The notes under the pieces were generated by a model that saw only the letters and a program-made list of their open reading frames with translations, was not told the origin of the DNA and searched no databases. This document shows positions 1 to 64,000 of a stretch of DNA of 64,000 nt, in pieces. The stretch covers positions 206-64,205 of the forward strand of contig JAZSGR010000087.1 of NCBI GenBank assembly GCA_045532825.1. Reading direction: 5' to 3'. How positions within the stretch are numbered: the stretch's first letter is position 1; each line of letters starts with the position of its first letter. The position numbers were made by a program, and so were the translations under genes. This stretch comes from Victivallaceae bacterium. Its GTDB lineage: Bacteria > Verrucomicrobiota > Lentisphaeria > Victivallales > Victivallaceae.

Positions 1-1223
1 TTTTCTCCGTTGACAGTATTAAAACCGTCTTTGAGTTCAGAGAAATTGTATTTCTTCATAGTCTCATCCAGATCGGCATATTCGAAACCGACAGAACGGA
101 TCTCTTCTTCAGTCACTCCGGGACCGGGGCAGTACGTAATGGTGAAACGCCCTTCGCTGGAACCGTGGATCAGGTGGGCGGCGGCACCGAGTCCGGCAGC
201 CAGATCCTCGTTCTCTTTGACCATCTTGAGGGTGTTGGGAGTGCCTTTGTAACCGTATTTACGGATGAGGGTATCATTGCCTTTATCCTCACCGAACATC
301 TTCAATCCGGGAGCAAGGATGATAAGATCACCGTCATCAGCGATAGCCATACGGGTACGGTAGACCGCCTTATTGCCCAGCCAGGTCGATTTGAACTCTT
401 CCGGATCAAGGTAAACGATCACCTTGTCAATGGGCTCATCCAGCAGTTCAAGGTTGGCATCGACGGCGAGATCTGCGGCACGGTTGAAAACCTCGACTCC
501 GGTTCCGGAAACAAATCCGCGCATCGCCATTTTTCCGGTCGCCTGATCTTTGCTCATCACAGTCTGGATAAAGACGATGGGCAGCTCTTTAAGGTAGGTG
601 TCCGCGCCGTAGTTGAAGAGGCGGCGGACCGGTGAGTCGGCATGTCCCATGATGCGTTCAAGTCCGTAGACCGCACCGAGGAAGTGGGACTTGTTGATGA
701 TGTCGCTGCCGCCGACACCGACCATAAGGTTCTTGGTGTAGTTTGCCATACCGACGACTTCGTGGGGAACCACCTGACCGACGGAAAGTATCAGATCATA
801 ACCGGCAAAGAGCTGCTTGTTGACCTGGATATCCACTTCGTAATCAAGTTTGCCTTCAGAAAGTTCCTGAAGCAGACTTGAGGGAGCTTTTCCCAGAGAA
901 ACCACATCATTGCGCCAGTCGTGGACCATGAAGATGTCTTTCGGGATCTTACTGCCGAACATGAGCTCCAGTTCGGCATCGGTCATGGGGGCATGGGTTC
1001 CCAGAGCCGGCATGATATCGATCTTCCACATGGCGGAATAGGTTTCCCAGAGGATCTCGGTAATGCGTCCTGCCATGGAGTTGAGACGGGTGTGGTCCGG
1101 TGGCAGGATCAGCATTCTGCCGGAGGTCTTTCCGGTATTTTCAACGGTGGCAATGACCATCTGCTGAAGTTCTGCATCATCGATGATGATATCGACTCCG
1201 CACTTTTCTGCATAAATACTCAT
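1..1223 (-). CDS. LarA-like / DUF2088 (lactate-racemase-fold) protein, C-terminal end cut by window edge
   Basis: Absent from the supplied track because it has no stop inside the window. Manual minus-strand translation from the ATG at 1223-1221 reads MSIYAEKCGVDIIIDDAELQQMVIATVENTGKTSGRMLILPPDHTRLNSMAGRITE...GQVVPHEVVGMANYTKNLMVGVGGSDIINKSHFLGAVYGLERIMGHADSPV... I checked codon by codon down to about position 600 with no stop, and read it by eye to position 1. The plus-strand ORFs listed here (165-635, 642-881, 921-1244) sit in three different frames, as expected for shadows. The family call rests on remembered LarA/DUF2088 patterns only. Confidence 0.6.
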   Translation of the reverse strand, partial: MSIYAEKCGVDIIIDDAELQQMVIATVENTGKTSGRMLILPPDHTRLNSMAGRITEILWETYSAMWKIDIMPALGTHAPMTDAELELMFGSKIPKDIFMVHDWRNDVVSLGKAPSSLLQELSEGKLDYEVDIQVNKQLFAGYDLILSVGQVVPHEVVGMANYTKNLMVGVGGSDIINKSHFLGAVYGLERIMGHADSPVRRLFNYGADTYLKELPIVFIQTVMSKDQATGKMAMRGFVSGTGVEVFNRAADLAVDANLELLDEPIDKVIVYLDPEEFKSTWLGNKAVYRTRMAIADDGDLIILAPGLKMFGEDKGNDTLIRKYGYKGTPNTLKMVKENEDLAAGLGAAAHLIHGSSEGRFTITYCPGPGVTEEEIRSVGFEYADLDETMKKYNFSELKDGFNTVNGE

Positions 1224-1242
1224 AGTTTTTTTTCCTTGAGAT

Positions 1243-1278
1243 AAAAAGGCACAATGCCGGATGACATTGTGCCTTTTT
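1243..1278 (-). terminator. Rho-independent terminator downstream of gnd
   Basis: Stem GGCACAATG (1248-1256) pairs with CATTGTGCC (1265-1273) around an 8-nt loop. It is flanked by AAAAA on the left and TTTTT on the right, so a U-tract follows the hairpin on either strand. It lies 13 nt below the gnd stop. Confidence 0.75.
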
Positions 1279-1290
1279 GCTTTATAACGA

Positions 1291-2745
1291 TCAGGCAGTG
1301 TAAGTACCGGCAACGGTCTTACCGCTGTTTTCAGTCCACTCGGTGTGGAAGAACTTGCCGCGTTCGGCATCCACGCGTTCGTAGGTGTGGGCGCCGAAGT
1401 AGTCGCGCTGTGCCTGAAGCAGGTTGGCGGGAACGACCGCGCTGCGGTATCCGTCATAGTAGCTCAGAGCACTGCTGAAGGCAGGAACCGGAATTCCGGC
1501 GAGAACAGCCTGGGCGATGACTTCGCGCCATGCGCTTTCGCATTCGGCGATAGCGGATTTGAAGAAGTCATCCAGCAGCAGGTTGGCAAGCTGCGGATCT
1601 TTGTCGAAAGCAGCCTTGATCTTATCCAGGAAGCGGGCACGGATGATGCATCCGCCGCGCCACAGCAGAGCGATCTCGCCGAAATGCAGATCCCAGTTGT
1701 ACTCTTTGGCAGCCTGCTTCATCAGCTGGAAGCCCTGGGCATAGGAGCAGATCTTGGAGGCATAGAGAGCCTTGCGGACCTTCTCAATGAATTCAGCTTT
1801 GTCACCGTTGAACCGGGCACGGAGTCCGCCGATGACCTTGGAGGCGGCTACGCGCTCTTCCTTGATCGCGGAGAGACAGCGGGCAAACACAGCTTCGGCA
1901 ACGGTCGGAGCGGCAACGCCCAGATCCAGTGCGCTCTGGCTGGTCCATTTGCCGGTACCCTTCTGACCGGCAGCGTCAAGGATGATGTCAACAACCGGCT
2001 TGCCGGTTTCGGGATCATTCTTGGTGAAGATCGCGCTGGTGATCTCGATGAGATAGCTGTCCAGATCGCCCTTGTTCCAGTTGTCGAAGACTTCATGCAG
2101 TTCAGCAGCGGAAAGTCCGAGCAGCTGCTTCATGATGAAATAGGCTTCGCAGATCATCTGCATATCGCCGTATTCGATACCATTGTGGACCATTTTGACA
2201 TAGTGACCGGCACCGTCATTGCCGACCCACTCGCAGCAGGGCAGTCCGCCGCAGACCTTGGCAGCGATAGCCTGGAAAATGGGTTTGACGTAGGGCCATG
2301 CATCCGGAGAACCTCCGGGCATGATGGCGGGACCGAGAAGAGCCCCCTCTTCACCGCCGGAAACACCGGCTCCGATGAAGTTGATGCCTTTTTCCGCCAG
2401 AGCCCTGGTGCGGCGGATGGTATCGGGGAAGAAGCTGTTTCCGCCGTCGATGAGGATATCGCCTTTGTCCAGGTAGGGAACCAGCTGATCGATGAGAGCA
2501 TCGACAGCGGCACCGGCTTTGACCATCATCATGATGCGGCGGGGGGATTCCAGATTGTCGCAGAGTTCCTGGATGGAGTGGCATCCGATGAACTTCTTGC
2601 CTGCACCGCGGCCGTTGACAAAGTTGTCAACTTTTTCCACGGTACGGTTGTAAACGGCACAGGTAAAACCGTTTCTTTCCATGTTGAGAACGAGGTTCTC
2701 GCCCATAACTGCGAGACCGATAAGACCGATATCAGCTTTAGCCAT
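1291..2745 (-). CDS. gnd: 6-phosphogluconate dehydrogenase, decarboxylating
   Basis: 484 aa. The N-terminal Rossmann fold [35 protein letters not shown] and the full-length pattern ([40 protein letters not shown]) are classic Gnd. Confidence 0.96.
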
Positions 2746-2800
2746 GATATATGTTCCTTGAGTTTAAATATTTATGATAAATTCCACATTGGATCGCAGA

Positions 2801-3646
2801 CTATACTCCGCTGAAGGAGCTGAAACCGCCGTCGATGGGCAGGACCACACCGTTGATGAAACCGGCAGCTTCATCATCCAGCAGGAAGAGCATGGCACCG
2901 ACGAGATCTTCGGGCTTGCCGAATTTGCCCATGGGAGTGTGGCTCAGAATGGTGTTGCCGCGGGCGGTCAGGCTGCCGTCGGCATTGGTGAGCAGAGCGC
3001 GGTTCTGGTCGGTGAGGAAAAATCCGGGAGCGATAGCGTTGACACGGACACCGACTTTGGAAAAGTGAACAGCCAGCCACTGGGTGAAGTTGCTGATCGC
3101 AGCCTTGGCACCGCTGTATGCCGGGATCTTGGTGAGCGGAGTGAACGCGTTCATGCTGGAGATATTGATGACCGCACCGGTTCCGCGTTCAGCCATGCCG
3201 CGGGCGAAAACCTGGGTAGGCAGCAGAGTTCCGAGGAAGTTCAGATTGAAGACGAAACCGACACCTGCGGGATCAAGATCGAAGAAAGTGGTGACACCTT
3301 CGACCTGTTTGGCAAGATCTTCGGGGAAAAGATACTCTTTGCTGGTGGTGCCTTTGGGATTGTTGCCGCCTGCACCGTTGATAAGGATATCGCAGGAACC
3401 GAGTTCCGCTTCGATCTTCGCCTGGGCTGCCTTGAGGCTCTCAAGCTCCAGCACGTTGGCGGAGATACCGATGGCTTTTCCGCCTGCGGCATTGATTTTA
3501 TCTGCGACTTTTATGGCGTTCTCTTCGCGGAGATCGAGGATGGCGACTTTGGCACCGCTCTGTGCAAGTGCTTCAGCCATGACACTGCAAAGGATTCCGC
3601 CGCCGCCGGTCACGACGGCTACTTTTCCGGTAAGATCGACTTTCAT
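2801..3646 (-). CDS. Short-chain dehydrogenase/reductase, UxuB/YjmF-like (D-mannonate/fructuronate oxidoreductase-type)
   Basis: 281 aa. Has the TGGGGILC glycine-rich NAD(P) motif and YSGAKAA, the SDR YxxxK catalytic motif. The NGAGGNNPKGTT insertion is remembered from the UxuB-type SDR subgroup. Substrate is inferred, not shown. Confidence 0.7.
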   Translation of the reverse strand: MKVDLTGKVAVVTGGGGILCSVMAEALAQSGAKVAILDLREENAIKVADKINAAGGKAIGISANVLELESLKAAQAKIEAELGSCDILINGAGGNNPKGTTSKEYLFPEDLAKQVEGVTTFFDLDPAGVGFVFNLNFLGTLLPTQVFARGMAERGTGAVINISSMNAFTPLTKIPAYSGAKAAISNFTQWLAVHFSKVGVRVNAIAPGFFLTDQNRALLTNADGSLTARGNTILSHTPMGKFGKPEDLVGAMLFLLDDEAAGFINGVVLPIDGGFSSFSGV

Positions 3647-3887
3647 AATGACTTCCCTGTTTTATTTTGTTACTGCGGCACGGAACGGAAACTTTTTCCG
3701 CCTCAAATACCGCATAAATATACCTTTGAATAAGGTACACCACTTTCACCTTATTGTCAAGCAGTTTTTCGTTAAATTTATTGATGTATCCGGTCATTTT
3801 GCCATGTTTCCGGGGTCCCGTATTTTTACATCAAACCGGATGAGGCAGAAAAATCCTGTCCTGCACGCACATTGAGAACACCTCCGC

Positions 3888-3916
3888 TTGAAAAACACGC
3901 GTTCATGGTGTATATT
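3888..3916 (+). promoter_or_regulatory. Sigma70-like promoter candidate for efp
   Basis: TTGAAA (3888-3893), a 17-nt spacer, then TATATT (3911-3916). It sits about 50 nt upstream of the efp ATG. A GGAG ribosome-binding site lies at about 3954-3957. Confidence 0.4.
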
Positions 3917-3966
3917 ACATGATGATGCTTTTTACTCATCTAAAAAAATAACTGGAGAAAAAAACA

Positions 3967-4533
3967 ATGTACAGTGCTTCCGATCTTAAAAAAGGTCTCA
4001 AGATCGAGATCGACGGTGCCCCCTGGCAGATCACCGAATTTGAATTCTGCAAACCCGGCAAGGGAACCGCTCTCTACCGCTGCCGTATGAAGAACATGAT
4101 CACCGGTATCGGTATGGAAAAAACCTACCGACCCACCGACAAGATCGATGAACCCAACATCGAAGAACGCGAAATGTACTACTCCTACTTCGACGGTCAG
4201 AACTACGTTTTCAGCGATCCGACCACCTACGAAGAGATGTCCGTTGACGCTTCCGTGCTGGGCGACAAGGCTTACTTCCTGATCGAAGACAGCCTCTGCA
4301 ACTTCGTCATCTACAACGATGAGCCGATCGAGATCACTCTGCCGACCTTCATCGAAAAAGAGATCGTTGAAACTGAACCGGGCGTACGCGGCGATACCGC
4401 CACCAACGTGACCAAACCGGCAAAGATCGACAATGGTTTCGAGATCCAGGTCCCGCTGTTCATCAATCAGGGCGACGTGGTCAAGATCGACACCCGTACC
4501 GGAGCTTATGCCGAGCGTGTCAGCAAAGCGTAA
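3967..4533 (+). CDS. efp: Translation elongation factor P
   Basis: 188 aa, MYSASDLKKGLKIEIDGAPWQITEFEFCKPGKGTALYRCRMKN. The KPGKG loop carrying the modifiable lysine is present. Confidence 0.95.
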   Translation: MYSASDLKKGLKIEIDGAPWQITEFEFCKPGKGTALYRCRMKNMITGIGMEKTYRPTDKIDEPNIEEREMYYSYFDGQNYVFSDPTTYEEMSVDASVLGDKAYFLIEDSLCNFVIYNDEPIEITLPTFIEKEIVETEPGVRGDTATNVTKPAKIDNGFEIQVPLFINQGDVVKIDTRTGAYAERVSKA

Positions 4534-4548
4534 AAAAGAGTTTTCAAA

Positions 4549-5445
4549 TTGAGTACTCAAACGCTTTTGAGGAATCTCCGCACCAGATCCGCTATCCTGC
4601 GGGCGGTGCGGGATTTTTTTTATGCCGGGGAGTTTCTGGAAATCGAAACTCCGGTGAAGATACCTGCGCCCGCGCCTGAAGAATACATCGAATCGGTCAC
4701 TGCCGGAAACGGTGAATTTCTGCGTACCAGTCCGGAACTTGCCATGAAAGAGCTGCTTTCGCTCGGCGTGGAAAAAATGTTCCAGATCGGCAGTGCGTTC
4801 AGAGCCGGTGAGTTCGGACGCAAACACCGGGAGGAATTCACCATTCTTGAATACTATGCCGCCGGATGGGATTACAAACAGCTGGCGGATTTCACCGCAA
4901 AGATGCTTGCCCATGCCGCACAGACTGTCCTCGGCAGAACGGATTTCTGTTTTGACGGCAGACACTTTGACATGAAAAATGTCGGATACATCACCGTCGA
5001 TGAGGCTTTCAGAAAATATGCCGGTGTTTCGGCTTTTGATGCGGATAAAGATGACTCTTTTGACGAACTTATGGTTCTCAAGGTCGAACCGCAGCTCGGC
5101 AAAGACGGAATAACGTTCCTCTGTGATTATCCGGCAAAGCGGGCATCATTATCCCGTCTTTCGGCGGCAGATCCGCAAGTGGCGGAACGCTGGGAGGTGT
5201 ACATAGGCGGAATAGAGCTCGGCAATGCCTTCGGCGAACTGACCGATGCCGTTGAGCAGCGCAAACGCTTTGAAGAAGCTCTTTTATTCCGGGCATCACA
5301 GGGAATGTTGAAATATCCTGAACCGTTGGAATTTTACGCCGCCCTCGACCGGGGACTGCCCGATTCAAGCGGATGCGCCATTGGTTTTGACCGGTTGACC
5401 ATGCTGCTCACCGGCAGTACCGATATTGCGGACGTGCGCTTCTGA
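4549..5445 (+). CDS. epmA: EF-P (R)-beta-lysine ligase (PoxA/GenX, truncated class II LysRS paralogue)
   Basis: 298 aa with a TTG start. The class II aaRS core pattern is present (FLEIETP, TSPELAMKELL, FRAGEFGRKHREEFTILEYY, GIELGNAFGEL, GCAIGFDRL). It has no anticodon-binding domain and lies directly downstream of efp. Confidence 0.85.
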   Translation: MSTQTLLRNLRTRSAILRAVRDFFYAGEFLEIETPVKIPAPAPEEYIESVTAGNGEFLRTSPELAMKELLSLGVEKMFQIGSAFRAGEFGRKHREEFTILEYYAAGWDYKQLADFTAKMLAHAAQTVLGRTDFCFDGRHFDMKNVGYITVDEAFRKYAGVSAFDADKDDSFDELMVLKVEPQLGKDGITFLCDYPAKRASLSRLSAADPQVAERWEVYIGGIELGNAFGELTDAVEQRKRFEEALLFRASQGMLKYPEPLEFYAALDRGLPDSSGCAIGFDRLTMLLTGSTDIADVRF

Positions 5446-5479
5446 AACACGACGCAACAGGAATTTTGATATAAAAAAA

Positions 5480-5516
5480 CGCAGCGGTATTGCAACTGCG
5501 GTCTGATTCTTTTTTT
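5480..5516 (+). terminator. Terminator candidate after epmA
   Basis: CGCAG (5480-5484) pairs with CTGCG (5496-5500), followed by a GTCTGATTCTTTTTTT tract. The stem is short, so this is only a moderate call. Confidence 0.45.
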
Positions 5517-5518
5517 CA

Positions 5519-5553
5519 GGTCAGATAAAAGTTGATTTCAGAACACCGATACC
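5519..5553. repeat. Intergenic copy of the last ~11 codons of the FAH-family gene
   Basis: GGTCAGATAAAAGTTGATTTCAGAACACCGATACC matches 5714-5748 at 34 of 35 positions, 195 nt away. In both copies the segment directly follows a hairpin plus T-tract. Confidence 0.85.
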
Positions 5554-5666
5554 CCGGCACAGGCGCAAGGCTCGAGATTGCCCGCGATGCGCCACCGCAG
5601 TTTGAACAACTTTCACAAAAAATGGGACAATAACGAAAATTTTGTTCTGCAAATATATAAACACAA

Positions 5667-5710
5667 ACGGACCGCAGAAGTCTTGCTGTTGCGGTCCGTT
5701 GATTTTTTTT
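5667..5710. terminator. Strong hairpin terminator between epmA and the FAH gene (bidirectional candidate)
   Basis: A 10-bp stem, ACGGACCGCA (5667-5676) with TGCGGTCCGT (5690-5699), followed by TGATTTTTTTT. On the minus strand it lies 5 nt past the FAH-gene stop and is followed by a U-rich stretch. Confidence 0.7.
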
Positions 5711-5713
5711 ACC

Positions 5714-5748
5714 GGTCAGACAAAAGTTGATTTCAGAACACCGATACC
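5714..5748. repeat. Genic copy of the 35-nt repeat (3' end of the FAH-family CDS)
   Basis: Partner of 5519-5553. It covers the stop codon and the codons for GIGVLKSTFV. Confidence 0.85.
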
Positions 5749-6495
5749 GGAAATCTCCACCTCGAACTCCTCTCCGGCTTCAAGCCAGCATGGAGACTCT
5801 TTCTGTCCGTTGATGACTCCGGAAGGGGTCCCGGTCAATATGACAGTTCCGGGCAGCAGAGTCATGGTGCGCGAAAGATAACTTATCAGATAAGGCACTG
5901 AAAAGATCATAAGCGAAGTACGGGAGTGCTGAACGACTTTCCCGTTGCGCCTGCCGGTGATCTCAAGATCAGACGGATCAAGCCCGGTTTCGATCCACGG
6001 ACCAAGCGGACAGAAATTGTCGAAAGACTTTCCCCTCGCCCACTGACCGTCGGCATACTGGCAGTCTCTGGCACTTATATCGTTGGCGCAGGTGAAGCCG
6101 AAAACATACTCAAGAGCTTTTTCCTCCGGAACACTTTTTGCCGTTTTACCGATTATCACCGCAAGTTCCGACTCATAATCGACCTTCTGCGTGTATTCCG
6201 GCAGGATCGCAACTTTCGATTCCTGACCGCACACGCTGGAATTTGCCTTGATGAACAGCATCGGAGCTTTGGGAAGATCGTTGCCGCATTCTTCCGCATG
6301 AGCTTTGTAATTTCTGCCGATGCAGAGAACCGTCTCCGGCTTGACCGGAGCAAGCAGCTTCACCGCATCAAGCGGAAGTTTTTCCCCGGTATACTGCCAA
6401 TCGGTAAAAATATCACCGGTAACAAAACAGACGCAGTTGTTTTCCACAACTGCGTACTGTTCTTTTCCGTTATGATCTACTCTTGCAAATCTCAT
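5716..6495 (-). CDS. Fumarylacetoacetate hydrolase (FAH) family protein
   Basis: 259 aa. The typical FAH-fold pattern is present (CIGRNYKAHAEE, YESELAVIIGK, NDISARD, KSFDNFCPLGPW, PGTVILTGTPSGV). Confidence 0.85.
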   Translation of the reverse strand: MRFARVDHNGKEQYAVVENNCVCFVTGDIFTDWQYTGEKLPLDAVKLLAPVKPETVLCIGRNYKAHAEECGNDLPKAPMLFIKANSSVCGQESKVAILPEYTQKVDYESELAVIIGKTAKSVPEEKALEYVFGFTCANDISARDCQYADGQWARGKSFDNFCPLGPWIETGLDPSDLEITGRRNGKVVQHSRTSLMIFSVPYLISYLSRTMTLLPGTVILTGTPSGVINGQKESPCWLEAGEEFEVEISGIGVLKSTFV

Positions 6496-6496
6496 T

Positions 6497-8380
6497 TTAA
6501 TTCATCATGATCTGACCGCCGGTGACGGGGATCGCCTGTCCGGTTTCGTACTTCTGATTGACCGCATAAACGATGGCACGCGCCACGTCAGCGGGGAAAC
6601 AGCCGCGGTTCATCGGGACCTGCTTCTCATAGTGGGCACGGACATCGTCAACCGTTTTGGCACCGGGGACCTTGCCGGCTTCAAGGTACTGCACGAACAA
6701 TCCGCGCACCGGATCGCTCCACAGCGGACCATCCAGATAGTTGCCGGGGCAGACCGCATTGACCTTGATCATATCTCTGGTAAGTTCCAGCGCAAAGCTC
6801 TGCACCAGACCGATCGTACCGAACTTGCTGCCGGCGTATGCTCCATTGTTTTTGGAACCGGCAAGACCGCTCTTGGAGTTGACCTGAACGATGTCGCTCC
6901 ACAGACCGGTGGCGGCATTCTGGCGGGACATCACACGGGCAAAGTGTTTGGTACAGAGGAAAAAGCCGTTGTAATTGATGTTGGTTACGAACTGCCAATC
7001 CTTGAGATCGAACTCCTTGACGGAACCGGCACGCACGACACCGGCATTGGCGACCAGCAGATCGACTCCGCCGTATGCTTTTACGATATCTTTCACCAGA
7101 GCTTCGACAGCGGCTTCATCGGAGATGTTGACCGCAAATCCGCTTGCACCTGCTCCGAGTTCAGAGGCAGCCTTTTTCGCACCCTCGACATTCATATCGG
7201 CGATAACGATATCAGCACCCAGAGCAGCCAGTTCCTGTGCGATGCCGTAACCGAAGCCCTGGGCTCCGCCGGTAACGACGGCGACCAGTCCGGTCAGCGC
7301 AGAGTTTGAACCGGAAGCCACCTTGGCGCGGTAGGATTCGACTTCCCAGTTTTCAATAAATCCGCGCTGGGCATCATTGAGATAGTGGACCCCGCCGAAA
7401 GCTCCGGCGATCTGCTCGATCTGTGCGCCGTTGCGGGCGAGAGCCAGCACGGTATCGGCCGACGTCTTTTTGGCTCCGGCACAGAACACCGCCTTACCGG
7501 GAACTTCGACCATGCGCGGCAGATAACCGCGTTCAGCTTTGAAAGCATCGACATCTGCCTTGCAGGGAGCGTCAGAAACCACTCCGAATGCCTTGGCGTA
7601 GACCAGATGATCCGGAGTAAGCGGTCCGCGCGGAATGGTGAAGTGACCGCTGGAAACCACCGTGGCGACCTTGCCGCTTTCAGCCATATATCCGCGCAGT
7701 ACCGGAGCATATTCCATAACGCTATCGGTATCAATGGCTTTTTCAGCAAGCTCAACGGCAACACCCGCCTTTTCACAGTGTGCGGCAAGGGTGGTCATGA
7801 TATTGTCATAGATCGCTCTGATCTCTTCTGCGGTATCGGCAGCGACAAATACACCGTGGTTCTGCAGGAAGATCACTTTGGCATCTTTGCCGAAGGATTT
7901 TCTATATTCTCCGCAGCTGACCGCAACCTGCTGTGCGAGGTAGAAACCGGGATCGCAGTAATCGACCCAGAGAGCTTCGGGAAAGAGCTTTGCGCACCAC
8001 TCTTTACCATCGTTGGCGCAGGTCATTCCGTTGACCAGAGCCGGATGGAGATGGACGACAAAAGTAAAGGGCATAAGTTCGTGCAGCGGAGCTTCGACCG
8101 AAGGACGTCCGCCGTCATTGACCACGGCAAAAGCCATCATGCGTTTGGCAAATGCTTCACGCTCTTTAACATCGCTGAATTCCTTTGCAAAGCAGTCGCG
8201 GATGACGGCGCGATCCATTTTGACGAAATCTTTTTCAGTGATAGCGGCAAGGGTGACACCGCTGGGCTTGACATAGAGAAATTTTTCATCCTTGCAGGAG
8301 GTGTTGCCGCCGCCGGCAAGAACATAGGCGGGATCGGAACCGTAAAAACGGGAAAGTTCTGTGATTTTTTCCAGAGACAT
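6497..8380 (-). CDS. Bifunctional class II aldolase (rhamnulose-1-phosphate aldolase-like) / short-chain dehydrogenase
   Basis: 627 aa. The N-terminal region is aldolase/adducin-like (YVLAGGGNTSCKDEKFLYVKPSG). The C-terminal region is an SDR (VAVVTGGAQGFGYGIAQEL, YAGSKFG). Its stop lies 1 nt from the FAH-gene start, suggesting an operon. Confidence 0.8.
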   Translation of the reverse strand: MSLEKITELSRFYGSDPAYVLAGGGNTSCKDEKFLYVKPSGVTLAAITEKDFVKMDRAVIRDCFAKEFSDVKEREAFAKRMMAFAVVNDGGRPSVEAPLHELMPFTFVVHLHPALVNGMTCANDGKEWCAKLFPEALWVDYCDPGFYLAQQVAVSCGEYRKSFGKDAKVIFLQNHGVFVAADTAEEIRAIYDNIMTTLAAHCEKAGVAVELAEKAIDTDSVMEYAPVLRGYMAESGKVATVVSSGHFTIPRGPLTPDHLVYAKAFGVVSDAPCKADVDAFKAERGYLPRMVEVPGKAVFCAGAKKTSADTVLALARNGAQIEQIAGAFGGVHYLNDAQRGFIENWEVESYRAKVASGSNSALTGLVAVVTGGAQGFGYGIAQELAALGADIVIADMNVEGAKKAASELGAGASGFAVNISDEAAVEALVKDIVKAYGGVDLLVANAGVVRAGSVKEFDLKDWQFVTNINYNGFFLCTKHFARVMSRQNAATGLWSDIVQVNSKSGLAGSKNNGAYAGSKFGTIGLVQSFALELTRDMIKVNAVCPGNYLDGPLWSDPVRGLFVQYLEAGKVPGAKTVDDVRAHYEKQVPMNRGCFPADVARAIVYAVNQKYETGQAIPVTGGQIMMN

Positions 8381-8499
8381 GATAATTATCCTCTATATAA
8401 AAAAATTTTCCGATGATAAAAAGTTATATCTAAAAGATACACCTTGAAACACTATAAATCAAGTACCGTATCATCCATAATTCCGGCAAATATCAGGTT

Positions 8500-10218
8500 T
8501 TACGGGAACTGCAGAGTATTTTCCACATGTTCAATCTGTTCCGGCGTCAGCTTACAGCAGTTGTATATTATTTTCTGCAGACACTCTTCCGCTCCGGTGT
8601 TTCCGGAAATGATCTCATCGACCAGACGACTTATTTCGGCATCAGTTCCGCCGGAAATTTCCGGGAAAGGCAGCTGCATGAGGCTGCTTTTGAGAATTTT
8701 CACATCGCCAAACATGACAGAATAATAATACCTCAAAACATTGGAATTGAGAAAACCCAGTACGGTACGGATACTCATCCCCGGGATGTGCGGAATCAGG
8801 ATATTGGCACTGTTGAGCACCAGACTGCGGGTATCATCCAGAGCAAAGACCAATCTGTCTGAAATAAATTTATAGACCAGTTTTTCCGGAGCCCGGTAAT
8901 ATTCATCCTTTGCCGCCTGCTGAAAATTTTTACGGTCATAATGCAGAAAACGGCATGCCGGAGACAAACGGTATGCACGGACCTCTTTTCCGGTAAAAAC
9001 CGGTTCCATGCCGTTTTCCAGCCTGTTTTTCACCTTGTTTTTATTATCTCCGGTCACGATGCCCAAAGCAAAATCACTGCGGTCAAGAAAAAAGTGTTTT
9101 ACTGCACATATCTGCGACAGTATCTTACGGTCGGTGTCAGAAATGAAAGCAAAAACATGATCTTTTGAATTTTCCACATCTTGCACAGAAACTTTTCCGC
9201 CGCTTCCGTTCCTGAACATTTCAAAACATTCCGCAGGCGGAGCATTGCTGATCTGAACAGCGGCATATCCGGTCATGACCCCGGTAAATGAACCGGAATG
9301 GATGATGATCTTTTCCAATTTCCTCTGCAGGATGAATTCCCGCAGTCCAGCATGGAGCTTCACCCGCAAAACCGCTTCCGGTAGCAGAAAATTCATCCTT
9401 CCGTCCGGCTTCAGCTGTTCCGCAGCGCGCCGGAAAAAGAGTCCGGAAGACTCACCCTTAACGCCGTGACTGCGGTTTTTTTCCGCCCCCCACGGCGGAT
9501 TGGAGGCTATAAGATCAAATTTCTGCCGGAACAAAGCATTTCCCTCACCCGCAGTTTTCTTTCCGGCAAGGTAATCGCAGCAGAATATCTGCGGAATAAA
9601 ATCATGTTCGCGGTATTTGCACAGCAAATTGACTCTGGCGATAAAAACCGCAACCGGATCTTTATCACATCCCCAAAGCATCTGCGGCAGCTCCGCACCG
9701 GCAGCAAGCAGAAAAGCACCGCTGCCGCAACAGGGATCAAAAAAGGTCTTTCCGTCTGAAAAATCAAAGTCCTCCAGCATACTTTCCACGATCCGGTGCG
9801 GAGTATAATAGGAACCGGCTATACTTTTTTCCCCTTCAGTGAGCAGACACTGATAAACAAATCCCAGTATATCAGCTTCGTTTTCCGGCACATATATATC
9901 ACTGAAAGCCCGGTGATAAGTTTCTGAAAATTCCGCAAGGACCGTCTGCGCCCTGCCGGAGTGGAAAAGATTTTTCTGTTTCAGCAGATTTACAGCAAGA
10001 GAAAAAACCGCCCGGCGGCGGGAAATATCATGTTCTGCACAAATGCGGAGTACCTGATAAGCAAATTTTTCATTCCTGCGGTCGTCGATGTATTCCAGAG
10101 GACATATCCGCTTTTCCGAACAGCTTTTGTTTGCCCGGTGCCGCAGTCTGCCGCAAGTCCCGGTTTCCAGACGCCGCCAGTTGCGGGAAGTGGCTTCAGA
10201 TACTTTCATTGCCGCCAT
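8500..10218 (-). CDS. N6-adenine DNA methyltransferase, Eco57I/TaqI-like gamma class, with C-terminal TaqI-like specificity domain
   Basis: 572 aa. SAM motif I is FFDPCCGSGAFLL and catalytic motif IV is NPPWG, with YYTPHRIV upstream. The C-terminal part (LGFLNSNVLRYYY) resembles the TaqI-type target-recognition domain. No nuclease gene is adjacent. The start may be the second ATG (10209), because 10196-10218 overlaps the upstream gene. Confidence 0.8.
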   Translation of the reverse strand: MAAMKVSEATSRNWRRLETGTCGRLRHRANKSCSEKRICPLEYIDDRRNEKFAYQVLRICAEHDISRRRAVFSLAVNLLKQKNLFHSGRAQTVLAEFSETYHRAFSDIYVPENEADILGFVYQCLLTEGEKSIAGSYYTPHRIVESMLEDFDFSDGKTFFDPCCGSGAFLLAAGAELPQMLWGCDKDPVAVFIARVNLLCKYREHDFIPQIFCCDYLAGKKTAGEGNALFRQKFDLIASNPPWGAEKNRSHGVKGESSGLFFRRAAEQLKPDGRMNFLLPEAVLRVKLHAGLREFILQRKLEKIIIHSGSFTGVMTGYAAVQISNAPPAECFEMFRNGSGGKVSVQDVENSKDHVFAFISDTDRKILSQICAVKHFFLDRSDFALGIVTGDNKNKVKNRLENGMEPVFTGKEVRAYRLSPACRFLHYDRKNFQQAAKDEYYRAPEKLVYKFISDRLVFALDDTRSLVLNSANILIPHIPGMSIRTVLGFLNSNVLRYYYSVMFGDVKILKSSLMQLPFPEISGGTDAEISRLVDEIISGNTGAEECLQKIIYNCCKLTPEQIEHVENTLQFP

Positions 10219-11113
10219 CCGTATTTATCTGCGGTGACACGACATGCTTTTTTGCCTTGAGCTTTTCCAGCAGTCCGTACGGCACCCGCAATCCGCCCAT
10301 GCCGGTCCCCATGCGGATCGCAGAAGAATTCGTTCCGTGGTAATCACTGCCGCCGGAAACCGCAAGATCATGGATCGATGCCACTTCCGTTACAATGGCG
10401 GTCTCTACCGGGCTGAACATGCTGTAATATCCCTCGATCCCGTCAAGTCCGGCATGGACCAGATGCCTTGCCACCCGGCGGAGCCATGCTGTTTCATTGC
10501 GTTCACGGTAGACCGGATGCGCCCATACCGCCACTCCGCCCGCCGCATGAATGGCAGCAATAGCCTCTTTCACCACCGGCAGTTTGCGCGGAACGTATGC
10601 CGGACGGCTGTGTCCGAGCAGGCGGTCAAAAACCCGGCGGCTGTCGGCAAATCCGTGATTTTTCACCAGATGCAAAGCAAAATGCGGACGTCCGACCGTG
10701 GAGGGATCTCTGCCGGCAAACGCCTCATCGCTCCAGCTGGTTGAATATCCGAGGATATTGAGTCTTGCGCGGATGTCTTCGTTGCGGCGGCGGCGCATCT
10801 CACGCTGTTTTGCCAGATAACCGGCAAGTGCAGGACTGCTGTGGTCGATGAAAAGTCCGACTATATGCAGTTCACGGCTGCCGTACAATGCCGCAAGTTC
10901 CACCCCCGGGATGCACTCCAGAAGCGGAAAACGTTTTCCCGCCTCAAGAAATGCCGGGATACCGGCAACCGTATCGTGATCGGTAAGGGCAACAGCTCTC
11001 AATCCGGCTTCTGCTGCGGTCTCCGGAATTTTTTCCGGTGCATCGCTGCCGTCGGATGCGGTGCTGTGAGTGTGCAGATCTATGCACTCAAACAGTGTTT
11101 CTTCACCTGTCAT
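10196..11113 (-). CDS. PHP-domain phosphoesterase (TrpH/YciV-like)
   Basis: 305 aa. IDLHTHSTASDGS and ALTDHDT are the PHP metal-binding motifs, and GGSDYHG lies near the C-terminus. Confidence 0.8.
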   Translation of the reverse strand: MTGEETLFECIDLHTHSTASDGSDAPEKIPETAAEAGLRAVALTDHDTVAGIPAFLEAGKRFPLLECIPGVELAALYGSRELHIVGLFIDHSSPALAGYLAKQREMRRRRNEDIRARLNILGYSTSWSDEAFAGRDPSTVGRPHFALHLVKNHGFADSRRVFDRLLGHSRPAYVPRKLPVVKEAIAAIHAAGGVAVWAHPVYRERNETAWLRRVARHLVHAGLDGIEGYYSMFSPVETAIVTEVASIHDLAVSGGSDYHGTNSSAIRMGTGMGGLRVPYGLLEKLKAKKHVVSPQINTDGGNESI

Positions 11114-11667
11114 AACATTGCCGCAAATACTGCGATCCTGGCATCGATACCGTCACCGCGTTCAACAGCTCCGGCAACAAATTCAGCAAGTTTTGAACGG
11201 CTGACAACGATCGTTTCGATATCTTCTGATGCCTCCTGATGATTTTCAGGCATCTCCGGATACTGCGTTTTATCGATGTTCATGATGACCATGGTGACAG
11301 TCTCACCGGACATGCCGGGAGAATTATAGGCTGGAGGAATGACTTTTTCGATACTGCCGCAGAAACCGGTCTCTTCATAAAGTTCGCGGACCGCAGTATT
11401 TTCCGCCGTTTCACCGTTTTCGATCAATCCGGCGGGAAACTCGATCATGTATTTTCCGGCAGGAGGACGGAACTGCCGCACCAGCACCAGTTCATCTCCC
11501 GGAACCAGACAGGGGATGATAACTGCCGCACCGCAGGAATTGGTACGGTTGACACACTCCCAGACCCCTTTCAATCCGCGGCCGTTACTGAATGAGATAC
11601 GGCGCAGTGCCAGATATTTGCCGGAAGCGATCTCTTCAGAACCGTATATACCTGCTTTGTCAGTCAT
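11110..11667 (-). CDS. NUDIX hydrolase (ADP-ribose pyrophosphatase-like)
   Basis: 185 aa. The Nudix box GLIENGETAENTAVRELYEETG is present. An ATGA overlap with the PHP gene suggests translational coupling. Confidence 0.85.
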   Translation of the reverse strand: MTDKAGIYGSEEIASGKYLALRRISFSNGRGLKGVWECVNRTNSCGAAVIIPCLVPGDELVLVRQFRPPAGKYMIEFPAGLIENGETAENTAVRELYEETGFCGSIEKVIPPAYNSPGMSGETVTMVIMNIDKTQYPEMPENHQEASEDIETIVVSRSKLAEFVAGAVERGDGIDARIAVFAAML

Positions 11668-11684
11668 ATTATCCCCCTTTCAAG

Positions 11685-11719
11685 AAAAAAAGCCCGAAGC
11701 GAAATTCACCGCTCCGGGC
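11685..11719 (-). terminator. Rho-independent terminator downstream of serC
   Basis: On the minus strand, GCCCGGAGCG pairs with CGCTTCGGGC (10 bp including one G-U) and is followed by TTTTTTT. On the plus strand the A-run is 11685-11691 and the stems are 11692-11701 and 11710-11719. Confidence 0.8.
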
Positions 11720-11738
11720 ATGTATTCAACACAAGGTG

Positions 11739-12818
11739 TCAGCGGTTGGCAAGTTCAAACTCTTTCATGAAAGCGATAAGAGCTTCAACGCCTTCCAGCG
11801 GCATTGCATTGTAGATGCTGGCGCGGCATCCGCCGACCAGACGGTGACCTTTGAGCTCGGTGAGACCGTTGCTCTTGGCTTCTGCGATGAATTTGGCATC
11901 CAGTTCTTCGCTGGGGGTGCGGAAGACAACGTTCATTCTGGAACGGTCAGCTCTGGCGACCGGACTCTTGAAGAAGCTGCTGTTATCCAGGAAATCATAG
12001 AGTTTGGCAGCCTTGACATTGTTGATCTCTTCGACACCGGCGATACCGCCTTTGGCCTTGATCCAGTCGGTGACCAGAGCAAGCATGTAGACGGAGTAGG
12101 TCGGCGGAGTATTGAACATGGAGCCTTCATCGATGTAGGTGCTGTAACGCAGCATGGTCGGCACGTTGGCGGCGGTGCGTTCAGCAAGAGCTTTCTTCAT
12201 GACGACCAGGGTGACACCGCTGGGGCCGAGGTTCTTCTGGGCACCGGCGTAGATCATATCGAACTTGGTCGCATCGAAAACTCTGGACATGATGTCACTG
12301 GACATATCAGCGATCAGCGGCACACCGGCAGGCGCAGTGGGCAGAATCTGATACTGGGTTCCGGCGATGGTGTTGTTGCTGGTGATGTGCAGATAAGCCG
12401 CACCCGGAGTCATCTTCCATTCACTGACTGCGGGAATGTGATCGTATTTGGTATCAGCACTGGAAGCGACGATATTGACGTTACCGAAAAGTTTGGCTTC
12501 CTTGGCAGCCTTTTTGCTCCAGACACCGGTTTCGACCACATCAGCGGTTCCGCCGTTGAGCAGGTTCATCGGGATCATGCAGAACTGCATGCTGGCACCG
12601 CCCTGGATGAAAAGAACACTGTATTCATCGGTAAGTCCGAGAAGCTCACGGACATTGGCTTCGGCGCGCTCGATCACGGGCTTGAAATATTTGCCGCGAT
12701 GAGAAAGCTCCATCAAACCGCTGCCGCTATCCTGATATGCGCAGAATTCCTCCTGGGCTTTTTTCATAACTTCTGCCGGAAGCATCGCCGGACCAGCTGC
12801 AAAGTTGTAGATCTTCAT
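11739..12818 (-). CDS. serC: Phosphoserine aminotransferase
   Basis: 359 aa. MKIYNFAAGPAMLPAEVMKKAQEEF, a full-length class V aminotransferase pattern, and IYAGAQKNLGPSG (the PLP-lysine region). Confidence 0.93.
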   Translation of the reverse strand: MKIYNFAAGPAMLPAEVMKKAQEEFCAYQDSGSGLMELSHRGKYFKPVIERAEANVRELLGLTDEYSVLFIQGGASMQFCMIPMNLLNGGTADVVETGVWSKKAAKEAKLFGNVNIVASSADTKYDHIPAVSEWKMTPGAAYLHITSNNTIAGTQYQILPTAPAGVPLIADMSSDIMSRVFDATKFDMIYAGAQKNLGPSGVTLVVMKKALAERTAANVPTMLRYSTYIDEGSMFNTPPTYSVYMLALVTDWIKAKGGIAGVEEINNVKAAKLYDFLDNSSFFKSPVARADRSRMNVVFRTPSEELDAKFIAEAKSNGLTELKGHRLVGGCRASIYNAMPLEGVEALIAFMKEFELANR

Positions 12819-12884
12819 GATAAAATCATTCTCCTGTTGTTGGATTTTTGTATTTACCTAATATACACCCGTTTTTTGTTTTTT

Positions 12885-13511
12885 TCAATGTTTTTTTTCA
12901 AAACGGTTTTCGGTTCCATCCAGCAGCCGTTTGATATTACTGCGGTGCCGGTAGACGGTGACTGCGGCTATGGCGCAGAAAAAAATCAGCACCGGTATGC
13001 TTTTTGCCGCGACACTTCCGATTCCGGCAAGACGGAAAACAAAGGCAAATACCGGCAGAGCAACCGCCGCAGCTATACTGGCAACGGAAACGTACCGGGT
13101 GATGAGAAACAGCACCACCCACAGTATCAATGCGCACAACAGCGGCAGCGGAGCAAGAGCCAGTGCAGCACCTGCACCGGTACTCACGCCTTTGCCGCCC
13201 TTGAATTTGAGATATACCGGGAACATGTGTCCCAGTATGGCGACGGCTCCGGCAATGATCGCCATGACCGGACAAGCAGGCAGAAATATCTGCGCGGCAA
13301 GCACCGGTATCGCTCCTTTGAGCAGATCAAGCACAAAGCAGATTTTTCCCTGAAGCGGTCCGACCGTGCGGGTGACATTGGTGGCTCCGACGTTGCCGGA
13401 ACCTGCTTTGCGGATATCTACTCCGTGCAGTTTGCCGATGATGAGCGCAAAAGGTACCGCCCCGAAAAAATAGGCGAACAAACAAATCAGAACAGGAACA
13501 ATGTAATTCAT
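12885..13511 (-). CDS. plsY: Glycerol-3-phosphate acyltransferase PlsY
   Basis: The track ORF extends to 13562 and would overlap metG. The ATG at 13511 gives MNYIVPVLICLFAYFFGAVPFALIIGKLHGVDIRKAGSGNVGATNVTR, the canonical PlsY N-terminus, 17 nt after the metG stop. Confidence 0.9.
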   Translation of the reverse strand: MNYIVPVLICLFAYFFGAVPFALIIGKLHGVDIRKAGSGNVGATNVTRTVGPLQGKICFVLDLLKGAIPVLAAQIFLPACPVMAIIAGAVAILGHMFPVYLKFKGGKGVSTGAGAALALAPLPLLCALILWVVLFLITRYVSVASIAAAVALPVFAFVFRLAGIGSVAAKSIPVLIFFCAIAAVTVYRHRSNIKRLLDGTENRFEKKH

Positions 13512-13527
13512 GATGAAAACCTTCTGT

Positions 13528-15465
13528 TTATCCGACACTGGCTCCGGAGGCGATCCCGCCATCCACGGTCACAAGTTTCAAATCCTTGCCGGACTTGGCG
13601 GCAAGCAGCATTCCGCAGGATTCTATTCCGCGGATCTTCGCAGGCTGAAGATTGGCAACGATGACGATCGTGCGTCCGATCAGGGATTCCGGAGTGTAGC
13701 TTTTGGCGATACCGGCGACGATCTGACGGGGAACTCCGCCGACATCGATCTGCAGTTTCAGCAGTTTATCTGCTTCCGGAACAGCTTCTGCTGAAAGGAT
13801 CTTTGCGGTTTTGAGTTCGGCTTTGAAGAAATCATCTATCGAGATCAGATTGACCGGCTTTTCCTCTTTTGCCGCCTTTTTCTCCTGTTTCTCCTTTTTG
13901 GGAGCGGCAACCTCTTTGGCACAAGCCTTATCCTCGACCAGGATACGCGGGAAAAGCGGTTCGGTATCGGTCATGATGCGTCCGGCGATATCACTTGCTT
14001 TGGTTCCAAGTTCAGAGATCGAACCGAGTTCACCGGGAGCGTAGCCGAGGATGCAGCCCAGCTGTGCCATTTTTTCCGGCATCACCGGTTCCAGCAGCAC
14101 CGCGACCTGACGGAGCAGTTCGGCGGAACAGTAAAGCACCGTATGCAGACGTTCGGTCTTTCCCTCTTTGGCAAGCACCCAGGGCGCGCATTTTTCCATA
14201 TAACGGTTTCCGGCGCGGACCGCATTGAGTACCGCCGCGATACCGCTGTCAAGTTTCATGGTCTTGAGACTTTCAGCCATGCTGACTGCCGCATTTCTGA
14301 CCGCCGCCAGCAGTTCTTCATCTTCAGCTTCCAGTTTACCGGGAGACGGAACCGGTCCGGCAGTGGCACGCAGAACCAGTTTGTTCACGCGGGAAACAAA
14401 GTTGCCCAGATCATTGGCAAGGTCGCTGTTGTAGCGCGAAATGAAAGTATCCTCGCTGAAATTGGCATCGTTTCCGAGAGTCATTTCAGAGAGCAGGAAA
14501 TAACGGAAAGCATCGACACCTGCTTTGTCGATCATCGCCATGGGATCGACCACATTGCCGAGAGATTTGCTCATTTTGGTATTGCCGGTGAGCCACCAGC
14601 CGTGAGCGAAAATGGTCTTCGGCATGGGCAAACCGATCGCCTTGAGCATGGTCGGCCAGTACACGGAGTGGGTGGTGAGAATATCTTTGCCGATAAGCTG
14701 GCAGCTTGCGGGCCACCATTTGGCAAATTTTTCCTCATCCTGCAGATAGCCTGCTCCGGAAACGTAGTTGAGCAGAGCATCGAACCAGACATAACAGACG
14801 TAATCCTTGTCGAACGGCAGTTCAATACCCCATGCCAGACGGGATTTCGGACGGCTGATGCAAAGATCGCCCAGCTCCTGACGGAGAAATCCGAGTGTCT
14901 CATTGGCGCGGAACTCCGGAAGGATGAAATCCGGATGGCTCTTGATGTGATCGACCAGCCAGTCGCGGTATTTGCTCATCTTGAAGAAGTAATTGGATTC
15001 CTGAATGGCGGTGACTTCGCGTCCGCACTCCGGACACTTGCCGTCGACCAGATCTTTTTCGGTAAAGAAACGTTCGTCGCCGACGCAGTACCAGCCGGTG
15101 TACTCGGCGCGGTAGATCTCGCCGCGGTCGTAAAGATCCTGCAGGACAGCCTGCACCACCTTCTTGTGGAAATCCTGAGTGGTGCGGATGAATTTATCAT
15201 TGGTAATGCCGAGTCTTTTCCAGAGTTCCTGAAAACGTACCACGGTCTCATCGCAGTGATCCAGCGGAGCCATATTGTTTTTGGCAGCGGCTTTTTCCAC
15301 TTTCTGACCGTGTTCATCGGTTCCGGTAAGGAAGAAGGTGCTGTCGCCGAGTGAACGGTGGAAACGGGCAAGCACGTCAGCAAGGATAGTGGTGTACGCA
15401 TGACCGATATGCGGACGGTCATTCACATAATAGATCGGAGTGGTGATATAAAATTTTTCGCTCAT
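13528..15465 (-). CDS. metG: Methionyl-tRNA synthetase with C-terminal tRNA-binding (EMAP-like) domain
   Basis: 645 aa. HIGH motif PHIGHAYTT, KMSKS motif KMSKSLGN, a CPECGRE zinc knuckle, and a lysine-rich linker before the C-terminal domain. Confidence 0.96.
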   Translation of the reverse strand: MSEKFYITTPIYYVNDRPHIGHAYTTILADVLARFHRSLGDSTFFLTGTDEHGQKVEKAAAKNNMAPLDHCDETVVRFQELWKRLGITNDKFIRTTQDFHKKVVQAVLQDLYDRGEIYRAEYTGWYCVGDERFFTEKDLVDGKCPECGREVTAIQESNYFFKMSKYRDWLVDHIKSHPDFILPEFRANETLGFLRQELGDLCISRPKSRLAWGIELPFDKDYVCYVWFDALLNYVSGAGYLQDEEKFAKWWPASCQLIGKDILTTHSVYWPTMLKAIGLPMPKTIFAHGWWLTGNTKMSKSLGNVVDPMAMIDKAGVDAFRYFLLSEMTLGNDANFSEDTFISRYNSDLANDLGNFVSRVNKLVLRATAGPVPSPGKLEAEDEELLAAVRNAAVSMAESLKTMKLDSGIAAVLNAVRAGNRYMEKCAPWVLAKEGKTERLHTVLYCSAELLRQVAVLLEPVMPEKMAQLGCILGYAPGELGSISELGTKASDIAGRIMTDTEPLFPRILVEDKACAKEVAAPKKEKQEKKAAKEEKPVNLISIDDFFKAELKTAKILSAEAVPEADKLLKLQIDVGGVPRQIVAGIAKSYTPESLIGRTIVIVANLQPAKIRGIESCGMLLAAKSGKDLKLVTVDGGIASGASVG

Positions 15466-15870
15466 GACAAATGTTCCTTATCTGCTGCTTCCGGTGATCG
15501 TCACACCGGTAAAACAGTGATTTTGTTAAATAAACTCAATATAATGTACCTCAAAAACGAGTTTTTTTCAAGCTGAAAAAACAACATAACTCACACTCCG
15601 GCAGATAACATCCCCGCCCTGCTCCGCCGACAGCACCGGCAGACGGCGTATCATACGACTCATCATGACCGGCACAGCAACAGGCTGAACGGTCGCAAGT
15701 TCCGCTTATCACGACAGTATTCCGGATGTTATGTACAAAAAAAATACAAGAGCAGTTAAATGCTATTGAAAAAATCGCCGCAAGGTAATATGTTATGCCG
15801 CAGACAAAATTTTACCGGATGGATAACGCTGAAAAATCATTGTACTTCCACGCATTGAAAGGTGCAACCA

Positions 15871-16695
15871 ATGAGCATTATACCCTTTTACTACTCAACT
15901 CATCACCGCAATTTCGGTGATGCGCTCAATCCGCTGCTGTTTGAAAGGGTTCTGGGTATCCGGATAAAACCGGAAAATTTCAAAAATGCGGAAATGACAG
16001 GTGTCGGCAGTCTGCTCCAGAAATGTACCGTCAGCAAATATGCCATCCATTCACAGATAAACTTTTTTTTCAAACCGCAGCTGCGGGTGATGTCAAGCGG
16101 TTTCATCCAAGCTCCGCCGGAAAATCATATACTGGCACGCAAACTTGACGTAAAGGCACTAAGAGGTCACGAATCCCGCAAGATCATTGAAAAACTGACC
16201 GGTTCCGCCTGCGATGCCGCTGTCGGTGACGGAGGGATGCTGTATCCGCTGCTGCTTGATAAAATCCCGTCAAAACAATACAGCGTCGGCATAATACCGC
16301 ATTACCGGGATCGGGAACTGTCATCGGTAAAGGAGTTGTCGGCAAGCCTGAAAAACGCAACGGTGATCGATGTGCTGGATGAACCGCTCGAAGTCCTGAA
16401 AAAAATCGCCTCCTGCAGCTGTATTCTGTCAAGCTCGCTTCACGGTCTGATCGTATCAGATGCCATGGGTATCCCGAACCGGCATGTGCTTTTCAGCAGC
16501 AATATCACCGGAAACGGATTCAAATTCCGTGATTACTATTCTGTTTTCACCCCGGAACACACCTTGCCTTCTCTGCAGACCGGAGAGATACTCTCTGTCA
16601 GGTTTGACAGGTTATTTGAAAATTACCTGCCCAGGCAACAGCAGATCGCAGAATTGCAGAAAAAATTACTGGATGCAATGAAAATCACCGGCTGA
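15871..16695 (+). CDS. Polysaccharide pyruvyl transferase family protein
   Basis: NFGDALNPLL near the N-terminus and SSSLHGLIVSDAMGIP near the C-terminus resemble the PS_pyruv_trans family. I prefer the ATG at 15871 (MSIIPFYY) over the GTG at 15862. Confidence 0.55.
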   Translation: MSIIPFYYSTHHRNFGDALNPLLFERVLGIRIKPENFKNAEMTGVGSLLQKCTVSKYAIHSQINFFFKPQLRVMSSGFIQAPPENHILARKLDVKALRGHESRKIIEKLTGSACDAAVGDGGMLYPLLLDKIPSKQYSVGIIPHYRDRELSSVKELSASLKNATVIDVLDEPLEVLKKIASCSCILSSSLHGLIVSDAMGIPNRHVLFSSNITGNGFKFRDYYSVFTPEHTLPSLQTGEILSVRFDRLFENYLPRQQQIAELQKKLLDAMKITG

Positions 16696-16780
16696 CCAGG
16701 CGGAAAACATTTCAAACCGGACAACGGAAAAACAATCCGCAGTTTTGCGGTACAACGGCGGCGCCGGAACAGCGTACCTG

Positions 16781-17755
16781 CTAAAAAGTCTTGCGTGAAC
16801 GCATTTCCTCTGCAACATCACGGATGATGTCATCAAGGCAGAACTGCGGAGTCCAGCCGGTGAGCGCATTGAGTTTGGCGGTGTTCGGACAGCGGCGGCG
16901 CATATCCTCAAATCCCTGCTCATACGCTTCATCATAAGAGAGATATTTTATCTCTGAAGCACTGCCGGTGACCGCGATGACACGTTCGGCAAGCTGCTTT
17001 ATGGAAACCAGCTCCTGACTGCCGATATTGAAAACCTCTCCGACAGATTCCGGTTTTGCAAGCAGCAGCTTCAACGCACGCACCACATCGGCAACGTGAC
17101 AGAAACAGCGCGACTGCTCACCGTCACCGTAAACACTTATCGGTTCGTTTTTCAGGGCAGCTGCCACAAAACGCGGGACCACCATACCGTAACGCCCGGT
17201 CTGACGCGGTCCGACCGTGTTGAAGAAGCGCACCACCGTTCCGGGGAACGCTTCCGTGCGCTGGAACGCCATAAGATAAAATTCATCAAGCAGTTTGCTG
17301 CAGGCATAGCTCCAGCGGGAATTCATCGGGGAACCGATGAGAAGATCATCGGTTTCAGTGAATTTTTCATGAGTGGATTTGCCGTACACCTCACTGGTGG
17401 AGGCGATCAGAACCCTGCGGTTGTACTTCGCCGCCGGAACCAGAACATTTTCCGTACCGTGGACATTGGTGGTGATGGTGCGCACCGGATCTTTGACCAC
17501 AAGATCGACTCCGACCGCAGCGGCAAGGTGGATCACGCAATCACAGTCTTTCACCAGAGCATCGACCTTATCCGGAGACTCAACGACATCAAGCTCGATC
17601 ACTTTCAATGCCGGATTGCCGCTCAAGCGCGCCAGATTTTCCGGAGTTGAGGTGGAAAAATTATCAGCCACGACAACTTCATGACCGTCAGCAAGCAGAG
17701 ACTCTGTAAGATGACTGCCGATAAATCCGGCACCGCCGGTGATGAAATACTTCAT
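16781..17755 (-). CDS. NAD-dependent nucleotide-sugar epimerase/dehydratase
   Basis: 324 aa. MKYFITGGAGFIGSHL is the extended-SDR Rossmann motif and YACSKLL is the YxxxK motif. The exact substrate cannot be determined from sequence alone. Confidence 0.85.
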   Translation of the reverse strand: MKYFITGGAGFIGSHLTESLLADGHEVVVADNFSTSTPENLARLSGNPALKVIELDVVESPDKVDALVKDCDCVIHLAAAVGVDLVVKDPVRTITTNVHGTENVLVPAAKYNRRVLIASTSEVYGKSTHEKFTETDDLLIGSPMNSRWSYACSKLLDEFYLMAFQRTEAFPGTVVRFFNTVGPRQTGRYGMVVPRFVAAALKNEPISVYGDGEQSRCFCHVADVVRALKLLLAKPESVGEVFNIGSQELVSIKQLAERVIAVTGSASEIKYLSYDEAYEQGFEDMRRRCPNTAKLNALTGWTPQFCLDDIIRDVAEEMRSRKTF

Positions 17756-18555
17756 TTTCTCCCCCCTGCAAAATTACGGTACAGCCAGATGACAGGACCG
17801 GAAAAGATATAAGTCGTCACCATGAAAACAACACCTGCCGAACGGAATACTACTGCGATCAGGATCATCACCGCCAGCAGACACATACGCATTTTGCTCT
17901 TGCGGACGGAAAACAGCCAGCGTCCGGCATGGAGATAGGGAACGGTACTTACCATGAGCAGTCCGAGTATCGCCGCATAAACCGGCAGGACAAAGGCGAA
18001 TTTTTCCACGGGAAGCGCAGTGTCATGGGCAAAAAACACCGCCACGCAGATCGCCGCCGCAGCTCCGGGGGAAGGAAGTCCGGAAAAATAGGCGGGATCA
18101 CCTTTTTTATCCGGGGACATCGCATGCACGTTGTAGGTGGCAAGCCGCAGAGCCGCACACCCCAGATACACACAGCAGAGCAGATAAACAAGAGCGATCT
18201 GCCAGTTTTCCATGATGCCGTCCTTGAGAGAATCGGTCATGATGACCACGATCGTCGCCGGAGCCACTCCGAAAGTCACCATATCGGCGAGAGAATCCAT
18301 CTGGATACCGTGTATGCTCGCCGCATTGAGCGCACGGGCGGCAAATCCGTCGAAAGCATCGAAGACCATTGCGGAAAATATCATGATACCGCTGACACAG
18401 AACACTCCCAGCACATCGCCGGTATCCATGCGGTAGACCTGAAGGGTGTACAGGATCGCAGCAAATCCGCAGAGAGAATTGCAGATGGTAAGCAAATTGG
18501 GAACAAAACGCAGAAAATGCTTCGTTCTGTCACTCAAGTGCAGTCTTTTTTTCAT
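17752..18555 (-). CDS. pssA: CDP-diacylglycerol-serine O-phosphatidyltransferase
   Basis: 267 aa, multi-TM. The CDP-alcohol phosphatidyltransferase motif DAFDGFAARALNAASIHGIQMDSLADMV is present. It lies directly downstream of psd. Confidence 0.85.
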   Translation of the reverse strand: MKKRLHLSDRTKHFLRFVPNLLTICNSLCGFAAILYTLQVYRMDTGDVLGVFCVSGIMIFSAMVFDAFDGFAARALNAASIHGIQMDSLADMVTFGVAPATIVVIMTDSLKDGIMENWQIALVYLLCCVYLGCAALRLATYNVHAMSPDKKGDPAYFSGLPSPGAAAAICVAVFFAHDTALPVEKFAFVLPVYAAILGLLMVSTVPYLHAGRWLFSVRKSKMRMCLLAVMILIAVVFRSAGVVFMVTTYIFSGPVIWLYRNFAGGRK

Positions 18556-18560
18556 ATATC

Positions 18561-19247
18561 CTACTCCGTAAGAGTTGCCAGAACGGAGCTGCCTCCGCTT
18601 ACTTTATCACCGACTTTGACGTTGATCTCCGCCCTGCCGACCGGCAGGTAAAGTTCAGTTCTGGAACCGAATTTGATCATTCCGTAAAGTTCGCCTTTTT
18701 TCAGTTTGCGGCCGGGTTTCACCGGACACACGATCCTGCGGGCGATGGCTCCGGAGATCTGACGGACGGCGACCGGGAACGGTTCACCACCGGTAACTGC
18801 CGTTCCGGAAATGGTCATGGCTTCATTGCGCTGGATCGCCGCCTCATCGCGGGCATCGAGGAATTCACCTTCGCGGTAACTCACATTTTCCACGGTGAAC
18901 TCCATGGGGGCGCGGTTGACATGCACACTCAGCACCGAAAGAAAAATACCTATACGGACCGCAGGTCCTTTGAAAGGAGGCAGGTCGAAATCTTCAACTT
19001 CGACGATATCTTTGATGGTTCCGTCTGCAGGACTTATGATCAAACTGGGATTTGCCGGTATCCGGCGGCGGGGATTGCGGAAAAACGCCGCAAACGCCAG
19101 AAACAGGATAAAAGCAGCGGAAGCGATGATCATACCGGTGCGGAGATATCCTTTTTCAAACGCCAGATAGTAAGAACCGGCAGCCACTGCCAGCATCACG
19201 ATAAAAGCACTGCCCCATTCGCGCAGCCCGTAACGAGTCAAAGTCAT
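18561..19247 (-). CDS. psd: Phosphatidylserine decarboxylase (short type)
   Basis: 228 aa with an N-terminal TM region. It has the FGSRTELYLP self-cleavage-type motif and is adjacent to pssA. Confidence 0.85.
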   Translation of the reverse strand: MTLTRYGLREWGSAFIVMLAVAAGSYYLAFEKGYLRTGMIIASAAFILFLAFAAFFRNPRRRIPANPSLIISPADGTIKDIVEVEDFDLPPFKGPAVRIGIFLSVLSVHVNRAPMEFTVENVSYREGEFLDARDEAAIQRNEAMTISGTAVTGGEPFPVAVRQISGAIARRIVCPVKPGRKLKKGELYGMIKFGSRTELYLPVGRAEINVKVGDKVSGGSSVLATLTE

Positions 19248-19358
19248 GATATAAAAACCTTATTTTATTGTCTGTTGCAGAATGTACTTATGTAAATATA
19301 ACCCCATAATGCCGTTAATACAAGAAAATGCGTCACAAATAAGAAAAAAATCCTTATT

Positions 19359-20258
19359 TTATGAACCGCTGCCGGCGATGTAAAGGATGATTGAAAGCAT
19401 CATAAGCAGAGCCATGATACCGCGGCGGATCCACACGGTGCGGCTCTCTTTCGACTCAAGATGACTGAATCCGAGACGGGCAAGGAGGACTCCGAGCAGA
19501 ACGGAAATAACTCCGCGTCCGGACTGGATGATGCTTGCATAAACCACTCCGGTCTTACCGATGGCTCCGAGCAGAAAGACGATCGAGGAAAACCACACGA
19601 TACTGTAAGGCAGCGCATCTTTGCAGAGCGAAAGCCTGCACGGAGTGAAAAACAGTGCGGGAAGCGTTATCAATCCGAGTATCAGATAGCACACAGCTGT
19701 TGCGCCGAGAGAGTTTATGAACATGCTGTTGCTCTCCGGCATGAGGAACAGCACCTGCGCACAGCAGATGTCGCCGACAGCGAACATGCACACCGTGACC
19801 GACATGTATATGATGCTCTTCACCGGAAGTCCGCCGCCGGAAAAATTCATTCCGAATGCGGAAACTGCACAAAGTGCCACCGAGATCCAGCGCACAGCAC
19901 CGAGATCCCTGCCGTAAAAGGATACAGCAAGAAAAGCAAGCACGATGATCTTTGCTCCCAGCAGTGACGACAGTCTTGATGCCTCTACCAGTTTTATGGC
20001 GGCAAGAAAACACCCCTGTGCAACGATATAAGAAGATGCCCACAGTACGGCATACACCGCAAACATCCAGTTATCCGGACACCTGGCAAACGGCAGCACA
20101 GCACCGAGCAGAACTGCTCCGATGATCCCCATCAGCACCTGGGAATACACACTCAAATAGCGTGAGTGTTCATATTTTGAGATATACATCCGCGACAGGA
20201 TGTAACTGCATGACTGCAGAAAAGCAGCGGCAAGTCCGAGAAAAATACCGGCGATCAT
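19359..20258 (-). CDS. Polytopic membrane protein, DMT/EamA-like permease candidate
   Basis: 299 aa with about 10 hydrophobic segments arranged as two similar halves. I recognised no specific motif. Confidence 0.45.
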   Translation of the reverse strand: MIAGIFLGLAAAFLQSCSYILSRMYISKYEHSRYLSVYSQVLMGIIGAVLLGAVLPFARCPDNWMFAVYAVLWASSYIVAQGCFLAAIKLVEASRLSSLLGAKIIVLAFLAVSFYGRDLGAVRWISVALCAVSAFGMNFSGGGLPVKSIIYMSVTVCMFAVGDICCAQVLFLMPESNSMFINSLGATAVCYLILGLITLPALFFTPCRLSLCKDALPYSIVWFSSIVFLLGAIGKTGVVYASIIQSGRGVISVLLGVLLARLGFSHLESKESRTVWIRRGIMALLMMLSIILYIAGSGS

Positions 20259-20280
20259 CGTTCAGTTCCTGTATCTTCCC

Positions 20281-23016
20281 TTACCTTGCCAAAGCCTTGC
20301 CGTAATACTGCAGGACCGTTTTCCAGAATACATCCGGAGCACTTTTTGCCATGGCAGGCGTAAGCGTACGGTTGAGCAGATTATAGTAAAACACCACATG
20401 CGGTATCCGGCAGTTTTTCAGCAGATAGTTTTCCAGCTGTCTGCGGGCAGCGGCTGTTTCCGGACGGTATTCAAACTTTTCACCCGAAGTCGTCCGGCAG
20501 ATCACTGCGCCGTCAGCTTTTATACCGTCGATCCGAACCAGCACATTTCTGCCGTCACGGCGGACCATGATAAGCACACTGCTGCGGAATTTTTCTCCGG
20601 CTTCGACAAAACGGCGGTAGGAAGATGCGGCACGGCGGGCATTCTTTTTCAGGATATTGAAAACTCCGATTGCCGCCCGTTCTTCACGGGTATCACACAC
20701 CGTGGGTACCAGATAGTCTTCCGCCGCCTGAAGAGCAGCATCAAGAGCTGCGGTGTCTCCGCTCTCTCCGGCAGAGATCACGGCTTTCACCACCGGAACG
20801 GAAAGCGCAGTAAAATCAGCCTGAAGCTTGTTGAGACGGATCTTTATCTCCGCTTCGCGTTTTTTCTGTTCCCGGAGCATCTCTTCATTCTGCTCGGCAA
20901 ACTGCTGCTGACGCTGTGCTTCAGCCTCCTGTCTGCGGATTTTTTCCTGCTGTTCTTTCTCAACAGCGGCACGGCGGGCTTCAACTGCAGCGTCATGTCT
21001 GCGGTGAGCCTCCCTGCGGGCGGAACTGAAACGCAGATTTTCATCCGCAGTGGAATACATTTCCCAGGTCCGGGTCAGAACTTCAAGCTCTTCGGGAGTG
21101 ACCGGTTTTGATATAGAATAAAGTATCTTATCCGCCTTTTCCAGCCATGCTCCGCGCTTTGCGGGAGCTGTATTGCGGTACTCTGAACGCAGAGACTCCA
21201 GAGTATCGACATATTCTTTTCTGGTCTGCGGTTTTGCCGGTTCCGCAGGTTTCGCAGGTTCACTCTTTTTCTCCTGAGCGGCAGCGGGAGTTTCCGCCTT
21301 TTTATGTCCGAGTTTTGCCAGCAGTTTTTCGCCCCACGGCTTCAGCTTTGCCGGAAGTTTATCCGCTCTGGCGGCAAAGTAAAATCCGGCACCGCCACCG
21401 CCTGAAATGAGCAGCAGGATCAGCAGAAGCAATACCGCTTTGAGTATTCCGCCTGATTTCCGGCCGGCATTACGGTCAAACCGCTTTTTTTCAGTCTTTC
21501 CTTTTTTCTCTCCGTCATCAGCCTCTTTACCCTCCGCTTCCGGCTGGACTTTTTTGGCACGGCGCGGAGTTTCCGGAGCAAGGGTTATTTCATCCCCGTC
21601 TTTCTTTTCCGGAGTTTTAACACTTTCCTCCTGCGGAGCAGCAGCATTTGCCGGAGCTGCTTCTGCTGCCGGAGCTTCAACTTTTTCCGCAGCAGCCGGA
21701 ACATTCTCTGCAGGATTTTCCTTTTCAGGTTCAACAGCAGGTTTCGCAGCTTCAGCAGCAGGAACTGCCGGCTGCTCCTGCGGTTTTTCCTGAACTGCAG
21801 GTTTGGCGGCAGGCGGTTTTGCACCGGGGACAGCAGGTTTGCCGATAAGCGGTTTGGCTCCCGGCACAGCGGGTTTTGCCCCGGTTACGGCGGGCTTGCC
21901 GATAAGCGGCTTGGCTCCCGGAACGGCGGGTTTTGCCCCGGGCACGGCAGGTTTGCCGATAAGCGGTCGGACTCCCGGCACAGCGGGTTTCGCCCCCGGA
22001 GCGGCAAGCGGTTTCTTCAATGCTCCTCCGAGTCCCGGTCTCTGAAGTGCCGGTTTTCCGGCAGAAGCTTTTGAGGGATCGGCAAGGAAATCATCAAGAT
22101 CGCTGATAAGTTCAGAGGGCAGCTGGTAACGCTGGTCTATATTCCGCGCCATCATCTTCATGATGATATTGTTGAGTTTCTCCGGCAGGTCCGGATTCAC
22201 CTCGACCGGCGGAGTGAGATTGCCCTCGACGTGCATTTTTGACATCTCTTCGGCAGAATCTGCCACGTACGGGAAGCGTCCGGTGACGAACTGATAAAAA
22301 GTAGCTCCGAGGCTGTATATATCACTGCGGACATCAGTCGGTACTCCGGTAAGCTGTTCAGGACTGATATACTGCGGAGTACCCAGGACCTCATCGGCAT
22401 CATTGTTTTCGTTCTCGTTGTTTGATGCACTGCGCGCAAGTCCGAGGTCGGCAAGTTTGGCAAAGCCGTTGGCATCGAGCATGATGTTATCAGGTTTTAT
22501 ATCCTGATGCACAAGTTTCTGATCCCGCCATGCCACGTCAAGCGCGCTTGCCACTTCGCGGATGACTTTCGCCGCTTTGGTGAAATCAAGAACGTTTTCC
22601 CGCTTTAATATCTGTTTGAACGTCTCACCGCGGATAAGCTCCATGGCAAAGTAATACACCCCGTTCTCCTCACCCACGGCGTAAGCCTGGACGATATTGG
22701 GATGAGTGATCTTTGCGGCGGCGCGCGCCTCCCTGAAAAGTCCGTCAATGTACTCTTTGTCACCGTTGAATTTATCCCGCAGCACCTTGAGAGCGACCGG
22801 ACGGTCAAGGGAAAGCTGTCTGGCAATGAAAACCTCTCCCATACCGCCGCTGCTCAACGGTTTTTCGACGAGGAAATCACCGATCACCACCCCCGGAGCA
22901 ACGCTTTTTTCCGGAACAGTGATCTCCGCTCCGCAGACCGGACACGGAACTGTTCCGGAACCCGGCTGAACATCCGCCGGAAACGGTTCTTTGCATTTGT
23001 CACAATAAAGTTTCAT
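20281..23016 (-). CDS. Ser/Thr protein kinase with N-terminal zinc ribbon, Pro/Ala/Lys repeat linker, one TM segment and a coiled-coil-rich C-terminal domain
   Basis: 911 aa. CDKC...CPVC at the N-terminus forms the zinc ribbon. Hanks kinase motifs are LSSGGMGEVF, VALKVL, HQDIKPDNIML, DLGLAR and GTPQYISPEQ. The repeat reads KPLIGKPAVPGAKPAVPGA and the TM segment is ILKAVLLLLILLLISGGGGAGFYF. Confidence 0.92.
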   Translation of the reverse strand: MKLYCDKCKEPFPADVQPGSGTVPCPVCGAEITVPEKSVAPGVVIGDFLVEKPLSSGGMGEVFIARQLSLDRPVALKVLRDKFNGDKEYIDGLFREARAAAKITHPNIVQAYAVGEENGVYYFAMELIRGETFKQILKRENVLDFTKAAKVIREVASALDVAWRDQKLVHQDIKPDNIMLDANGFAKLADLGLARSASNNENENNDADEVLGTPQYISPEQLTGVPTDVRSDIYSLGATFYQFVTGRFPYVADSAEEMSKMHVEGNLTPPVEVNPDLPEKLNNIIMKMMARNIDQRYQLPSELISDLDDFLADPSKASAGKPALQRPGLGGALKKPLAAPGAKPAVPGVRPLIGKPAVPGAKPAVPGAKPLIGKPAVTGAKPAVPGAKPLIGKPAVPGAKPPAAKPAVQEKPQEQPAVPAAEAAKPAVEPEKENPAENVPAAAEKVEAPAAEAAPANAAAPQEESVKTPEKKDGDEITLAPETPRRAKKVQPEAEGKEADDGEKKGKTEKKRFDRNAGRKSGGILKAVLLLLILLLISGGGGAGFYFAARADKLPAKLKPWGEKLLAKLGHKKAETPAAAQEKKSEPAKPAEPAKPQTRKEYVDTLESLRSEYRNTAPAKRGAWLEKADKILYSISKPVTPEELEVLTRTWEMYSTADENLRFSSARREAHRRHDAAVEARRAAVEKEQQEKIRRQEAEAQRQQQFAEQNEEMLREQKKREAEIKIRLNKLQADFTALSVPVVKAVISAGESGDTAALDAALQAAEDYLVPTVCDTREERAAIGVFNILKKNARRAASSYRRFVEAGEKFRSSVLIMVRRDGRNVLVRIDGIKADGAVICRTTSGEKFEYRPETAAARRQLENYLLKNCRIPHVVFYYNLLNRTLTPAMAKSAPDVFWKTVLQYYGKALAR
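21836..22006. repeat. 3 x 57-bp tandem repeat inside the kinase gene
   Basis: The units are 21836-21892, 21893-21949 and 21950-22006, each starting GG(T/C)TTGCCGATAAGCGG. Each encodes a 19-aa K/RPLIGKPAV(P/T)GAKPAVPGA unit on the minus strand. Confidence 0.9.
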
Positions 23017-23118
23017 CTGTATCCATCCTGTTTAATGAGGCGATCTCAAAATATTCAAAAAGCAGGGAAACGCATCTGCATCTTTATTTTTGAACGACTC
23101 CTGAAATCACCTCCACTG

Positions 23119-24060
23119 TCAGAAAAAATACCTTATTATCGCATTTTTCCTCAACCGTTTTGTATATTCGACTCTGCTGCTGTGCCGCTGCTCAGCCTCA
23201 AGCTGTCTGCGGATCTCCGGAATACTTTCGCGGTAGGAGACCTGCGCAGGCGGGACATACTGCAGAACTTTCAGAAAAACGACACCATCCGGAGTTTCCA
23301 GCGGACCGTATATTTTATCCTTTTCAGGAGTCACCAGTGCTTTGGCAAACTCCGGACGCAGCAGACGGCATTCGATCCTGCCGAGTCTGCCGCCCTCCTC
23401 ACTGCCCGGACCGGATGACCACTTGCGTGCAAGTTCAGCAAAGCGTGCCGGATCTTTTTTCAACTCTTTTGCAATCATCCCCGCCCTGCTCTTACCGGCA
23501 GCATCCAGCAGGATCATGGCAAGTTCAACACTGCCGGAACCCTGCTTTTTCACAATTTTTTCCTTGTAAAAACTGTACATTTTTTCCGGAGTCACAGAAC
23601 GCACCGCCATGTATTCACGGTGCAGCATCAACTGTACGATCATCGTTTCGCGGACATGTTTCCTCACTTCATCAATACTGCTGCCCTGACGGCGCAGACT
23701 CTGTTCAAATCCGGCACGCGAACGGATGCCCATGCGTTCAGCGATCTCATCGACTGCATTTTCGATATCGCGTTCGGGAATTTTGAAACTCTGTCCGGCA
23801 TAATCTTCAATGATGAGTTTACGGTCGATGAGATCATCCACCGCTTTCCGCCGTATGTCAAGTATCTGCTTTTCCAGTTCAGCTCCGGAACTGCTGTTGC
23901 GGGCGCGGAACTCTTTATCGCGGGTGACGGCAAGAACATCCTGCAAACTCACCGGCACACCGTTGACCGATGCCAGAATGGAGTTCAATTCTCCGCGTTT
24001 TTCAGCACCGCTGCAGAAAACCGCTGCCGCAAGTGCAAGTATCATAATCAATTTTTTCAT
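23119..24060 (-). CDS. SurA/PrsA-like periplasmic chaperone with PpiC-type (parvulin) peptidyl-prolyl isomerase domain
   Basis: 313 aa. The signal peptide is MKKLIMILALAAAVFCSGA. A SurA-N-like region (ASVNGVPVSLQDV) is followed by a parvulin-like segment (GGRLGRIECRLLRPEFAKAL...GPLETPDGVVFLKV). Confidence 0.7.
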   Translation of the reverse strand: MKKLIMILALAAAVFCSGAEKRGELNSILASVNGVPVSLQDVLAVTRDKEFRARNSSSGAELEKQILDIRRKAVDDLIDRKLIIEDYAGQSFKIPERDIENAVDEIAERMGIRSRAGFEQSLRRQGSSIDEVRKHVRETMIVQLMLHREYMAVRSVTPEKMYSFYKEKIVKKQGSGSVELAMILLDAAGKSRAGMIAKELKKDPARFAELARKWSSGPGSEEGGRLGRIECRLLRPEFAKALVTPEKDKIYGPLETPDGVVFLKVLQYVPPAQVSYRESIPEIRRQLEAEQRHSSRVEYTKRLRKNAIIRYFF

Positions 24061-24123
24061 CTGCCGTATCCATATGATAGATATGTTCCGGGGTTAATAT
24101 AAGCTGTCATCATGTTAAATGCA

Positions 24124-24161
24124 AATACAGAGGTACGACCGGGATGTTGTATCTCTGTATT
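24124..24161 (-). terminator. Hairpin terminator candidate after the MarC-like gene
   Basis: AATACAGAG (24124-24132) pairs with CTCTGTATT (24153-24161). On the minus strand it is followed by TGCATTT, so the U-tract is weak. Confidence 0.35.
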
Positions 24162-24206
24162 TTAATGTCGATCCGGCAGATATCCAGTGGGAACGGAAGA
24201 GCTTTG

Positions 24207-24803
24207 CTATATTCTTTTTATGATGAAAATATCGATCACAGCGGGAAGCAGATAATACATTCCCAGCAGAAACGACCAAAGTGATACAGATATTTGCATC
24301 GCAAGTTCCGGTACTTTACAACGGGTATGAGCTGTACAGTCAAGAGTGATCTGCATCACCAGAAAATTAAACAGCAATGCTGCAGTCAGGTTCACCAAAA
24401 CGCAAACAAGCGGCCGTTGACCGGCACTGAGCATCAGTACACCCAATACTCCCGGTCCGCATATAAAGGGAAAAGCGACAGGTACAACCGGATACAAAAA
24501 ACGGCAGTTTCCGAAAGATCCGCACAACCTGAAATCCGGTTTCAAACAGGAACATAACAGAAAAGCACTCCCCGTAAAAATTTTCATCCATCCGATCGGA
24601 AACGTTTTTTCATCAGAAACCCAATTGCGGAAACAAAAAACGGCGATCAAACATATAAACCATGCCCATAATGATCCGTTGACACACAACATTTTCACAG
24701 TGTTCCTGCCGGAAAAGCGGCACAACACTGAGACAAGCAAAGCCTTTCCGAGCGGATTGACCGCTATTGTCAATGTGATAAAATCACTGAGAACGTCATT
24801 CAT
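24207..24803 (-). CDS. MarC-family (UPF0056) integral membrane protein candidate
   Basis: The start is set at the ATG at 24803 (MNDVLSDFITLTIAVNPLGKALL), which overlaps the upstream stop as ATGAATGA. NPLG near the N-terminus and FICGPGVLGVLML resemble MarC motifs. The protein is unusually Cys-rich. Confidence 0.5.
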   Translation of the reverse strand: MNDVLSDFITLTIAVNPLGKALLVSVLCRFSGRNTVKMLCVNGSLWAWFICLIAVFCFRNWVSDEKTFPIGWMKIFTGSAFLLCSCLKPDFRLCGSFGNCRFLYPVVPVAFPFICGPGVLGVLMLSAGQRPLVCVLVNLTAALLFNFLVMQITLDCTAHTRCKVPELAMQISVSLWSFLLGMYYLLPAVIDIFIIKRI

Positions 24804-26769
24804 TTGCAAAAATTTCCTCAGGCTTGAAAACTGCTGCTCCAAAATTTTCAGAATGTTTTTTCACAATTCTTCTTCCGGATCTGTAAACATAGAAAAATCC
24901 ATTACCGGAATCTTCCGTACCAAAAATAATCTCGTGACAAAACTCCGGTTTCTGCCGTTTTATCAGCCAATCAGCCTTTGCCCGGTCAACGCTCTCCAAC
25001 CGGCAGAGGCGGAATTTTTTATTCGCGGTAAAATAAAAACATTCACCATTGCGCGGAATATCGTTACTTCTGGATCGCGTACTTATGAGCGGCAGGATCT
25101 GATCGCCAAGTTTCAGCATCGGAAATGGCTTTTCCAGAAAAACGATACCGGATTTTTCAACATCCGGTCGGATCTCCGAATGGATAGCCACGACCCATTC
25201 GAGATATCTCTGCTGCAAGTCAGTATTATTGAACCGGTCGTGCGCGGTATCCGGATCCAAAAGATCACGCCCCAACAGAAAATGATAATTGTGTTTGACT
25301 TTCAATGCGTGCAGAATTGTCGGAGCTATATCATAAGTTCTTCCCGGTACCGCAATTTTTTCTGCGGGATATTCCGGGGCATTTATCAGAAACAGCATCT
25401 TACGCTCTGTTTTCTGCAATTTACGGAGAATTATCCGGGGAGTATAATGATGCGAAAGATGATCGCCCTGTATAACAATAACAGTGTTGGCGCCGGCCGG
25501 GGACTCACGGATCTTTCTTACCAATTTTCCCAAAGCCGTATCCATGTTGTAAAATGCGTGGAGCAGATGCGGTGTTTCACGTTCATTCCATTTGTAAAAC
25601 TTTTTATCAGCATCGCATGCTCCATCCGGAGCATGTGTGTCAACCGTCAATACAGTAAGAGAAAACGGTTGCCGGTTTTCTGACAGTTTCCTGAACTGTT
25701 CCCATGCCTTTTCAAAAACGACAGCATCCCGGAGAGCATTTTCATATTTCAAATTGTGCGCCTGTCTGCTCTGCACATTATTGAGCATCACAACATTATA
25801 GTGTTCTCTCTCAAAGAAGGCATTAAAATGGTCGTAAGAAGTATTATGCCCATAAAGGAAATACTGTTTATAACCGGCTTTATGCAGTATTTCAGGCATA
25901 GTCCCCAGCCGTTTACCTGCCAGAAGATCAAATCCTTTTTTCATATGGAGCGGTGTGAGATTTATTCCGGTCAGAGAGGCAAAAATGCCGCCGAAAGTCA
26001 AAGTGGCGTTCGGGGCCATCCTGATATCAGTAAAAAGAATCGACTCCCCGCTGATTTTCTGCAGAGAGGGAAGCAAGCCGGGGAACTCCCTGTTATCCAG
26101 GAAATTTTTTTCCGCACTTTCCAGGATAATGTGTACGAGATTGCAGCCGGGAACAGCTTCGATCATATCCCGGTTTTCAAATATACCTGTCAATCCATGT
26201 TTCTGTATCACGTCAGGAGCATAAACGATCACCATTCTATCAAATACACGTTCAAGAAGCTCCCGGTGGGTCAGAAACGGCAGACAAAATACACAGGAGA
26301 CGGCTGCCACCAAAAGCACAACACCATTCCACAACGGTTTGAAACGATATCCGGGAATTGTGTTCCCGGCCGTCAATGGCAGCAGTATCATAAATATCAA
26401 CAGAGCAGCAAATACGGCAGCAGCAGGCAATTTATGATATACGAACAGATTTTTCAAACTGCCGACAGAAAGCAACTGGAAAAATTCTATGGTGAATGAC
26501 TTGTTCAGCATAATATCGAATACGATCAGAGCGACCAACAGCAGACAGACTGAAAAATTGAAAAGGCTCAATATCAGAATATTCCACCAACGCCCACCAT
26601 ATAAACGGAAAGCTGTCCAGTTTACACCCCAAAATGCAGCCATGCTTATGGATGCATACACCCAGGGTGTCATAAATGTAGAATAAAAGAAGTAATAAAT
26701 CGTTGATCCAAACAATAAATATCCAAGCAAAATCAAACACGGCAAATCATTTTTTTTCGTAAAATCCAT
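24796..26769 (-). CDS. LTA-synthase/phosphoglycerol-transferase-like membrane sulfatase-fold enzyme
   Basis: About 5 N-terminal TM segments followed by an alkaline-phosphatase-superfamily domain (VHIILESAEKNF, TFGGIFASLTG, LTVDTHAPDG, VIVIQGDHLSH). The start was chosen at the ATG at 26769 (MDFTKKNDLP) with GAAAGG upstream. The TTG at 26832 and the ATG at 26796 are alternatives. Confidence 0.75.
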   Translation of the reverse strand: MDFTKKNDLPCLILLGYLLFGSTIYYFFYSTFMTPWVYASISMAAFWGVNWTAFRLYGGRWWNILILSLFNFSVCLLLVALIVFDIMLNKSFTIEFFQLLSVGSLKNLFVYHKLPAAAVFAALLIFMILLPLTAGNTIPGYRFKPLWNGVVLLVAAVSCVFCLPFLTHRELLERVFDRMVIVYAPDVIQKHGLTGIFENRDMIEAVPGCNLVHIILESAEKNFLDNREFPGLLPSLQKISGESILFTDIRMAPNATLTFGGIFASLTGINLTPLHMKKGFDLLAGKRLGTMPEILHKAGYKQYFLYGHNTSYDHFNAFFEREHYNVVMLNNVQSRQAHNLKYENALRDAVVFEKAWEQFRKLSENRQPFSLTVLTVDTHAPDGACDADKKFYKWNERETPHLLHAFYNMDTALGKLVRKIRESPAGANTVIVIQGDHLSHHYTPRIILRKLQKTERKMLFLINAPEYPAEKIAVPGRTYDIAPTILHALKVKHNYHFLLGRDLLDPDTAHDRFNNTDLQQRYLEWVVAIHSEIRPDVEKSGIVFLEKPFPMLKLGDQILPLISTRSRSNDIPRNGECFYFTANKKFRLCRLESVDRAKADWLIKRQKPEFCHEIIFGTEDSGNGFFYVYRSGRRIVKKHSENFGAAVFKPEEIFANE

Positions 26770-26947
26770 AAAGCGGCCTTTCTGCACCACGATCATGCAT
26801 ATTTTGAACTTTTTGGTGTTCTCCGGAACCAAAAAAGCCGTATGGAGTTTATAAAATTTGTATAAATGCCTGCAGACGATTCTTCCCGGAATTTCCCTAA
26901 CGATGTTTTTATCTCAGGCAATTACCGCTGAAACAAAAAACGGACGC

Positions 26948-27106
26948 TTCAGCGTACCATGCCAGTAGGTCCGACCAAGAACCTGTCTCACGCGCACATC
27001 GAAGCATCCGTTTGTGTATGGATACAATCCATCCGGGTACACTTCACCTATGCGTGAGACAAATACGGCATATTAACTTGGTCGGTTTACTGGCATATTT
27101 GCTGAA
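26948..27106 (+). ncRNA. Candidate structured RNA (rod-like nested hairpin, 6S-RNA-like architecture); identity and strand uncertain
   Basis: Four nested helices. TTCAGC 26948-53 pairs with GCTGAA 27101-06. ATGCCAGTA 26959-67 pairs with TACTGGCAT 27088-96. CCGACCAAG 26971-79 pairs with CTTGGTCGG 27077-85. TGTCTCACGC 26984-93 pairs with GCGTGAGACA 27052-61. That gives 34 Watson-Crick bp. The core holds an ATGGAT/ATCCAT hairpin (27018-27032) and unpaired stretches on both sides. The GG (26968-69) opposite TT (27086-87) can form G-U pairs only on the plus strand. The element lies in a ~600-nt non-coding gap. Confidence 0.4.
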
Positions 27107-27443
27107 ATTCGAGGTAATCTCAAAACTCCTTCAAAAAAATAAAAACAGATGCACTTTCATATTTTTTGAAGAGTCTTAAAACTGCCTCGTACACTATTTG
27201 ATTGTCAATGAGCACCGGATGTCGGTGCTTAAAATATATCACACCCCTATCAAAAATACAATAACAAAAAAATATCAAGTCATGATATTTGTACGCACAC
27301 ACAAAAAAATTCCGAATTGCAAAAGCTGGCTATTGCGAATAAAGTTGCTTAAATGTAATTAAAAACTTGATTTTTTGCGGTTTTGAATGTATCTTTGCCA
27401 GTGGATAAAAAAACATGCACCGGAATTGCCGGAAAGGAAACTT

Positions 27444-27932
27444 ATGAAACGCAATTTTTTCAGACGCAGCTGCATAAAGCTGTACTCAAAAATAGTGAAG
27501 GAAAAAGCAGAGCCGGAATACATCGCCCGGGGCTGGGCGATCGGCATGTTCTACGGTTGTCTGATACCATTCGGTTTCCAGCTCATCTGTTCGATCCCCA
27601 CCGCGTTCATCCTCAAAGGCAGCAAGATCGGAGCCACGGTGGGAACTCTCATCACCAATCATTTCACCGTTTTCATCATTTATCCTGCGCAATGCTACGT
27701 CGGCTATCTTCTCATGGGCAGATGCCGCAGCATGGCTGAACTCAAACAGATCATGAACACTGTTATCAGTGAACAGAGCTATGAAACTCTTTTCAGCTTC
27801 GGACTGGAACTGGTCGCGGCATTTTTTATCGGCGGAGCACTGCTCACTGCGATAATGACTCCGATCACCTATTTTCTGGTCAAAAAACTTGCAGTCAATT
27901 ACCGTAACAGAAAAACCAAAAAAGTACAGTAA
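27444..27932 (+). CDS. DUF2062-like small membrane protein
   Basis: The start is set at MKRNFFRR (27444). The EPEYIARGWAIGMFYGCLIPFGFQLICSIPTAFILKGSKIGATVGTLITN pattern resembles DUF2062. Confidence 0.55.
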   Translation: MKRNFFRRSCIKLYSKIVKEKAEPEYIARGWAIGMFYGCLIPFGFQLICSIPTAFILKGSKIGATVGTLITNHFTVFIIYPAQCYVGYLLMGRCRSMAELKQIMNTVISEQSYETLFSFGLELVAAFFIGGALLTAIMTPITYFLVKKLAVNYRNRKTKKVQ

Positions 27933-27938
27933 AATATC

Positions 27939-29114
27939 ATGATGATCCTGTTTGACTGGCCGCTGCGCCTCTTTCTGTCGTTCCGCCGCAAAAAAGGCGG
28001 TGATCTCCGCCGTGCCTGCGGCGTATTTGCCGGCTGGGTCGGCGTCATCGTAAACATCATGCTCGCCGCACTGAAATTTGCCATTGCCGCCTGGTCCGGC
28101 AGTGTTGCACTGGCAGTCGATGCCGCCAACAACCTGTCGGATGCCGCTTCCGGCGGAGTTACCGTCGCAGGATTCATCCTCGCAGGCAAACCCGCCGACG
28201 AAGAACACCCTTTCGGTCACGGCAGAGTGGAATATATCGCAGGGATCATCGTTTCAGTCATCATCATCGCCGTCGGACTCAACTTTTTCAAAGAGTCGGC
28301 AATAAGGATCTTCCGTCCCGGCGAAGTGCTTTTCGACTGGCGGACAGCAGCATTCCTGCTCCCCGCAGTATTTTTCAAACTGTGGCTGGGCGGATTTTTT
28401 TATTCCGCCGGTAAAAAGACCGATTCACCGTCCCTGAAAGCTGCCGCCATTGACAGTTTCAGCGACCTCGGAGTGACCGCTATCGTACTCATATCCATGG
28501 CAGCCGGAAAATTCACAACTTTTCCTGTTGACGGTATCGCAGGTGTCATCGTTTCCGTATTCGTCCTGCTTGCCGGCATCAAGGTACTCAAGGAGATCGC
28601 GGATCCGCTCATCGGTTCAAAACCGGAGCAGGATATGGTTGAAGAACTTGTAAACTGTCTGCTGGAATGTGAGGGTATACGCGGTGTCCATGACTGCATC
28701 ATACACAGTTACGGTCCGGAGCTTTACTTTGCGACCGCCCATGCAGAGGTCGACCGCAACGGAGATCTGGTCGCCACCCACGACATTCTGGAGCGCGCAG
28801 AGGTCGCCGTTGCAAAAAAAATGCCGGTCACTCTGGTGCTGCACTGTGATCCATTCAACGTGAGCGAACCGGTCGCGCTCTACTGGCGGCGGCAGCTTGA
28901 AAATGCCGCAAATGCCATCGATGAACGGTTCAAAATCTACGATTTCCGCTATGACTGTACTCCCGGATCTTCGCCATGCCTGCGCTTTCACCTGCTGGTC
29001 AACCGGAGCGATCTCAAATGCAAAAAAGATATCATAAAATTTCTTGAAGACCGGGTAAAAAGCAGCGATCCCGGCGTTTCCATCGAAGTCGACTTTGTCA
29101 ACGCATACGTGTAG
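27939..29114 (+). CDS. Cation diffusion facilitator (CDF) family metal efflux transporter
   Basis: 391 aa. A TM domain with LKFAIAAWSGSVALAVDAANNLSDAASG and HPFGHGRVEY is followed by a C-terminal cytoplasmic domain. Confidence 0.88.
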   Translation: MMILFDWPLRLFLSFRRKKGGDLRRACGVFAGWVGVIVNIMLAALKFAIAAWSGSVALAVDAANNLSDAASGGVTVAGFILAGKPADEEHPFGHGRVEYIAGIIVSVIIIAVGLNFFKESAIRIFRPGEVLFDWRTAAFLLPAVFFKLWLGGFFYSAGKKTDSPSLKAAAIDSFSDLGVTAIVLISMAAGKFTTFPVDGIAGVIVSVFVLLAGIKVLKEIADPLIGSKPEQDMVEELVNCLLECEGIRGVHDCIIHSYGPELYFATAHAEVDRNGDLVATHDILERAEVAVAKKMPVTLVLHCDPFNVSEPVALYWRRQLENAANAIDERFKIYDFRYDCTPGSSPCLRFHLLVNRSDLKCKKDIIKFLEDRVKSSDPGVSIEVDFVNAYV

Positions 29115-29127
29115 AAGATCCCCGGCA

Positions 29128-30450
29128 TCAGCTGCGGGGCTCTCCGTCGATAAGACCGAGTTTCCTGCCCACCACGTAAGTACCGATGTTGTCACCGGCG
29201 ACGTTGCACGCAGTTTCAAACATATCCAGCAGCGGATTTATACCCAGCGCCAGAGCAATGACCAGAGAGGTCTGTTCCGGTGACAGGTTAAAACACCCGA
29301 GTACCATAAAGAGCAGAAACACACTCCCCCCCGGCACACCGCCTGCTCCGATCGAAGCGAACACCACGCTTATCACCATCAGCAGTATCTGCGCAAGAGA
29401 CATCTCGAAACCGAAAAGGTTTGCCGCAAGTATCGCAAACGCAGGCAAATGTATGCAGACGCCATCCATATTCACCGTAGCTCCGAGCGACAGTGTAAAA
29501 CCGGAGAGTTCTTTCCGGACGTGAAGTTTTTCCTGAACTGTCCGCAGGGAGACCGGCAGTGTCGCCGCACTCGAACGGGTGACAAATGCAGTCAGCACCG
29601 GTTCACGCAGTTTCCAGAGTACCGGATAGGGGTTTTCCTGACAGATCAAAGCCATGAATACCGGATAACATACTGTCAGCATAAGCATTATACCGGTTAT
29701 CACACAGAGCGCAAGCTGCATGTAGGATTGTATCAGAGTCACACCGTAGATTGCGAAATTGCAGGCGGTCAGAGCAAACACACCTACCGGGAAATAATGC
29801 ATCACCCAGCCGATGATCCTGAATACCGCTTTCTGAAGAGCATCAACGATATCCAGCAGAAGCTGCATTTTGCGGCAGGAGTCATCATCTCCAGGGTCAT
29901 CCAGCACCATGCGGCAGGCAAGTCCGAGCAGTATGGCGAATACGATCACCGGCAGAAAACTGCCGTCTGCCAGTGCCCTGAAGGGATTGGTGAATAAACT
30001 GTAAATGATGTTGAGAAAAGCATTTCCGCCGCCTGCTGCAGCAGTTTTCATTCCTTCGACCTGCGAAAGAAGTCCGCCTGCGAGCTGCTGTGCGGAGTCG
30101 AGCTTCGGATCAAAAATAAATGCCACAGTGCTGCCGAAGATCACAGAAAACAGACTGGTACAGAAATACCAGACACAGACCCACATGCCCATTTTTCCGA
30201 AGGTCTTCACCGGCAGACTTGCGGTGCCGTGGAGCAGTGAGAAGAAAATTACCGGCACCACGATCATTTTGAGCATATTTATCAGCACGCCGCCGAAAGG
30301 AGACAGGATACTTACGATATTCTGCCTGACCTCAACTCCGTAAACGATCCCGATCCGGTATATCATCAGACCGGCGAGACATCCGGCGATGAAAGCTCCC
30401 AGATTCCACCAGACAAGCGGAATACTGCGGAAAAACCTGAAAAGTTTCAT
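29128..30450 (-). CDS. Dicarboxylate/amino acid:cation symporter (DAACS family)
   Basis: 440 aa. TRSSAATLPV and GATVNMDGVCIH are typical GltP/SstT-family reentrant-loop motifs. Confidence 0.88.
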   Translation of the reverse strand: MKLFRFFRSIPLVWWNLGAFIAGCLAGLMIYRIGIVYGVEVRQNIVSILSPFGGVLINMLKMIVVPVIFFSLLHGTASLPVKTFGKMGMWVCVWYFCTSLFSVIFGSTVAFIFDPKLDSAQQLAGGLLSQVEGMKTAAAGGGNAFLNIIYSLFTNPFRALADGSFLPVIVFAILLGLACRMVLDDPGDDDSCRKMQLLLDIVDALQKAVFRIIGWVMHYFPVGVFALTACNFAIYGVTLIQSYMQLALCVITGIMLMLTVCYPVFMALICQENPYPVLWKLREPVLTAFVTRSSAATLPVSLRTVQEKLHVRKELSGFTLSLGATVNMDGVCIHLPAFAILAANLFGFEMSLAQILLMVISVVFASIGAGGVPGGSVFLLFMVLGCFNLSPEQTSLVIALALGINPLLDMFETACNVAGDNIGTYVVGRKLGLIDGEPRS

Positions 30451-30487
30451 ATTTCCTCACTCCATGTTCTGAAAATACGGTATTCCG

Positions 30488-30844
30488 TCAACTGTGCTGT
30501 CTTACGTAAAAGATATTGTTTTCCGGATCTCTGCCGATACGGTATTCAGACGTTCCGAAAGAGATGATCTCCGAAAGAGCCGGAAAACCGGAGTCCTGCA
30601 GTCTGGCGGAAAGCGCATCGATGTCTTCCGTTTCAAAAAACCACCCGGTGGCGGAAGAGGCGTGTTCAAGGAACTTGCCGCTGTTCTGCTCCAGTGTCAG
30701 GACCAGATTTTCCGCAAGCGCAAACTGCACCATAAAAGAACTGTCAAAAAAAGGAGTACCGAAACCGATGATATCCCGGTAGAACATACGGCACTGATCG
30801 ATATCGTTGACCTTGAGTAAAACTCCGTACATCAAATTGCTCAT
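30488..30844 (-). CDS. VOC (glyoxalase/bleomycin-resistance fold) family protein
   Basis: 118 aa. The beta-alpha-beta-beta-beta pattern LKVNDIDQCRMFYRDIIGF is typical of the glyoxalase-like fold. Confidence 0.65.
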   Translation of the reverse strand: MSNLMYGVLLKVNDIDQCRMFYRDIIGFGTPFFDSSFMVQFALAENLVLTLEQNSGKFLEHASSATGWFFETEDIDALSARLQDSGFPALSEIISFGTSEYRIGRDPENNIFYVRQHS

Positions 30845-31029
30845 GATCGAAACTTCCCTTTAAAATTTTGAGTAAAAGGTTGATTTATTTCTTCAATGGT
30901 ATTATCTTATATAAAAAGTATCATAACAGAGTGTGTTATGCGTTTTTATATTATAACCCGTTTTAACGGAAAAGACAACCCTTTATTGCAAAAAGTTGCC
31001 GGCAAAACGGAAAATTTCGAGGAAAAACA

Positions 31030-32472
31030 GTGAATAAGACAAGTTATTGCAATCCGCTGACCGACCGCTATGCGGGCCGTTCAATGAGTTATGTCTGGTC
31101 TCCGCAGTACAAGCACTCCACCTGGCGCAAGCTCTGGCTGACCCTCGCCCGCTGCGAAAAAGAACTCGGTCTGCCCATCACCGATGCCCAGATAGCTGAA
31201 CTTGAAGCCCACCAGCAGGATATAGATTTCGACCGTGTTGCCGAAATCGAAAAAGGTCTGCGCCATGATGTGATGAGCCACATCCGTGCACTGGCGGAAC
31301 TGGCTCCGGAAGCTGCTCCGATCATCCACCTCGGAGCCACCAGCTGCTTTGTGACCGACAACACCGAACTCATCCAGATGCGCGAAGCGATGAAACTGCT
31401 GCGCGGCAAACTGCTGCGTCTCATCTCCCAGATCGCCGATTTCTGTGATGCACAGAAGAGTGTTCCCATGCTCGGTTTCACTCATCTCCAGCCGGCACAG
31501 CTCACCACCCTCGGCAAACGTTTCGCACTCTATCTTCAGGACTTCATGCTGGATTTTGAACGCCTCGACCGTGAGATCGCCGAACTGCCGTTCCGCAGTG
31601 TCAAAGGCACCACCGGCACCCAAGCAAGTTTCCTGGAACTTTTCGACGGAGATCACGCAAAATGCCGTGAACTGGAAAAACGTGTCGCAAAGGAAATGGG
31701 TTTCGATAATGTGATCTATCTTTCCGGACAGACTTACAGCCGCAAGATCGATTATTTCGTGCTTTCCATCCTCTCCGGGCTCGCCCAGAGCGCGGCAAAG
31801 ATGGCTACCGATATCCGTATCCTCGCCAATATGAAAGAGGTCGAAGAACCTTTCGGAGCCAAACAGGTCGGTTCCAGCGCAATGGCTTACAAGCGCAATC
31901 CGATGCGCAGTGAGCGTGTCTGCTCCCTCGCCCGTTATGTGATGAACCTGCCGGGCAATGCGGCATACACCGCTTCGACCCAGTGGTTTGAACGTACTCT
32001 TGACGACTCCGCCAACCGCCGTCTGGTTCTGCCGGAAGGCTTCCTTGCCTGTGATGTGATACTTTCCATTCTGCTGGATGTCACTTCCGGACTTCAGGTC
32101 TGGCCCAAGGTCATCGAAAAACATGTTGCCGCCGAACTTCCCTTTATGGCGACTGAAAACCTGCTTATGGCTGCGGTGAAAAAAGGCGGAAACCGTCAGG
32201 AACTCCACGAAGTCATCCGCAATCACTCCATGGCTGCCGGACGCAGAGTCAAAGAGGAAGGTCAGGAAAACGATCTGCTGGAACGCATCAAAAACGATCC
32301 GGCATTCTCCGCTATCAGGGAAGAATTTGATTCCCTCATCGATCCCTCGGCATTCGTCGGCCGTGCTCCGCAGCAGGTCAGCGATTACCTGCAGGATGAG
32401 GTCCGTCCGCTGCTGGCTGAACGCGCAGCTGAACTTGCAGACGATGCCGACTGCGCCGCACTCAATGTTTAA
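31030..32472 (+). CDS. purB: Adenylosuccinate lyase
   Basis: 480 aa, GTG start after GAGGA. NPLTDRYA, the fumarate-lyase signature GSSAMAYKRNPMRSE, and a full-length match to the long ASL type. Confidence 0.94.
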   Translation: MNKTSYCNPLTDRYAGRSMSYVWSPQYKHSTWRKLWLTLARCEKELGLPITDAQIAELEAHQQDIDFDRVAEIEKGLRHDVMSHIRALAELAPEAAPIIHLGATSCFVTDNTELIQMREAMKLLRGKLLRLISQIADFCDAQKSVPMLGFTHLQPAQLTTLGKRFALYLQDFMLDFERLDREIAELPFRSVKGTTGTQASFLELFDGDHAKCRELEKRVAKEMGFDNVIYLSGQTYSRKIDYFVLSILSGLAQSAAKMATDIRILANMKEVEEPFGAKQVGSSAMAYKRNPMRSERVCSLARYVMNLPGNAAYTASTQWFERTLDDSANRRLVLPEGFLACDVILSILLDVTSGLQVWPKVIEKHVAAELPFMATENLLMAAVKKGGNRQELHEVIRNHSMAAGRRVKEEGQENDLLERIKNDPAFSAIREEFDSLIDPSAFVGRAPQQVSDYLQDEVRPLLAERAAELADDADCAALNV

Positions 32473-32499
32473 AAACAAATAACTTTGGAGATATGAAAA

Positions 32500-33870
32500 A
32501 TGGCTTTTCTCGGTAATAATTATCTTATCAAAAATCAGACCGGTCTGGCGATCTTTGACAGCATCAAATCGCTTCCGGTGATCGACCCGCACAACCATGC
32601 GAATGTCAAAGAGATCGCGGACAACAACTGTTACGGCGATGCCTGGCAGCTCTTTGCCGCCACCGACCACTACGTCTGGGAAATGCTCCGCAAGCGCGGA
32701 GTTCCGGAGGATCTCATCACCGGCAGTGCTTCCAACCGTGACAAATTCCTCGCTCTGGCGAAAGTGTTTCCGGAAGTTGCCGGAAATCCGGTCTACGAGT
32801 GGATCCACCTTGACCTCAAACGTTATTTCGGCATCGACGATCAGATCAATGCTGCAAACGGCGAAAAGATCTACGATGCGGTAAACGCAAAACTTGCCAC
32901 CGATGCCTACCGTCCGCAGGCTCTTCTGACCGGTCCGCTCAATGTGGAGACCATGTGTTCAACCGATGATCTCATCGACAAACTTGAAGATCACGACCGT
33001 GCCAATGCCGCATTCGGCAGAACCATGATCCGTCCGACCTGGCGTCCCGACAAGGCGATGAAGATCTTCGCCAACGGCTGGAGAGCATATATGGGACAGG
33101 TCGAAGAGCGTTTCGGTGTAAAGCTCAACATCCTTGCCGATCTTTTCGATGTCCTCAAACGCAGTCACGATTACTTTGCCGAACGCGGATGCTGTGCCAG
33201 TGACCACGGTATCGAACTCCCGGTCCGCGCAGACTACGACTTCGCCGATGCCGATGCGGTGTTCAAAAAGGCGATGGCAGGAGAAAAACTCACTGCTGAA
33301 GAATGCGATATCTTCATGGGTGTATTCATGGTCGAAGTCGGCGAACTCAACAGCAGGACCGACTGGGTGACCCAGCTGCATCTTGGCGCGGTCCGCGACG
33401 TCCGCACCAGACTTTTCGACAGCCTCGGACCGGATGTCGGCGGAGACGTGAGCAACCATTACCAGGATTATCTCCCGGCACTGGTGACCTTCCTCAACCG
33501 CTTCGACAACCGTCTCAAAGTGGTGCTCTACTGCCTTGAAGCCGGACATCAGGCAACTCTTGCCACCATCGCCCGTGCATTCGGCGAAAAGGTGGTACTC
33601 GGCTCCGCCTGGTGGCTGAACGATACTCCGATCGGCATGCGCCGTCAGCTGGAATATATCGGTTCCACCGACGTGTTGAGCAATTTTGCCGGTATGGTCT
33701 CCGACTCACGCAAACTGCTGAGCTACGGTTCACGTTTTGAAATGTTCCGCAGAGTGCTTTCCGATGTTCTCGGCGACATGACCGAACGCGGTCAGATGCC
33801 GGAGGAGATCACCATGGACCTGGCATCCCGCATGGCATACAGCGGTCCGAAAAAATTCTGGAATCTTTGA
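32500..33870 (+). CDS. uxaC: Glucuronate isomerase
   Basis: 456 aa. LPVIDPHNH is the metal-binding HxH. NPVYEWIHLDLKRYFGI and RPTWRPDKAM match the UxaC family pattern. Confidence 0.85.
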   Translation: MAFLGNNYLIKNQTGLAIFDSIKSLPVIDPHNHANVKEIADNNCYGDAWQLFAATDHYVWEMLRKRGVPEDLITGSASNRDKFLALAKVFPEVAGNPVYEWIHLDLKRYFGIDDQINAANGEKIYDAVNAKLATDAYRPQALLTGPLNVETMCSTDDLIDKLEDHDRANAAFGRTMIRPTWRPDKAMKIFANGWRAYMGQVEERFGVKLNILADLFDVLKRSHDYFAERGCCASDHGIELPVRADYDFADADAVFKKAMAGEKLTAEECDIFMGVFMVEVGELNSRTDWVTQLHLGAVRDVRTRLFDSLGPDVGGDVSNHYQDYLPALVTFLNRFDNRLKVVLYCLEAGHQATLATIARAFGEKVVLGSAWWLNDTPIGMRRQLEYIGSTDVLSNFAGMVSDSRKLLSYGSRFEMFRRVLSDVLGDMTERGQMPEEITMDLASRMAYSGPKKFWNL

Positions 33871-33888
33871 TAAAAGCGAGGTATGATT

Positions 33889-34932
33889 ATGGCAAAGGAA
33901 GTCAAAAGCGATCTTTACAAGGCGGCAGGTGTTGATATCGACCTTGCAACCGAACTGCTTTCCCGGGCAAAAAAGGATCTTGCCTCAACCCGCCGTCCTG
34001 AAATGCTCAGTCCCATCGGCGGCTTCGGCGGCTTGTTTTCTGCGAAATTCGCCAACTATCAGGATCCGGTGCTGGTCTCCAGCATCGACGGCGTCGGAAC
34101 CAAACTCATGATCGCCATGATGATGGAAAAATATGATACCGTCGGATGCGATATCGTCAATCACTGCATCAATGATATTTCCGTTCAGGGAGCTGAACCG
34201 ATCTATTTTCTTGACTACATCGGCATCGGCAAACTCCGCAGCCCCCTGTACGAACAGGTGTTGAGCGGCATCGCCAAAGCGTGCCGTGAAGCGAACTGCG
34301 CCGTTCTCGGCGGTGAAACTGCCGAAATGCCCGGCATGTACGGCAATGACTTCGACCTGGTTGGTGTCATCACCGGCGTGGTGGAGCGTTCCAAGATCAT
34401 CGACGGAACCAAAATCGCTCCCGGTCATGTCGCTATCGGTATCGCCTCCAACGGTCCTCACACCAACGGTTTCAGTCTTGCCCGCAAGATCCTCTTCGGC
34501 GACGGCAAACTCACCGTCCACACCTATCTTGATGAACTCGGTGAGACCGTGGGAGAAGCTCTGCTGCATCCGCACGTCTGTTACTATCCAGCGATCCGCG
34601 AAGCGATGAACCGCGGCATTGCGCTCGACGGTATCGCCCACATCACCGGCGGCGGACTTTACGACAACGTTCCGCGCATCCTGCCGGAAAACGTGGATGT
34701 GATCTTCCGCAGCGATGTCATGCCGGTCCTGCCGATCTTCAAACTGATGACTGAAATGGGCAAGGTCGAAAAGTCCGAAGCCTACCGTGTGTTCAACATG
34801 GGTATCGGTATGGTCTGGTTCGTTCCGGAGAACACGAAGGAAACAGCTCTGGATATCATCCGCAAAGCCGGTTACAGCTGTGATGTCATCGGTGAAGTGG
34901 TTCCCGGCACCCGCAAAGTCGAGGTGATTTAA
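33889..34932 (+). CDS. purM: Phosphoribosylformylglycinamidine cyclo-ligase (AIR synthetase)
   Basis: YKAAGVDIDLA, IGGFGGLF, DGVGTKL and NHCINDISVQGAEP are present. I prefer the start at MAKEV (33889) over 33883. Confidence 0.94.
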   Translation: MAKEVKSDLYKAAGVDIDLATELLSRAKKDLASTRRPEMLSPIGGFGGLFSAKFANYQDPVLVSSIDGVGTKLMIAMMMEKYDTVGCDIVNHCINDISVQGAEPIYFLDYIGIGKLRSPLYEQVLSGIAKACREANCAVLGGETAEMPGMYGNDFDLVGVITGVVERSKIIDGTKIAPGHVAIGIASNGPHTNGFSLARKILFGDGKLTVHTYLDELGETVGEALLHPHVCYYPAIREAMNRGIALDGIAHITGGGLYDNVPRILPENVDVIFRSDVMPVLPIFKLMTEMGKVEKSEAYRVFNMGIGMVWFVPENTKETALDIIRKAGYSCDVIGEVVPGTRKVEVI

Positions 34933-34934
34933 GT

Positions 34935-36758
34935 ATGTTCAGATTCTCCCGGCTGTCCGCCTCTGTATTCAGAGCAAAACTGATAAAAAGTCCGCTGCGC
35001 AGTTCCTACGAAGCGTTGACCGGATTTTTTACCGGTGACAGCAGGGAGGAGCAATGGCGCGGAGCAGTTCTCGCACTCATCCGCACACTTCTTGATGAAA
35101 ACGGCACGGTCTCAAGCGAAAAACTTGAGATCGTCCGCCGTCTTATTGAAAGCAGAAGAGGAGCGGAAGAAGCGGACCGCAATATGCGGGTATTGAAAAA
35201 CGTTTCCTCCATAACTCCGGCGGAAGCGGCGGCGGCACTTGCCGATCTGGATCAGGAACAGCTGGAACAGCTGGTAAAATTCCTGATTCTGCTTTCACTT
35301 ACGGCAAGGGTTTTCGACACCGCCAACCGCACACTTCTTGCCGATTTTGCCGCAGCTGCCGGAATAACGGACGAACAGTTCGACCGTCTGGCAGTCGAAG
35401 CCAAAGCTGAACGTACCGCCCAGGATCACCTGATACGTTCCGGTGCGGGCTTGATCGCTGCGATCGGAGTCATTCTGGTATTCATCCTTACCGCCACACT
35501 GCTGAGGTCAGTCATTTTCGGTCTGATCGGAGCATATCTGCTGCTGCCGCTTGAAAAGTATTTTGAACGCAAACTCCGTTCCGGCAGAGGCGTATGCTTC
35601 TTTCTGGCACGCATGGCAGAACTTTTATTTCTTCCGCTCGCCAGACTTTCATTGGCAGTAAGAAGAAAAAATCCGGAAAATACGGTCAGCCGTCCTCCGG
35701 AAAAATCCGACAAAAAAATCACCCGGCAGGCAGTATCGTTCACAGTCATGCTGGTCGGCATATTCGTGATTTCCGGTATCGTCTTTATTTCGTCTCTGAC
35801 CGGTAAATACGTCGGTCAGCTGAAAAATTCGGTCAGAAACTGGCAAAATACAGAGACTGCAGCATCCGGAAACTTCACGACTTATACTCAAAAGGCGGAT
35901 GATTATGTGGAAAAACTCAAGACCCGTCTGGAAAATTCTCCGGTCATCCGGCAGGGAGTGGAATTCCTGCAGCAGGTCATGGAGGACGAAAAGACCCGCA
36001 ACGAACTGGGCGGCATGCTTCTGCGTTCCACCGGCGGAGTGGTAAACTTCACAGCCGGATTGCTCGGTACTCTGCTGAGCATCATAGGCGATGTGGTGCT
36101 TTCGGTATTTTTCGGACTGCTGTTTCTGTTCAAACTGGCGGAGTTCTGCCGCAAAGACAGCAGTTCCGGCAAACAGAGCGAATACCTTGTCCGCACCGTT
36201 TTCAACGGCAAATGGCTGCCGGGTGCAAATGAAAACACTGTCGCCGAAGCCCGCACCGTTCTCAGCGGCACGTTCATGCGTCTGCGCATCTGGGTGCGCG
36301 GGTATCTGCTTCTGATGCTGATCGATGCCACGGTGTATACCACAGCATTCTGCCTGCTGAAAGTACCGTATTTTCCGATACTCGGACTTATTGCCGGCTG
36401 CGGTATTCTGCTGCCTTACATCGGTCCGGTCACCGGCTGCCTTCTCACTCTGCTGGTGACTCTTGCTTTCGGAGATGCAAGCGGCATGCAGCTTCTTCTG
36501 CTGCTGATCTTTTATTTGATTTACAGCGGCATAATTGAACAATTCATCCTTTATCCGGCAGTTATCGGTGAATCACTCGGACTTACCACGCTGGAAACGA
36601 TCATCGTGGTCCTGCTCGGAGCAGTTTTTGCAGGGATCTCCGGAATGATCCTTGCTCTTCCGGCGGCATCGGTGCTTAAATACATGGTTCCGCAGATATA
36701 CCGCTACTGGGGCGGTGAAAATAAAAAACTTTTGCCAAACGGCAGAGGGCAGGCATGA
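34935..36758 (+). CDS. AI-2E (PerM/UPF0118) family transporter with ~170-aa N-terminal cytoplasmic extension
   Basis: 607 aa. The C-terminal part (LLPYIGPVTG, YPAVIGESLGLTTLETIIVVLLGAVFAGISGMILALPAASVLKY) is typical of AI-2E. The N-terminal helical extension (LIRTLLDENGTVSSEKLEIVRRLI) weakly resembles TerB/DjlA-N-like domains. Confidence 0.7.
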   Translation: MFRFSRLSASVFRAKLIKSPLRSSYEALTGFFTGDSREEQWRGAVLALIRTLLDENGTVSSEKLEIVRRLIESRRGAEEADRNMRVLKNVSSITPAEAAAALADLDQEQLEQLVKFLILLSLTARVFDTANRTLLADFAAAAGITDEQFDRLAVEAKAERTAQDHLIRSGAGLIAAIGVILVFILTATLLRSVIFGLIGAYLLLPLEKYFERKLRSGRGVCFFLARMAELLFLPLARLSLAVRRKNPENTVSRPPEKSDKKITRQAVSFTVMLVGIFVISGIVFISSLTGKYVGQLKNSVRNWQNTETAASGNFTTYTQKADDYVEKLKTRLENSPVIRQGVEFLQQVMEDEKTRNELGGMLLRSTGGVVNFTAGLLGTLLSIIGDVVLSVFFGLLFLFKLAEFCRKDSSSGKQSEYLVRTVFNGKWLPGANENTVAEARTVLSGTFMRLRIWVRGYLLLMLIDATVYTTAFCLLKVPYFPILGLIAGCGILLPYIGPVTGCLLTLLVTLAFGDASGMQLLLLLIFYLIYSGIIEQFILYPAVIGESLGLTTLETIIVVLLGAVFAGISGMILALPAASVLKYMVPQIYRYWGGENKKLLPNGRGQA

Positions 36759-38656
36759 CCGGCATCATCCGTTACGCCGCTCCGGTGAACACACTTTTCA
36801 TCTTTCTTGCCGTACTGCTGACGGCAGTCCAGGGATGTATCGTTTCAGATGACGTAACGATCCGTAAAATAAAACCGCACGAACGTTTTGAATACAGCAG
36901 CAGCATGATAAATGTCCCCCACAGACTCATGCCGCTTTCGGTGAACGTACTCGGCAATTTTCTGCTGCATGACCTCTACCGGAACGAACCGGAACGTCTG
37001 CTGGAAAAACTTGAAAAGCTCTATCACAATGAAAACCGCGGTCAATTTGTCGAAGTGCTGGCAGATTGTTCGCTGAATCTCGGCATGCGCTTTGCCGGAG
37101 ACCCCGACCGTGCCGCCCGCTTCTATCTGAGTGCGGTGATTTACTCTTACGGTTACATCACCAGACTGGATAAGCCTGAAGCCGCCTACAATCCCTCGCG
37201 GATGGAGATGATCCGTATATACAATCTGGCTCTGACAGAACTGTTTGCCTGTCTTTCAGAAAAAAATCTTGAACGCAGCGGCGGTTTTGAACTTACTTCC
37301 GCCTCCGGACAGACTGTATTTTTTGACATTCCGGAATACCGTATGCCGGTAAAAAAAGAACTGCTGGGTAAATTTCTGCTGTGTGCGGATTACCGTCCGG
37401 TAAATCTGACCCACGTTTCCCGCAAATTCGGGTTGGGAGTTCCGCTGATCGCCACCTTGCGCAGTCATAATGCCGGCAACGGTGAAATTTTTGCAAAGGA
37501 CATGGTTCTTCCCGGCACCCTGATAATGGATTTTCCCGAATATCCCCCGGCGGATAAAAAAAACGGACGTTTCAGATGCAAACTGATTTTTACAGATTCC
37601 CGCAACATCGGCGAAGTGACTGCCGGCGGCAGAAAAATACCGGTCGAACAGGATCTTTCCACTCCGCTTGCGTACATGGCAAAAGATCCGCTGCCGTTCA
37701 ACTTTCTGTTCTACATGATGCGTCCTGAAGACACCAGGGAGATGCAGGGGCTGTACCGTTTTGAATCATTCGATCCGGAGCGTATTCCGGTGGTACTGGT
37801 GCACGGTCTCATGTCGGACACCCGCACCTGGATGCAGATGATAAATACTTTGCGCAGTGATCCGGTATTTCTGAAACACTATCAGGTCTACGGATTTTCC
37901 TATTCCAGCGGCAATCCGATAATCAACTCCGCTACATTCATGCGTCAGGCACTGAAAGCCGAGCGCGACAGGATCATCAAGGCGGGATATCCGACGGAAA
38001 AATTCGATCAGATGGTTCTGGTCGGGCACTCTATGGGCGGACTGCTCAGCCGCCTTGCAATAAGCAGCTCTGGAAAAGTAATAGAACAGATGATATCCGG
38101 TCAGAACGGGGAATCCATCGACTCCATACTTGCAGAGCTCAATGAAGATGAGAAAAAATTTGCCCGTGAAGCGATCTATTTCGATCCCCTGCCCTTTGTC
38201 AAACGTGTCGTATTCATCGCGGTTCCCCACCGGGGATCGGTGCTGGCTCAAAGTTGGATAGGCAAATTCGGAGCGTGGTGCATCCGGCTGCCGGAAAAAT
38301 TGACAAATTTCCGCCGTTCCCTGGCACTCCGCAACTTCATAAAAACTGTCGGCAAAGAGCAGTTCAACAATACCGGGATCGACAACCTTGATCCGGATAA
38401 CATTGCAATACAGTATCTCAACATACTCAAGATGAGTGACAGGATCCCGTTCCACTCCATAATCGGCAACAAAGATGAAGCCGGCTCTCCCGGCGGAAGC
38501 GATGGCATCGTGCCGTATTCCAGCAGTCACCTCGATGATGCAAAAAGTGAACTGATCGTCAAATCCGGTCACAGTGCCCAGAAAAATCCGCTGGCGATCC
38601 AGGAACTGCGCAGGATACTTCTGCTGCATATCGAAAGTCTGAAAAAGTCCGAATGA
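36755..38656 (+). CDS. Lipoprotein alpha/beta-hydrolase (lipase/esterase-like)
   Basis: 633 aa. The lipobox is LLTAVQGC. VVLVHGLMSD and the nucleophile elbow LVGHSMGGLL are present. An ATGA overlap links it to the upstream gene. Confidence 0.7.
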   Translation: MTGIIRYAAPVNTLFIFLAVLLTAVQGCIVSDDVTIRKIKPHERFEYSSSMINVPHRLMPLSVNVLGNFLLHDLYRNEPERLLEKLEKLYHNENRGQFVEVLADCSLNLGMRFAGDPDRAARFYLSAVIYSYGYITRLDKPEAAYNPSRMEMIRIYNLALTELFACLSEKNLERSGGFELTSASGQTVFFDIPEYRMPVKKELLGKFLLCADYRPVNLTHVSRKFGLGVPLIATLRSHNAGNGEIFAKDMVLPGTLIMDFPEYPPADKKNGRFRCKLIFTDSRNIGEVTAGGRKIPVEQDLSTPLAYMAKDPLPFNFLFYMMRPEDTREMQGLYRFESFDPERIPVVLVHGLMSDTRTWMQMINTLRSDPVFLKHYQVYGFSYSSGNPIINSATFMRQALKAERDRIIKAGYPTEKFDQMVLVGHSMGGLLSRLAISSSGKVIEQMISGQNGESIDSILAELNEDEKKFAREAIYFDPLPFVKRVVFIAVPHRGSVLAQSWIGKFGAWCIRLPEKLTNFRRSLALRNFIKTVGKEQFNNTGIDNLDPDNIAIQYLNILKMSDRIPFHSIIGNKDEAGSPGGSDGIVPYSSSHLDDAKSELIVKSGHSAQKNPLAIQELRRILLLHIESLKKSE

Positions 38657-39660
38657 ACAGAACCGCATCAAATCCGGCAGAAAACGGCGGTTCAGATGTA
38701 CTCCGCAAACTGTTGAAAATACTTTATATAACGCTGATGGCGGCGTCTCTGCCGGCTGCAGTATGGTGCTGCGGAGTTTTTTATTTTCTGATGTTTTCGC
38801 GCAGCATACCATGGAGTTCGGCAGCTGCGCTGCTGCTGGCTGCATTGTGGATCGGCGGATGCTTTTTCCGGCGCATGACGATACTGCTTGCGGCGGCTGA
38901 AATCGGGATCACACTGTACTTTTTCAGCATAACACCGCAGGAGCGTTTTTCCTCTGCAGTATGGCAGCGTCCCTGGACGCACCGTCCGTCTGCAGTCATT
39001 CTGAAAAACGGCAGTATACAGTTTAAAAAAATCCGTGATTTCCGTTACCGTACTGCGGATGACTTCAGTATCCGTTACCGTACCATGACTGTCGATCCGG
39101 CAGAGCTGCGTTCTCTGGATCTTGCGCTCTCGCACTGGGACGGCATGGAAGCAGTCGCCCATACCATGCTGGCATTCAACTTCACCCGCAACAGGACACT
39201 GGTGCTTTCAATGGAAACCAGACTGCCGGAAGGTATTTCGCAAAATGCGGTTGCCGGATTGTTCAAGCAGTATGAGATCATCCCGGTGCTGGGTACTCCT
39301 GAGGATCTCTTCGATCTGCGTATAAAATTCCGCGGCGAGGATTTCTATTGCTACCGCACCAATGCGACAGAAAAACAGGCAAGGCAGATACTGACTGCGG
39401 TCACGTCATATCTTTCCGGAGAACCGGAGTTTTACAATACCCTGACCTGCAACTGTTCCACCAGTCTTGCATTTCTGCTTGACAGCATCGGAAAAGATCC
39501 GGTAAACGACATCCGGCTGCTGATAAACGGTTTTTCCGACCGGATGCTGTATGATCTGGGTTATCTTGCACACCGCCGCGGCGAATCATTTGCCTCGCTG
39601 AAAAACCGCAGTTATATTCCCGGCAAAAGCCGCGGAACAGATGATAAGAAACACCTCTGA
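38653..39660 (+). CDS. DUF4105-like (Lnb N-terminal domain-like) membrane-anchored protein
   Basis: 335 aa. N-terminal TM segments are followed by IRDFRYRTADDF, AHTMLAFNF, LSMETRLPEG and YNTLTCNCSTSL, a pattern remembered from DUF4105. An ATGA overlap links it to the hydrolase gene. Confidence 0.5.
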   Translation: MNRTASNPAENGGSDVLRKLLKILYITLMAASLPAAVWCCGVFYFLMFSRSIPWSSAAALLLAALWIGGCFFRRMTILLAAAEIGITLYFFSITPQERFSSAVWQRPWTHRPSAVILKNGSIQFKKIRDFRYRTADDFSIRYRTMTVDPAELRSLDLALSHWDGMEAVAHTMLAFNFTRNRTLVLSMETRLPEGISQNAVAGLFKQYEIIPVLGTPEDLFDLRIKFRGEDFYCYRTNATEKQARQILTAVTSYLSGEPEFYNTLTCNCSTSLAFLLDSIGKDPVNDIRLLINGFSDRMLYDLGYLAHRRGESFASLKNRSYIPGKSRGTDDKKHL

Positions 39661-39716
39661 TTTGATCCTGCATGGCACTATTTTACCGCAGTAACGGCAG
39701 CAGTGGCAAAACTCCC

Positions 39717-39745
39717 TTGCAAAAAATAATTTTCAGGATTATATT
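39717..39745 (+). promoter_or_regulatory. Sigma70-like promoter candidate
   Basis: TTGCAA (39717-22), a 17-nt spacer, then TATATT (39740-45). A second TATAAT follows a few nt downstream. An 8-bp 5'-UTR hairpin (TCCGTCCC/GGGACGGA) lies at about 39773-39796, before the ATG at 39815. Confidence 0.4.
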
Positions 39746-39814
39746 ATAGGGTATAATTATGCATTCAAACATTCCGTCCCGCAGTAAAGGGACGGATCTA
39801 AAACGGGATTTATT

Positions 39815-41893
39815 ATGGAAAAGCTCTATCTGGGAATAGATATTGGTTCAACGACCTTTAAAGCCGCCCTGATCAATGAAAACGGCAGAGTACGCCAGAC
39901 ATTGTATCAGCGCACCCGTCCGGTGGATACCGGCAGAGTACGCTGTTCCGGAGTATGTTCACGCTGCGGAGCCTGCAATTTCGGTCAGCTCCGTCAGACG
40001 GTGGATAAATTTCTTGCCGATTCCGGATTGCGCGGCCTCGAAGATATCAGCTGTACGGTCGTCACCGGCAGTCAGATCGTCTCCGACACGGCGGATTTTC
40101 TGCCCTACGATTTCAAAGTAAGCGAGGTGACTGCCCACGTTGCCGGAGCAAGGCACTTCTATCCAAACTGCAAAGCGATCCTCGATGTCGGCGGTCAGGA
40201 CAGCAAAGCCATGGTCTTCAATGATGACATGCAGATCTGGAACTACAAGATGAGCGGCATCTGCGCCGCCGGTACCGGAGCATTCCTCGACAGTGTCGCC
40301 GGTAAACTCGGCGTTCCGGTGGAACACATGGCGGATAAAGCCAACTATGACAGCACCCTGGAGTTTTCCTCGGTCTGCGCCGTGCTTTCCGCAACCAGCA
40401 TCAATAAATTCAAAAACCGTTTTCCGCTCGGCGACATCATCGGCGGAGCATGCCGCGCCCAGGCACGTACCATCATGTCCGGTGTCGGTCAGCTGTTCCT
40501 TGATTACAAGGGTGATATCGTTTTTCAGGGCGGTGTTGCCTACAACCGTGCGGTCGCATACTATCTGCGCCAGATCACCGGCAACAACATTATCACTCCG
40601 GAATTCAACGGTGTGATGGGTGCGCTCGGTGCAGCCTGCCTTGCCCTGCAGTTTTCCAACCTCAAAGGCAAACTCAGCACCGTTGCCGGTCTTCCTGCTC
40701 CGGAAAGGAAACTTGAATCTGTCGGACTGCGTGCTAAAGCGACCAGAGCTGATTTCCTCGGCAGAGGCGAACAGAAACTCGTCTGGCGCAATCTGTTCTT
40801 CCCGAGCGAGATCCTCAACGCTATCGGTGTCCGTTCCCTCACTCTTGAGACCTACGCCGCACTCATGGCGCGCAGTCAGCGCAAGGTCAGAAGTGCCTTC
40901 GATCAGGCGGCATGCAAAGGATTTTCTGCTGAAACCTGTTCCTTCCTGCGCGTTCTCGAAGGAGTCAAACTGCCGCAGGCATCTGCGGTGATCTCAACCA
41001 GTCAGCCCTGTCAGCAGGGTGAACGCATCTTCCGCGACCTTGCCCGCAGTTACGGTATCGAAGAGCATTACATTTCCCTGCACACCCCCGCCGAGGGCGG
41101 TGTCTGCGAAAGCAACGTCGAACACATGGCGGCAGAGATCGAAAGAAGCGTAAATGCCCTTGAGAGAGCCACCGGACTCAAAATGGATCCGGGCAGACTT
41201 GCTGAAGCATGTCACTTCTCCAACGAAGCGAGAAAATACTCTGTACTCTGCAACGAACTGCGTTACAGTTCAGCTCCGCTGATACGCGGTGGACAGGCTA
41301 TCTATTTTGCCAACATCTTCAGCCAGCTCTGGGGCAGAAAAGAGCTTGCGGATATCCAGAAAAAACTCTACTCTGAACTGCTTGAGATCCGCGACGGCGA
41401 AGCCGGAAAAGTCGATATCAACAGCACCCACCGTCTGCTGTGGCTCCATCTGCCGCCGTTCTACGACAGCTCCCTGCTGGATTACATAGAGATCCAGTGC
41501 CGCGCCCCCATTGTTTTTGAAGAGGTGAACTTTGTCGGCTGGAGCGATCTTGATCCCGATGATCCCTACCGCAGTCTGGCAAAAAAGCTGCTCACGACCG
41601 GATTTCTCGATCCTGCGCTGCGTGTGCGTTCGATCGTGGAAGAGGCGCGCAAGATCGGCATCAACGGCTGTATCCTCTACAATCACGGTTTCGGCCGCTG
41701 TTCGATGTCCGACAGCTCTTTTGCCAAGCATCTGCGCGAGGAGCTCAACAAAGCGGGCGTTCCGCTGCTCATGCTCGACGGCGACTGCGTGGATACCACC
41801 ATCGATCCCTGCAGTACCGAAACCAAGATCAGCGCGTATGTCGAAGCTCTCAATGAAAAGAAATACGGCAACATTTTCGGACCGTTGGCATAA
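39815..41893 (+). CDS. Fusion of BcrAD/BadFG-type ATPase (2-hydroxyacyl-CoA dehydratase activase-like) and HgdB/YjiM-like dehydratase-subunit domain
   Basis: 692 aa. The N-terminal region has LGIDIGSTTFKAAL, DVGGQDSK, SGICAAGTGAFLD and SSVCAVLS, which includes the activase cluster cysteines. The C-terminal region has LWLHLPPFYDS and GCILYNHGFGRCSMSDS...LMLDGDCVD, typical of the HGD-D family. Confidence 0.75.
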   Translation: MEKLYLGIDIGSTTFKAALINENGRVRQTLYQRTRPVDTGRVRCSGVCSRCGACNFGQLRQTVDKFLADSGLRGLEDISCTVVTGSQIVSDTADFLPYDFKVSEVTAHVAGARHFYPNCKAILDVGGQDSKAMVFNDDMQIWNYKMSGICAAGTGAFLDSVAGKLGVPVEHMADKANYDSTLEFSSVCAVLSATSINKFKNRFPLGDIIGGACRAQARTIMSGVGQLFLDYKGDIVFQGGVAYNRAVAYYLRQITGNNIITPEFNGVMGALGAACLALQFSNLKGKLSTVAGLPAPERKLESVGLRAKATRADFLGRGEQKLVWRNLFFPSEILNAIGVRSLTLETYAALMARSQRKVRSAFDQAACKGFSAETCSFLRVLEGVKLPQASAVISTSQPCQQGERIFRDLARSYGIEEHYISLHTPAEGGVCESNVEHMAAEIERSVNALERATGLKMDPGRLAEACHFSNEARKYSVLCNELRYSSAPLIRGGQAIYFANIFSQLWGRKELADIQKKLYSELLEIRDGEAGKVDINSTHRLLWLHLPPFYDSSLLDYIEIQCRAPIVFEEVNFVGWSDLDPDDPYRSLAKKLLTTGFLDPALRVRSIVEEARKIGINGCILYNHGFGRCSMSDSSFAKHLREELNKAGVPLLMLDGDCVDTTIDPCSTETKISAYVEALNEKKYGNIFGPLA

Positions 41894-41904
41894 AGGATCC
41901 AGTC

Positions 41905-42261
41905 ATGATACGCAAATACGGCAATTATAAAACTGAAGAGCGTTTTGAAATGCGCGGCGGTTCCGGAACAGTCAGGATCGAACACCTTTTCACCCCCGGA
42001 GAAGAACTCAAAGCACCGACACGGCTCTGTGCCAAACTCACCCTTGAGCCGGGAGTGTCGATCGGTTTCCATAAACATGAGACCGAAGAGGAATTGTTCC
42101 ATATCATCAGCGGCTCTGCTGAAGTGGATGACAACGGAACTTTGTCGCAGGTCTGCGCCGGAGACTCGATCATCACCGGTAACGGTTCCGGTCATTCGAT
42201 CAGAAACACCGGTAACGGAAATCTTGAGATCCTGGCAGTCATCACCAAATTTGCGGAGTAG
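41905..42261 (+). CDS. Cupin-domain protein
   Basis: 118 aa. GFHKHETEEELFHIISG ... GDSIITGNGSGHSIRN matches the two cupin motifs. Confidence 0.75.
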   Translation: MIRKYGNYKTEERFEMRGGSGTVRIEHLFTPGEELKAPTRLCAKLTLEPGVSIGFHKHETEEELFHIISGSAEVDDNGTLSQVCAGDSIITGNGSGHSIRNTGNGNLEILAVITKFAE

Positions 42262-42264
42262 AAA

Positions 42265-43485
42265 ATGACGTCAGACAATACGCTGCTGAAACTTGCGGAA
42301 CAGTACGGCACTCCGCTCTTCGTCTATGACGGGGATATGGTGAAAAAGTGTTTCAACGATCTTTTTGATTTCATTCCCTGCCCCCGTCTCAGGATCCATT
42401 ACGCCCTCAAGGCAAATTACAATATCGGACTGCTGATAATGCTGCGCGATGCCGGAGCCGGGATCGATGCCGTAAGTCCGGCAGAAGTGGAGCTTGCCCT
42501 GCGTCTGGGATTTCCCCGCGAACGGATCATTTACACTGCGAACAACATGACCGATGCCGAATTTGAAAAGGTCTTTGCGACCGGTGTCATCATGAACATC
42601 GGTTCACTCTCGCGCCTGCGCAAGATCGCCAAATCCCACCGCGGCATGCGTCTTTGTCTGCGTTTCAATCCGGATGTCTGCGACGGTGACAGTATCCACA
42701 CCATGACCGCCGGAGCCCTCACCAAGTTCGGTATCCTGCTGGATGATGTGGAAGAAGTCAAGGCACTGGTAAAAGAGGGTGATCTGCATGTCGTCGGACT
42801 GCACGAACATACCGGCAGCGGACTCCAGCACGCGGAATCTGTCTATACGGCGATGAGAAAACTCATGTCCATTGCGACACGGGAAAACTTCCCGGAACTG
42901 GAATTCCTTGATTTCGGCGGCGGCTTCAAAGTGCCGTACAAGCCCGGAGAAGCACGCATCGACTACATGGAAATGGGCAGAAAGATCGCGGAGATCTTTG
43001 ATGATTTCTGCAAAGATTACGGTAAAGAGCTCACCATGCGTTTTGAGCCGGGCAAATACCTGGTGGCAGAAGCAGGAGTTCTGCTGACCGAAGTAAATAC
43101 CATCAAACATAACCGCGAGCGTCTCATCGCCGGATGCAACTCCGGATTTCCGCAGCTGATCCGTCCGATGCTCTACGGTGCGTATCATATCATCGACAAC
43201 CTGAGCAATCCTGACGGAGAAAAAAAGATTTACGACATCTGCGGAAACATCTGTGAAACCGGTGACCGTTTTGCTGAACAGCGTGAACTGCCGGAGATAC
43301 GGGAATATGATATACTTGCCATCCGCAACGCCGGAGCGTACTGCTACTCAATGGGCGGCATCTACAATCTCCGCAGCATGCCGGGAGAGGTCGTGATGTC
43401 AAACGGCAAAGCGGTCTACCGCCGCAAGCGGCTTTCCGATGCGGAAATGATCGATGGGATACTGAAAGAAGGAACTGAACTCTGA
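42265..43485 (+). CDS. lysA: Diaminopimelate decarboxylase
   Basis: 406 aa. YGTPLFVYD, HYALKANYN (the PLP lysine), GLHEHTGSG and CGNICETGD are present, the fold-III decarboxylase pattern. Confidence 0.9.
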   Translation: MTSDNTLLKLAEQYGTPLFVYDGDMVKKCFNDLFDFIPCPRLRIHYALKANYNIGLLIMLRDAGAGIDAVSPAEVELALRLGFPRERIIYTANNMTDAEFEKVFATGVIMNIGSLSRLRKIAKSHRGMRLCLRFNPDVCDGDSIHTMTAGALTKFGILLDDVEEVKALVKEGDLHVVGLHEHTGSGLQHAESVYTAMRKLMSIATRENFPELEFLDFGGGFKVPYKPGEARIDYMEMGRKIAEIFDDFCKDYGKELTMRFEPGKYLVAEAGVLLTEVNTIKHNRERLIAGCNSGFPQLIRPMLYGAYHIIDNLSNPDGEKKIYDICGNICETGDRFAEQRELPEIREYDILAIRNAGAYCYSMGGIYNLRSMPGEVVMSNGKAVYRRKRLSDAEMIDGILKEGTEL

Positions 43486-44138
43486 TGTACCGTGCAGTAA
43501 TAGATCCGGCTCCTGATCACGCAGCGTTCGCGCTGCTCTGTGATGATAAACTTATAACTCTGGAACGGCGTCCGATGCGCGGCAGGGATGCGGCGGAACT
43601 GCCGGTATTCATCCTTGACACGCTGAAAGCCTGTCAGATAGAATTCAGCGATGTGAAACGCTGGACCGTAGGTTCCGGTCCCGGCAGCTTCACCGGCTTG
43701 CGTCTGGTCTCCGCGCTGGTCTCCGCCTGGAGCCTCGGCAAAGAGGATGTCAGGACACGGAATGTTCCCGGAGCAGTTGCGCTTGCCGGTATGCTCCGTC
43801 CTGCGCCCGGAGAAAAAGCCGGAGCTGTTTATGACGGCAGGAACCGGGAGATTCTTTATTTCGGAGTGCAGGGTCTTGAAAACGGCGATGTTGCACCTAC
43901 CGGAGAGACTGCGGTCCTCAACCGGGAACAGGCTGAAGAATTTTTCTCCTCCCGCAAGGGTGAAAGGCTGGCAGTGTTTGCCTGTGAGGCAGAAGCCGTT
44001 TCCAAAGTTCTGGCAGGTTCAGCGGTGCCGGAAGTTTTTGAATTTTCCGATACCGCCCTGCTCGACCGCACAGCGGTGCAGGAGTTTGACAACGATCTAA
44101 CCCGTCTGGTTTATATAAGGCCGGCAGTACACGTATAA
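43485..44138 (+). CDS. tsaB: tRNA t6A biosynthesis protein TsaB (YeaZ)
   Basis: 217 aa. The GSGPGSFTGLRLVSALVSAW signature is present. The start overlaps the lysA stop. Confidence 0.85.
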   Translation: MYRAVIDPAPDHAAFALLCDDKLITLERRPMRGRDAAELPVFILDTLKACQIEFSDVKRWTVGSGPGSFTGLRLVSALVSAWSLGKEDVRTRNVPGAVALAGMLRPAPGEKAGAVYDGRNREILYFGVQGLENGDVAPTGETAVLNREQAEEFFSSRKGERLAVFACEAEAVSKVLAGSAVPEVFEFSDTALLDRTAVQEFDNDLTRLVYIRPAVHV

Positions 44139-44143
44139 AAAAA

Positions 44144-44866
44144 TTGAAAAACTCAAACGACACAGTTCCGGGCGCGGATACAGCTGATATTCCGGCAGCT
44201 CCTGAAAAAAAACGCAGCTGGCTGAAAATCGTCATCCTGCTGTGTCTGCTGTTTGCCGTATTGATTTTTTCCGGAGCTGCCGGTCTTGCTGCGGCTGCGT
44301 TCTCGCCGAAAAAGCACATTCCGCTTGAACCGTTGAAAAACGAAGATCTCATCCTGCAGCAGAAACTTGTAAAACGTCTTTCAAGAGAAGTTCTCCGGCG
44401 CAGACCGAAAAAAGAGTCAACACTGGTTCTGAAAACCACGGAACTGCGTTCGCTGCTGCGGCTGATAGATTTCGGTTTGGCAGCCGCCAAGATCGCCGGA
44501 AAATACGATGGCATGGAACTGCGTTATTTTGAGCCGGAGTTTTCAGCGAACCGGATACGTGCGATCTATCCGCTGGATACCGGTCACACCTGGCTGTTCG
44601 GCGGAGTACTGCGCTGGCAGCTGTCGATGACTCCTGATTTCAGCGAAAAAAAAGTCAATCTGGATATCCACGACTGCCGGCTGGGTGTGATCCCGCTGCC
44701 CAAAACGATGGTCGAAGAGTTTCTTCTCAAAATACTTGACCGTCTTTACCGTTCAAAAGACTATGAGCAGTTCTGCAGCATGGTCAGGAAGATATATATG
44801 AAAACCGATGGAAGTCTTGTCGTGATCTACCGTCCGGCAAAACTCCTGCCGCTGTTGATGTTTTGA
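44144..44866 (+). CDS. Hypothetical membrane-anchored protein
   Basis: 240 aa with a TTG start and a single N-terminal TM segment (WLKIVILLCLLFAVLIFSGAAGLAAAAF). No recognisable motif. It fits tightly between tsaB and the deaminase gene. Confidence 0.5.
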   Translation: MKNSNDTVPGADTADIPAAPEKKRSWLKIVILLCLLFAVLIFSGAAGLAAAAFSPKKHIPLEPLKNEDLILQQKLVKRLSREVLRRRPKKESTLVLKTTELRSLLRLIDFGLAAAKIAGKYDGMELRYFEPEFSANRIRAIYPLDTGHTWLFGGVLRWQLSMTPDFSEKKVNLDIHDCRLGVIPLPKTMVEEFLLKILDRLYRSKDYEQFCSMVRKIYMKTDGSLVVIYRPAKLLPLLMF

Positions 44867-44890
44867 AGATATTACAAGGAGCAGCTGATT

Positions 44891-45370
44891 ATGAGTGAAA
44901 AGAGCCGTCCCGGCTGGGACAAGTATTTCATGGATATTGCTCTTGTTGCGGCCTCCCGCAGCAACTGCAGCCGCCGTCACGTTGCAGCCGTACTGGTGCG
45001 TGACCGCAGGATCATTTCGACCGGTTACAACGGAACTCCCCGCGGGGTCCGCAACTGTTCAGACGGAGGCTGTCCGCGCTGCAACTCCGACACTCCCTCC
45101 GGACACGGTCTCGGCGACTGTCTCTGCAGCCACGCAGAAGAGAACTCCATCGTACAGGCGGCTTATCACGGTATTGCGGTCAAAGGCTCGACTCTTTATA
45201 CGACCTTCAGTCCCTGTCTCACCTGTGCAAAAATGATAATCAATGCGGGAATAGTTGAAGTGGTCTATCACAAACGTTACTCCATAGATGATGTTTCAAC
45301 GGCACTTCTCAAGGAGGCCGGAGTAGTGGTAAGAGCATTGGAAAGTGATGAAGATGATCAGAGATCCTGA
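44891..45370 (+). CDS. dCMP deaminase (ComEB-like)
   Basis: 159 aa. The zinc motifs CSHAEENSI and PCLTCAKMI are present. Confidence 0.88.
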   Translation: MSEKSRPGWDKYFMDIALVAASRSNCSRRHVAAVLVRDRRIISTGYNGTPRGVRNCSDGGCPRCNSDTPSGHGLGDCLCSHAEENSIVQAAYHGIAVKGSTLYTTFSPCLTCAKMIINAGIVEVVYHKRYSIDDVSTALLKEAGVVVRALESDEDDQRS

Positions 45371-45848
45371 AAGTGCGCTTCTCACACTGGAAGAAGCGGT
45401 GAAATGGCGTGAAAACCTGCGCAGTGAAGGCAGACGTCTTGCAGTGACCAACGGTTGTTTCGATCTCATGCACCGCGGACATGCGACCTATCTCGGACAG
45501 GCACGGAACTGTGCGGATGCACTTCTGGTGCTGTTGAATTCCGATGCCTCGGTGCGTTCGCTCAAAGGCGAAACCCGTCCGCTGGTCTGCGAAACCGACC
45601 GGGCGTACATGCTGAACAGCCTGCGCTGCGTTGACCGGGTTGTGATATTTGACAGCAGCCGGTGCGACCGTGAACTTGCGGCACTTGCGCCCGACGTGTA
45701 TGTAAAAGCCGGGGATTACACTCTTGAAAAACTTGATCCCGGGGAACGCAAAGCACTGCTTGACGCCGGGACCGAAATCGTTTTCATGCCGTTCATCCCC
45801 GGTCTGTCGACAACCGGAATAGTGGAAAAGATCCTGGCATCACATTGA
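45345..45848 (+). CDS. hldC: D-glycero-beta-D-manno-heptose-1-phosphate adenylyltransferase (RfaE domain II as a separate protein)
   Basis: 167 aa. NGCFDLMHRGHATYL is the cytidylyltransferase-fold HxGH motif. The start is one of three nearby Met codons (45345, 45348, 45354) and overlaps the deaminase 3' end. Confidence 0.85.
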   Translation: MMKMIRDPESALLTLEEAVKWRENLRSEGRRLAVTNGCFDLMHRGHATYLGQARNCADALLVLLNSDASVRSLKGETRPLVCETDRAYMLNSLRCVDRVVIFDSSRCDRELAALAPDVYVKAGDYTLEKLDPGERKALLDAGTEIVFMPFIPGLSTTGIVEKILASH

Positions 45849-45907
45849 CAAAACTGTTTACGGAGTATATATTCTGCCGGAGCAGATGAAAATCAAGGAA
45901 AAAGACA

Positions 45908-46378
45908 GTGGCAAAGAAACAGGAAATACAATCAGCAGCGTTCAAGCGCAACACGCTGACCATCGCGGCAGTGGTGATGTTCGGTTTGATCGTGCTTGCT
46001 GAGATCACGCTGGCGGTCAGTATTCCGTGGTATCTCCAGCGTGAGGATACCATGGCATTGCAGGTGCAGCGTCTTAACTTGCGCAGTTCATTCGACAGTG
46101 CGCGGGATCAGGCAAAGGCTTCCAGCCGTGATGAGATCAAACAGGCGGAGCTGCGTATCGTACGCTGGTCGCTTGACGGCATGGCGGATTATCTCCGTGA
46201 AAACGCAGTAAAACTTGATGCGGAAGAGCTGAAATCCATGCAGGACACCGTCAATTCGATGCTTCAGATAACCACACGCTTGAGAAAAGGCAGAGCCTAT
46301 TCCCGTGAACAGCGTCTGGATACCTCATTCTACATAAACTCTTTGATCCCCCAGGAGGTCCGGAATGTTAAAAAATGA
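45908..46378 (+). CDS. Hypothetical membrane-anchored protein
   Basis: 156 aa with a GTG start, one TM segment (LTIAAVVMFGLIVLAEITLAV) and a helical tail. It lies between the two rfaE halves. Confidence 0.45.
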   Translation: MAKKQEIQSAAFKRNTLTIAAVVMFGLIVLAEITLAVSIPWYLQREDTMALQVQRLNLRSSFDSARDQAKASSRDEIKQAELRIVRWSLDGMADYLRENAVKLDAEELKSMQDTVNSMLQITTRLRKGRAYSREQRLDTSFYINSLIPQEVRNVKK

Positions 46379-47378
46379 TTTCAACACGATATTATCCCGT
46401 TTCCGGAACATCAGAGTGGCGGTGCTCGGCGATGTGATGCTCGATGTCTACGCCTGGGGCAAAGTCACCCGTATTTCGCCGGAGGCACCGGTGCCGGTGG
46501 TGAATGTCAAAAAGACCACCTGCTGCCTTGGCGGAGCAGCCAATGTCATGCGCAACATCGCCACGCTCGGAGCTTCAGCCGAAGGTTTCGGCATCACCGG
46601 AAAGGATCTCTCCGGCAGACAGGTGAGAGAAGAGCTGCTTGCCGCCGGTATTTCAGCAGACGGCATCCTTGATGATCCGGACCGGGTCACCACCGAAAAA
46701 CGCCGGATCATGGCATCCGGTCAGCAGCTGCTGCGTATTGATGAAGAAAACACCACTCCAGTCTCCGACGTGCTGCGCCGCAAGCTGGTTGATTCGATCA
46801 TCGACCGTATCCGCAAAGGCAGTATCGATGCGGTGATCTTTGAAGATTATGCAAAAGGACTCCTCGCCTCATGGATGCTGGAGGAGATCGTAAAAGAGGC
46901 ATCGGCACATAACGTTGCCACTGCACTTGATCCCAAACCCGGCGGACTGGAACCGGTCAAGGGCATAACCTTCATAAAACCCAACCGTCTGGAAGCCTTC
47001 GCCATGGCGAAGCTGGAAGACAAGACCCCGGGAGCCGATCCGGTGAGCGACAGACAGCTGCATGAAGCTGCCGGACGTCTGCTCGAACTCTGGAAACCGG
47101 ATCATCTGCTGATCTCCCTTGCCTCGCAGGGTATGGCACTGTTCCGTCCCGGAATGGCGACGGAGGTCATCCCGACCCGTGCGCGCGAAGTTTTTGATGT
47201 TTCCGGAGCAGGAGACACTGTCACTGCATCCTACACGCTTGCGCTGGCAGGCGGAGCTGATCCGGTAATGGCGGCGGAGATCGCCAACCGTGCAGCGAGT
47301 GTGGTCGTAGCCAAAGTGGGGACCGCCCCGATAAGTTTTGAAGAACTTGTGAAAGTATGTGAACAGGAGGATATCTGA
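46365..47378 (+). CDS. hldA: D-glycero-beta-D-manno-heptose-7-phosphate kinase (RfaE domain I as a separate protein)
   Basis: 337 aa of the PfkB family. VLGDVMLDVYAWGKVTRISPEAPVPVV, GGAANV and DVSGAGDTV are present. Confidence 0.88.
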   Translation: MLKNDFNTILSRFRNIRVAVLGDVMLDVYAWGKVTRISPEAPVPVVNVKKTTCCLGGAANVMRNIATLGASAEGFGITGKDLSGRQVREELLAAGISADGILDDPDRVTTEKRRIMASGQQLLRIDEENTTPVSDVLRRKLVDSIIDRIRKGSIDAVIFEDYAKGLLASWMLEEIVKEASAHNVATALDPKPGGLEPVKGITFIKPNRLEAFAMAKLEDKTPGADPVSDRQLHEAAGRLLELWKPDHLLISLASQGMALFRPGMATEVIPTRAREVFDVSGAGDTVTASYTLALAGGADPVMAAEIANRAASVVVAKVGTAPISFEELVKVCEQEDI

Positions 47379-48103
47379 TGTCCGTTGCAGTAGTTATACC
47401 TGCCCGTTATGCGAGCAGCCGTTTCCCCGGCAAACCCCTTGCGATGCTTGCCGGCAAGCCGATGATCCAGCATGTTTGTGAAAAAGCAGCGGCGAGCTGT
47501 GCCGACATGGTACTGGTCGCCACCGATGATCAGAGGATCTTCGACACAGTAAAAAATGCCGGTTTTGATGCGGCTATGACCCGCAGCGATCATCCCTCCG
47601 GAACCGATCGTATCTACGAAGCGGTTGCCGGAACTGATGCGCAGATCATCATCAACGTGCAGGGGGATGAGCCGCTCATCCCGAGTTCGGTTATCGATGA
47701 ACTCATCGGACTCATGAAAAACGATCCCACGCTGGATATGGCGACCGTTGCGGTTCCGGCGGTGCGGGAAAACATGACCGAAAACAATGTCAAAGTGGTA
47801 TTCGGCAATGACAACATGGCACTTTACTTCAGCCGGGCGCCGATACCGTTTCTGCGTTCCGGCGGAGAGGAGGCTCCGATGTGGCTCCACTGGGGCATCT
47901 ACGCCTACCGCCGCAGTGCGCTGGAAAAATTTGTCCGGCTGCCTCCGGGAAGTCTGGAAAACTGTGAAAAACTTGAACAGCTGCGTGCGCTGGAAAACGG
48001 AATGAAGATCTACGTCCTCACCTCCAACCTTTCCAGCATCGGAGTCGATACACCGGAAGATCTGGTCAAAGCTGAAGAAAAAATAAGGGAGAGTATGAAA
48101 TGA
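47378..48103 (+). CDS. kdsB: 3-deoxy-manno-octulosonate cytidylyltransferase
   Basis: 241 aa. VVIPARYASSRFPGKPLAMLAGKPMIQHV and VQGDEPLI are present. Confidence 0.93.
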   Translation: MSVAVVIPARYASSRFPGKPLAMLAGKPMIQHVCEKAAASCADMVLVATDDQRIFDTVKNAGFDAAMTRSDHPSGTDRIYEAVAGTDAQIIINVQGDEPLIPSSVIDELIGLMKNDPTLDMATVAVPAVRENMTENNVKVVFGNDNMALYFSRAPIPFLRSGGEEAPMWLHWGIYAYRRSALEKFVRLPPGSLENCEKLEQLRALENGMKIYVLTSNLSSIGVDTPEDLVKAEEKIRESMK

Positions 48104-48912
48104 ATAAAGTAACAGTAGCCGGAAAAATCACCATTGGAGACGGAAAACTTGCCCTCATCGGCGGTCCCTGCATGGCGGAAAGCCTTGAAGTATGCATGGC
48201 AACTGCGGAGTTTCTGACTGCTCTCTGCAAAAAACTGGATATCCAGTATATTTTCAAAGCCTCTTATGACAAAGCCAACCGTTCCAGCGGCAATTCCCGC
48301 CGCGGTCCTGGAATGAAAGCCGGATTGGAATACCTTGCCGCAGTAAAGGAAAAATTCGGTATTCCGGTTCTGACCGACGTCCATGAAAGCACCGAAGTAC
48401 CGGAAGTGGCAAAGGTGGTCGATGTGCTTCAGATACCGGCATTTCTCTGCCGTCAGACCGATCTGCTGCAGGCTGCCGGAAAAAGCGGTCTGCCGGTCAA
48501 CATCAAAAAGGGGCAGTTCATGGCACCGGAAGACATGCGCGGAGCTGTGGAAAAGGTCCGTCTGACCGGCAATGAGCAGGTCATGCTCACCGAACGCGGC
48601 TGTTCTTTCGGTTATCACAATCTGGTGGTGGATTTCCGCAGCCTTCCGACCATGCGCGAATTCGGAGTTCCGGTGATTTTTGATGCGACCCATTCGGTAC
48701 AGCTTCCCGGCGGACTGGGCAATGCCTCCGGCGGTCAGCGCGAATATATCGCCCCGCTTGCCCGTGCGGCAGCGGCAGTGGGTATCGATGCGATCTTCTG
48801 CGAAGTGCATCCGGATCCTGCCAAGGCTCTTTCCGACGGACCGAATTCACTTGATTTTGCAACGGCTGAAAAAATCCTTACGAAAGTGAAGGCTATCCAT
48901 GATCTCTGCTGA
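48100..48912 (+). CDS. kdsA: 2-dehydro-3-deoxyphosphooctonate aldolase (KDO8P synthase)
   Basis: 270 aa. FKASYDKANRSS, LTDVHE, LQIPAFLCRQTDLL and IFDATHSVQLPGG are present. Confidence 0.94.
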   Translation: MNKVTVAGKITIGDGKLALIGGPCMAESLEVCMATAEFLTALCKKLDIQYIFKASYDKANRSSGNSRRGPGMKAGLEYLAAVKEKFGIPVLTDVHESTEVPEVAKVVDVLQIPAFLCRQTDLLQAAGKSGLPVNIKKGQFMAPEDMRGAVEKVRLTGNEQVMLTERGCSFGYHNLVVDFRSLPTMREFGVPVIFDATHSVQLPGGLGNASGGQREYIAPLARAAAAVGIDAIFCEVHPDPAKALSDGPNSLDFATAEKILTKVKAIHDLC

Positions 48913-49417
48913 ACGTTTTAAAAAGATCCGCGCAGTGATCTCCGACATCGACGGAGTCCTCACCGACGGCAGAGTCGGATACGGCGCGCCTGAACTCATC
49001 AAGTTTTTCAATTACCGCGACGGTCACTGGCTGAAAATGGCAAAACGCCACGGTTATATCGTGGGCTTTATTTCCGGCAGATCCTCCGGAGCCAACCGGA
49101 CCAGAGCCGGTGAACTGGGAGTGGATTTCTGCAAAGAGGATATCCATACCAAACTTACCGCATTTGAGGAGATCCTCAAGGAATACGATCTCAAACCTGA
49201 AGAGTGCATCTTTGTCGGAGATGATCTGATCGATGCCCCGGTCATGCGCCGTGCGGGTATCGGCATTGCAGTCGCCGATGCGGTCCCGGCTCTGGATGAA
49301 TTTGCCGACTGGCGTCTCAAGACACCGGGAGGTCACGGTGTTTTTGTGGAGATACTTGAACGGCTCTTCAAAGAGTGCGGTATCTTTGACGAAGTAACAG
49401 CACGGTACCGTCAATGA
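48899..49417 (+). CDS. kdsC: KDO 8-phosphate phosphatase (HAD family, YrbI type)
   Basis: 172 aa. DIDGVLTDG is the HAD motif I, and GDDLIDAPVM is also present. Confidence 0.88.
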   Translation: MISAERFKKIRAVISDIDGVLTDGRVGYGAPELIKFFNYRDGHWLKMAKRHGYIVGFISGRSSGANRTRAGELGVDFCKEDIHTKLTAFEEILKEYDLKPEECIFVGDDLIDAPVMRRAGIGIAVADAVPALDEFADWRLKTPGGHGVFVEILERLFKECGIFDEVTARYRQ

Positions 49418-51786
49418 AAAAAATATCAGCTGCAATACTCTTTACATTCCTGCTGTTTTCCACTGGATCGCTCTACGGAAAAAACGACATGAGCGATCTC
49501 CGTGGGTTGACTCTCACCAACGCCAAGATCCCGATCTACAACCGGGGCGGAAAAATGCAGATGATGATCTTCGTCCACCGGGCGGAGCGTCACGGCAGAG
49601 TGATCTCCGGCAGGGAAACGGTACTGGACTTCATCCGTCCGTCTGCAAGCGTTGACGACATCGGTGATGCCTGGAAACTTGTGCCGTATCCGCTGAATGC
49701 TCCGTTCAAACAGATATTTGAATTCTGGCTGCCGCGCATCAAATACAGCGAAGCAGTGGTGAGGACTTCCAAAGCGGATATCGATCCGGAATCGAATAAA
49801 GCCTCCGGCTCCGCGCCGGTATTTCTGCGTTCACCGCTGCTGGATCTCAATGGAGTCGGTTTTGAAGCGGATTTCAAACGCCGTGAGATCAGAATAAATT
49901 CCGATATCGAGGTCGTTCTCCGTACCTCCGGCAGTGATCCGCGCAAAGCCGCATCGATCCGCAATAAGAAGCACGAATACATCAACGCCACCGGCGATGC
50001 CCTGCTGATCGAACTTGAAGCCAAACGCATCATGCTCATCGGCAATGTCACCGTTTCCGAAAATCAGGCGAAACTCACCTGTGACCGTCTGACGGTCATG
50101 CTCGCGCAGGATGAAAAGAAAAAAAACGCCGGCAAAGCAGATAAAAATAAAAAAGCGGCATTCGATACCGGATCGGATATTTCCGGAGTATCGAAAATAC
50201 TTGCCGACGGCAATATCGTCATTTCCGGCACGCAGAAAAACACCGGGAAATTGTATGCCGATCATCTGGTTTACGATATGCAGGGCGGTACCCTGCTTCT
50301 TACCTGCGATGATCCGGAACGCGGCATGAGCCGTGCCGGGCTGAAAAACATGGCGGCAAAGCTCAACGCCAAAGCTCCGCAGGACATCCCGGGATATGTG
50401 ACTCTTGATGACAGCAAAATCAGAGCATACGGCAAAACCGTGCTGATCAAAATGCGTAAATCAGCAGACGGAGAAAAACGCGGAACATTCCTCAATGCAG
50501 CTCTCAACAGAGAGGAAGCAAAAAAGCAGTCCGGCGCACTGGAAAAGATCATCTATCCCTCCGGACTTGTCGCCTGCAGCAAACCCTCCCCCGGACAAAA
50601 GGATAAATCACAGTTCCTGCTGGATGCCGACTACGGGGAATATCTGCCGGAGAAAAATGCGGTCAACCTGAAAAACAATGTCACCGCAAGCGACGGCGGA
50701 ACGATTCTCTGCTGCGATACGGCAATCGTGAAACTTCAGGGCGGCAAATCCGCTTCCGCTGCGGCAAATGTGGATACGGTCATGTGCCGGGATAACGTAA
50801 GACTGCTGCACAGCGGTTCAAAAAAACAAAAAGGTACCCTCAACTCCGACAAAGCTGATTTCAAGATCGCGGAAAACCGCATCGTTTTCTACGAAAATGT
50901 CAAGGCGGTGAGTGACAAATCAAATATGACCTGCGAACAGCTGGAACTGTTCCTCGCCGACAAAGGCAAGGAGGATAAAAAACAGAAAACTCAGCGTCTG
51001 TCGGAAAAAAATTCGTCTCTGATGAATTCCGCCGCCTCCGGGAAACTGCTTGAACGGGCAGTAGCCACCGGCAATGTGAAGATGACCGATCCCAATGCTG
51101 TTCTGACCGGCGGAGTGGTCACCATGTATTTCCGTCCGCTTGCTCCCGGGGAAAAACCGGAGGAAGGCATGCTTCACACCGGCGGAGTCAGACTTACCAG
51201 AGTGGTATGCGATGACGGAATAAAAATCGTAAGTGCAGAAAAAGGCGACACCTCCGGTATCTTCGGTTCGACCGGCAGCAAAGGTATGCGCACCCTGCAG
51301 GCGATGCATTCTGAAACCGATCTGCTGACCGATAAAAGCACTTTCACCGGCAGCGTAAGTATCTTTGATGAGCTGTCAAAACTCGAATGCGATACCATGC
51401 ATCTGTACGGAGTGCGGAAAGCCGCGCCGGTCAAAAAAGCTGCTTCCGACGATCCGGATGCCGATCCCTTTGCCATACTTGACACCGAAAGTTTTGCTCC
51501 GACACGTGTAGCCATCGCCGGAAACGTGGAGCTTGATAAAGTCGAATGTCTGGATAATGTAAAGATCTCCCGTCAGGCAGGAAACCGTAAACTGTTTGCC
51601 GGAGGAGAACGGGCGGATTACAAAGTAAGCACCCGCAAGATCATCATTACCGGAAATGAATCAAAACGCGCCTGGATGCAGATGGGCAGCCGCCGCCAGG
51701 AAACGGATAAACTGGTCTATCACCTGCACGAAGAGCGTTTTGAAAGCAGCGGCAATACCGTCACTGCGACTTTAAAAGGCAAATAA
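49414..51786 (+). CDS. Giant secreted LptA/OstA-like protein with multiple OstA_N-type repeats
   Basis: 790 aa. The signal peptide is MKKISAAILFTFLLFSTGSLYG. At least 6 segments have the LptA-like pattern GNVxhxxxxxxLxxDxhxh. Examples are GNVTVSENQAKLTCDRLTVML, ENVKAVSDKSNMTCEQLELFL, GNVKMTDPNAVLTGGVVTMYF, GSVSIFDELSKLECDTMHLY and DNVKISRQAGNRKLFAGGERADY. It occupies the position held by lptC-lptA after kdsC in E. coli. Confidence 0.6.
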   Translation: MKKISAAILFTFLLFSTGSLYGKNDMSDLRGLTLTNAKIPIYNRGGKMQMMIFVHRAERHGRVISGRETVLDFIRPSASVDDIGDAWKLVPYPLNAPFKQIFEFWLPRIKYSEAVVRTSKADIDPESNKASGSAPVFLRSPLLDLNGVGFEADFKRREIRINSDIEVVLRTSGSDPRKAASIRNKKHEYINATGDALLIELEAKRIMLIGNVTVSENQAKLTCDRLTVMLAQDEKKKNAGKADKNKKAAFDTGSDISGVSKILADGNIVISGTQKNTGKLYADHLVYDMQGGTLLLTCDDPERGMSRAGLKNMAAKLNAKAPQDIPGYVTLDDSKIRAYGKTVLIKMRKSADGEKRGTFLNAALNREEAKKQSGALEKIIYPSGLVACSKPSPGQKDKSQFLLDADYGEYLPEKNAVNLKNNVTASDGGTILCCDTAIVKLQGGKSASAAANVDTVMCRDNVRLLHSGSKKQKGTLNSDKADFKIAENRIVFYENVKAVSDKSNMTCEQLELFLADKGKEDKKQKTQRLSEKNSSLMNSAASGKLLERAVATGNVKMTDPNAVLTGGVVTMYFRPLAPGEKPEEGMLHTGGVRLTRVVCDDGIKIVSAEKGDTSGIFGSTGSKGMRTLQAMHSETDLLTDKSTFTGSVSIFDELSKLECDTMHLYGVRKAAPVKKAASDDPDADPFAILDTESFAPTRVAIAGNVELDKVECLDNVKISRQAGNRKLFAGGERADYKVSTRKIIITGNESKRAWMQMGSRRQETDKLVYHLHEERFESSGNTVTATLKGK

Positions 51787-51798
51787 TGGAGCAGTAAA

Positions 51799-52080
51799 AT
51801 GAAAGAAAGAGTAGTCACGATCAAAAATCAGGCTGGTATCCATTGCCGTCCGTCGAGCGAGATATTGAATGTGCTCACCAGAGAGTATCCTTCCCACTCG
51901 GTCGAGATAACCACCGGGGATGAAACAGTCGAGATCACCGGCAGCATCCTTGCGCTGATCTCACTCGGACTTGCCTGCGGAAGTACAGCCACCCTGCGCA
52001 TCGAAGGACCGGATGAGGAACGGGCGATCAAAGAAATCGGTGATCTGTTTGAACATGAATTTGATTTCCCGCCGCGCTGA
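51799..52080 (+). CDS. HPr-family phosphocarrier protein (NPr-like)
   Basis: 93 aa. GIHCRPS contains the active-site histidine equivalent to HPr His15, and a GSILALISLG region is present. Confidence 0.8.
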   Translation: MKERVVTIKNQAGIHCRPSSEILNVLTREYPSHSVEITTGDETVEITGSILALISLGLACGSTATLRIEGPDEERAIKEIGDLFEHEFDFPPR

Positions 52081-53929
52081 ACTGCTGCCGTGGCTGCTTG
52101 CTGCTGCAGGACTGATACTGCGTCTGGAATATCTGCGTGAATATTCCGCTCTGGTCAACTTCGATGTTCCGGTGGGACCGGATGTCATGGAGTATGATCT
52201 GCGTGCCAGGGAATTTCTGAATGGCAGACTGTTTCCGTCATCACCGGATATCCATGCGCCGCTGTATCCGCTGCTGCTGGCATTTTTATACCGGATAAGT
52301 GATTTTTCACTGCCGTTTATCCGGCTCTTTCAGCTTCTGCTGAATTACGGTGCATGGCTGTGGCTTGAACGTCTGCTGTGCCGCAAAGGTTTTCCGTACA
52401 AACTGCGCATGGTGTTTCTGGGTATCACCATGCTGTATCCGGTTATCATTTTTCATCAGGCGGAACTCATTTCGGAATCCATTCTGCTGCCCTGCACCGT
52501 CCTGATACTGTGGTTCCTCGAACTTGCAGATACCGAATTTGATACCGTAAAACGTCTGATACGCATGACCGCAGCCGGAGCGGCAAGCGGAGCTGCCGCA
52601 CTGATACATCCGCTCACGCTGTCATTTGCTGCAGCGGAATTTACCGGTGAATTGTTCCATAAACGCAGAAAAGAAGCCGCTGTTTTTCTTGCCGGAGCGG
52701 CATTGGTCATCCTGCCGGTCGCAGGGATAAAGACGCTTCATTACGGCAAACTCACCGGAATCCAGCAGAACGGAGCATTCAATATCTGGCTGGGCAACAA
52801 TCCTGATGCGACAGGCGGCTGTTATATGCGTCCGGGCCCCGGGTGGAGAACTCTGCACGCCGATGCTGAAAAAGAGGCGGCAGAGCGCGGTATTTCAGTT
52901 GACCGGGTCTGGTTTGAGCGTTGTGTAAAATTCTGGACCGGTTCACCGGTACGCGGAGTTATGCTTTATCTGAAAAAAGCGGTGCTGGTCTGGTCTCCCG
53001 CTGAACTGATAGCAGGAGCCGATCCCGGAGCGATGCTTTACCGGACACCGGTCATCCGTTACGGTTCGTTCATGCTGCCGCTGCTGTTGTTTTTTGCCTT
53101 TACCGGAGCGGGATTTGCACTGGTGAAGAAAGAGCGTGGAGCATACCACTTTTTTCTGCTTGCCGCGGCAGTGTATATCTCACAGATATTGACCGTGACC
53201 TCCGGCAGATACCGTCTTGCGATGTTTCCGGCACTGCTGTTTTTCTCGGCATACGGAGCAGTACAGTTCAACTGGAAAAAATACTTTTATCTGCCGTTTG
53301 CAAGTCTTGCAGTGTGTGTTCCGGTTCTGCTGCTGTCATTCGGACACGACCGGCATGAAGCAGCGGCACTCACCGGAGAAGCAGCTTTGAAAAAAGGAAA
53401 ATCAGGAGAAGCTCTTGTACTGCTTGATTTTGCCAAACAGGGCTGTTTTGATCCTGCGCGCATATCCAATCTGACCGGAATGATCCATGAGAACAGCCGT
53501 AATTTTGCCGGAGCGGAAAAAGATTATCTGGAAGCGGCAAAGGGAGATCCGGACTCCATGGAGTCTTTCATGAATCTGGGCAATCTTTACGGCAGGTTTC
53601 CGGCGAAACACAAGCAGGCGGAGATCTGTTTCCGGCATGCGCTGAAGCTGGCTCCGGAGTCGGCGGTACTGCATTACAATTATGCTCTGTTTCTGAAAAA
53701 CACCGGCAGAAAAAAGGCGGCAGGTGAAGAACTCCTGCTCGCCCTTAAATACAATGACCGTTATTCTCCCGCCTATAATATCCTCGGCATACTGGCACTT
53801 GAATCCGGCAACCGCGAGGCCGCGCTGCAGTGTTTCCGTTCAGCAGTGGAAAATGATCCGGGCAACTCCGGCTACCGCAGCAATCTGGAATTCGTCAGAA
53901 ACGGAATCCGTTCTGCTCCAGGTAAGTGA
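52055..53929 (+). CDS. Polytopic membrane glycosyltransferase (ArnT/PMT-like, GT39/GT83-type) with C-terminal TPR repeats
   Basis: The start is set at the ATG at 52055 (MNLISRRAELLPWLL), because the longer track ORF overlaps the HPr gene. About 10 TM segments are followed by 4-5 TPR-like repeats (AEKDYLEAAKGDPDSMESFMNLGNLY...). The GT family is assigned from topology and loop pattern only. Confidence 0.55.
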   Translation: MNLISRRAELLPWLLAAAGLILRLEYLREYSALVNFDVPVGPDVMEYDLRAREFLNGRLFPSSPDIHAPLYPLLLAFLYRISDFSLPFIRLFQLLLNYGAWLWLERLLCRKGFPYKLRMVFLGITMLYPVIIFHQAELISESILLPCTVLILWFLELADTEFDTVKRLIRMTAAGAASGAAALIHPLTLSFAAAEFTGELFHKRRKEAAVFLAGAALVILPVAGIKTLHYGKLTGIQQNGAFNIWLGNNPDATGGCYMRPGPGWRTLHADAEKEAAERGISVDRVWFERCVKFWTGSPVRGVMLYLKKAVLVWSPAELIAGADPGAMLYRTPVIRYGSFMLPLLLFFAFTGAGFALVKKERGAYHFFLLAAAVYISQILTVTSGRYRLAMFPALLFFSAYGAVQFNWKKYFYLPFASLAVCVPVLLLSFGHDRHEAAALTGEAALKKGKSGEALVLLDFAKQGCFDPARISNLTGMIHENSRNFAGAEKDYLEAAKGDPDSMESFMNLGNLYGRFPAKHKQAEICFRHALKLAPESAVLHYNYALFLKNTGRKKAAGEELLLALKYNDRYSPAYNILGILALESGNREAALQCFRSAVENDPGNSGYRSNLEFVRNGIRSAPGK

Positions 53930-54431
53930 CGGCGATATGGCATGAAATGCGGAAGCACCATTTGAGGGACTCCATGAGCGCAAGCAGCGGATCAGTACCT
54001 TCCGGCACGACCGGGGAGTGTATCCAATCCCAGAAATTCTGGGCGCAGTCACCCGGGAAACTCAACTTCTTGAAATATCCGGTGAGCCGTTCATCGGAGT
54101 AAAGCGGAGCCTTGCCGTCAAAAAGTCCCATCATAGAAAACTCATTTGGTCTGCGGTTGACGTAATTGGTAACCGCTTCGGCAGCTCTGGCAAAGACAAA
54201 GGTGAACATGGAGCTTACCGTTTCATCATCCAGAGCATCGCCGTCGCGCCGCCTTTTATCGGCTACGGCGGACAGTATTTTGAGCATGAGTTCTTTTTCG
54301 GAATCCGCCAGTTCAGGTGCGGTGAAAACCGGTCCGTTGATGAATTCCCCGGAACGGGCGGCGGCGATCACCACCTGTGCGGCATGCTGTGCCGCCATTG
54401 AACGGCTGAAAGTATTATTCTGATTATCCAT
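53895..54431 (-). CDS. Hypothetical cytoplasmic protein
   Basis: 178 aa with no recognisable motif. Composition looks coding. It overlaps the 3' end of the convergent GT/TPR gene by 35 nt. Confidence 0.45.
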   Translation of the reverse strand: MDNQNNTFSRSMAAQHAAQVVIAAARSGEFINGPVFTAPELADSEKELMLKILSAVADKRRRDGDALDDETVSSMFTFVFARAAEAVTNYVNRRPNEFSMMGLFDGKAPLYSDERLTGYFKKLSFPGDCAQNFWDWIHSPVVPEGTDPLLALMESLKWCFRISCHIAVTYLEQNGFRF

Positions 54432-54514
54432 AAACAGTTCCCCGAAGTATCAAAAATATCATTTTCCGTAAGATAACACACTTTCCCCTTTTTTCAAGTT
54501 TACAGCGTCATCTT

Positions 54515-55378
54515 TCACCTGCTTTTGCGGTATTCCAGCGGAGAAACGCCGTAACAGGCTTTGAACGCATGAAAAAAGTACGGCATCTGTGAAAATCCGG
54601 AAAGTTCGGCGATATCGGGAAGGGCAATATCTGTTTTGAGCAGCAGTTCAGCAGCATGTTTGAGCCGCAGATTGCGCAGATACACCATAGGCGGAACTCC
54701 CATTGCGGCTTTGAAATGCCGGTTGAGGGTGGCGGGAGACATCGCCGCCAGAAGTGCCAGTTCCCCGAGATATATTTCCCGCTGGAAATGCTGCTGCATG
54801 TAATCGGTAAGTTTCCATATATCCAGCGGAACGAATTCCTCTTCTTCCACCCCGGACTGCCATGCGCCGCACAATCTGCTCAATACTGCCATAAAAATTC
54901 CGAGCTTATAACAATGGACATTGCTGTCTGCCAAAAGTTTCAACAGCGTTTCCAGTTCATTGAAAACCTCATCCGGCAGATGAGTCATGGGGAAATCGTT
55001 TTGTTTTTCCGTCATGCTCCTGCCGTGGAATATCTTTTTATAAACTCTGGTGGAGTAAAGTTCCAGCAGTACCGGCGGCAGGCGGACGGTATCGAACAGC
55101 AGATTTATCACTTCAAGATCCTCTGCTTCGGTATAAGCATGGGAACCGCCTTGCGGTATAACAATGACATCCCCCCTGCGGATGGGGACCGGCGGATCAT
55201 TTTCCGATTGATGCATACCTCTGCCCGCAGAGACAAAGACGCACTCACAAAACTCATGCCGGTGCGTTCCGGTGACGACCTGCGGAGTCTGGATCTTCAC
55301 TGTCAATGGAAATCCCGGATCATCCCGGAACACGGTTTTCATGCTCTTGCACAAACTGACTGATTTCATTTTCACCAC
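54515..55378 (-). CDS. AraC-family transcriptional regulator with N-terminal cupin sensor domain
   Basis: 287 aa. The C-terminal double HTH is LAAMSPATLNRHFKAAMGVPPMVYLRNLRLKHAAELL...IAELSGFSQMPYFFHAFKACYGVSPLEYR. Confidence 0.9.
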   Translation of the reverse strand: MVKMKSVSLCKSMKTVFRDDPGFPLTVKIQTPQVVTGTHRHEFCECVFVSAGRGMHQSENDPPVPIRRGDVIVIPQGGSHAYTEAEDLEVINLLFDTVRLPPVLLELYSTRVYKKIFHGRSMTEKQNDFPMTHLPDEVFNELETLLKLLADSNVHCYKLGIFMAVLSRLCGAWQSGVEEEEFVPLDIWKLTDYMQQHFQREIYLGELALLAAMSPATLNRHFKAAMGVPPMVYLRNLRLKHAAELLLKTDIALPDIAELSGFSQMPYFFHAFKACYGVSPLEYRKSR

Positions 55379-55554
55379 CCCGTCAAACTTTTACAGCGGT
55401 TACTATACACAGCGGATAATGATATTTCAAGCACCAAAAATAATATGATTAAAAAAAACATAAAATGATTTAATAAATTATTGCTTTATCAAAAAAACTC
55501 AATTACATTATAGCAGAACTTATTCCCCGGAAAGTATCATAAACGGAGATTGAA

Positions 55555-57663
55555 ATGAAATTACTCATCACACTGTTGTTCGCCGCCGTACTTCCTCTCA
55601 CAGCCTTTGCCGGTCATACTGTAATAAATTACAGCGGAACCGAGGACCGCTGGTCCGCAGGAGCAGTAAAATACCTTTTGGAATATCTTGAAGCAAGTAC
55701 CGGGGAAAAACCTCTGCTCAATGTTTCAACAGCTTCAGAGTACACCATAAATCTCGAAGTCAGAGCCGAAAAGGGAGATGATCCGGAAACCTTCCGTTTG
55801 AGCAGTCCCGGTCCGGGCAGGATCCTCATATCCGGAGCCAGCACGCTCGCCCTGCGCCACGGGGTCTGCGAATTTCTTGAACGCTGCGTCGGTATCCGCT
55901 GGCTTTTCACCGGCAAAAATGGGGAATACATCCCGGCCTGCCGCAAATACAAACTGCCGGAAAAACCTCTGGTGATGACTCCGGCATACAGTGTACGCAG
56001 TTTCTCATTGAACAACAAGCCCAACCGGGAATGGGCAGCAAAAAACAAGGGGATCTTTCATTATGATTACACTCATTTCCCCGACCGTCCCTGGTTCCAC
56101 CACAATTTGTGCAATCTGGTAACGGTTCAGAAGTACGGCAGCAGCAATCCGGAATTTTTCCCGTTGATAAAAGGCAGAAGAATGATCCCGGAGAAAAAAC
56201 AGCATATATTCTGGCAGCACTGTTTCACTGCACCGGGGATAACCGCTGCCTATATCCGTGACGTGAATAAAGCCTTCAGCAAACGTAAAAATCTGCAGAC
56301 CGTCTCCTTCGGGGTAAATGACGGCGGCGGTTTCTGTGAATGTGAGACCTGCCTGAAAGTGGATGGTAAAGATCCGCAAAACCGGATCCGCTCCTACCTG
56401 CGCTGTTTTGATGAAGTTGTCCGCAGCTGTTACCTTCCCGGCAGAACGTTCGGATTTCTCGCTTACGGAGCGATCAGAAAAGCTCCGGAAGACGGCAGAA
56501 AGTATCATCACGCACTGAAACCGTTTCTCACCTACGAGCGTCTTTACTGGTGCGATCCGGCAAAAAAAGCAAAAGATCAGCAGGAAACTCTCGCCTGGAG
56601 CAAAACCACCGGCAGCTGGATCGGTTGGTATGATTATCTGTCCTACCGTCATTTTCTGATTCCCAAAATCAGTTTGAATGTGACTCCGGAAGCGATCCGC
56701 TGGGGGGCGGCAAATAATGTAAGATATTATTATGCCGAAGCTCATCCGGCACCGGACTGGCATACCGGTCCGATGCTGACCATTCTGCTGAAACTGCTCT
56801 GGGATCCGGCTGCTGATGTTGATGCAGTGATGCGTGACTGGTGTGTTGCGGCAGTCGGTCCGGAAGCGGCGATCCACCTGGAAAATTATTTCAGACTCTG
56901 TTCAAAATACTGGGAAGAAGAGGTTCCGCAGACCGTATATTTCAAAACCGTCGACCGCAGCGGACAATATCTCAATATGGGCAGTTCCGGTTATCTGGAA
57001 AGAGTCGATGAAAAACTTCTCCGGCAGATGCAGAACGAGCTGGAAAAAACCGTAACCAAAGCCGCTCCCTACGGCAGGGAGCGGGCGCAAATGTTTCTGG
57101 ACGGATTAAAAAAACGTCTGCCGCAGATACGCGGATATCTTGAAAACAGCAAACTGCAGAAAGAACTCGGCAGTTTGAACTTCAAAACTGTCCTGAAAGA
57201 AGACTTCAATAAAAAACGGCTCTGGACCACATGGCAGAGAAAAGACAGCAAAGGCAAATTCTATTACAGCAGCGATGACGGAAGAAATAACTCCGGAGCA
57301 ATGGCGATGGATATGCGCAACGCCGGTAAAGCCATGGTTTACATGCGCAATGCCAAAGCAGTTCCGGGCAAAGTCTACCGGGCAACGATATACGTCCGCA
57401 ACCGGAACAGTCTGCCCGGAGCGCAGATGTCTCTGCGCATCGCCTGGGGAGCACCCGGCAAAGCATGGCTCGATCCGGCATTTGAAAAGACCGTATCGGT
57501 CACTGAGGACGGAGCTTATTTCTGGCGCAAACTGACGGTTTCAGCAGTTGCTCCCAATGTCGAAGGATGCTTCATAAAAATCGTTGCCTCCGGAAGTAAA
57601 TTGAAAAAGGGAGAGATTTTCTTTGATGATTTCACCCTTGAAGAAGCTGAACGCAGCAAGTAA
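55555..57663 (+). CDS. Secreted DUF4838-like protein (glycoside-hydrolase-like)
   Basis: 702 aa. The signal peptide is MKLLITLLFAAVLPLTAFA. LRHGVCEFLERCVGIRWLF and the CECETC cysteine cluster are remembered features of DUF4838. It is transcribed divergently from the AraC gene. Confidence 0.55.
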   Translation: MKLLITLLFAAVLPLTAFAGHTVINYSGTEDRWSAGAVKYLLEYLEASTGEKPLLNVSTASEYTINLEVRAEKGDDPETFRLSSPGPGRILISGASTLALRHGVCEFLERCVGIRWLFTGKNGEYIPACRKYKLPEKPLVMTPAYSVRSFSLNNKPNREWAAKNKGIFHYDYTHFPDRPWFHHNLCNLVTVQKYGSSNPEFFPLIKGRRMIPEKKQHIFWQHCFTAPGITAAYIRDVNKAFSKRKNLQTVSFGVNDGGGFCECETCLKVDGKDPQNRIRSYLRCFDEVVRSCYLPGRTFGFLAYGAIRKAPEDGRKYHHALKPFLTYERLYWCDPAKKAKDQQETLAWSKTTGSWIGWYDYLSYRHFLIPKISLNVTPEAIRWGAANNVRYYYAEAHPAPDWHTGPMLTILLKLLWDPAADVDAVMRDWCVAAVGPEAAIHLENYFRLCSKYWEEEVPQTVYFKTVDRSGQYLNMGSSGYLERVDEKLLRQMQNELEKTVTKAAPYGRERAQMFLDGLKKRLPQIRGYLENSKLQKELGSLNFKTVLKEDFNKKRLWTTWQRKDSKGKFYYSSDDGRNNSGAMAMDMRNAGKAMVYMRNAKAVPGKVYRATIYVRNRNSLPGAQMSLRIAWGAPGKAWLDPAFEKTVSVTEDGAYFWRKLTVSAVAPNVEGCFIKIVASGSKLKKGEIFFDDFTLEEAERSK

Positions 57664-57674
57664 GGTATGAACAG

Positions 57675-59948
57675 ATGAAACTTATAACCCTTGGAACCAG
57701 TCATGGTGATCCGGAGCTGAACCGCTTCAACTCCTCGCTGCTGCTGCGCAGCTCCGCCGGTGACTATATTTTTGAAGCAGGAGCTCCGGTCAATGCACTG
57801 CTGATCCGCAAAAACATACCGTTCAGCAATATCAAAGCGGTTTTCGTAAGTCACTCGCACGAAGATCACACCGGCGGACTGCCGGGACTGGTGAAATCGC
57901 TGATAAAGCGTCCGGTCCCCGGACAGCACACCCGTCTGCTGCTGCCGGAACAGGAATGTATCGATGCGCTGAAAGCCTTTGTTGATTCGACCCACCGTCC
58001 CTGGACGGATGATCTTATTTCAACAGAAGTCATCAGCTCCGGAACGATCTACGATGACGGCAACCTGCGGGTAACGGCATTTGCCACGGACCACATGGCG
58101 ATCAGTGGCAAAGCCTTTCCAAGCTGGGCGTTCCTCGCGGAAGCAGAGGGCAAACGCATCGTTTTCACTGGAGATTTAAGCAGAGATCTCCATGATTTTC
58201 CCATTGCCGCCTTCGATGCTCCTGCGCTCTGCGTAATGGAGTGCCAGCACTATAATGCCAAACTTGCCGGAGAACTGCTGAAAAAACTTCCGGTATCAGG
58301 ATTTATCGGAGTTCATATCTCCAGCCGGTGGAACGGTCACGCAAATGAATTTTACCGGACACTTGGTTCTCCGGATTTTCCCTTTGCATTTGCAGAAGAC
58401 GGAATGGAGTTTGATCTTGACCTGCCGGTAAGCTCCGGTTTTTCCGTTGCCGTTCTCGCTGATCTTCACCTGCCGGATGCTGATGATACGGTAAAAGAAC
58501 AGGTGCTGGACTGGACCGTTTCGGAACTGAAACGCTCAGGAGCCGGTCTGATCGCTGCCGCAGGCGACATGACTGGAACAGGTTCGCTTCAGGCAGCCCG
58601 CAGATTACGGAAAAAACTGAAAAATACCGGCTGCCGCTACATGTTCACCCCCGGCAACTCCGATCTGCGTTCAGCCGGTTCAACAGCAGAAATGCTCAGG
58701 ATACTCGGCACGTCTGACATTTCAGAACATGTTATTCTTCTTGACAGTTCGCAGGGAAAACTGAGCCGTAAATCAAGGATACTGCTCGCCGGACTGCTGG
58801 CGGACCGGAGCAGAAAAAACCTGCTCGCCATAACCCACTACCCGCCGGAGAACCTGCCGGAAGATGACGCCATGCTGCTGACAGCCGCGGCAAGATCCGG
58901 GATCATCAATCATCTGGTTTACGGTCACATGCATCATGATAAAAAGCATATCTGGAAAGGTCTGCCCTGCGAATGTCTCCGCGGACTTGATCCTGATAAA
59001 GCCTCAGGCGGTGCACCGTCATTTGCCATATTCAGCAGGTTGCCGGATAAGTCGTGGCAGAGAAAGAATAAAGTTTTCAGAACAGCGGTCCCCTCCTCAT
59101 GGAGCAGGGCGGAAAAGCAGAGCTTTATTGAAAATCTCGGTTTGTCGGCGATGAAAGATCCCTTCGGCACGCTGGATTTTGCCATTTCTGCCGGAGTACC
59201 GGTCCTGGAGTGGCGATTTGCCCTGTTTTCACCTGAAGATATGCAGAAATTCAAAAGCAAACTGGCTGACTGGCGCAAAAACGGCGGCAGGTGTTTATCT
59301 ATCCACTTTCCTGATATCCGGCTGGAAGGCGGTTCTCTCACGGGAACAGATATTCTCCGTATTGCGGTAAAAACGACGATAGAACTTGAAGCGCAGCGTA
59401 TAACGCTGCACGTTCCGCGTGTCACTGCCGGAGAGTTTGCCGATGATGCAACAGCTTCGCTCATTGCGGATGAAACAGCAGAAATACTTGCTCCGCTGGC
59501 GCAAAAAAGCATTGCTGCCGGCGTGGAAAATCTGCACATGTCTCCCGGTGAAAAAAGTGATCTTTCGCGCGGTTTCGGATACACGCCGCAGGAGGTGATA
59601 AGTTTTGCCGATATGCTGACCCGGCGCGGCATTCCGGCGGGCATACATCTTGATATCGGACACGCAAGAAACAATGCGCCGTTTTCCAAAACGTTCAATA
59701 TCAGCGACTGGTTTGCGATCTGCGGCAGCCGTATCAACGGCATGCATCTGCATCAGGTCACAGTCGATGAAAGCGGAAAAATGCTCAACCACCGGGCATT
59801 CACAGAGCCGTTCGGCAAGCTGATTTCCCTTGCTTCACTTTTCACGGCATGGAAAACGCACGCTGTCCCGCATGTTCCGCTGATCCTGGAAATTCGTCAG
59901 GATAGAGGTCCTGAATCTCTTGAACTGTTGAGAACTGTTTTCAAATAA
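57675..59948 (+). CDS. Three-domain fusion: MBL-fold hydrolase + calcineurin-like metallophosphoesterase + xylose-isomerase-like TIM barrel
   Basis: 757 aa. The N-terminal region has VSHSHEDHTGG, the HxHxDH motif. The middle region has VLADLHLPD, AAGDMTGTG, PGNSD and VYGHMHHD, the metallophosphoesterase motifs. The C-terminal region (HFPD...ITLHVP...VENLH...IHLDIGHA...GMHLHQ) matches the sugar-phosphate isomerase/epimerase TIM barrel pattern. Confidence 0.65.
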   Translation: MKLITLGTSHGDPELNRFNSSLLLRSSAGDYIFEAGAPVNALLIRKNIPFSNIKAVFVSHSHEDHTGGLPGLVKSLIKRPVPGQHTRLLLPEQECIDALKAFVDSTHRPWTDDLISTEVISSGTIYDDGNLRVTAFATDHMAISGKAFPSWAFLAEAEGKRIVFTGDLSRDLHDFPIAAFDAPALCVMECQHYNAKLAGELLKKLPVSGFIGVHISSRWNGHANEFYRTLGSPDFPFAFAEDGMEFDLDLPVSSGFSVAVLADLHLPDADDTVKEQVLDWTVSELKRSGAGLIAAAGDMTGTGSLQAARRLRKKLKNTGCRYMFTPGNSDLRSAGSTAEMLRILGTSDISEHVILLDSSQGKLSRKSRILLAGLLADRSRKNLLAITHYPPENLPEDDAMLLTAAARSGIINHLVYGHMHHDKKHIWKGLPCECLRGLDPDKASGGAPSFAIFSRLPDKSWQRKNKVFRTAVPSSWSRAEKQSFIENLGLSAMKDPFGTLDFAISAGVPVLEWRFALFSPEDMQKFKSKLADWRKNGGRCLSIHFPDIRLEGGSLTGTDILRIAVKTTIELEAQRITLHVPRVTAGEFADDATASLIADETAEILAPLAQKSIAAGVENLHMSPGEKSDLSRGFGYTPQEVISFADMLTRRGIPAGIHLDIGHARNNAPFSKTFNISDWFAICGSRINGMHLHQVTVDESGKMLNHRAFTEPFGKLISLASLFTAWKTHAVPHVPLILEIRQDRGPESLELLRTVFK

Positions 59949-59961
59949 AGGAGTTTGATTT

Positions 59962-61020
59962 ATGACGGATCTGAAAAACAATCAGGGCGGTATTTTCCGC
60001 AGCAGTGTCAATGTTGAAACACATGCAAAAAACAAATCAGAGAACAAAAAACATTTCACCCTTATCGAGCTGCTGGTAGTCACTTCACAACACTGCCGTC
60101 ATTTTATACATAACTCTTGTTTTGCGTCAGCAAAAACTTTTTCGCTTTTCTTGACCCTCCGCCGCCCTGCGGGCTATGGAGGGCAGGAAGATAAAACCAG
60201 TCCTTATAATACTTGCAAAGCAAGTGCTTCATATTTGCCGCAGGCAAACGCTTCATGCAGCAACGCTGCGCTTCACACGGCAGAGCCGTGCTTCATTCGA
60301 TCAACGTTCACGTTGATCGAGCTTCTGGTTGTGATCGCTATTATTGCGATATTGGCGGCGATGCTGCTTCCTGCGCTGCAGCAGGCGCGGGAACGGGCGA
60401 GGATGACCAACTGCATGAGTAATGAAAGGGGCATCGGGACGGGTGTAAGCATGTATGTGCAGGACTTTGATTATCTTCCGGGCTGCGGAGACGGTTCCAC
60501 CGGCAACGGAAGTTTGTTCACCTATGTCGGACCTTATGTCGGTTACGGCAACATGATGCATTCCAGGGTATTTTACACCGACAGCCGTTCAGTGCTGCCG
60601 TTGTACCTGTGTCCATCTGACAACGAACCGATTTTGAAAGGAACCAATTTCGGGGGCTTGAACGGAGTTTCCTACATTGCCTCGAATGTGCTGGCAAGAA
60701 CGGAGATCAATGGTGAGATCAAAACGATTTCAGGCAGAAAGATCTCAACTGTAAAAAATCCATCGCAAAAATTTTTCTTTCTGGAATCCGGAAACGGAGC
60801 TGAGAATAAATATTCCGCCGGATACGCTTCCCACAAACGTGTTGCCTACCGGCATCCGGCGGGAGCGGCGAAAATTTTTGATTCAAACCAGCTGGTCGGC
60901 AATGCCGGTATGAACGTCTGCTACGCCGACGGACGTGCCTCCGCATGGCGCGGTGCCGTCACCACTGCCGATACTGATGATCCAAATGGAATATACACTA
61001 AACACTGGATACTCAACTGA
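59962..61020 (+). CDS. Pseudopilin-like (prepilin-type N-terminal methylation motif) protein with duplicated FTLIELLVV motif and 75-codon in-frame insert
   Basis: 352 aa with AAGGAG 8 nt upstream of the ATG. The first motif lies at 60055-60081, the insert at 60082-60306, and the second motif at 60307-60333. The second motif continues into the full hydrophobic helix [29 protein letters not shown]. Confidence 0.8.
60082..60232 (+). repeat. Conserved 151-nt insert module, copy 1
   Basis: 146 of 151 positions are identical to 61287-61437. It starts immediately after the GTC (Val) codon of the first motif. It contains hairpins TTTTGC/GCAAAA (60120-60135, then a T-rich tract), CCCTCC..GCCC/GGGC..GGAGGG (60155-60183) and CTTGC/GCAAG (60212-60224). 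Confidence 0.9.
60212..60296 (+). repeat. Array of four mini-hairpins, each followed by YGCTTCAY
   Basis: The four hairpins are CTTGC-AAA-GCAAG tGCTTCAt, TTTGCC-GCA-GGCAAA cGCTTCAt, GCAGC-AAC-GCTGC gCTTCAc and CACGGC-AGA-GCCGTG CTTCAt. The period is about 20-23 nt. Every stem is 5-6 bp and every loop is 3 nt. Confidence 0.85.
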
Positions 61021-61049
61021 ACTGAAACTCTCCCTCTGTACAAGCACGG

Positions 61050-61088
61050 CTCAACTTGTGAAAAGACAATGCACAAGTTGAGTTTTTT
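61050..61088 (+). terminator. Rho-independent terminator after the first pseudopilin-like gene
   Basis: An 11-bp stem, CTCAACTTGTG (61050-60) with CACAAGTTGAG (61072-82), followed by TTTTTT (61083-88). Confidence 0.8.
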
Positions 61089-61232
61089 GCATAATCTTTG
61101 CATTGTTTTCACATATAAACACCTTGTTATTGCAAAAACACGGGATATAGTAATCCGTAACATGGGAAATAATTTTTCAGCACACAAAACAGTATGCAGA
61201 AAACAATTACAAAAAAACGGAGGGTAAACAAA

Positions 61233-62294
61233 ATGCAGGTCAAAAACAGTAAAAACAATTTTACGTTGATTGAACTTCTGGTGGTCACTTCACAACACTG
61301 CCGTCATTTTATACATAACTCTTGTTTTGCGTCAGCAAAAACTTTTTCGCTTTTCTTGACCCTCCGCCGCCCTGCGGGCTATGGAGGGCAGGAAGGTAAA
61401 ACCAGTCCTTATAATGCTTGCGGAGCAAGCGCTTCATGTACTGCACATAACGCCGTTTTTGCGTCAGCAAAAACTTTTTCGCTTTTCTTGAAAGGGGAAT
61501 GGGGTTTTGGGAAAGGGGAAAACCTCTTTTCCCGGGAAAAGAAGTTTTCCCCTTTCCCCAAGAACGCCTTTACCTTAATAGAGCTGCTGGTCGTCATCGC
61601 GATCATTGCGATACTTGCGGCGATGCTGATGCCGGCATTGCAGCAGGCGCGTGAGCGCGGACGCACCATATCATGTGTTTCCAATCTGCGTCAGCTTTAC
61701 AATTACTGGTTTGAATATGCCAATGACAACAAAGATTATGTTCTTGCTGCGTGGAAACCGATGACTCCTGCCGGAGATCTGATAAACTGGATGGAAAAAC
61801 TGCTGCTTGACCGTTTCAATGTAAAACTTGGCGACCCGGTCCCGAAAAGCACCGGACAGCTTTTTTCCTGTCCCTCGGACAACAGCGGCAATTATGTGTA
61901 CAATAAAACTAAAATAAAACCCGCCAGCTATGCGCTCAACCGCGGCTTCGGCTGGGGTTCGTTCAGCGGCATCAACGGCTGTGCAAGTTCCGGAGGGATT
62001 TATTTCTCAAAAATCACCCAGCGCAATCCCAATACCGGAAAAACCATCGTTTTTGCCGACAACTGGAAACGGGCGATGATGAAGGGCAACAGTAATGCTG
62101 CGCTCTCTTCTGATACCAAGGTCGCGCTTCAGAAAGAATATGATCTTGGTATTTACAGTCCGCATGGAAACGGAATGAACACTGTATTCCTGAACGGCAG
62201 TGTTTCGACGGTAAATTACAGATGGAGGTGCAACTGGTGTTTTCTCGGCGATCTCTGGAACCGGAAACCCACTGAAATTTCCATGGTCCAATAA
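61233..62294 (+). CDS. Pseudopilin-like (prepilin-type N-terminal motif, H-X9-(D/N)G-like C-terminus) protein with duplicated FTLIELLVV motif and 94-codon in-frame insert
   Basis: I prefer the start at the ATG at 61233 ([18 protein letters not shown], with GGAGGG upstream); the track ORF starts at 61194. The first motif lies at 61260-61286, the insert at 61287-61568 and the second motif at 61569-61595, followed by [32 protein letters not shown] near the C-terminus resembles the H-X9-DG motif. Confidence 0.8.
61287..61437 (+). repeat. Conserved 151-nt insert module, copy 2
   Basis: Partner of 60082-60232. Four of the five differences cluster around the CTTGC/GCAAG hairpin (loop AAA versus GGA and the flanking bases). 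None falls in a stem. Confidence 0.9.
61457..61491 (+). repeat. Third copy of the 35-nt sub-repeat TTTTGCGTCAGCAAAAACTTTTTCGCTTTTCTTGA
   Basis: Identical to 60120-60154 and 61325-61359, which lie inside the 151-nt modules. It is a hairpin TTTTGC-GTCA-GCAAAA followed by a T-rich tract and translates as [11 protein letters not shown] each time. Confidence 0.9.
61509..61558. repeat. 50-nt near-perfect palindrome (G-rich arm / C-rich arm) inside the insert
   Basis: GGGAAAGGGGAAAAC (61509-23) pairs with GTTTTCCCCTTTCCC (61544-58), 15 bp. The inner CTTTTCC/GGAAAAG stem closes a CCGG centre, with one C-A mismatch. Both strands encode nearly the same peptide: [18 protein letters not shown] forward and [18 protein letters not shown] in the reverse ORF 61409-61684. 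Confidence 0.9.
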
Positions 62295-62310
62295 AAAGTT
62301 TCTGTAAAAA

Positions 62311-64000
62311 ATGTATATGTCAAACCCGTCTGTACTGCGGAGGATCCTCCGCAGGTCGTTTGCTGTATGTTTTTCTGCGGCGGTGGTATCCGTCGCACAA
62401 GCTGTTGAGAATAACGTTATGAATGCAAAAAAATATGTCGTGACAAGCCGCATTGACGGTTTCAAGGATTCTTATCATCTCCACGATGCCGGAGCAGGCA
62501 GTGATTGTCTGGTCCATCTCCACGGACACAACGCAAACGGCGATCAGCCGTTTGTCAGAGAAGAGATCGCTGCTCAACTGCGTCCACTGGTAAAAAAGTA
62601 TAATTTAAGTATTTTTTCACCCAATCTGCGGAACAATGCCTGGATGTCACCGGCAGCAGTTGCCGATCTGCGCGATATGCTGCTGGAGCTGAAGGCAAAG
62701 CGCAAGTATAAACGTTTTTTCTTTATCTGCGCCAGCATGGGCGGTACCGGCGGATTGATCTTTGCCTCACAGCATCCGGAACTGGTCAGTGGTCTGGCTG
62801 TCCTCGGTGCGGCGACCGATCTTCCCCGTTACCGGGAGTACCTGCTGAGATATCACAAAGAGACCGGCAGGGATATCTTCCTTGAGATCGCACAGGCGAT
62901 AAAAAATAATCACACTGAAAAATCTCTTGAAGAATACAGTGTCTGCAAAAACTTTGAAAAACTCACCATGCCGCTGGTATTTTATCACGGCAGAGAGGAT
63001 TATGTGATGCCGGTCACAGAAATGTATGCGCTTCAGCAGAAAATGGTTAATTTCCCCAATGCTGAATTCAAAGCTGTTCCCGGTCCTCACAACGCGCCCG
63101 TGGAGTTCAGAGAGGAGGTCTTTGAAAAGATCTATCATTACCAGGCTCCGGCAAAGGTGAAAAATGATCTTGAGATCATCATTCCGGTAACTCTTGAAAG
63201 CGATTGGAAGAGCTGCGAAGAGACAGCTGCTGCGATCATGGAACAGTACCGGCTTTACGGTTTCACGAATTTTGCGCTGGCAATGCCGGATAAAGGCTGG
63301 CGCAGCCGTCATTATCCGCCGGAAAGTTTCTTTGCCGGACAGGCGGAAAAGCTGCTCAAGGTAAAAAAACTTCTGCCGCCGTTCATCCGTTGCGGCTGGT
63401 GGCACACTCTGATACTGAAATCCGGTCCGACTCCGGGACTTACAAGGATAATGCGCCTCAACGGGACGGAATCTCCGTTCTCGACCTGTCCGCTTGATCC
63501 GGAATACCGCAGACGTTTTGCCCAAGACGTTGCGACCGTGTTGAAAACAGCCAAACCGGCATTCATGATAACCGAAGATGACTTCAGTTTGAACTGTCAC
63601 GGCGGTCCCGGATGTTACTGCAAACATCATCTGGAAGCATTTGCCAAAAAAGAGGGCAGATATTATTCCCGTGAGGAACTGGAAAAACTTTTCACCCAAA
63701 CTCCGGAACAGTCACGGGAACTTCTCCGCCGCTATCAGGAGTCTCTCAAAGACAGTCTGGTACAGTTCGCTTCAGCCATCCGTGAAGCAGCGGACTCCGT
63801 TGCTCCGGAGATCCCCATCGGCTTCATGCAGCCGGGAAATCATGCCAAAGACGGCAACTCTGCCGAAGCAGTAGCAAGAGCTCTGGCGGGCAAAAATCAC
63901 ACTCCGTTCATACGTTTCAACGGCACGTTCTACTGTGGTGAAAGCATTCCTGGAATTCCTTCGCGGCTGTTCAACTGTCTTTATTACAAACAGCACATCA
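62311..64000 (+). CDS. Secreted protein: N-terminal alpha/beta-hydrolase (esterase-like) domain plus uncharacterised C-terminal domain; 3' end cut by window edge
   Basis: Absent from the track because it has no stop inside the window. Manual translation from the ATG at 62311 reads MYMSNPSVLRRILRRSFAVCFSAAVVSVAQAVENNVMNAKKYVV...HLHGHNANGD...FFICASMGGTGGLIFASQHPELV...FYHGREDYVMP... and then ...PGCYCKHHLEAFAKKEGRYYSREELE... It stays open to 64000. An in-frame TAA lies at 62305-07. The N-terminus looks like a signal peptide. The minus-strand ORF 62767-63699 is its shadow. Confidence 0.7.
   Translation, partial: MYMSNPSVLRRILRRSFAVCFSAAVVSVAQAVENNVMNAKKYVVTSRIDGFKDSYHLHDAGAGSDCLVHLHGHNANGDQPFVREEIAAQLRPLVKKYNLSIFSPNLRNNAWMSPAAVADLRDMLLELKAKRKYKRFFFICASMGGTGGLIFASQHPELVSGLAVLGAATDLPRYREYLLRYHKETGRDIFLEIAQAIKNNHTEKSLEEYSVCKNFEKLTMPLVFYHGREDYVMPVTEMYALQQKMVNFPNAEFKAVPGPHNAPVEFREEVFEKIYHYQAPAKVKNDLEIIIPVTLESDWKSCEETAAAIMEQYRLYGFTNFALAMPDKGWRSRHYPPESFFAGQAEKLLKVKKLLPPFIRCGWWHTLILKSGPTPGLTRIMRLNGTESPFSTCPLDPEYRRRFAQDVATVLKTAKPAFMITEDDFSLNCHGGPGCYCKHHLEAFAKKEGRYYSREELEKLFTQTPEQSRELLRRYQESLKDSLVQFASAIREAADSVAPEIPIGFMQPGNHAKDGNSAEAVARALAGKNHTPFIRFNGTFYCGESIPGIPSRLFNCLYYKQHI

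Follow-up and report, generated by a model that had tools for sequence, protein, structure and literature searches.

The inverted repeat at positions 26948-27106 of the window (the whole 64,000-nucleotide stretch of Victivallaceae bacterium DNA that was analyzed) is very probably the rod domain of one member of a new structured RNA gene family of the Victivallales. The family is previously undescribed and strongly covarying, and its carriers are gut and rumen Victivallales. No description of it was found in the literature. To our knowledge, no regulatory RNA has been characterized in this order, which is common in rumen and gut communities and almost unstudied.

The hairpin and its setting

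The initial annotation had described a nested inverted repeat of ~160 nt with four helices around a 58-nt core. We recovered all of these parts, which are given here in plus-strand letters:

26948-26953 / 27101-27106, plus-strand letters: outer helix, TTCAGC / GCTGAA
26959-26967 / 27088-27096, plus-strand letters: second helix, ATGCCAGT(A) / (T)ACTGGCAT
26971-26979 / 27077-27085, plus-strand letters: third helix, CCGACCAAG / CTTGGTCGG
26984-26993 / 27052-27061, plus-strand letters: fourth helix, TGTCTCACGC / GCGTGAGACA

The 58-nt core holds a small hairpin, ATGGAT/ATCCAT. The minimum free energy (MFE) of the whole hairpin was -66.3 kcal/mol on the plus strand (z -7.26) and -70.4 kcal/mol on the minus strand (z -6.37), and none of 200 shuffles matched its stability. 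The hairpin is not a chance palindrome. The extent of 159 nt holds for the rod part; the full element is larger and also includes a promoter, a 5' hairpin, a tail and a U-run.

The setting of the hairpin was likewise as described, between a divergent gene pair and in AT-rich DNA. GC content has a local minimum of 0.377 at 26800-27399, and an AT-richer block at ~23800-27700 contains both this minimum and the hairpin locus. The two genes are as follows:

24796-26832, minus strand: gene for a sulfatase-domain membrane protein (LTA-synthase-like), co-oriented with and downstream of the RNA in its likely sense (see below), within the AT-rich, lineage-specific block
27387-27932, plus strand: DUF2062 gene, the other member of the divergent pair

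Homologues and covariation

By BLAST in relatives, homologues of the hairpin were recovered from 16 of 36 congeners as well as from another family of the order; a single genome had up to 7 of them, and both strands were represented. A pattern made of two invariant blocks (CCGACCAAGARCC, 85-115 nt, ACTTGGTCGG) was scanned against species-representative genomes and found at least 119 loci. Nearly all of the loci listed come from rumen, colon or faecal MAGs that carry the label Lentisphaerae, Lentisphaeria, Victivallales or Victivallaceae. The unit that defines the family is roughly 230-300 nt long, of which an unbranched rod makes up ~200 nt.

In the alignment of these copies, nearly invariant blocks alternate with two hypervariable helices, whose sequence is wholly different among copies while their pairing is always kept. 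RNAalifold detected compensatory double changes at 18 pairs among 20 sequences. We then scored a 56-pair structure on an alignment of 64 sequences that covers the whole unit (alignment A4). Standard pairs occupied 89.9% of the cells as compared to 79.3% in shuffles, and double changes were found in 409 cells as compared to 129±9. The covariation score was 0.358, against 0.173 in shuffles and at most 0.092 in every slid register.

The helices were conserved in different ways. P3 (CCGACCAAG/CUUGGUCGG, 9 bp) was identical in 64 of the 64 aligned members. P2, an 8-bp helix that we followed through 85 non-redundant copies, was 96-100% Watson-Crick at positions 2-7 with almost no wobble. P4 is hypervariable, has ~10 bp on average and showed compensatory changes at all of its pairs. 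The proposal of a structured RNA is therefore borne out by massive compensatory covariation over more than 100 homologues; the hairpin is present as a single copy in its own genome, with no terminal inverted repeats (TIRs) or target-site duplications (TSDs). Coding potential within the rod was ruled out by the covariation pattern. With well over 100 non-redundant members the family is large, and its covariation support is as strong as that of established RNA classes.

Strand and promoter

The initial annotation had placed the RNA on the plus strand, on account of two G-T oppositions. These oppositions (AGG 26967-26969 / TTT 27086-27088) proved to be invariant in the family, yet they do not argue for the plus strand. 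On the minus strand, these positions at the P2-P3 junction are a conserved AA/CC mismatch, and the wobble statistics of the family favour the minus strand. Over all 56 pairs, pairing was kept in 89.9% of the cells on the minus strand and in 77.5% on the plus strand. The share of G-U pairs in P1, P4, P5 and P6 was 12-29% on the minus strand as compared to 1-4% on the plus strand, and wobble counts in P4 were 85 and 34, respectively. Many alignment columns switch U-A with U-G, or G-C with G-U.

The promoter of the family points the same way. When paralogues from a single genome are aligned, the similarity extends from the A-run as far as a conserved box, which lies to the right of the rod at a distance of ~65-90 nt. 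In the minus-strand sense this box reads TTGnnn, 16-17 nt, TATATT, which is a sigma-70-type promoter. A promoter score of at least 9/13 was reached at 78 of 117 loci on the minus strand; the same region gave 3 when read on the plus strand, and shuffles gave 4.65. TATATT was the commonest -10 box (56 loci). The A-run of the plus strand is, on the minus strand, a U-run directly after the closing helices. Because of the promoter, the wobble pairs and the placement of the U-run, we consider it likely that the RNA is made from the minus strand of the window.

Anatomy of the unit

In the RNA sense, the unit consists of the promoter, a variable 5' hairpin, a single-stranded block, P1, P2, the AA/CC mismatch, P3, a bulge, P4, an internal loop, P5 and the apical P6, after which the chain returns down the rod to the U-run. 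In the family as a whole its limits lie just upstream of the -35 box and shortly after the U-run. The 5' hairpin is present in every member and has a different sequence in each. The conserved 5' block reads GGCUAAUUGAMAACCG-UUAUA. P1 (UUUCAGCA / UGCU(U)GGGA in the family) corresponds to the outermost helix of the initial annotation, and 28.6% of its pairs are G-U. The bulge between P3 and P4 has 15 nt (UAAAAAnnnUAUUUG), and the internal loop after P4 has ~13x12 nt (UAGGUGAAAUGUA / GCUUCUUUGCAU). P5 (UCCGG / CCGGA) and the apical P6 both covary, with many G-U pairs. The P2-P3 duplex, invariant and free of wobble, has with the conserved loops the look of a surface that a protein or RNA polymerase might recognize, and the 9-bp invariant helix itself looks like a macromolecular recognition site.

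At its 3' end the rod reads GCGUU-CGG-UUUUUUU. The CGG and the U's can pair with AAAACCG to form P0, a short helix of three G-C pairs plus A-U pairs. The U-run is nearly invariant in the family, and we infer that it may serve as a terminator. Canonical intrinsic terminators were not enriched after the rod (20 of 72 in the sense direction vs 17 of 72 in the antisense direction).

GCTGAA at 26927-26932 had been singled out as a competing partner for TTCAGC at 26948-26953. We confirmed this pairing and found that an equivalent alternative pairing is conserved in the family: CGUUCGG and the 3' strand of P1 have a second partner immediately past the U-run, and the U-run lies in the loop of the resulting hairpin. 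Of 83 copies, 59% had a significant competing hairpin (z below -2). Further on, the 3' sequence is modular; a GNRA-capped hairpin is added in 16 of 72 copies, and one subfamily runs ~80 nt further to a weak hairpin and then a U-rich tract.

The window copy

Model R1 matched the window at 26922-27160 on the minus strand with 130.7 bits (E 5.7e-30), while typical members score 160-230 bits. We assigned the following features:

26922-27261, minus strand: whole RNA gene unit (promoter, 5' module, MITE, rod, U-run, competing arm), from model R1 and intact members
27256-27261, minus strand: -35 box TTGTAT, weak (3/6 vs TTGACA), at the family promoter position
27233-27238, minus strand: -10 box TATATT, 17-nt spacer, predicted start near 27226
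27211-27229, minus strand: 5' hairpin AGCACCG-acauc-CGGUGCU, at the family position, variable in sequence
27190-27210, minus strand: remnant of the 5' single-stranded block, UCAUUGACAAUCAAAUAGUGUA (family consensus GGCUAAUUGACAACCGUUAUA), from alignments
27111-27188, no strand assigned: 78-bp MITE with TIRs GAGGTAATCTCAAAAC / GTCTTAAAACTGCCTC, inserted within the transcribed region
27101-27107, minus strand: P1 5' strand UUUCAGC (invariant block AUUUCAGCAAAU), partner 26947-26953 GCUGAAG
27089-27096, minus strand: P2 5' strand AUGCCAGU, partner 26959-26966
27077-27085, minus strand: P3 5' strand CCGACCAAG, partner 26971-26979 CUUGGUCGG, invariant
27052-27061, minus strand: P4 5' strand, partner 26984-26993, hypervariable
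26994-27051, minus strand: core with the large internal loop UAGGUGAAGUGUA / GCUUCGAUGUGCG, P5 and the apical P6; conserved loop sequences
26931-26940, minus strand: U-run UUUUUUGUUU, directly after the closing helices
26926-26932, minus strand: arm X of the competing hairpin, UUCAGCG, pairs with 26948-26954 CGCUGAA and excludes P1; in the MFE fold of the window copy

The promoter of this copy agrees with the consensus at 8 of 12 positions, and a strict scanner makes no call. P0 is absent, its partner CCG having been lost. The MITE splits the copy between the 5' module (27190-27229) and P1, where intact members are continuous, and model R1 aligned its first 45 positions to MITE sequence with low posterior probability. 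In the predicted 304-nt transcript (-118.3 kcal/mol, z -8.3) the rod still folds, the MITE is a separate hairpin and the competing 3' hairpin is formed. This is the only copy in the genome (2.96 Mb, 228 contigs, 84% complete). Because its promoter is weak and the 78-bp MITE lies between the 5' module and P1, the window copy is probably impaired.

Known RNA classes

None of 4227 Rfam families matched either strand of 26700-27500 at E values up to 10, and no match to the RNA was obtained at gathering thresholds in the whole window. Eight intact members gave no match at E values up to 1. The initial annotation had seen a 6S-like architecture here and had named 6S RNA (RF00013) for comparison. The resemblance in shape held up, with a closing rod, a bubble of ~13x12 nt and a terminal stem. 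The rest of the 6S-like reading did not: RF00013 matched neither the window nor the intact members, and the distribution is not that of 6S RNA. RF00013 had no match in the own genome either, and 6S RNA was detected in 0 of 81 genomes of the order. Membership in the 6S family was therefore rejected, as there is no model match and the occurrence of 1-8 copies in 62 of 116 genomes is not housekeeping-like.

A MITE origin of the hairpin, which had been offered as the alternative to an RNA, fails as well. The search for further copies showed that the hairpin is single-copy in its own genome and has no TIR or TSD. Alignments of paralogues and of allele groups place the borders of the unit at the promoter and after the U-run, again without TIR or TSD. 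The initial annotation had not separated the hairpin from the real MITE that interrupts the window copy. The MITE family has ~40 BLAST matches in the own genome (54 ends by pattern), and these matches all fall in the 40 nt immediately to the right of the hairpin, in the MITE.

Three further candidates were tried and rejected. An omega RNA, IS110 bridge RNA or retron ncRNA was dismissed because there is no conserved adjoining ORF; the own genome has one RT fragment only, on another contig, and no ORF ends upstream of the RNA as in omega RNAs. A Y RNA (YrlA) was dismissed as no match to Ro60 (TROVE, PF05731) was found in the own genome, which is 84% complete. The idea that the variable stems are local address codes was dropped since P4 10-mers had one match elsewhere in their loci, as compared to 1.1 expected.

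Distribution and genomic context

Among 116 high-quality genomes that sample the order, 62 had the family by model R1, with 1-8 copies per carrier genome, and 23 of 45 genera were represented. In a sample of the phylum it was concentrated in two families (16 of 24 and 10 of 14 genomes); elsewhere there were sporadic matches or weak rod-only matches. Strong matches were occasionally seen beyond the two main families, as well as in MAGs with a Bacteroidetes label. Neither 2.9 million viral contigs nor a plasmid collection contained a match to the RNA family.

No protein gene travels with the RNA, the best neighbour cluster being present at 8 of the 119 loci listed, and there is no conserved small ORF downstream of it. 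The next ORF was co-oriented on the 3' side at 77 of 97 loci as compared to 62 of 107 on the promoter side. The distance from the U-run to the next start codon had a median of 221 nt, and 21% of the copies had no co-oriented ORF of at least 100 aa after them.

The genes on the two sides differ in kind. Accessory or poorly annotated genes lie on the 3' side (AIDA-type adhesins, TibC and other glycosyltransferases, Sel1/TPR, TerD, caspase-like and WYL proteins), and 55 downstream proteins belong to 30 unrelated Pfam families with no common pathway. The promoter side has ordinary genes with good annotation (75 proteins, 63 Pfam families). At 39 of 44 loci, 2 kb of 3'-side sequence was AT-richer than 2 kb of promoter-side sequence (GC 0.451 vs 0.516; Wilcoxon p 6e-7, which is overstated as the loci are phylogenetically related). 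Members of the family usually stand in front of AT-rich blocks of accessory genes. In the window, the RNA borders the AT-rich, lineage-specific block on its right and faces inward, with the sulfatase-domain gene ~100 nt downstream.

Where two copies had near-identical variable stems, they shared neither neighbour in 55 of 66 pairs; the same variable stems precede different genes. Synteny in the clade is poor in general: 0 of 29 congeners keep the gene order of the window around DUF2062, and the DUF2062 orthologues of 29 genomes are without the RNA and without the sulfatase-like gene.

Possible functions

As to what the RNA does, we tentatively favour a cis-acting role, in which the unit would be a promoter-plus-leader cassette heading blocks of AT-rich accessory genes. 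This reading draws on the co-orientation of the 3' genes (77/97), the lack of terminator enrichment, the AT-richer 3' side, the accessory nature of the genes there as opposed to the ordinary ones on the promoter side, the competing hairpin and the placement of the window copy at the border of its AT-rich block. When the rod closes, with P1 and P0 beside the U-run, transcription would stop and an RNA of ~230 nt would be released. If RNA polymerase itself, or a factor on the loops and the invariant P3, kept the 5' strand of P1 unavailable, transcription would read through. The segment past the U-run would then capture the 3' strand of P1 in the competing hairpin and lock the open form, and the downstream accessory genes would be transcribed. 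The competing arm lies past the U-run and therefore cannot itself prevent termination; the trigger in this scheme is hypothetical. Several observations speak against a cis-acting leader. The median of 221 nt to the start codon is long for a leader, 21% of the copies have no co-oriented ORF and the downstream genes have no pathway in common. The same variable stems are found before different genes, and P0 is short and is absent from the window copy.

Such a leader would resemble the cis-acting leaders that control elongation, namely phage HK022 put, the eps-associated EAR RNA and terminator/antiterminator attenuators, in that a structured RNA heads long or acquired operons of the surface-polysaccharide or adhesin type, is co-oriented with the genes and, here as a proposal, follows a logic of termination versus read-through. 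On the other hand, there is no homology to put or EAR in sequence or structure (no Rfam match), and the RNA described here is much larger than put. The family unit also includes its own conserved promoter and has an alternative hairpin past the U-run.

It could be speculated that the cassette is a new class of element that licenses the transcription of AT-rich, horizontally acquired genes in Victivallales, an idea that we consider unlikely as it stands. Through the invariant P3 and the loops, the folded rod would target either RNA polymerase during transcription or a factor for silencing or termination, and would be an RNA-only counterpart of processive antitermination of the RfaH/LoaP or put type. 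The hypervariable, wobble-free helices might keep paralogous cassettes from recombining or cross-folding. Control over the transcription of acquired genes would, if it holds, make the family a novel RNA-based answer to a general problem, the expression of foreign AT-rich DNA.

The main rival to the cis-acting leader is a free-standing RNA of ~230 nt that ends at the U-run and acts in trans by binding a protein. We regard this as possible but rather doubtful. Its partner could be RNA polymerase, as for 6S RNA and mycobacterial Ms1, or one specific for P3 and the flanking loops, and the paralogues would be isoforms. In favour of this reading, the unit has a conserved promoter of its own, homology ends soon past the RNA, and no gene family is linked to it. 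Being free of wobble, the P2-P3 duplex might imitate DNA or be the target of a duplex-binding protein. This reading leaves the orientation toward AT-rich accessory DNA and the conserved competing hairpin unexplained, however, and the only copy in the own genome is interrupted.

The comparison with 6S RNA bears most directly on the trans-acting reading. 6S RNA binds sigma-70 RNA polymerase and templates pRNA. Like 6S RNA (RF00013) and Ms1, the RNA described here is ~200 nt long and has its own promoter, its 5' and 3' parts close a long interrupted stem, and a large bubble and a terminal stem-loop follow. Canonical 6S RNA was undetectable in the own genome and in the 81 genomes of the order. On the other hand, there is no match to RF00013 or any other Rfam covariance model, and an accessory occurrence in 62 of 116 genomes, with 0-8 copies, is unlike a housekeeping regulator of RNA polymerase. 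The sequence-invariant 9-bp helix, the extensive conserved loop sequence, the orientation into accessory genes and the competing 3' hairpin also set the family apart from 6S and Ms1. If it does act in trans, the RNA would be a candidate for the missing 6S/Ms1-type regulator in a lineage without detectable 6S RNA. The family merits a family entry under either reading, cis or trans.

A riboswitch-like sensor is improbable. The rod would be the aptamer for a small molecule or an ion, with P1 stabilized by the ligand, and the U-run and the competing hairpin would be the expression platform for many unrelated accessory genes, in the manner of second-messenger riboswitches. Conserved nucleotides are indeed concentrated in the internal loops that separate covarying helices, P1 does have an alternative pairing for its 3' strand, and several copies per genome precede diverse surface, adhesin or glycosyltransferase genes. 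The last of these is a pattern familiar from c-di-GMP riboswitches. The likeness to c-di-GMP-I and -II extends to covarying helices around conserved loops, a P1 strand common to the alternative structure, and adhesins and glycosyltransferases downstream. In contrast to these riboswitches, the family has an unbranched rod and an invariant duplex, and it matches no riboswitch family in Rfam. A rod of ~200 nt with an invariant 9-bp helix suggests recognition of a macromolecule and not of a small ligand. The gap to the start codons is long, and no functional theme among the genes hints at a ligand.

A mobile or recombination element also seems a poor prospect, whether as a non-autonomous cassette, as a guide- or bridge-type RNA of a distant recombinase or as a hotspot for island integration. 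Near-identical variable stems in unrelated contexts (55 of 66 pairs), the patchy multi-copy distribution with an occasional strong match beyond the two main families, and the position of the unit at borders between core-like and AT-rich DNA are consistent with mobility. The poor synteny of the clade, however, means that changed neighbours need not reflect it. The near-absence of wobble in P2-P3 would suit a hairpin at the DNA level, but the G-U-rich helices indicate selection at the RNA level. We found no terminal inverted repeats, target duplications or array structure, and no linked transposase, integrase, RT, TnpB or IS110 gene (the 130 neighbours included one integrase). The variable stems had no counterpart nearby, and there were no matches in the viral contigs or plasmids.

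MITEs and REPINs are likewise extragenic, hairpin-forming sequences with several dispersed copies in some genomes. In contrast to them, the copies of the RNA are not near-identical, as helix sequences differ completely while pairing is kept; the RNA has no TIRs or TSDs, contains a promoter and has one copy in its own genome. The genuine MITE inside the window unit behaves differently from the RNA, with 54 ends in the genome and conserved TIRs (GAGGYAATTTCAAAA / TTTTGAAATTRCCTC). Its family has short forms of ~80 bp and long forms of ~170 bp, and the same MITE lies within the unit at one other locus (L110) among the 119 loci listed.

MITE insertions in the RNA gene and its AT-rich surroundings

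The window copy of the new Victivallales RNA family contains a MITE and lies in a stretch that is richer in AT than its flanks. The relevant features are as follows:

~23800-27700: AT-richer block (GC 0.41-0.46 versus 0.50-0.55 in the flanks), containing a MarC-like ORF, a sulfatase-domain (LTA-synthase-like) gene and the RNA gene
26922-27261, minus strand: RNA gene
27111-27188: MITE, 78 bp, TIRs GAGGTAATCTCAAAAC / GTCTTAAAACTGCCTC

We counted 54 recognisable ends of this MITE's family in the source genome, where it occurs in short (~80 bp) and long (~170 bp) forms whose cores differ. We saw no obvious duplication of the target site. The weak miRNA-like Rfam matches near the rod, the main helical domain of the RNA, correspond to the MITE hairpin.

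Besides the window copy, only one RNA gene among the 119 loci listed carries a MITE of this family. This is L110 (Lentisphaeria bacterium UBA5247), in which an element of the same family lies ~31 nt past CTTGGTCGG. Its insertion point is ~9 nt away from that in the window, and it is a second, independent insertion. One possible reason for the proximity of the two insertions is that the AU-rich single-stranded block is a preferred target.

In 29 congeners, the RNA and the sulfatase-like gene are both missing beside the DUF2062 orthologue. The AT-richer block is therefore lineage-specific.

A conserved module beyond the U-run

Of 72 family members, 16 (L056, L064 and L120 among them) have an additional conserved 3' module, GCUGGAUUUCG-CAGC-GAAA-GUUG-GGAAAUC, a hairpin with a GNRA tetraloop as its cap. 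Because this module is situated 3' of the U-run, after the competing hairpin, it suggests that transcription continues past the U-run, at least in the members that possess it.

Distant relatives, and 6S RNA in the order

Two loci from MAGs labelled Bacteroidetes (L059, nzgw121) and Bacteroidales (L099) are distant relatives. Both retain the hypervariable helices P2 and P4, the junction and the invariant P3, while their cores and flanks differ. Other families of the phylum gave weak matches to the rod alone (positions 60-197 of the covariance model R1). The rod may be a module older than the full unit, or the contigs concerned may have been mis-binned.

At E values up to 0.01, canonical 6S RNA (RF00013) was detectable in none of 81 genomes of the order, 78 of them high-quality. 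In Victivallales, 6S RNA is either very divergent or has been replaced.

Other features near family members

At L032:1858-1903 (+), on the promoter side of a family member and ~110 nt from it, the Acido-Lenti-1 RNA motif gives a match below threshold (25.8 bits, E 0.038; the gathering score is 37). The flanks of L035 and L120 contain tandem tetranucleotide repeats, (GCTT)n / (GCAA)n, no more than a few hundred nucleotides from the family members.

Follow-up and report, generated by a model that had tools for sequence, protein, structure and literature searches.

Why are two adjacent pseudopilin-like genes each interrupted after exactly the same codon by an insert that keeps the reading frame open, and where do such inserts come from? 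In the window (the whole 64,000-nucleotide stretch of Victivallaceae DNA analyzed here) the pattern encoding FTLIELLVV matches four times (60055, 60307, 61260 and 61569) where 0 matches are expected by chance, and each gene carries two of these copies with an insert between them (Table 1). The original prediction had described this arrangement from the letters alone, and its motif positions, insert lengths and open frames all hold. Any two of the four copies disagree at 5-8 positions out of 27, every difference being synonymous, which bears out the claim that they are not a fresh target-site duplication.

Table 1. Coordinates of the features of the two genes within the window
Feature	Position	Strand	Description
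Gene 1	59962..61020	+	ORF for a pseudopilin-like protein (N_methyl + DUF1559) of 352 aa, the first 115 being the leader
Gene 1 Shine-Dalgarno	59948..59953	+	AAGGAG, 8 nt 5' of ATG 59962; read from sequence
Upstream (relic) FTLIELLVV copy, gene 1	60055..60081	+	No hydrophobic helix after it
Insert 1	60082..60306	+	225 nt, 75 codons, open in frame; modules M1+M2+M3
Module M1	60082..60154	+	Identical copy at 61287-61359; 3' 35 nt again at 61457-61491
Module M2	60155..60209	+	Nested hairpin CCCTCC..GCCC-TGC-GGGC..GGAGGG; copy at 61360-61414
Module M3	60210..60306	+	Hairpins 60211-60225, 60234-60248, 60257-60269 and 60276-60290, spacer GCTTCA(T)
Junction hairpin H5	60297..60320	+	TCGATCAACG-TTCA-CGTTGATCGA; 3' arm = T-L-I-E codons of the working motif
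Downstream (working) motif and hydrophobic helix, gene 1	60307..60369	+	N_methyl models, AlphaFold
Gene 2	61233..62294	+	Pseudopilin-like protein, 353 aa from ATG 61233
Gene 2 Shine-Dalgarno	61219..61224	+	GGAGGG, 8 nt 5' of ATG 61233
Upstream (relic) FTLIELLVV copy, gene 2	61260..61286	+	
Insert 2	61287..61568	+	282 nt, 94 codons, open in frame
132-nt block	61325..61456	+	The corresponding inserts in L013, L005 and L007 lack it
Module M4 core	61506..61561	+	Loopless palindrome, 28-nt arms
Downstream (working) motif and helix, gene 2	61569..61631	+	N_methyl models

Starts, leaders and working motifs

In both genes a Shine-Dalgarno sequence followed by ATG is found upstream only; none with ATG or GTG precedes the second motif of either gene, and the ATGs at 60255 and 61436 are out of frame, so that the second motif indeed has no start of its own, as had been proposed. 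The mechanical open reading frame of gene 2 begins at 61194, upstream of the ATG at 61233, and the latter is most likely the start to judge from the match of its first residues (MQVKNSKNN) to the orthologue P0069. Counted from these starts, the leader ahead of the working motif measures 115 residues in gene 1 and 112 in gene 2, with which the predicted length of about 115-125 residues stands for gene 1 and has to be lowered for gene 2.

The N_methyl models recognize the second motif alone, the upstream copies going undetected: PF07963 scored 23.1 bits in gene 1 and 35.1 bits in gene 2 (residues 111-133; cut-off 21.2), and TIGR02532 scored 24.4 and 32.8 bits, respectively (cut-off 16.3). Pfam places N_methyl at residues 116-136 of gene 1 and SBP_bac_10 at 140-227, the latter (DUF1559, PF07596) with 29.2 bits against a gathering cut-off of 23.3 that gene 2, with 17.2 bits, does not reach. 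In the AlphaFold model of gene 1, residues 1-106 have mostly pLDDT values below 50 and are followed by a helix at 118-169 and then by a globular domain, with pLDDT above 90; comparison of this model with the PDB in Foldseek gave only insignificant matches to pilins (E = 0.74 and 1.3).

A typical pseudopilin leader has about 5-30 residues, is basic and ends in Gly at position -1. The two leaders here depart from this in their length and in having T or A at -1, and to our knowledge the leaders of known prepilins are all far shorter than 100 residues. Among the 118 closest homologues the median leader has 11.5 residues, and position -1 is mostly H, R, S or N, with Gly in 3 of the 118; because the residue before the F is thus T or A here and mostly one of those four in the family, rather than Gly, cleavage of the leader is uncertain. 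Across the family the upstream motif was altered in 17 of 68 copies and the downstream one in 1 of 53 (p = 2e-4), a sequence comparison which indicates that the relic decays while the working copy stays intact.

The inserts as arrays of small hairpins

Insert 2 is composed of M1, M2, the first hairpin unit of an M3 array (61416-61438), a repeat of the 3' half of M1, and M4, to whose palindrome other copies add a mini-hairpin at the center. Because direct repeats of 35 nt (61325-61359 and 61457-61491) delimit the 132-nt block, its exact placement is ambiguous. The first 150 nt or so of the two inserts are nearly identical and their 3' halves differ, whereas the flanking gene sequence is about 75-80% identical, so that the inserts are younger or more homogenized than the genes around them. 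Both are open in the gene frame, with 1-4 stops in the other forward frames and 1-5 in the reverse frames, and mononucleotide shuffles of inserts 1 and 2 remained open in 3.3% and 0.8% of trials, two values that are not independent since about 150 nt are common to both inserts. Module M3 has no stop in any forward frame, and its three reverse frames are all closed.

The best-defined module is an array of hairpins of 13-17 nt separated by GCTTCA(T), the last of which is paired to the codons that open the working motif. Related arrays were paired at 95.5% when aligned in register, as compared with about 29-42% when the partners were slid by 1-3 columns. Both sides had changed in a compensatory manner in 8 of 33 pairs, a figure reached by 0-1 of 500 shuffles, and compensatory variants occur in the junction hairpin H5 itself (G:C in L001, G:T in L013 and a change at the second position in L026). 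Folding energies gave z-scores of -3.4 and -4.5. Clusters of GCTTCA were found exclusively in these arrays, always on the sense strand and mostly 11 nt before a motif. One and the same hairpin DNA is read as LPQAN in some copies and as ICRRQ in others, and this translation in different frames in different genes argues that conservation acts at the level of the nucleic acid and not of the peptide.

Two further pairings were considered and discarded. A hairpin at the left junction, between the LLVV codons and ACTGCCG, is predicted but rests on three wobbles and breaks in L001; that the 5' end of the insert (CAACACTGCCGTCA) pairs with codons of the downstream helix, or arose as the reverse complement of these codons, is not borne out by any covariation in L001. 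An intein, which would bring a Hint or splicing domain, was likewise rejected: residues 32-115 contain no Pfam domain, and the insert peptide is not conserved across reading frames.

Occurrence in Lentisphaeria and turnover between strains

The original prediction would have fallen had the inserts occurred in these two genes only, with plain read-through in transcripts and peptides, or had the first motif and insert been an artefact of assembly. An exhaustive search instead returned 73 cluster representatives with the insert peptide, the named ones all from Lentisphaeria, in which the insert family was always found at this motif. About 50 of the 73 are full-length pseudopilin or DUF1559-like proteins with the order leader, motif, insert, motif and helix, and many further matches are incomplete and lie where contigs end, which is what repeats that break assemblies should give. 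All the copies seen occupy leaders of the pseudopilin type, M3 being nearly identical in a MAG from sheep colon. The module types beginning TSQHCR, SATCQIG and KRSHLC each start after LLV, module order and content vary freely among copies, several inserts may follow one another within one gene (P0009, P0082, P0088), and arrays can also serve as simple N-terminal leaders that lack an upstream motif (P0028, P0032, P0037, P0045, P0047). At least three copies are interrupted: L005 carries a stop, L007 carries one in the module that follows the second motif, and L009 is out of frame. Counts of open frames are biased, since most of the examples came to light as predicted proteins. Among the 118 closest homologues 114 have a single motif, inserts being present in about 3% of close family members. 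An exact-pattern scan with hairpin H4 of species-representative genomes and JGI metagenomes, collections that hardly sample this lineage, gave one true copy (L001) and three chance matches (L002-L004).

Comparison of the window with strain L013 over 7 kb showed about 0-3 differences per 100 nt except for 75 differences at 60100-60399, 172 at 61300-61599 and a cluster of 12 at 62300-62399. In insert 1 of L013 the interior (60106-60205) is swapped for a different module of 79 nt, and in insert 2 there are 51 nt in place of 61360-61525; the additional substitutions run through the second motif into the start of the helix, resembling a conversion tract. In L016 the gene body and insert are the same but the leader and the upstream genes differ, and six leaders were each found with two or three downstream states, some of them free of the insert (P0121, P0175). 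A syntenic orthologue from a more distant species, at about 72% nucleotide identity, likewise has a single motif and no insert, so that the empty-site relatives that had been called for do exist. In L019 an insert-free gene 1 leader is joined to another gene body, which is weak evidence only because this contig has a coverage of about 1x and may be chimeric. The element is much more conserved than its flanks, and because high identity ends at both motif boundaries neither motif copy travels with the recently spread sequence. Taken from these alignments, inserts turn over fast through recombination among paralogues, one of several possibilities that had been raised at the outset.

Origin of the inserts

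Placing these results into one model, we propose with a probability of roughly 0.55 that the inserts form a dispersed family of intragenic palindromic repeats, which translation turns into a long, disposable leader and which recombination among paralogues reshuffles. The ribosome would start at the upstream Shine-Dalgarno sequence and ATG, which like the open frame are present in the sequence, and would read the relic motif and the insert through to the working motif, producing a leader of about 112-115 residues. A class III (prepilin-type) leader would remain cytoplasmic, being dispensable or cleaved off, which would make an insert at this position tolerable. The entity conserved is the hairpins with their GCTTCA(T) spacers, the last one pairing with the first codons of the motif, and not the peptide. 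According to the strain comparison, homologous recombination or gene conversion homogenizes and swaps the copies and moves them between paralogues, with the element itself and the conserved codons of motif and helix as anchors, and leader and promoter regions are in this way re-assorted with gene bodies. The junction after the same codon would mark the end of homology with ordinary paralogues and would be inherited rather than remade at each event.

Among known systems the closest parallel is offered by the Rickettsia palindromic elements (RPEs; Ogata et al. 2000), which the summary in PMC10969869 describes as short palindromic repeats of about 100-300 nt, lying in frame within coding genes and translated as an extra peptide, of several families and with no transposase inside the element. 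The inserts share these traits, being palindromic repeats that lie in frame in open reading frames and are kept open, and the analogy is a functional one, a relationship in sequence not being expected. RPEs are set apart by occupying many unrelated genes of Rickettsia and by consisting of one long palindrome, while the inserts occupy a single codon position in the leader of one paralogous family of Lentisphaeria, between two copies of a host motif, and are built of small hairpins kept apart by the constant GCTTCA(T). REP/BIME clusters and the pneumococcal BOX elements are also mosaics of short imperfect palindromes with compensatory variation, whose copy number and module order differ between strains and which serve as recombination substrates, but they are extragenic, whereas the arrays lie inside genes, contain no stops and are confined to the sense strand; REPs are moreover tied to RAYT transposases and a conserved GTAG, and no RAYT was seen in the DNA examined here. 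At the gathering threshold Rfam returned nothing, and in permissive mode only miRNA-like matches on the M4 palindrome and sub-threshold matches to Gut-1, the sole family matching the arrays repeatedly (25.8, 22.8 and 21.4 bits against a gathering threshold of 50, on the antisense, minus, strand). Gut-1 RNA (RF01706; Weinberg et al. 2010) likewise comes from gut metagenomes and consists of tandem small hairpins between which a short spacer recurs unchanged, (G)UGAA as compared with UGAAGC on the minus strand of the arrays, but the members in its published alignment are intergenic, follow terminators and have the spacer GUGAAAU or GUGAUAU (PMC2864571); from their sequences, we regard the arrays as a look-alike of Gut-1 and not as a member. 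The pilE/pilS system of Neisseria also generates mosaic alleles that differ between close strains by recombination among pilin-type paralogues and partial copies; there, however, coding variation of the mature exposed domain is exchanged and the silent copies lack the 5' end, whereas here the leader varies, the orphan copies are 5' fragments and the DNA of a repeat element is exchanged. Our search of the literature on the motif, on Lentisphaerae, DUF1559 and prepilins and on Victivallis pseudopilins gave no description of these inserts, which by analogy we view as a dispersed modular hairpin family, so far undescribed and related to the palindromic elements that lie in frame in Rickettsia genes.

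Some of the evidence sits uneasily with recombination of a passive repeat. Such a repeat would need neither a sequence-specific function nor a recognizing protein, yet one or the other is suggested by the compensatory changes together with the invariant GCTTCA(T). A motif of 27 nt is an inefficient substrate for homeologous recombination, and several module types all starting after LLV may be the mark of a hot spot or of a site-specific process instead of one founder. A dedicated mobile or homing system would supply this process if the inserts were non-autonomous elements, with the arrays as ends or cargo, targeted to the LLV codons by a hairpin-recognizing enzyme encoded elsewhere. Candidates for this enzyme are site-specific recombinases and single-strand Y1/HUH transposases of the IS200/IS605 or RAYT type. 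A replacement motif would then arrive with the element or with a circular intermediate, as in the att-site duplications of integrative elements, for example in tRNA genes, where a conserved host segment also flanks the insert as non-identical direct repeats, the displaced copy decaying and the one joined to the gene body staying intact. The constant junction, the conserved single-stranded heptamer between hairpins with compensatory changes, the location of the motif start within the junction hairpin and the serial inserts all favor this explanation, as do an inverted match of 7-10 nt between the 5' end of the insert (CTCTGCCGTG in L001) and hairpin H4 and the flanking repeats, whose non-identity is the expected residue of recombination between diverged att-like sites. 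We nevertheless consider it rather unlikely. The 36 open reading frames of the window are ordinary chromosomal genes, with no transposase (Y1/HUH and RAYT included) or integrase according to Pfam; plasmid, phage and viral-contig collections gave no match; and no full-length autonomous version was seen. The inserts measure only 150-560 nt with no large element, their high identity stops at the motif boundaries, and arrays exist as leaders with no upstream motif. Site-specific homing, put forward in the original prediction, is not required by the constant junction either, because homology with ordinary paralogues ends exactly after LLV(V) and copies made by homology-dependent repair would inherit that junction. 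A MITE was rejected, there being no terminal inverted repeats beyond the 7-10-nt match and the flanking 27-nt repeats differing at 5-8 positions.

Slightly less probable again is a cis-acting structure co-opted by the host, in which the mRNA array of hairpins and GCUUCAU, or the DNA palindromes, would bind a regulator or tune the translation or stability of pseudopilin mRNA, or else would serve as a portable homology block re-assorting leader/promoter cassettes and gene bodies. Hairpin covariation, the folding z-scores, the strict sense orientation at a fixed distance from the motif, and the re-assortment and hypervariability between strains are what this would predict, and the similarly built Gut-1 motif was judged a likely RNA by its authors (PMC2864571). 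Yet with inserts in so small a share of close family members there is no general requirement for them, their modules vary freely, and stops interrupt some copies. The mismatches in the hairpins (4 T:G and 4 C:A) are equal in number and hence uninformative as to strand, lending no support to sense-RNA folding over DNA palindromy, and compensation within palindromes can also arise mechanically through template-switch correction. A bolder conjecture, which we hold a shade more doubtful than the preceding one, makes the arrays the cis sites of a dedicated system recognizing hairpins or cruciforms, which would swap leader/promoter cassettes and modules among pseudopilin paralogues by crossing over at the GCTTCA(T)-spaced hairpins and at the motif-codon hairpin, resulting in programmed variation of the codons of the class III signal peptide.

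That the insert is removed, by self-splicing (intron or IStron), by bypass of the T4 gene 60 type or by DNA excision between the motifs, leaving a normal short-leader protein, might be expected from its being bracketed by direct repeats of the motif with hairpins at both junctions, but appears very improbable. Neither the gathering nor the permissive threshold of Rfam brought up an intron or a ribozyme, only the 5' half is common to the two inserts, motif copies so diverged are poor substrates for precise recombination, and the relic decays. An open frame would moreover be unnecessary if the insert were removed, and the RNA-processed intervening sequence originally entertained is thus disfavored; a bypass element like those of T4 gene 60 or the mitochondrial byps was rejected because the frame is open across the whole insert, with no stop at the would-be take-off site and no blocked frame after it. 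Assembly artefact or chance duplication is barely credible: such repeats do break assemblies and the low-coverage L019 may be a chimera, but the double-motif architecture recurs in many independent ENA, NCBI and JGI assemblies, including syntenic contigs from several samples, and no match to the motif pattern is expected by chance.

Bacteria of the PVC group have very large families of pseudopilin-like DUF1559 genes, often adjoining genes for glycan degradation. Under the reading we prefer, the 5' ends of pseudopilin genes in gut Lentisphaeria would host a translatable repeat family whose evolution is that of nucleic-acid hairpins and which ranks with the most variable sequence when strains otherwise almost identical over the 7 kb compared are set side by side. 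This would be a second, independent case, after the RPEs of Rickettsia, of selfish or structural DNA inside reading frames, its tolerance being explained by its location in a disposable signal leader. It would also account for the breaks at pseudopilin genes in metagenome assemblies of these organisms and for the odd 'leaders' of 100 residues and orphan N-terminal fragments reported by gene callers, and it offers a concrete mechanism by which promoters and leaders may be re-assorted with gene bodies in a large paralogous family.

The double-motif architecture and its working copy

The double-motif architecture with open in-frame inserts, which had been read from the sequence alone, was confirmed in both of the adjacent pseudopilin-like (N_methyl/DUF1559) genes. 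A degenerate codon search found exactly four FTLIELLVV-coding copies in the 64 kb (at 60055, 60307, 61260 and 61569; none expected by chance), the first copy in each gene being followed by an open in-frame insert with no hydrophobic helix there, and the second running on into the stretch that ends (L/M)PALQQARE. Any two of these copies differ at 5-8 of 27 positions, every difference being synonymous. The absence of a start belonging to the second motif was likewise upheld, as the ATGs at 60255 and 61436 are both out of the gene frame and SD plus ATG combinations lie only 5' of the first motif (AAGGAG with ATG 59962 in gene 1; GGAGGG with ATG 61233 in gene 2, this start being supported because the orthologous protein P0069 begins MQVKNSKNN). 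Pfam and NCBIfam pilin-type models match both genes at the second motif only, and the AlphaFold model of gene 1 is of low confidence over residues 1-106, with a confident long helix from residue 118 and then a globular domain.

Coordinates of the two genes, their inserts and the insert modules in the window
Feature	Position	Strand	Remarks
Gene 1	59962-61020	+	352 aa; in tandem with gene 2
Gene 2	61194/61233-62294	+	in tandem with gene 1
Insert 1	60082-60306	+	225 nt, open in the gene 1 frame
Insert 2	61287-61568	+	282 nt, open in the gene 2 frame
Module M1	60082-60154	+	half of it present twice in insert 2
Module M2	60155-60209	+	insert 1
Module M3	60210-60306	+	insert 1; hairpin array
Hairpins of M3	60211-60225, 60234-60248, 60257-60269, 60276-60290	+	spacer GCTTCA(T)
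Last (junction) hairpin	60297-60320	+	TCGATCAACG-TTCA-CGTTGATCGA; 3' arm is the T-L-I-E codons of the downstream motif
Module M4	61492-61568	+	insert 2; palindrome with 28-nt arms

Across the repeat family described below, changes affect 17 of 68 upstream copies and 1 of 53 downstream copies (Fisher p = 2e-4), the altered upstream forms including FTLIGLLV, FALIELLV, FSFTKLPV and KRSPELPV. This asymmetry points to an upstream copy that is a relic under relaxed constraint and to a downstream copy that serves as the functional signal.

The residue preceding the F of the motif (in the window at 60052-60054, 60304-60306, 61257-61259 and 61566-61568) is H in 40, R in 18, S in 14, N in 10 and Gly in 3 of 118 members of the Lentisphaeria pseudopilin/DUF1559 family (P0092-P0209). 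Glycine at position -1 is nearly invariant among canonical prepilins. Its rarity here would reflect either a relaxed peptidase specificity or no cleavage of these proteins at that site.

Insert modules and hairpin arrays

Over their first ~150 nt the two inserts match almost completely, compared with ~75-80% identity for the surrounding genes, and they are mosaics of four modules, M1 to M4. When the insert peptide was used as query, a word-indexed protein search returned short Lentisphaeria fragments only, many of them lying where small contigs end, a pattern expected of assembly-breaking repeats. HMMER, run exhaustively against 1.84 billion cluster representatives, recovered 73 proteins, about 50 of them full-length at 300-370 aa, and the inserts are hence a dispersed family rather than private to genes 1 and 2. 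Most full-length proteins consist of a leader, FTLIELLVx, modules and the second motif region; in some the modules form a plain N-terminal leader and the upstream motif is absent, and up to three motif copies may stand in series within one protein. Additional module types are present in the set (TSQLCRDFFKRFICTDQYGCVRKHTE.., SATCQIGVLPLYYLKK.., KRSHLCC.. and variants of M3 and M4), and several module types all begin after LLV. Among the closest homologues of gene 1 a single motif is found in 114 of 118, with a median leader of 11.5 residues, so that insert carriers are a minority of a few percent.

In module M3, hairpins of 13-17 nt form an array with GCTTCA(T) between them, and in the DNA of related arrays (L001, L009, L013, L022, L023, L026 and L027, contigs from other assemblies) the spacer is constant and the stems vary. 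Pairing holds for 95.5% of cells in six arrays, compared with 29-42% after the partners have been shifted by 1-3 columns, and in 8 of the 33 pairs both sides have changed (for example, ATTTGCC/GGCAAAT against ATTTTCC/GGAAAAT, or GCACT/AGTGC against GCCCC/GGGGC). The junction hairpin has one position that is G:C, G:T or A:T and a second compensated position in L026. Hairpin order is not constant from array to array, identical hairpin DNA is read as LPQAN in some genes and ICRRQ in others, and M3 is stop-free in every forward frame, with stops in all reverse frames. Judged from these alignments, conservation lies at the level of nucleic acid structure; mismatches divide equally between G:T and C:A (4 vs 4), so that these counts favour neither mRNA nor DNA as the folded molecule. 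Throughout the 241 kb examined, every cluster of at least three GCTTCA lies inside an array of this kind and is in sense orientation. The motif stands 11 nt downstream in 8 of 12 distinct clusters, the other four having it at 31 nt, a long extra hairpin before it, or a contig end.

Several further arrangements were observed. In some M4 copies (L013 4379-4429, L005 ~10170-10200) the long palindrome has one more small hairpin, GCCGACGGTCGGC, exactly at its midpoint, and the M3 hairpin H4 has additional outer arms in L009 and L027; palindromes thus seem to grow by nested additions. Module M5 (L013 3145-3223; also in L001, L006, L009 and L016) has four GTACGGA repeats 10-11 nt apart (TGTACGGATCAGTACGGATGTGTACGGAAACATACGGAG), and related modules reading ..ETDDYGQVRTVTD.. 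suggest the same ACGGA periodicity. In L009 (9167-9725; also L010-L012, and proteins P0013 and P0015) 559 nt lie out of frame between two motifs, with truncated M5 and M3 joined at H4 to an AT-rich, promoter-like block of ~240 nt that has its own SD and ATG (MTFYRT..) and reads into M2 and an M3 variant. Because the junction of H4 with this block recurs in P0013 behind a different N-terminus, the block itself is a repeated module. L007 (10247-10285) and L008 carry M1 and M4, then the second motif, which leads into a further module with a stop (SATC*IGVLPLYYLKN), the gene body being absent, with conjugative-transfer genes (TraG/TrwB, TrbI, ParA-like) directly downstream on the opposite strand, an arrangement indicative of an orphan leader fragment adjoining an integrated conjugative element. 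Other kinds of double motif occur within the phylum (P0168, P0191 from a Victivallis vadensis MAG, and P0193), one breaking after IAIIAIL and another having an insert, TAQQNCFSKFKNDTSLRPTGRTSRIFDNSQKCSSHLHIFTQSA, that is not related; the signal motif thus seems to be duplicated recurrently.

Insert-bearing genes repeatedly adjoin AraC/GntR-type regulators and DUF4838 or glycoside-hydrolase genes (window 54515-59948; L009, L013, L022, L023, L027), a layout that resembles a polysaccharide-utilisation locus. The minus-strand gene at 8503-10218, which has no bearing on the inserts, encodes an Eco57I-type DNA methyltransferase (N6-adenine) whose specificity domain is TaqI-like; it is apparently an R-M enzyme that is either solitary or fused.

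Strain turnover and the spread of the inserts

Contigs L013-L015, from other samples and syntenic with the window, differ from it over 7 kb by ~0-3 per 100 nt except at the two inserts, with 75 differences at 60100-60399 and 172 at 61300-61599. Contigs L013-L018 derive from the ERZ2859xxxx and ERZ273xxxxx series. In gene 1 the L013-type strain has 60106-60205 (the rest of M1 and M2) exchanged for a 79-nt module with GTACGGA repeats, and extra substitutions extend across M3 and the second motif and over the first helix codons, which looks like a conversion tract with its right end within the conserved helix codons. In the gene 2 comparison, a 132-nt block that lies between 35-nt direct repeats is present in the window and not in the other strain, which in turn has an extra mini-hairpin at the M4 palindrome centre. 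A third cluster between the window and L013 (12 differences at 62300-62399) falls at the start of the next gene (ATG ~62311); these differences lie in its first codons, to the left and right of a 20-nt palindrome, CTGCGGAGGATCCTCCGCAG, at 62336-62355, which is itself perfectly conserved.

Contig L016 shares the gene 1 body and insert with L013 but carries other upstream genes, another leader and another first motif, with the change falling where the first motif ends. In the protein set, each of six leaders is found with two or three different continuations downstream, two of which lack an insert: P0121 (gene 1 leader; its contig, L019, is covered ~1x and is possibly chimeric) and P0175 (63-kb contig). 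The insert is also lacking in the syntenic orthologue of a more distant species (~72% nucleotide identity for upstream gene and gene body); this orthologue has a single motif behind a 35-residue leader. Recombination among paralogues, one of the explanations offered in the original prediction, is borne out by these swaps, re-assortments and empty-site relatives. Between copies in different genes high identity ends at both motif boundaries, and therefore neither motif copy belongs to the recently spread sequence.

We propose that the insert is translated as a leader of 112-115 residues, which would be tolerated because a class III signal leader is cytoplasmic and either dispensable or cleaved at the second motif. 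Copies would be spread and homogenised by homology-dependent repair anchored in the element on one side and in the motif and helix codons on the other, and the junction at the same codon would be inherited, since homology with ordinary paralogues ends there. The insert is unlikely to be spliced out, bypassed or excised, and the RNA-processed intervening sequence initially considered is likewise improbable, given that Rfam yields no intron model match, the 3' halves of the two inserts differ, the reading frame stays open and the relic motif shows decay. A dedicated hairpin-recognising enzyme is a live rival to repair, because repair leaves unaccounted the origin of the first double-motif gene, the start of all those module types after LLV and any reader of the GCTTCA(T)/hairpin code; against such an enzyme, there is no transposase or integrase among the 36 ORFs of the window, and nothing similar was found in plasmid, phage or viral collections.

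Relation to known repeats

Gut-1 (RF01706) was the only Rfam family that repeatedly matched the arrays. It comprises tandem hairpins with GUGAA spacers, known from the human gut only, and its published members are intergenic (PMC2864571), whereas our arrays are intragenic. As the matches are antisense and score 21-26 bits where the gathering score is 50, we rejected membership and consider Gut-1 a look-alike only. BIME/REP and BOX elements are modular mosaics like the inserts but are extragenic. Functionally, the inserts come closest to the Rickettsia palindromic element (RPE), a palindromic repeat that is inserted in frame and translated (PMC10969869). RPEs are single palindromes in many unrelated host genes, whereas the inserts are hairpin arrays at one motif of one gene family. 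Our literature searches found no description of these inserts. The feature is real and non-trivial, and its kind is that of intragenic palindromic repeats; it is unusual in its confinement to one motif of one gene family, in a hairpin that incorporates the host motif and in its extreme turnover between near-identical strains.

Follow-up and report, generated by a model that had tools for sequence, protein, structure and literature searches.

Introduction

tRNA-gene islands and integron cassettes (attI/attC) use a conserved gene end as their target and supply a new copy of it, and palindrome-associated elements derived from IS200/IS605 as well as REP/BIME mosaics are associated with HUH Y1 transposases/RAYTs. 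Rickettsia palindromic elements (RPEs; Ogata et al. 2000) are short in-frame palindromic repeats in protein-coding genes (PMC10969869). Here we analyse inserts in two pilin-like genes that resemble each of these systems in part and that, in our judgement, quite probably belong to a family of non-autonomous, non-coding-type, site-specific, in-frame, hairpin-rich mosaic cassettes that reside in gut Lentisphaeria (Victivallales-like) within DUF1559 pilin-like genes, at the codons of the N-terminal class III signal peptide.

As far as RPEs are described in the source above, both they and the cassettes are short, palindrome-rich, multi-copy and selfish, and lie in frame inside genes that are left intact. 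That source describes RPEs as dispersed over many unrelated genes, at points where the protein fold tolerates them, whereas the cassettes, which likewise are in-frame palindromic insertions, lack this dispersal in unrelated genes and occupy one nucleotide position of one signal-peptide motif. Unlike RPEs as portrayed there, they bring a replacement copy of the motif, consist of exchangeable modules in mosaic arrangement and form tandem stacks.

With tRNA-gene islands and integron cassettes they share the regenerated intact gene, the precise empty sites, the hybrid left and right (att) sites, the joined ends that recreate the full site, and tandem arrays with a complete site after each unit, i.e. 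the hallmarks of Campbell- or integron-like elements. In contrast to both, they measure only ~0.2-0.5 kb, have no gene of their own and lie in frame within a coding region; the attC-type R''/L''-L'/R' architecture of integrons is absent. IS200/IS605-derived elements and the cassettes both insert on the 3' side of a short fixed sequence and do not duplicate the target; for the cassettes this sequence is (C)TGGT, as expected of a PATE-type site. Like the cassettes, IS200/IS605 and REP/BIME elements are mosaics of hairpin units joined by conserved linkers and have a hairpin within a few nt of the right end: here, hairpin h5 lies 8 nt from the cassette end, and no similar hairpin is present at the left end. 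However, REP/BIME elements are extragenic and conserve the palindrome, whereas the cassettes are intragenic and have variable stems joined by a conserved linker, (G)CTTCA.

Results

The window, i.e. the whole 64,000-nt stretch of DNA under study, contains two adjacent paralogues in the same orientation. Host gene 1 (59962-61020, + strand) encodes a DUF1559/prepilin-type N-terminal-methylation pilin-like protein of 352 aa with the cassette in frame. Host gene 2 (61233-62294, + strand) encodes a pilin-like protein of 353 aa, counted from the ATG at 61233, upstream of which lies the RBS GGAGGG; its ORF is open from 61194. Both proteins match Pfam PF07963 (N_methyl) and PF07596 (SBP_bac_10) at the second of two FTLIELLVV copies, and the N-terminal methylation motif, the hydrophobic helix and the DUF1559 (SBP_bac_10) region of type IV pilin-like/DUF1559 (H-X9-DG) proteins are all present. 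The mature parts can be aligned over ~105 residues only (45%), mainly the N-terminal helix, in line with a first-pass annotation of this DNA, which had described them as barely alignable beyond that helix.

Conspecific strains have the same two genes with the cassette absent or with a different interior. Gene 1 encodes 268 aa without a cassette (P0089), 345 aa with another cassette and 352 aa in the window, this last allele being known from one assembly only (a single NCBI contig); gene 2 encodes 250 aa without a cassette (P0094/P0095), 315 aa with a shorter cassette and 353 aa in the window. Insert-free homologues were also found at 55-70% identity. The DNA of the empty alleles L089/L090 is 99.3% and 98.8% identical to the window flanks.

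Comparing empty and filled sites reveals that in both genes the cassette is simply inserted behind (C)TGGT, within codon 8 of FTLIELLVV. The target-derived FTLIELLV codons (copy A, positions 0-22) of gene 1 lie at 60055-60077 and match L089/L090 up to 60077 (..CTGGT^), the insertion point, from where on the sequences differ; those of gene 2 lie at 61260-61282 and match the empty alleles up to ..CTTCTGGT. Copy A is composed of target[0-22] and the element's 4 nt, copy B of element[0-22] and the target's 4 nt, and in both genes the empty site equals copyA[0-22] + copyB[23-26]. The element's first 4 nt (RGTC) finish codons 8-9 of the interrupted motif and its last 23 nt are fresh FTLIELLV codons. 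As the element thus brings replacement codons, the gene has two FTLIELLVV copies and stays readable, the second copy joining the native helix seamlessly. Four left-end types insert at this point, the three besides L1 starting right after GGT.

The cassettes are multi-copy, show presence/absence polymorphism and contain no ORF beyond the host frame, traits reminiscent of MITEs; the terminal inverted repeats and target-site duplication of MITEs were not found. A duplication is excluded by the simple insertion at TGGT^, and agreement between the two copies over their last 4-6 nt, seen in just 4 of 14 cases, is close to the chance level. No inverted-repeat relationship exists between the ends, GGTCACCTCAC... 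and ...GAGCTATTGGT, and the only inverted match (12/15) is between the left end and the internal hairpin h4.

Cassette 1 (60078-60329, + strand, 252 nt), delimited by comparison of empty and filled alleles, consists of AGTC, a 225-nt interior and the element-borne FTLIELLV codons, and is in frame and stop-free. Its left end (60078-60105, + strand), AGTC + ACTTCACAACACTGCCGTCATTTT (24 nt), is common to all L1-type cassettes. Next come the modules M1 (60106-60154) and M2 (60155-60210), i.e. 60106-60210 on the + strand, where a four-way locus alignment finds M5 instead in the alleles L086/L087/L088. They are followed by a hairpin array (60211-60321, + strand) comprising h1 (60211-60225), h2 (60233-60249), h3 (60257-60269), h4 (60276-60290) and h5 (60296-60321), in which stems vary between units and the (G)CTTCA linker between hairpins is conserved. 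The 3' arm of h5 is formed by the FTLIE codons of copy B. The element-borne FTLIELLV codons (copy B, positions 0-22) occupy 60307-60329 on the + strand, and target sequence resumes at 60330. Cassette 2 (61283-61591, + strand, 309 nt) is made up of the left end (61283-61310), M1 (61311-61359), M2 (61360-61415), h1 (61416-61430), a partial M1 repeat (61445-61491), the perfect palindrome M4 (61506-61561) and element-borne FTLIELLV codons (61569-61591, + strand). Each cassette lies within a DUF1559 pilin-like gene between two FTLIELLVV codon copies, and the true right end of both is the first 23 nt of the second copy. These 23 element-borne nt are near-invariant across copies in different genes and species, and the sequence is variable afterwards.

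Folding gave z-scores of -3.8 for the hairpin array of cassette 1 and -5.4 for cassette 2. Across 17 copies 99% of the hairpin cells are paired, with three pairs showing compensatory changes, a number reached in only 2 of 500 shuffles.

The first-pass annotation had drawn attention to a 151-nt module (60082-60232, + strand) shared with 61287-61437, and an ungapped comparison at offset 1205 confirmed that 146 of 151 positions are identical, the mismatches being at 60191, 60211, 60217, 60218 and 60225. Its flanks, whose equal identity the annotation had named as fatal to its proposal, are far more diverged than the module (20-70%): the 27 nt upstream, which include the first FTLIELLVV codons and had already been called divergent, match at 19 of 27 positions, and past 60232 the two sequences are unrelated. 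The left boundary is indeed sharp but begins 3-4 nt further left than proposed, GTC being common too and the first mismatch falling at 60078 (A/G). Four of the five mismatches had been placed around the CTTGC/GCAAG hairpin with its stems intact, and all four lie within h1, which in gene 1 is recipient-type sequence. The pair that closes ACTTGC-AAA-GCAAGT, 60211 and 60225, changes jointly from A-T to G-C, i.e. in a compensatory manner, and 60217/60218 are in the loop.

The identity is not a chance match because the same sequence, sought elsewhere as the annotation had advised, turns up in further genes and assemblies, again with this left boundary (L001, L002, L009, L086-L088 and the proteins P0001-P0003, P0008, P0012, P0014, P0016, P0017 and P0044). 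The 151 nt are not the element itself, as had been assumed, but left end + M1 + M2 + h1, i.e. pieces of the 252- and 309-nt cassettes. Accordingly, of the two boundaries presumed to be reproducible only the left one recurs, being the universal cassette left end of ~65 copies, whereas the right one is a breakpoint inside a mosaic. The notion of a discrete element that was recently moved or converted holds; independent insertion of a 151-nt unit does not. Since gene 1 elsewhere carries M5 between the same left end and h1, the identity between the genes reflects module swap/gene conversion instead.

Such exchange is visible between strains. In gene 1 of L086, L087 and L088 a 204-nt M5 interior lies between the same left end and h1, and gene 2 of L086/L087 is without the 132-nt M2-M1' unit and has another palindrome variant, so that presence/absence and interior-swap polymorphism occur between ~99% identical strains. 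Micro-conversion patches are found at 60326-60345, the gene-2 body of L087 differs from about 61634, and P0090 and P0091 have other leaders on the gene-1 body. Cassette interiors are probably exchanged by recombination at shared segments, which would explain why the window cassettes share left end, M1, M2 and h1; in the window's gene 1, M5 was probably replaced by M1-M2 very recently.

A DNA-pattern scan found ~65 cassette copies in MAGs of gut Lentisphaeria, all but one at the FTLIELLVV site of pilin-like genes, and copy A ends in GTC in ~90% of the 65. A scan with the left-end motif returned 76 stretches, ~58 from Lentisphaeria MAGs and ~18 chance matches in other phyla; the Lentisphaeria matches come after FTLIELLVV codons except for L052 (minus strand), which has a non-pilin left flank. 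In the tandem cassette array of L052 the middle site is exactly the element's 23 nt + GGTC. At least 14 loci were counted in the MAG SIG96 and at least 9 in RGIG4167. Sizes range from ~165 to 540 nt, with L059, L068 and L083 being deletion derivatives. All data come from short-read metagenome assemblies, in which contigs break at these repeats; at least 18 contigs end inside an element, as expected because it is a multi-copy repeat.

Among 28 complete inserts 25 are in frame and stop-free, the in-frame inserts falling into 10 length classes, all multiples of 3, and the pilin frame alone is without stops. Approximately 10-20% of the copies contain a stop, a frameshift or a truncation (L001, L005, L057, L011, L002, L009). 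Pairwise divergence between 14 copies is 0.70 upstream, 0.21 in copy A, 0.031 in the insert, 0.12 in copy B and 0.33 in the downstream helix codons, i.e. cassette copies are ~97% alike across species and the neighbouring conserved helix codons ~67%. The insert shows 10 synonymous and 22 nonsynonymous substitutions (neutral expectation 135:448), the flanking helix codons 59 and 31. At the level of these substitution counts the cassette interior is shown to be under no amino-acid constraint, yet it remains in frame and free of stops.

Among the 29 window ORFs scanned no recombinase or transposase was detected, and none was seen to encode TnpA or a RAYT. In a search of window positions 59500-62500 against Rfam (E<=1) no ribozyme or riboswitch was found, the best matches staying far below gathering scores (spurious miRNA-type matches on the M4 palindrome, and Gut-1 on the minus strand with 25.8 bits vs a gathering score of 50), and the host proteins contain no intein Pfam domain. 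As the frame is conserved, RNA-level removal is disfavoured and internal initiation is needless as an explanation; an in-frame ATG, GTG or TTG that could serve as an internal start is lacking directly upstream of copy B, where only an ATT is present, 9 nt after a GGAG in h4. Reverse-strand ORFs of 50 and 53 aa in the module were dismissed, their open frames not being kept in other cassette types. Exact M2 and M1 patterns had no match in JGI metagenomes, nor did the hairpin-array pattern in viral contigs or the 252-nt cassette in plasmid and phage BLAST searches. An ICE seemingly using the same site (L002) was discarded as well, the first ~65 nt past the junction being a truncated L3-type cassette with the conjugation genes lying beyond. 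The literature on FTLIELLVV, DUF1559 and Lentisphaerae/Victivallis pilins yielded no prior description.

Discussion

Judging from the alleles, the fixed TGGT^ point and the precise empty sites point to a site-specific enzyme. We speculate that insertion and excision are catalysed in trans by such an enzyme at TGGT, although, with no recombinase or transposase in the scanned window ORFs, its enzymology is conjecture. One candidate would be Campbell-type recombination via a circular form whose joined ends recreate the full FTLIELLVV site, with the expected circular junction ...CTATTGGT|GGTCACC...; an HUH-type single-strand transposase would be another.

How far the junctions could have arisen without dedicated mobility machinery has to be weighed against this. 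A one-time insert might have been spread among pilin paralogues by RecA-type homologous recombination/gene conversion, with the conserved codons on both sides acting as homology. Comparison of strains shows the N-terminal codons to be a hot spot of recombination (60326-60345, L087, P0090, P0091), modules are swapped at shared segments, and in 3 of 14 copies copy B diverges before position 23, a shorter element-type tract that fits homologous micro-conversion as well as site-specific exchange. However, one and the same <=5-nt interval (TGGT) contains both junctions in two genes, in ~10 of the 14 L1 copies and in cassettes of three unrelated types; the gene-1 repeats share a longer identical stretch, ATCGAGCT, which the exchange did not use; left-flank homology amounts to just 23 nt at ~80% identity; and the minus-strand copy in L052 has a non-pilin left flank. 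We therefore consider this route unlikely. Still less probable is that the insert is a functional gene part, i.e. a structured mRNA leader acting on translation or stability or a propeptide, kept by selection rather than by mobility. The strong predicted structure with its compensatory changes, the very high nucleotide conservation across species and the sequestration of the FTLIE codons of copy B by h5 would suit such a role, whereas ~99% identical strains with no insert or with two different interiors in the same gene, the absent amino-acid constraint, the interchangeable mosaic interiors with their deletion derivatives and the lack of an Rfam family match speak against it.

That the mosaic inserts, including M1-M2 in the window's gene 1, are chimeric assembly paths through short repeats appears very improbable. 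Contigs do end inside elements and the 352-aa allele does stand on one NCBI contig, but alternative paths have just ~27 nt of exact sequence in common, which is shorter than usual final k-mer sizes; the in-frame states agree between independent assemblies; repeat collapse cannot produce empty alleles; and M2/h1 of gene 1 and gene 2 differ at 5 positions, hence the assembler did not copy the former from the latter. Ordinary tandem pilin duplication with a conserved N-terminal domain that merely diverged more slowly can practically be dismissed in spite of the adjacent, equally oriented paralogues, as the first-pass annotation had argued: insert-free alleles of both genes refute it, and the constrained flanking codons are 20-30% diverged as opposed to 3% in the unconstrained insert.

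Returning to the site-specific mobile cassette, we propose that the native ATG serves as the translation start, with ribosomes reading through the cassette, and that prepilin peptidase would cut before the second FTLIELLVV, the cassette peptide most probably going with the extended leader. As the peptide would be discarded with this leader, insertion may be phenotypically near-silent. We are evenly divided on whether selfish DNA indeed hides in the gene by regenerating the class III cleavage site downstream and having its peptide removed by host prepilin peptidase. Two points count against leader removal at the second site, namely a -1 residue other than the canonical Gly and the unusual length that a leader of ~100 aa would have. 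Conceptually, the cassettes are analogous to inteins and self-splicing introns, i.e. selfish gene insertions whose product is removed after expression so that the host protein is intact. However, inteins and introns remove themselves, whereas cassette removal would be accomplished by the host prepilin peptidase on the regenerated motif, and, unlike them, the cassettes have neither intein blocks nor ribozyme matches.

If this is true, a mobile element colonises coding DNA without cost, with signal-peptide processing removing its translation product. This would be a previously undescribed counterpart, at the protein level, of intron or intein removal, with a host enzyme doing the work. With the target motif present in hundreds of paralogues, this gene family would then offer a large set of safe landing sites, and the cassettes would turn the 5' ends of its members into a hot spot of recombination where promoters, leaders and gene bodies are reshuffled. 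The exchanges of leaders, cassettes and bodies seen between strains suggest how a very large family of surface proteins in gut bacteria could diversify rapidly. Annotators should be aware that cassette-bearing genes will be split or misjoined by gene callers and protein clustering. Finally, the cassettes explain the poor assembly of these genomes at such genes, and also why many Lentisphaeria proteins annotated as "prepilin-type" have long N-terminal extensions rich in Cys/His.

Cassettes in two neighbouring pilin-like genes

Gene 1 (59962-61020, plus strand, 352 aa) and gene 2 (61194-62294, plus strand, 366 aa; 353 aa from the likely start, ATG 61233) encode DUF1559/N-terminal-methylation pilin-like proteins, each of which contains FTLIELLVV twice. 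The left codons, copy A (60055-60081 and 61260-61286, plus strand), are preceded by a short Lys-rich leader and the right ones, copy B (60307-60333 and 61569-61595, plus strand), run on into the canonical helix; 225 nt in gene 1 and 282 nt in gene 2 lie between them, in frame and without stops. Both interiors are mosaics of the left end ACTTCACAACACTGCCGTCATTTT followed by modules M1 and M2, continuing in gene 1 with five hairpins (h1-h5, spacers (G)CTTCA), the FTLIE codons of copy B being the 3' arm of h5, and in gene 2 with part of M1 repeated 132 nt past the first M1 and a perfect 28+28-nt palindrome, M4. Fold z-scores relative to shuffled controls are -3.8 (gene 1 region) and -5.4 (gene 2 region). 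Rfam E-value matches at 61498-61586 (mir-3122, MIR1507, mir-657, HIV_FS2) are spurious, i.e. they reflect the perfect palindrome M4 and lie far under the gathering scores. Just 3' of gene 1 (61048-61091) an intrinsic-terminator-like hairpin, GGCTCAACTTGTG...CACAAGTTGAG, precedes TTTTTT; thus, genes 1 and 2 are probably separate transcription units.

The first-pass annotation had reported a 151-nt identity between 60082-60232 and 61287-61437. In an ungapped comparison at a constant offset of 1205 nt, 146 of the 151 positions are indeed identical, 19 of the preceding 27 nt match, and beyond 60232 the sequences are unrelated. The left boundary is as sharp as described, but the identity starts at 60079, i.e. 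it includes GTC, rather than at 60082. The mature parts of the proteins, said to be barely alignable, can be aligned over only ~105 residues (45% identity). The mismatches are 60191, 60211, 60217, 60218 and 60225, the last four falling in h1 (ACTTGC-AAA-GCAAGT): 60211 and 60225 are its closing pair, covarying from A-T to G-C, and 60217/60218 lie in its loop, so that the stem is intact, as had been claimed.

Insertion point

Insert-free alleles, which have only one FTLIELLVV, are found for gene 1 (P0089, 268 aa) and gene 2 (P0094/P0095, 250 aa); the DNA of the alleles of both genes is in the stretches L089/L090. The empty site of gene 1 consists of TTCACCCTTATCGAGCTGCTGGT joined to GGTG ATCGCG. 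In the filled gene, copy A has the same 23 nt, then AGTC and the left end, and copy B reads TTCACGTTGATCGAGCT(AT/TC)TGGT, then GGTG or TGTG, then ATCGC. In gene 2 the empty site, ...CTTCTGGT joined to CGTC, corresponds to ...GGT + GGTC in copy A and ...GGT + CGTC in copy B of the filled gene. Thus, in both genes the insertion is simple, falling inside the codon 8 TGGT or immediately 3' of it, and target duplication is absent. The cassettes accordingly span 60078-60329 (252 nt) and 61283-61591 (309 nt) on the plus strand, each made up of 4 nt on the left, the interior, and FTLIELLV codons (23 nt) on the right. Joining the cassette ends would restore a full FTLIELLVV site, and the predicted junction is the middle site of a tandem array in L052, a stretch from another assembly. 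Three further left-end types (AAGCAGTGC..., RAGTNNNACTTGYYAAATA..., GACTACTGCACAATAG...) also start directly after GGT.

Reading frame and constraint

Of 28 complete inserts, 25 are in frame and stop-free, a count without reading-frame bias as the search was DNA-based; their lengths are 138, 147, 192, 204 (14 copies), 225, 273, 282, 297, 384 and 513 nt. Only the pilin frame of the insert is stop-free, the deletion derivatives L059, L068 and L083 are likewise in frame, and ~10-20% of copies are disrupted. Pairwise divergence among the 14 copies of the 204-nt type (interior with module M5), which come from different genes and species, is 0.70 in the upstream sequence, 0.21 in copy A, 0.031 in the insert, 0.12 in copy B and 0.33 in the following helix codons. 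The flanks are not equally identical; had they been so, this would have spoken against a discrete module. The first 23 nt of copy B (TTCACGCTGATCGAGCTATTGGT) are almost invariant, variation beginning at the next base. In copy A all but the last codon vary, and that codon is GTC in ~90% of 65 copies.

Variable insert sites show no preference among codon positions (9/12/9), and of the distinct substitutions 10 are synonymous and 22 nonsynonymous (neutral expectation 135:448), i.e. the interior is without protein constraint except for staying open. In the adjacent helix codons the ratio is 59:31; the interior DNA is thus far more uniform than codons under strong protein constraint. Covariation, proposed as a check on the hairpins, is present: h1-h5 are 99% paired over 17 distinct copies and three pairs carry compensatory double changes, a count reached by 2 of 500 shuffles and by no slid control. 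Further compensatory differences separate cassette subtypes (h1 A-T/G-C, h2 G-C/A-T, GCACT/AGTGC vs GCACC/GGTGC). M5 (in L019 and other 204-nt-type copies; L086 4120-4200) contains TACGGA four times at an exact 10-nt spacing (TGTACGGATCAGTACGGATGTGTACGGAAACATACGGAG), a DNA- or RNA-level periodicity out of step with the codons, which could be a protein-binding array.

Copies in other genomes

The translated interior matches 18 proteins of Lentisphaeria MAGs and gut metagenomes, each of them a short fragment or an N-terminus, with the same modules in other combinations. The MAG names of these relatives are also what points to Lentisphaeria as the taxon of the window. An exact DNA pattern scan for the left-end motif (one genome per species) gave 76 stretches, ~58 of them in Lentisphaeria/Victivallales MAGs of ruminant guts; the other ~18, in unrelated phyla, equal the chance expectation. 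The left boundary recurs: in Lentisphaeria the motif lies directly 3' of FTLIELLVV codons, themselves following a start codon and short leader. The single exception, L052 1-160 (minus strand), is a cassette with the window's left end (L1-type) and a non-pilin left flank (...AGCAACAGT joined to GGTCACATCAC...), the contig ending within the element; it stems from a rare off-target insertion or else from a rearrangement. At least 18 contigs break off within the element, which is expected of a multi-copy repeat, and single MAGs carry at least 14 (SIG96) and at least 9 (RGIG4167) loci.

Other pilin-like homologues (P0044, P0057, P0063, P0064) have long N-terminal extensions: P0044 contains 2.5 tandem M1-M2 units and lacks the first FTLIELLVV, and in P0063/P0064, which are Victivallis proteins, KAHGQAER repeats lie 5' of a likely internal GTG start. 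In L009 (1240-1459) the gene is cut short (TTAQ*) after the second FTLIELLV copy. Beyond it lie a terminator-like hairpin plus T-run and then GCGCGGCACGCGCATTGACTCGTCGGTGAAAGTCCGATAC..., which, judged by eye and not by a model, resembles a group II intron at its 5' end. L002 (10286-20285) holds a fragment from the 5' end of a pilin gene (leader, cassette, a second FTLIELLV and a truncated cassette with another left end, L3-type, with a stop), 3' of which lie conjugative-transfer genes (TraG/VirD4-like, TrbI, ParA-like); nothing in the L002 sequence indicates use of the TGGT site by the conjugative element itself.

The same locus in other strains

All sequences analysed here come from short-read metagenome assemblies, and several assemblies other than that of the window have this chromosomal region at ~98-99% identity. 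In L086, L087 and L088 gene 1 has the leader, left end and h1-h5 of the window, including the same h1 sequence, with M5 replacing M1+M2; the swap runs between two shared segments, ...CACTGCCGTCATTTT (up to 60105) and h1 (from ~60208). Gene 2 is arranged in L088 as in the window, and in L086 and L087 it is without the 132-nt M2-M1' unit and has a different palindrome variant. The window's 352-aa allele occurs once. P0090 and P0091 are gene-1 bodies under other leaders. In L087 (~4520-5160 vs window 61634-62294) the promoter, leader and cassette of gene 2 are retained, whereas from ~61634 the pilin body is a wholly different one; as this breakpoint lies inside conserved helix codons, whole gene bodies are swapped among paralogues. 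Upstream of gene 1, the strains with empty pilin sites have a split 757-aa metallo-beta-lactamase/metallophosphoesterase gene (L089/L090 1712-3985 vs window 57675-59948; 475-aa and 265-aa ORFs), probably by frameshift.

Origin and fate of the cassettes

The cassettes are a polymorphic, multi-copy, non-autonomous family with a fixed insertion point, exchangeable interior modules and an interior kept open in the host frame, and they regenerate their own target motif. The junctions are compatible with Campbell-type site-specific exchange, with HUH-type insertion of a single strand 3' of TGGT and with copying from a filled paralogue set off by a nuclease. A mechanism based on homology alone is a poorer fit: the two repeats of gene 1 have a longer stretch of identity (ATCGAGCT) in common, yet the exchange did not use it, which argues for a site-specific event and not random microhomology. 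Homologous recombination nevertheless certainly acts on top of it, in module swaps, micro-conversions and leader and body swaps. The 151-nt identity probably arose when the gene 1 cassette recently traded its M5 interior for M1-M2 of another M1-M2 cassette. The donor would be either gene 2, with 100% identity over 60079-60190, or an unsampled copy that is closer still; the latter is suggested by the M2/h1 variant of gene 1 (GAT...ACTTGCAAAGCAAGT, TATTTGCC), which matches variants in L005 and not gene 2.

Since frame maintenance would make sense only so, we infer that translation proceeds from the native ATG through the cassette to a functional protein. Regeneration of a complete motif beside the native helix suggests prepilin processing at the second FTLIELLVV copy, whereby the cassette peptide (net positive, Cys/His-rich) would be discarded together with the leader. 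In this clade residue -1 to either copy is not Gly, so that canonical prepilin-peptidase rules are inapplicable.

The nearest known phenomenon is the Rickettsia palindromic elements, in-frame palindromic repeats within genes (PMC10969869), although these are scattered over unrelated genes and regenerate no target motif. In the logic of their junctions the cassettes resemble integrative elements supplying a replacement gene end, as well as integron cassette arrays, and TSD-less insertion beside a fixed tetranucleotide recalls IS200/IS605-type elements. The cassettes have neither the TIRs and TSD that define a MITE nor the extragenic location and conserved palindrome of REP/BIME, and we found no description of them in the searchable literature. 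A gene elsewhere in the window, at 8503-10218 on the minus strand, has a product of 572 aa, an N6-adenine DNA methyltransferase whose specificity domain is TaqI-like (Eco57I/N6_Mtase/TaqI_C); it is possibly part of a restriction-modification system and is unrelated to the cassettes.
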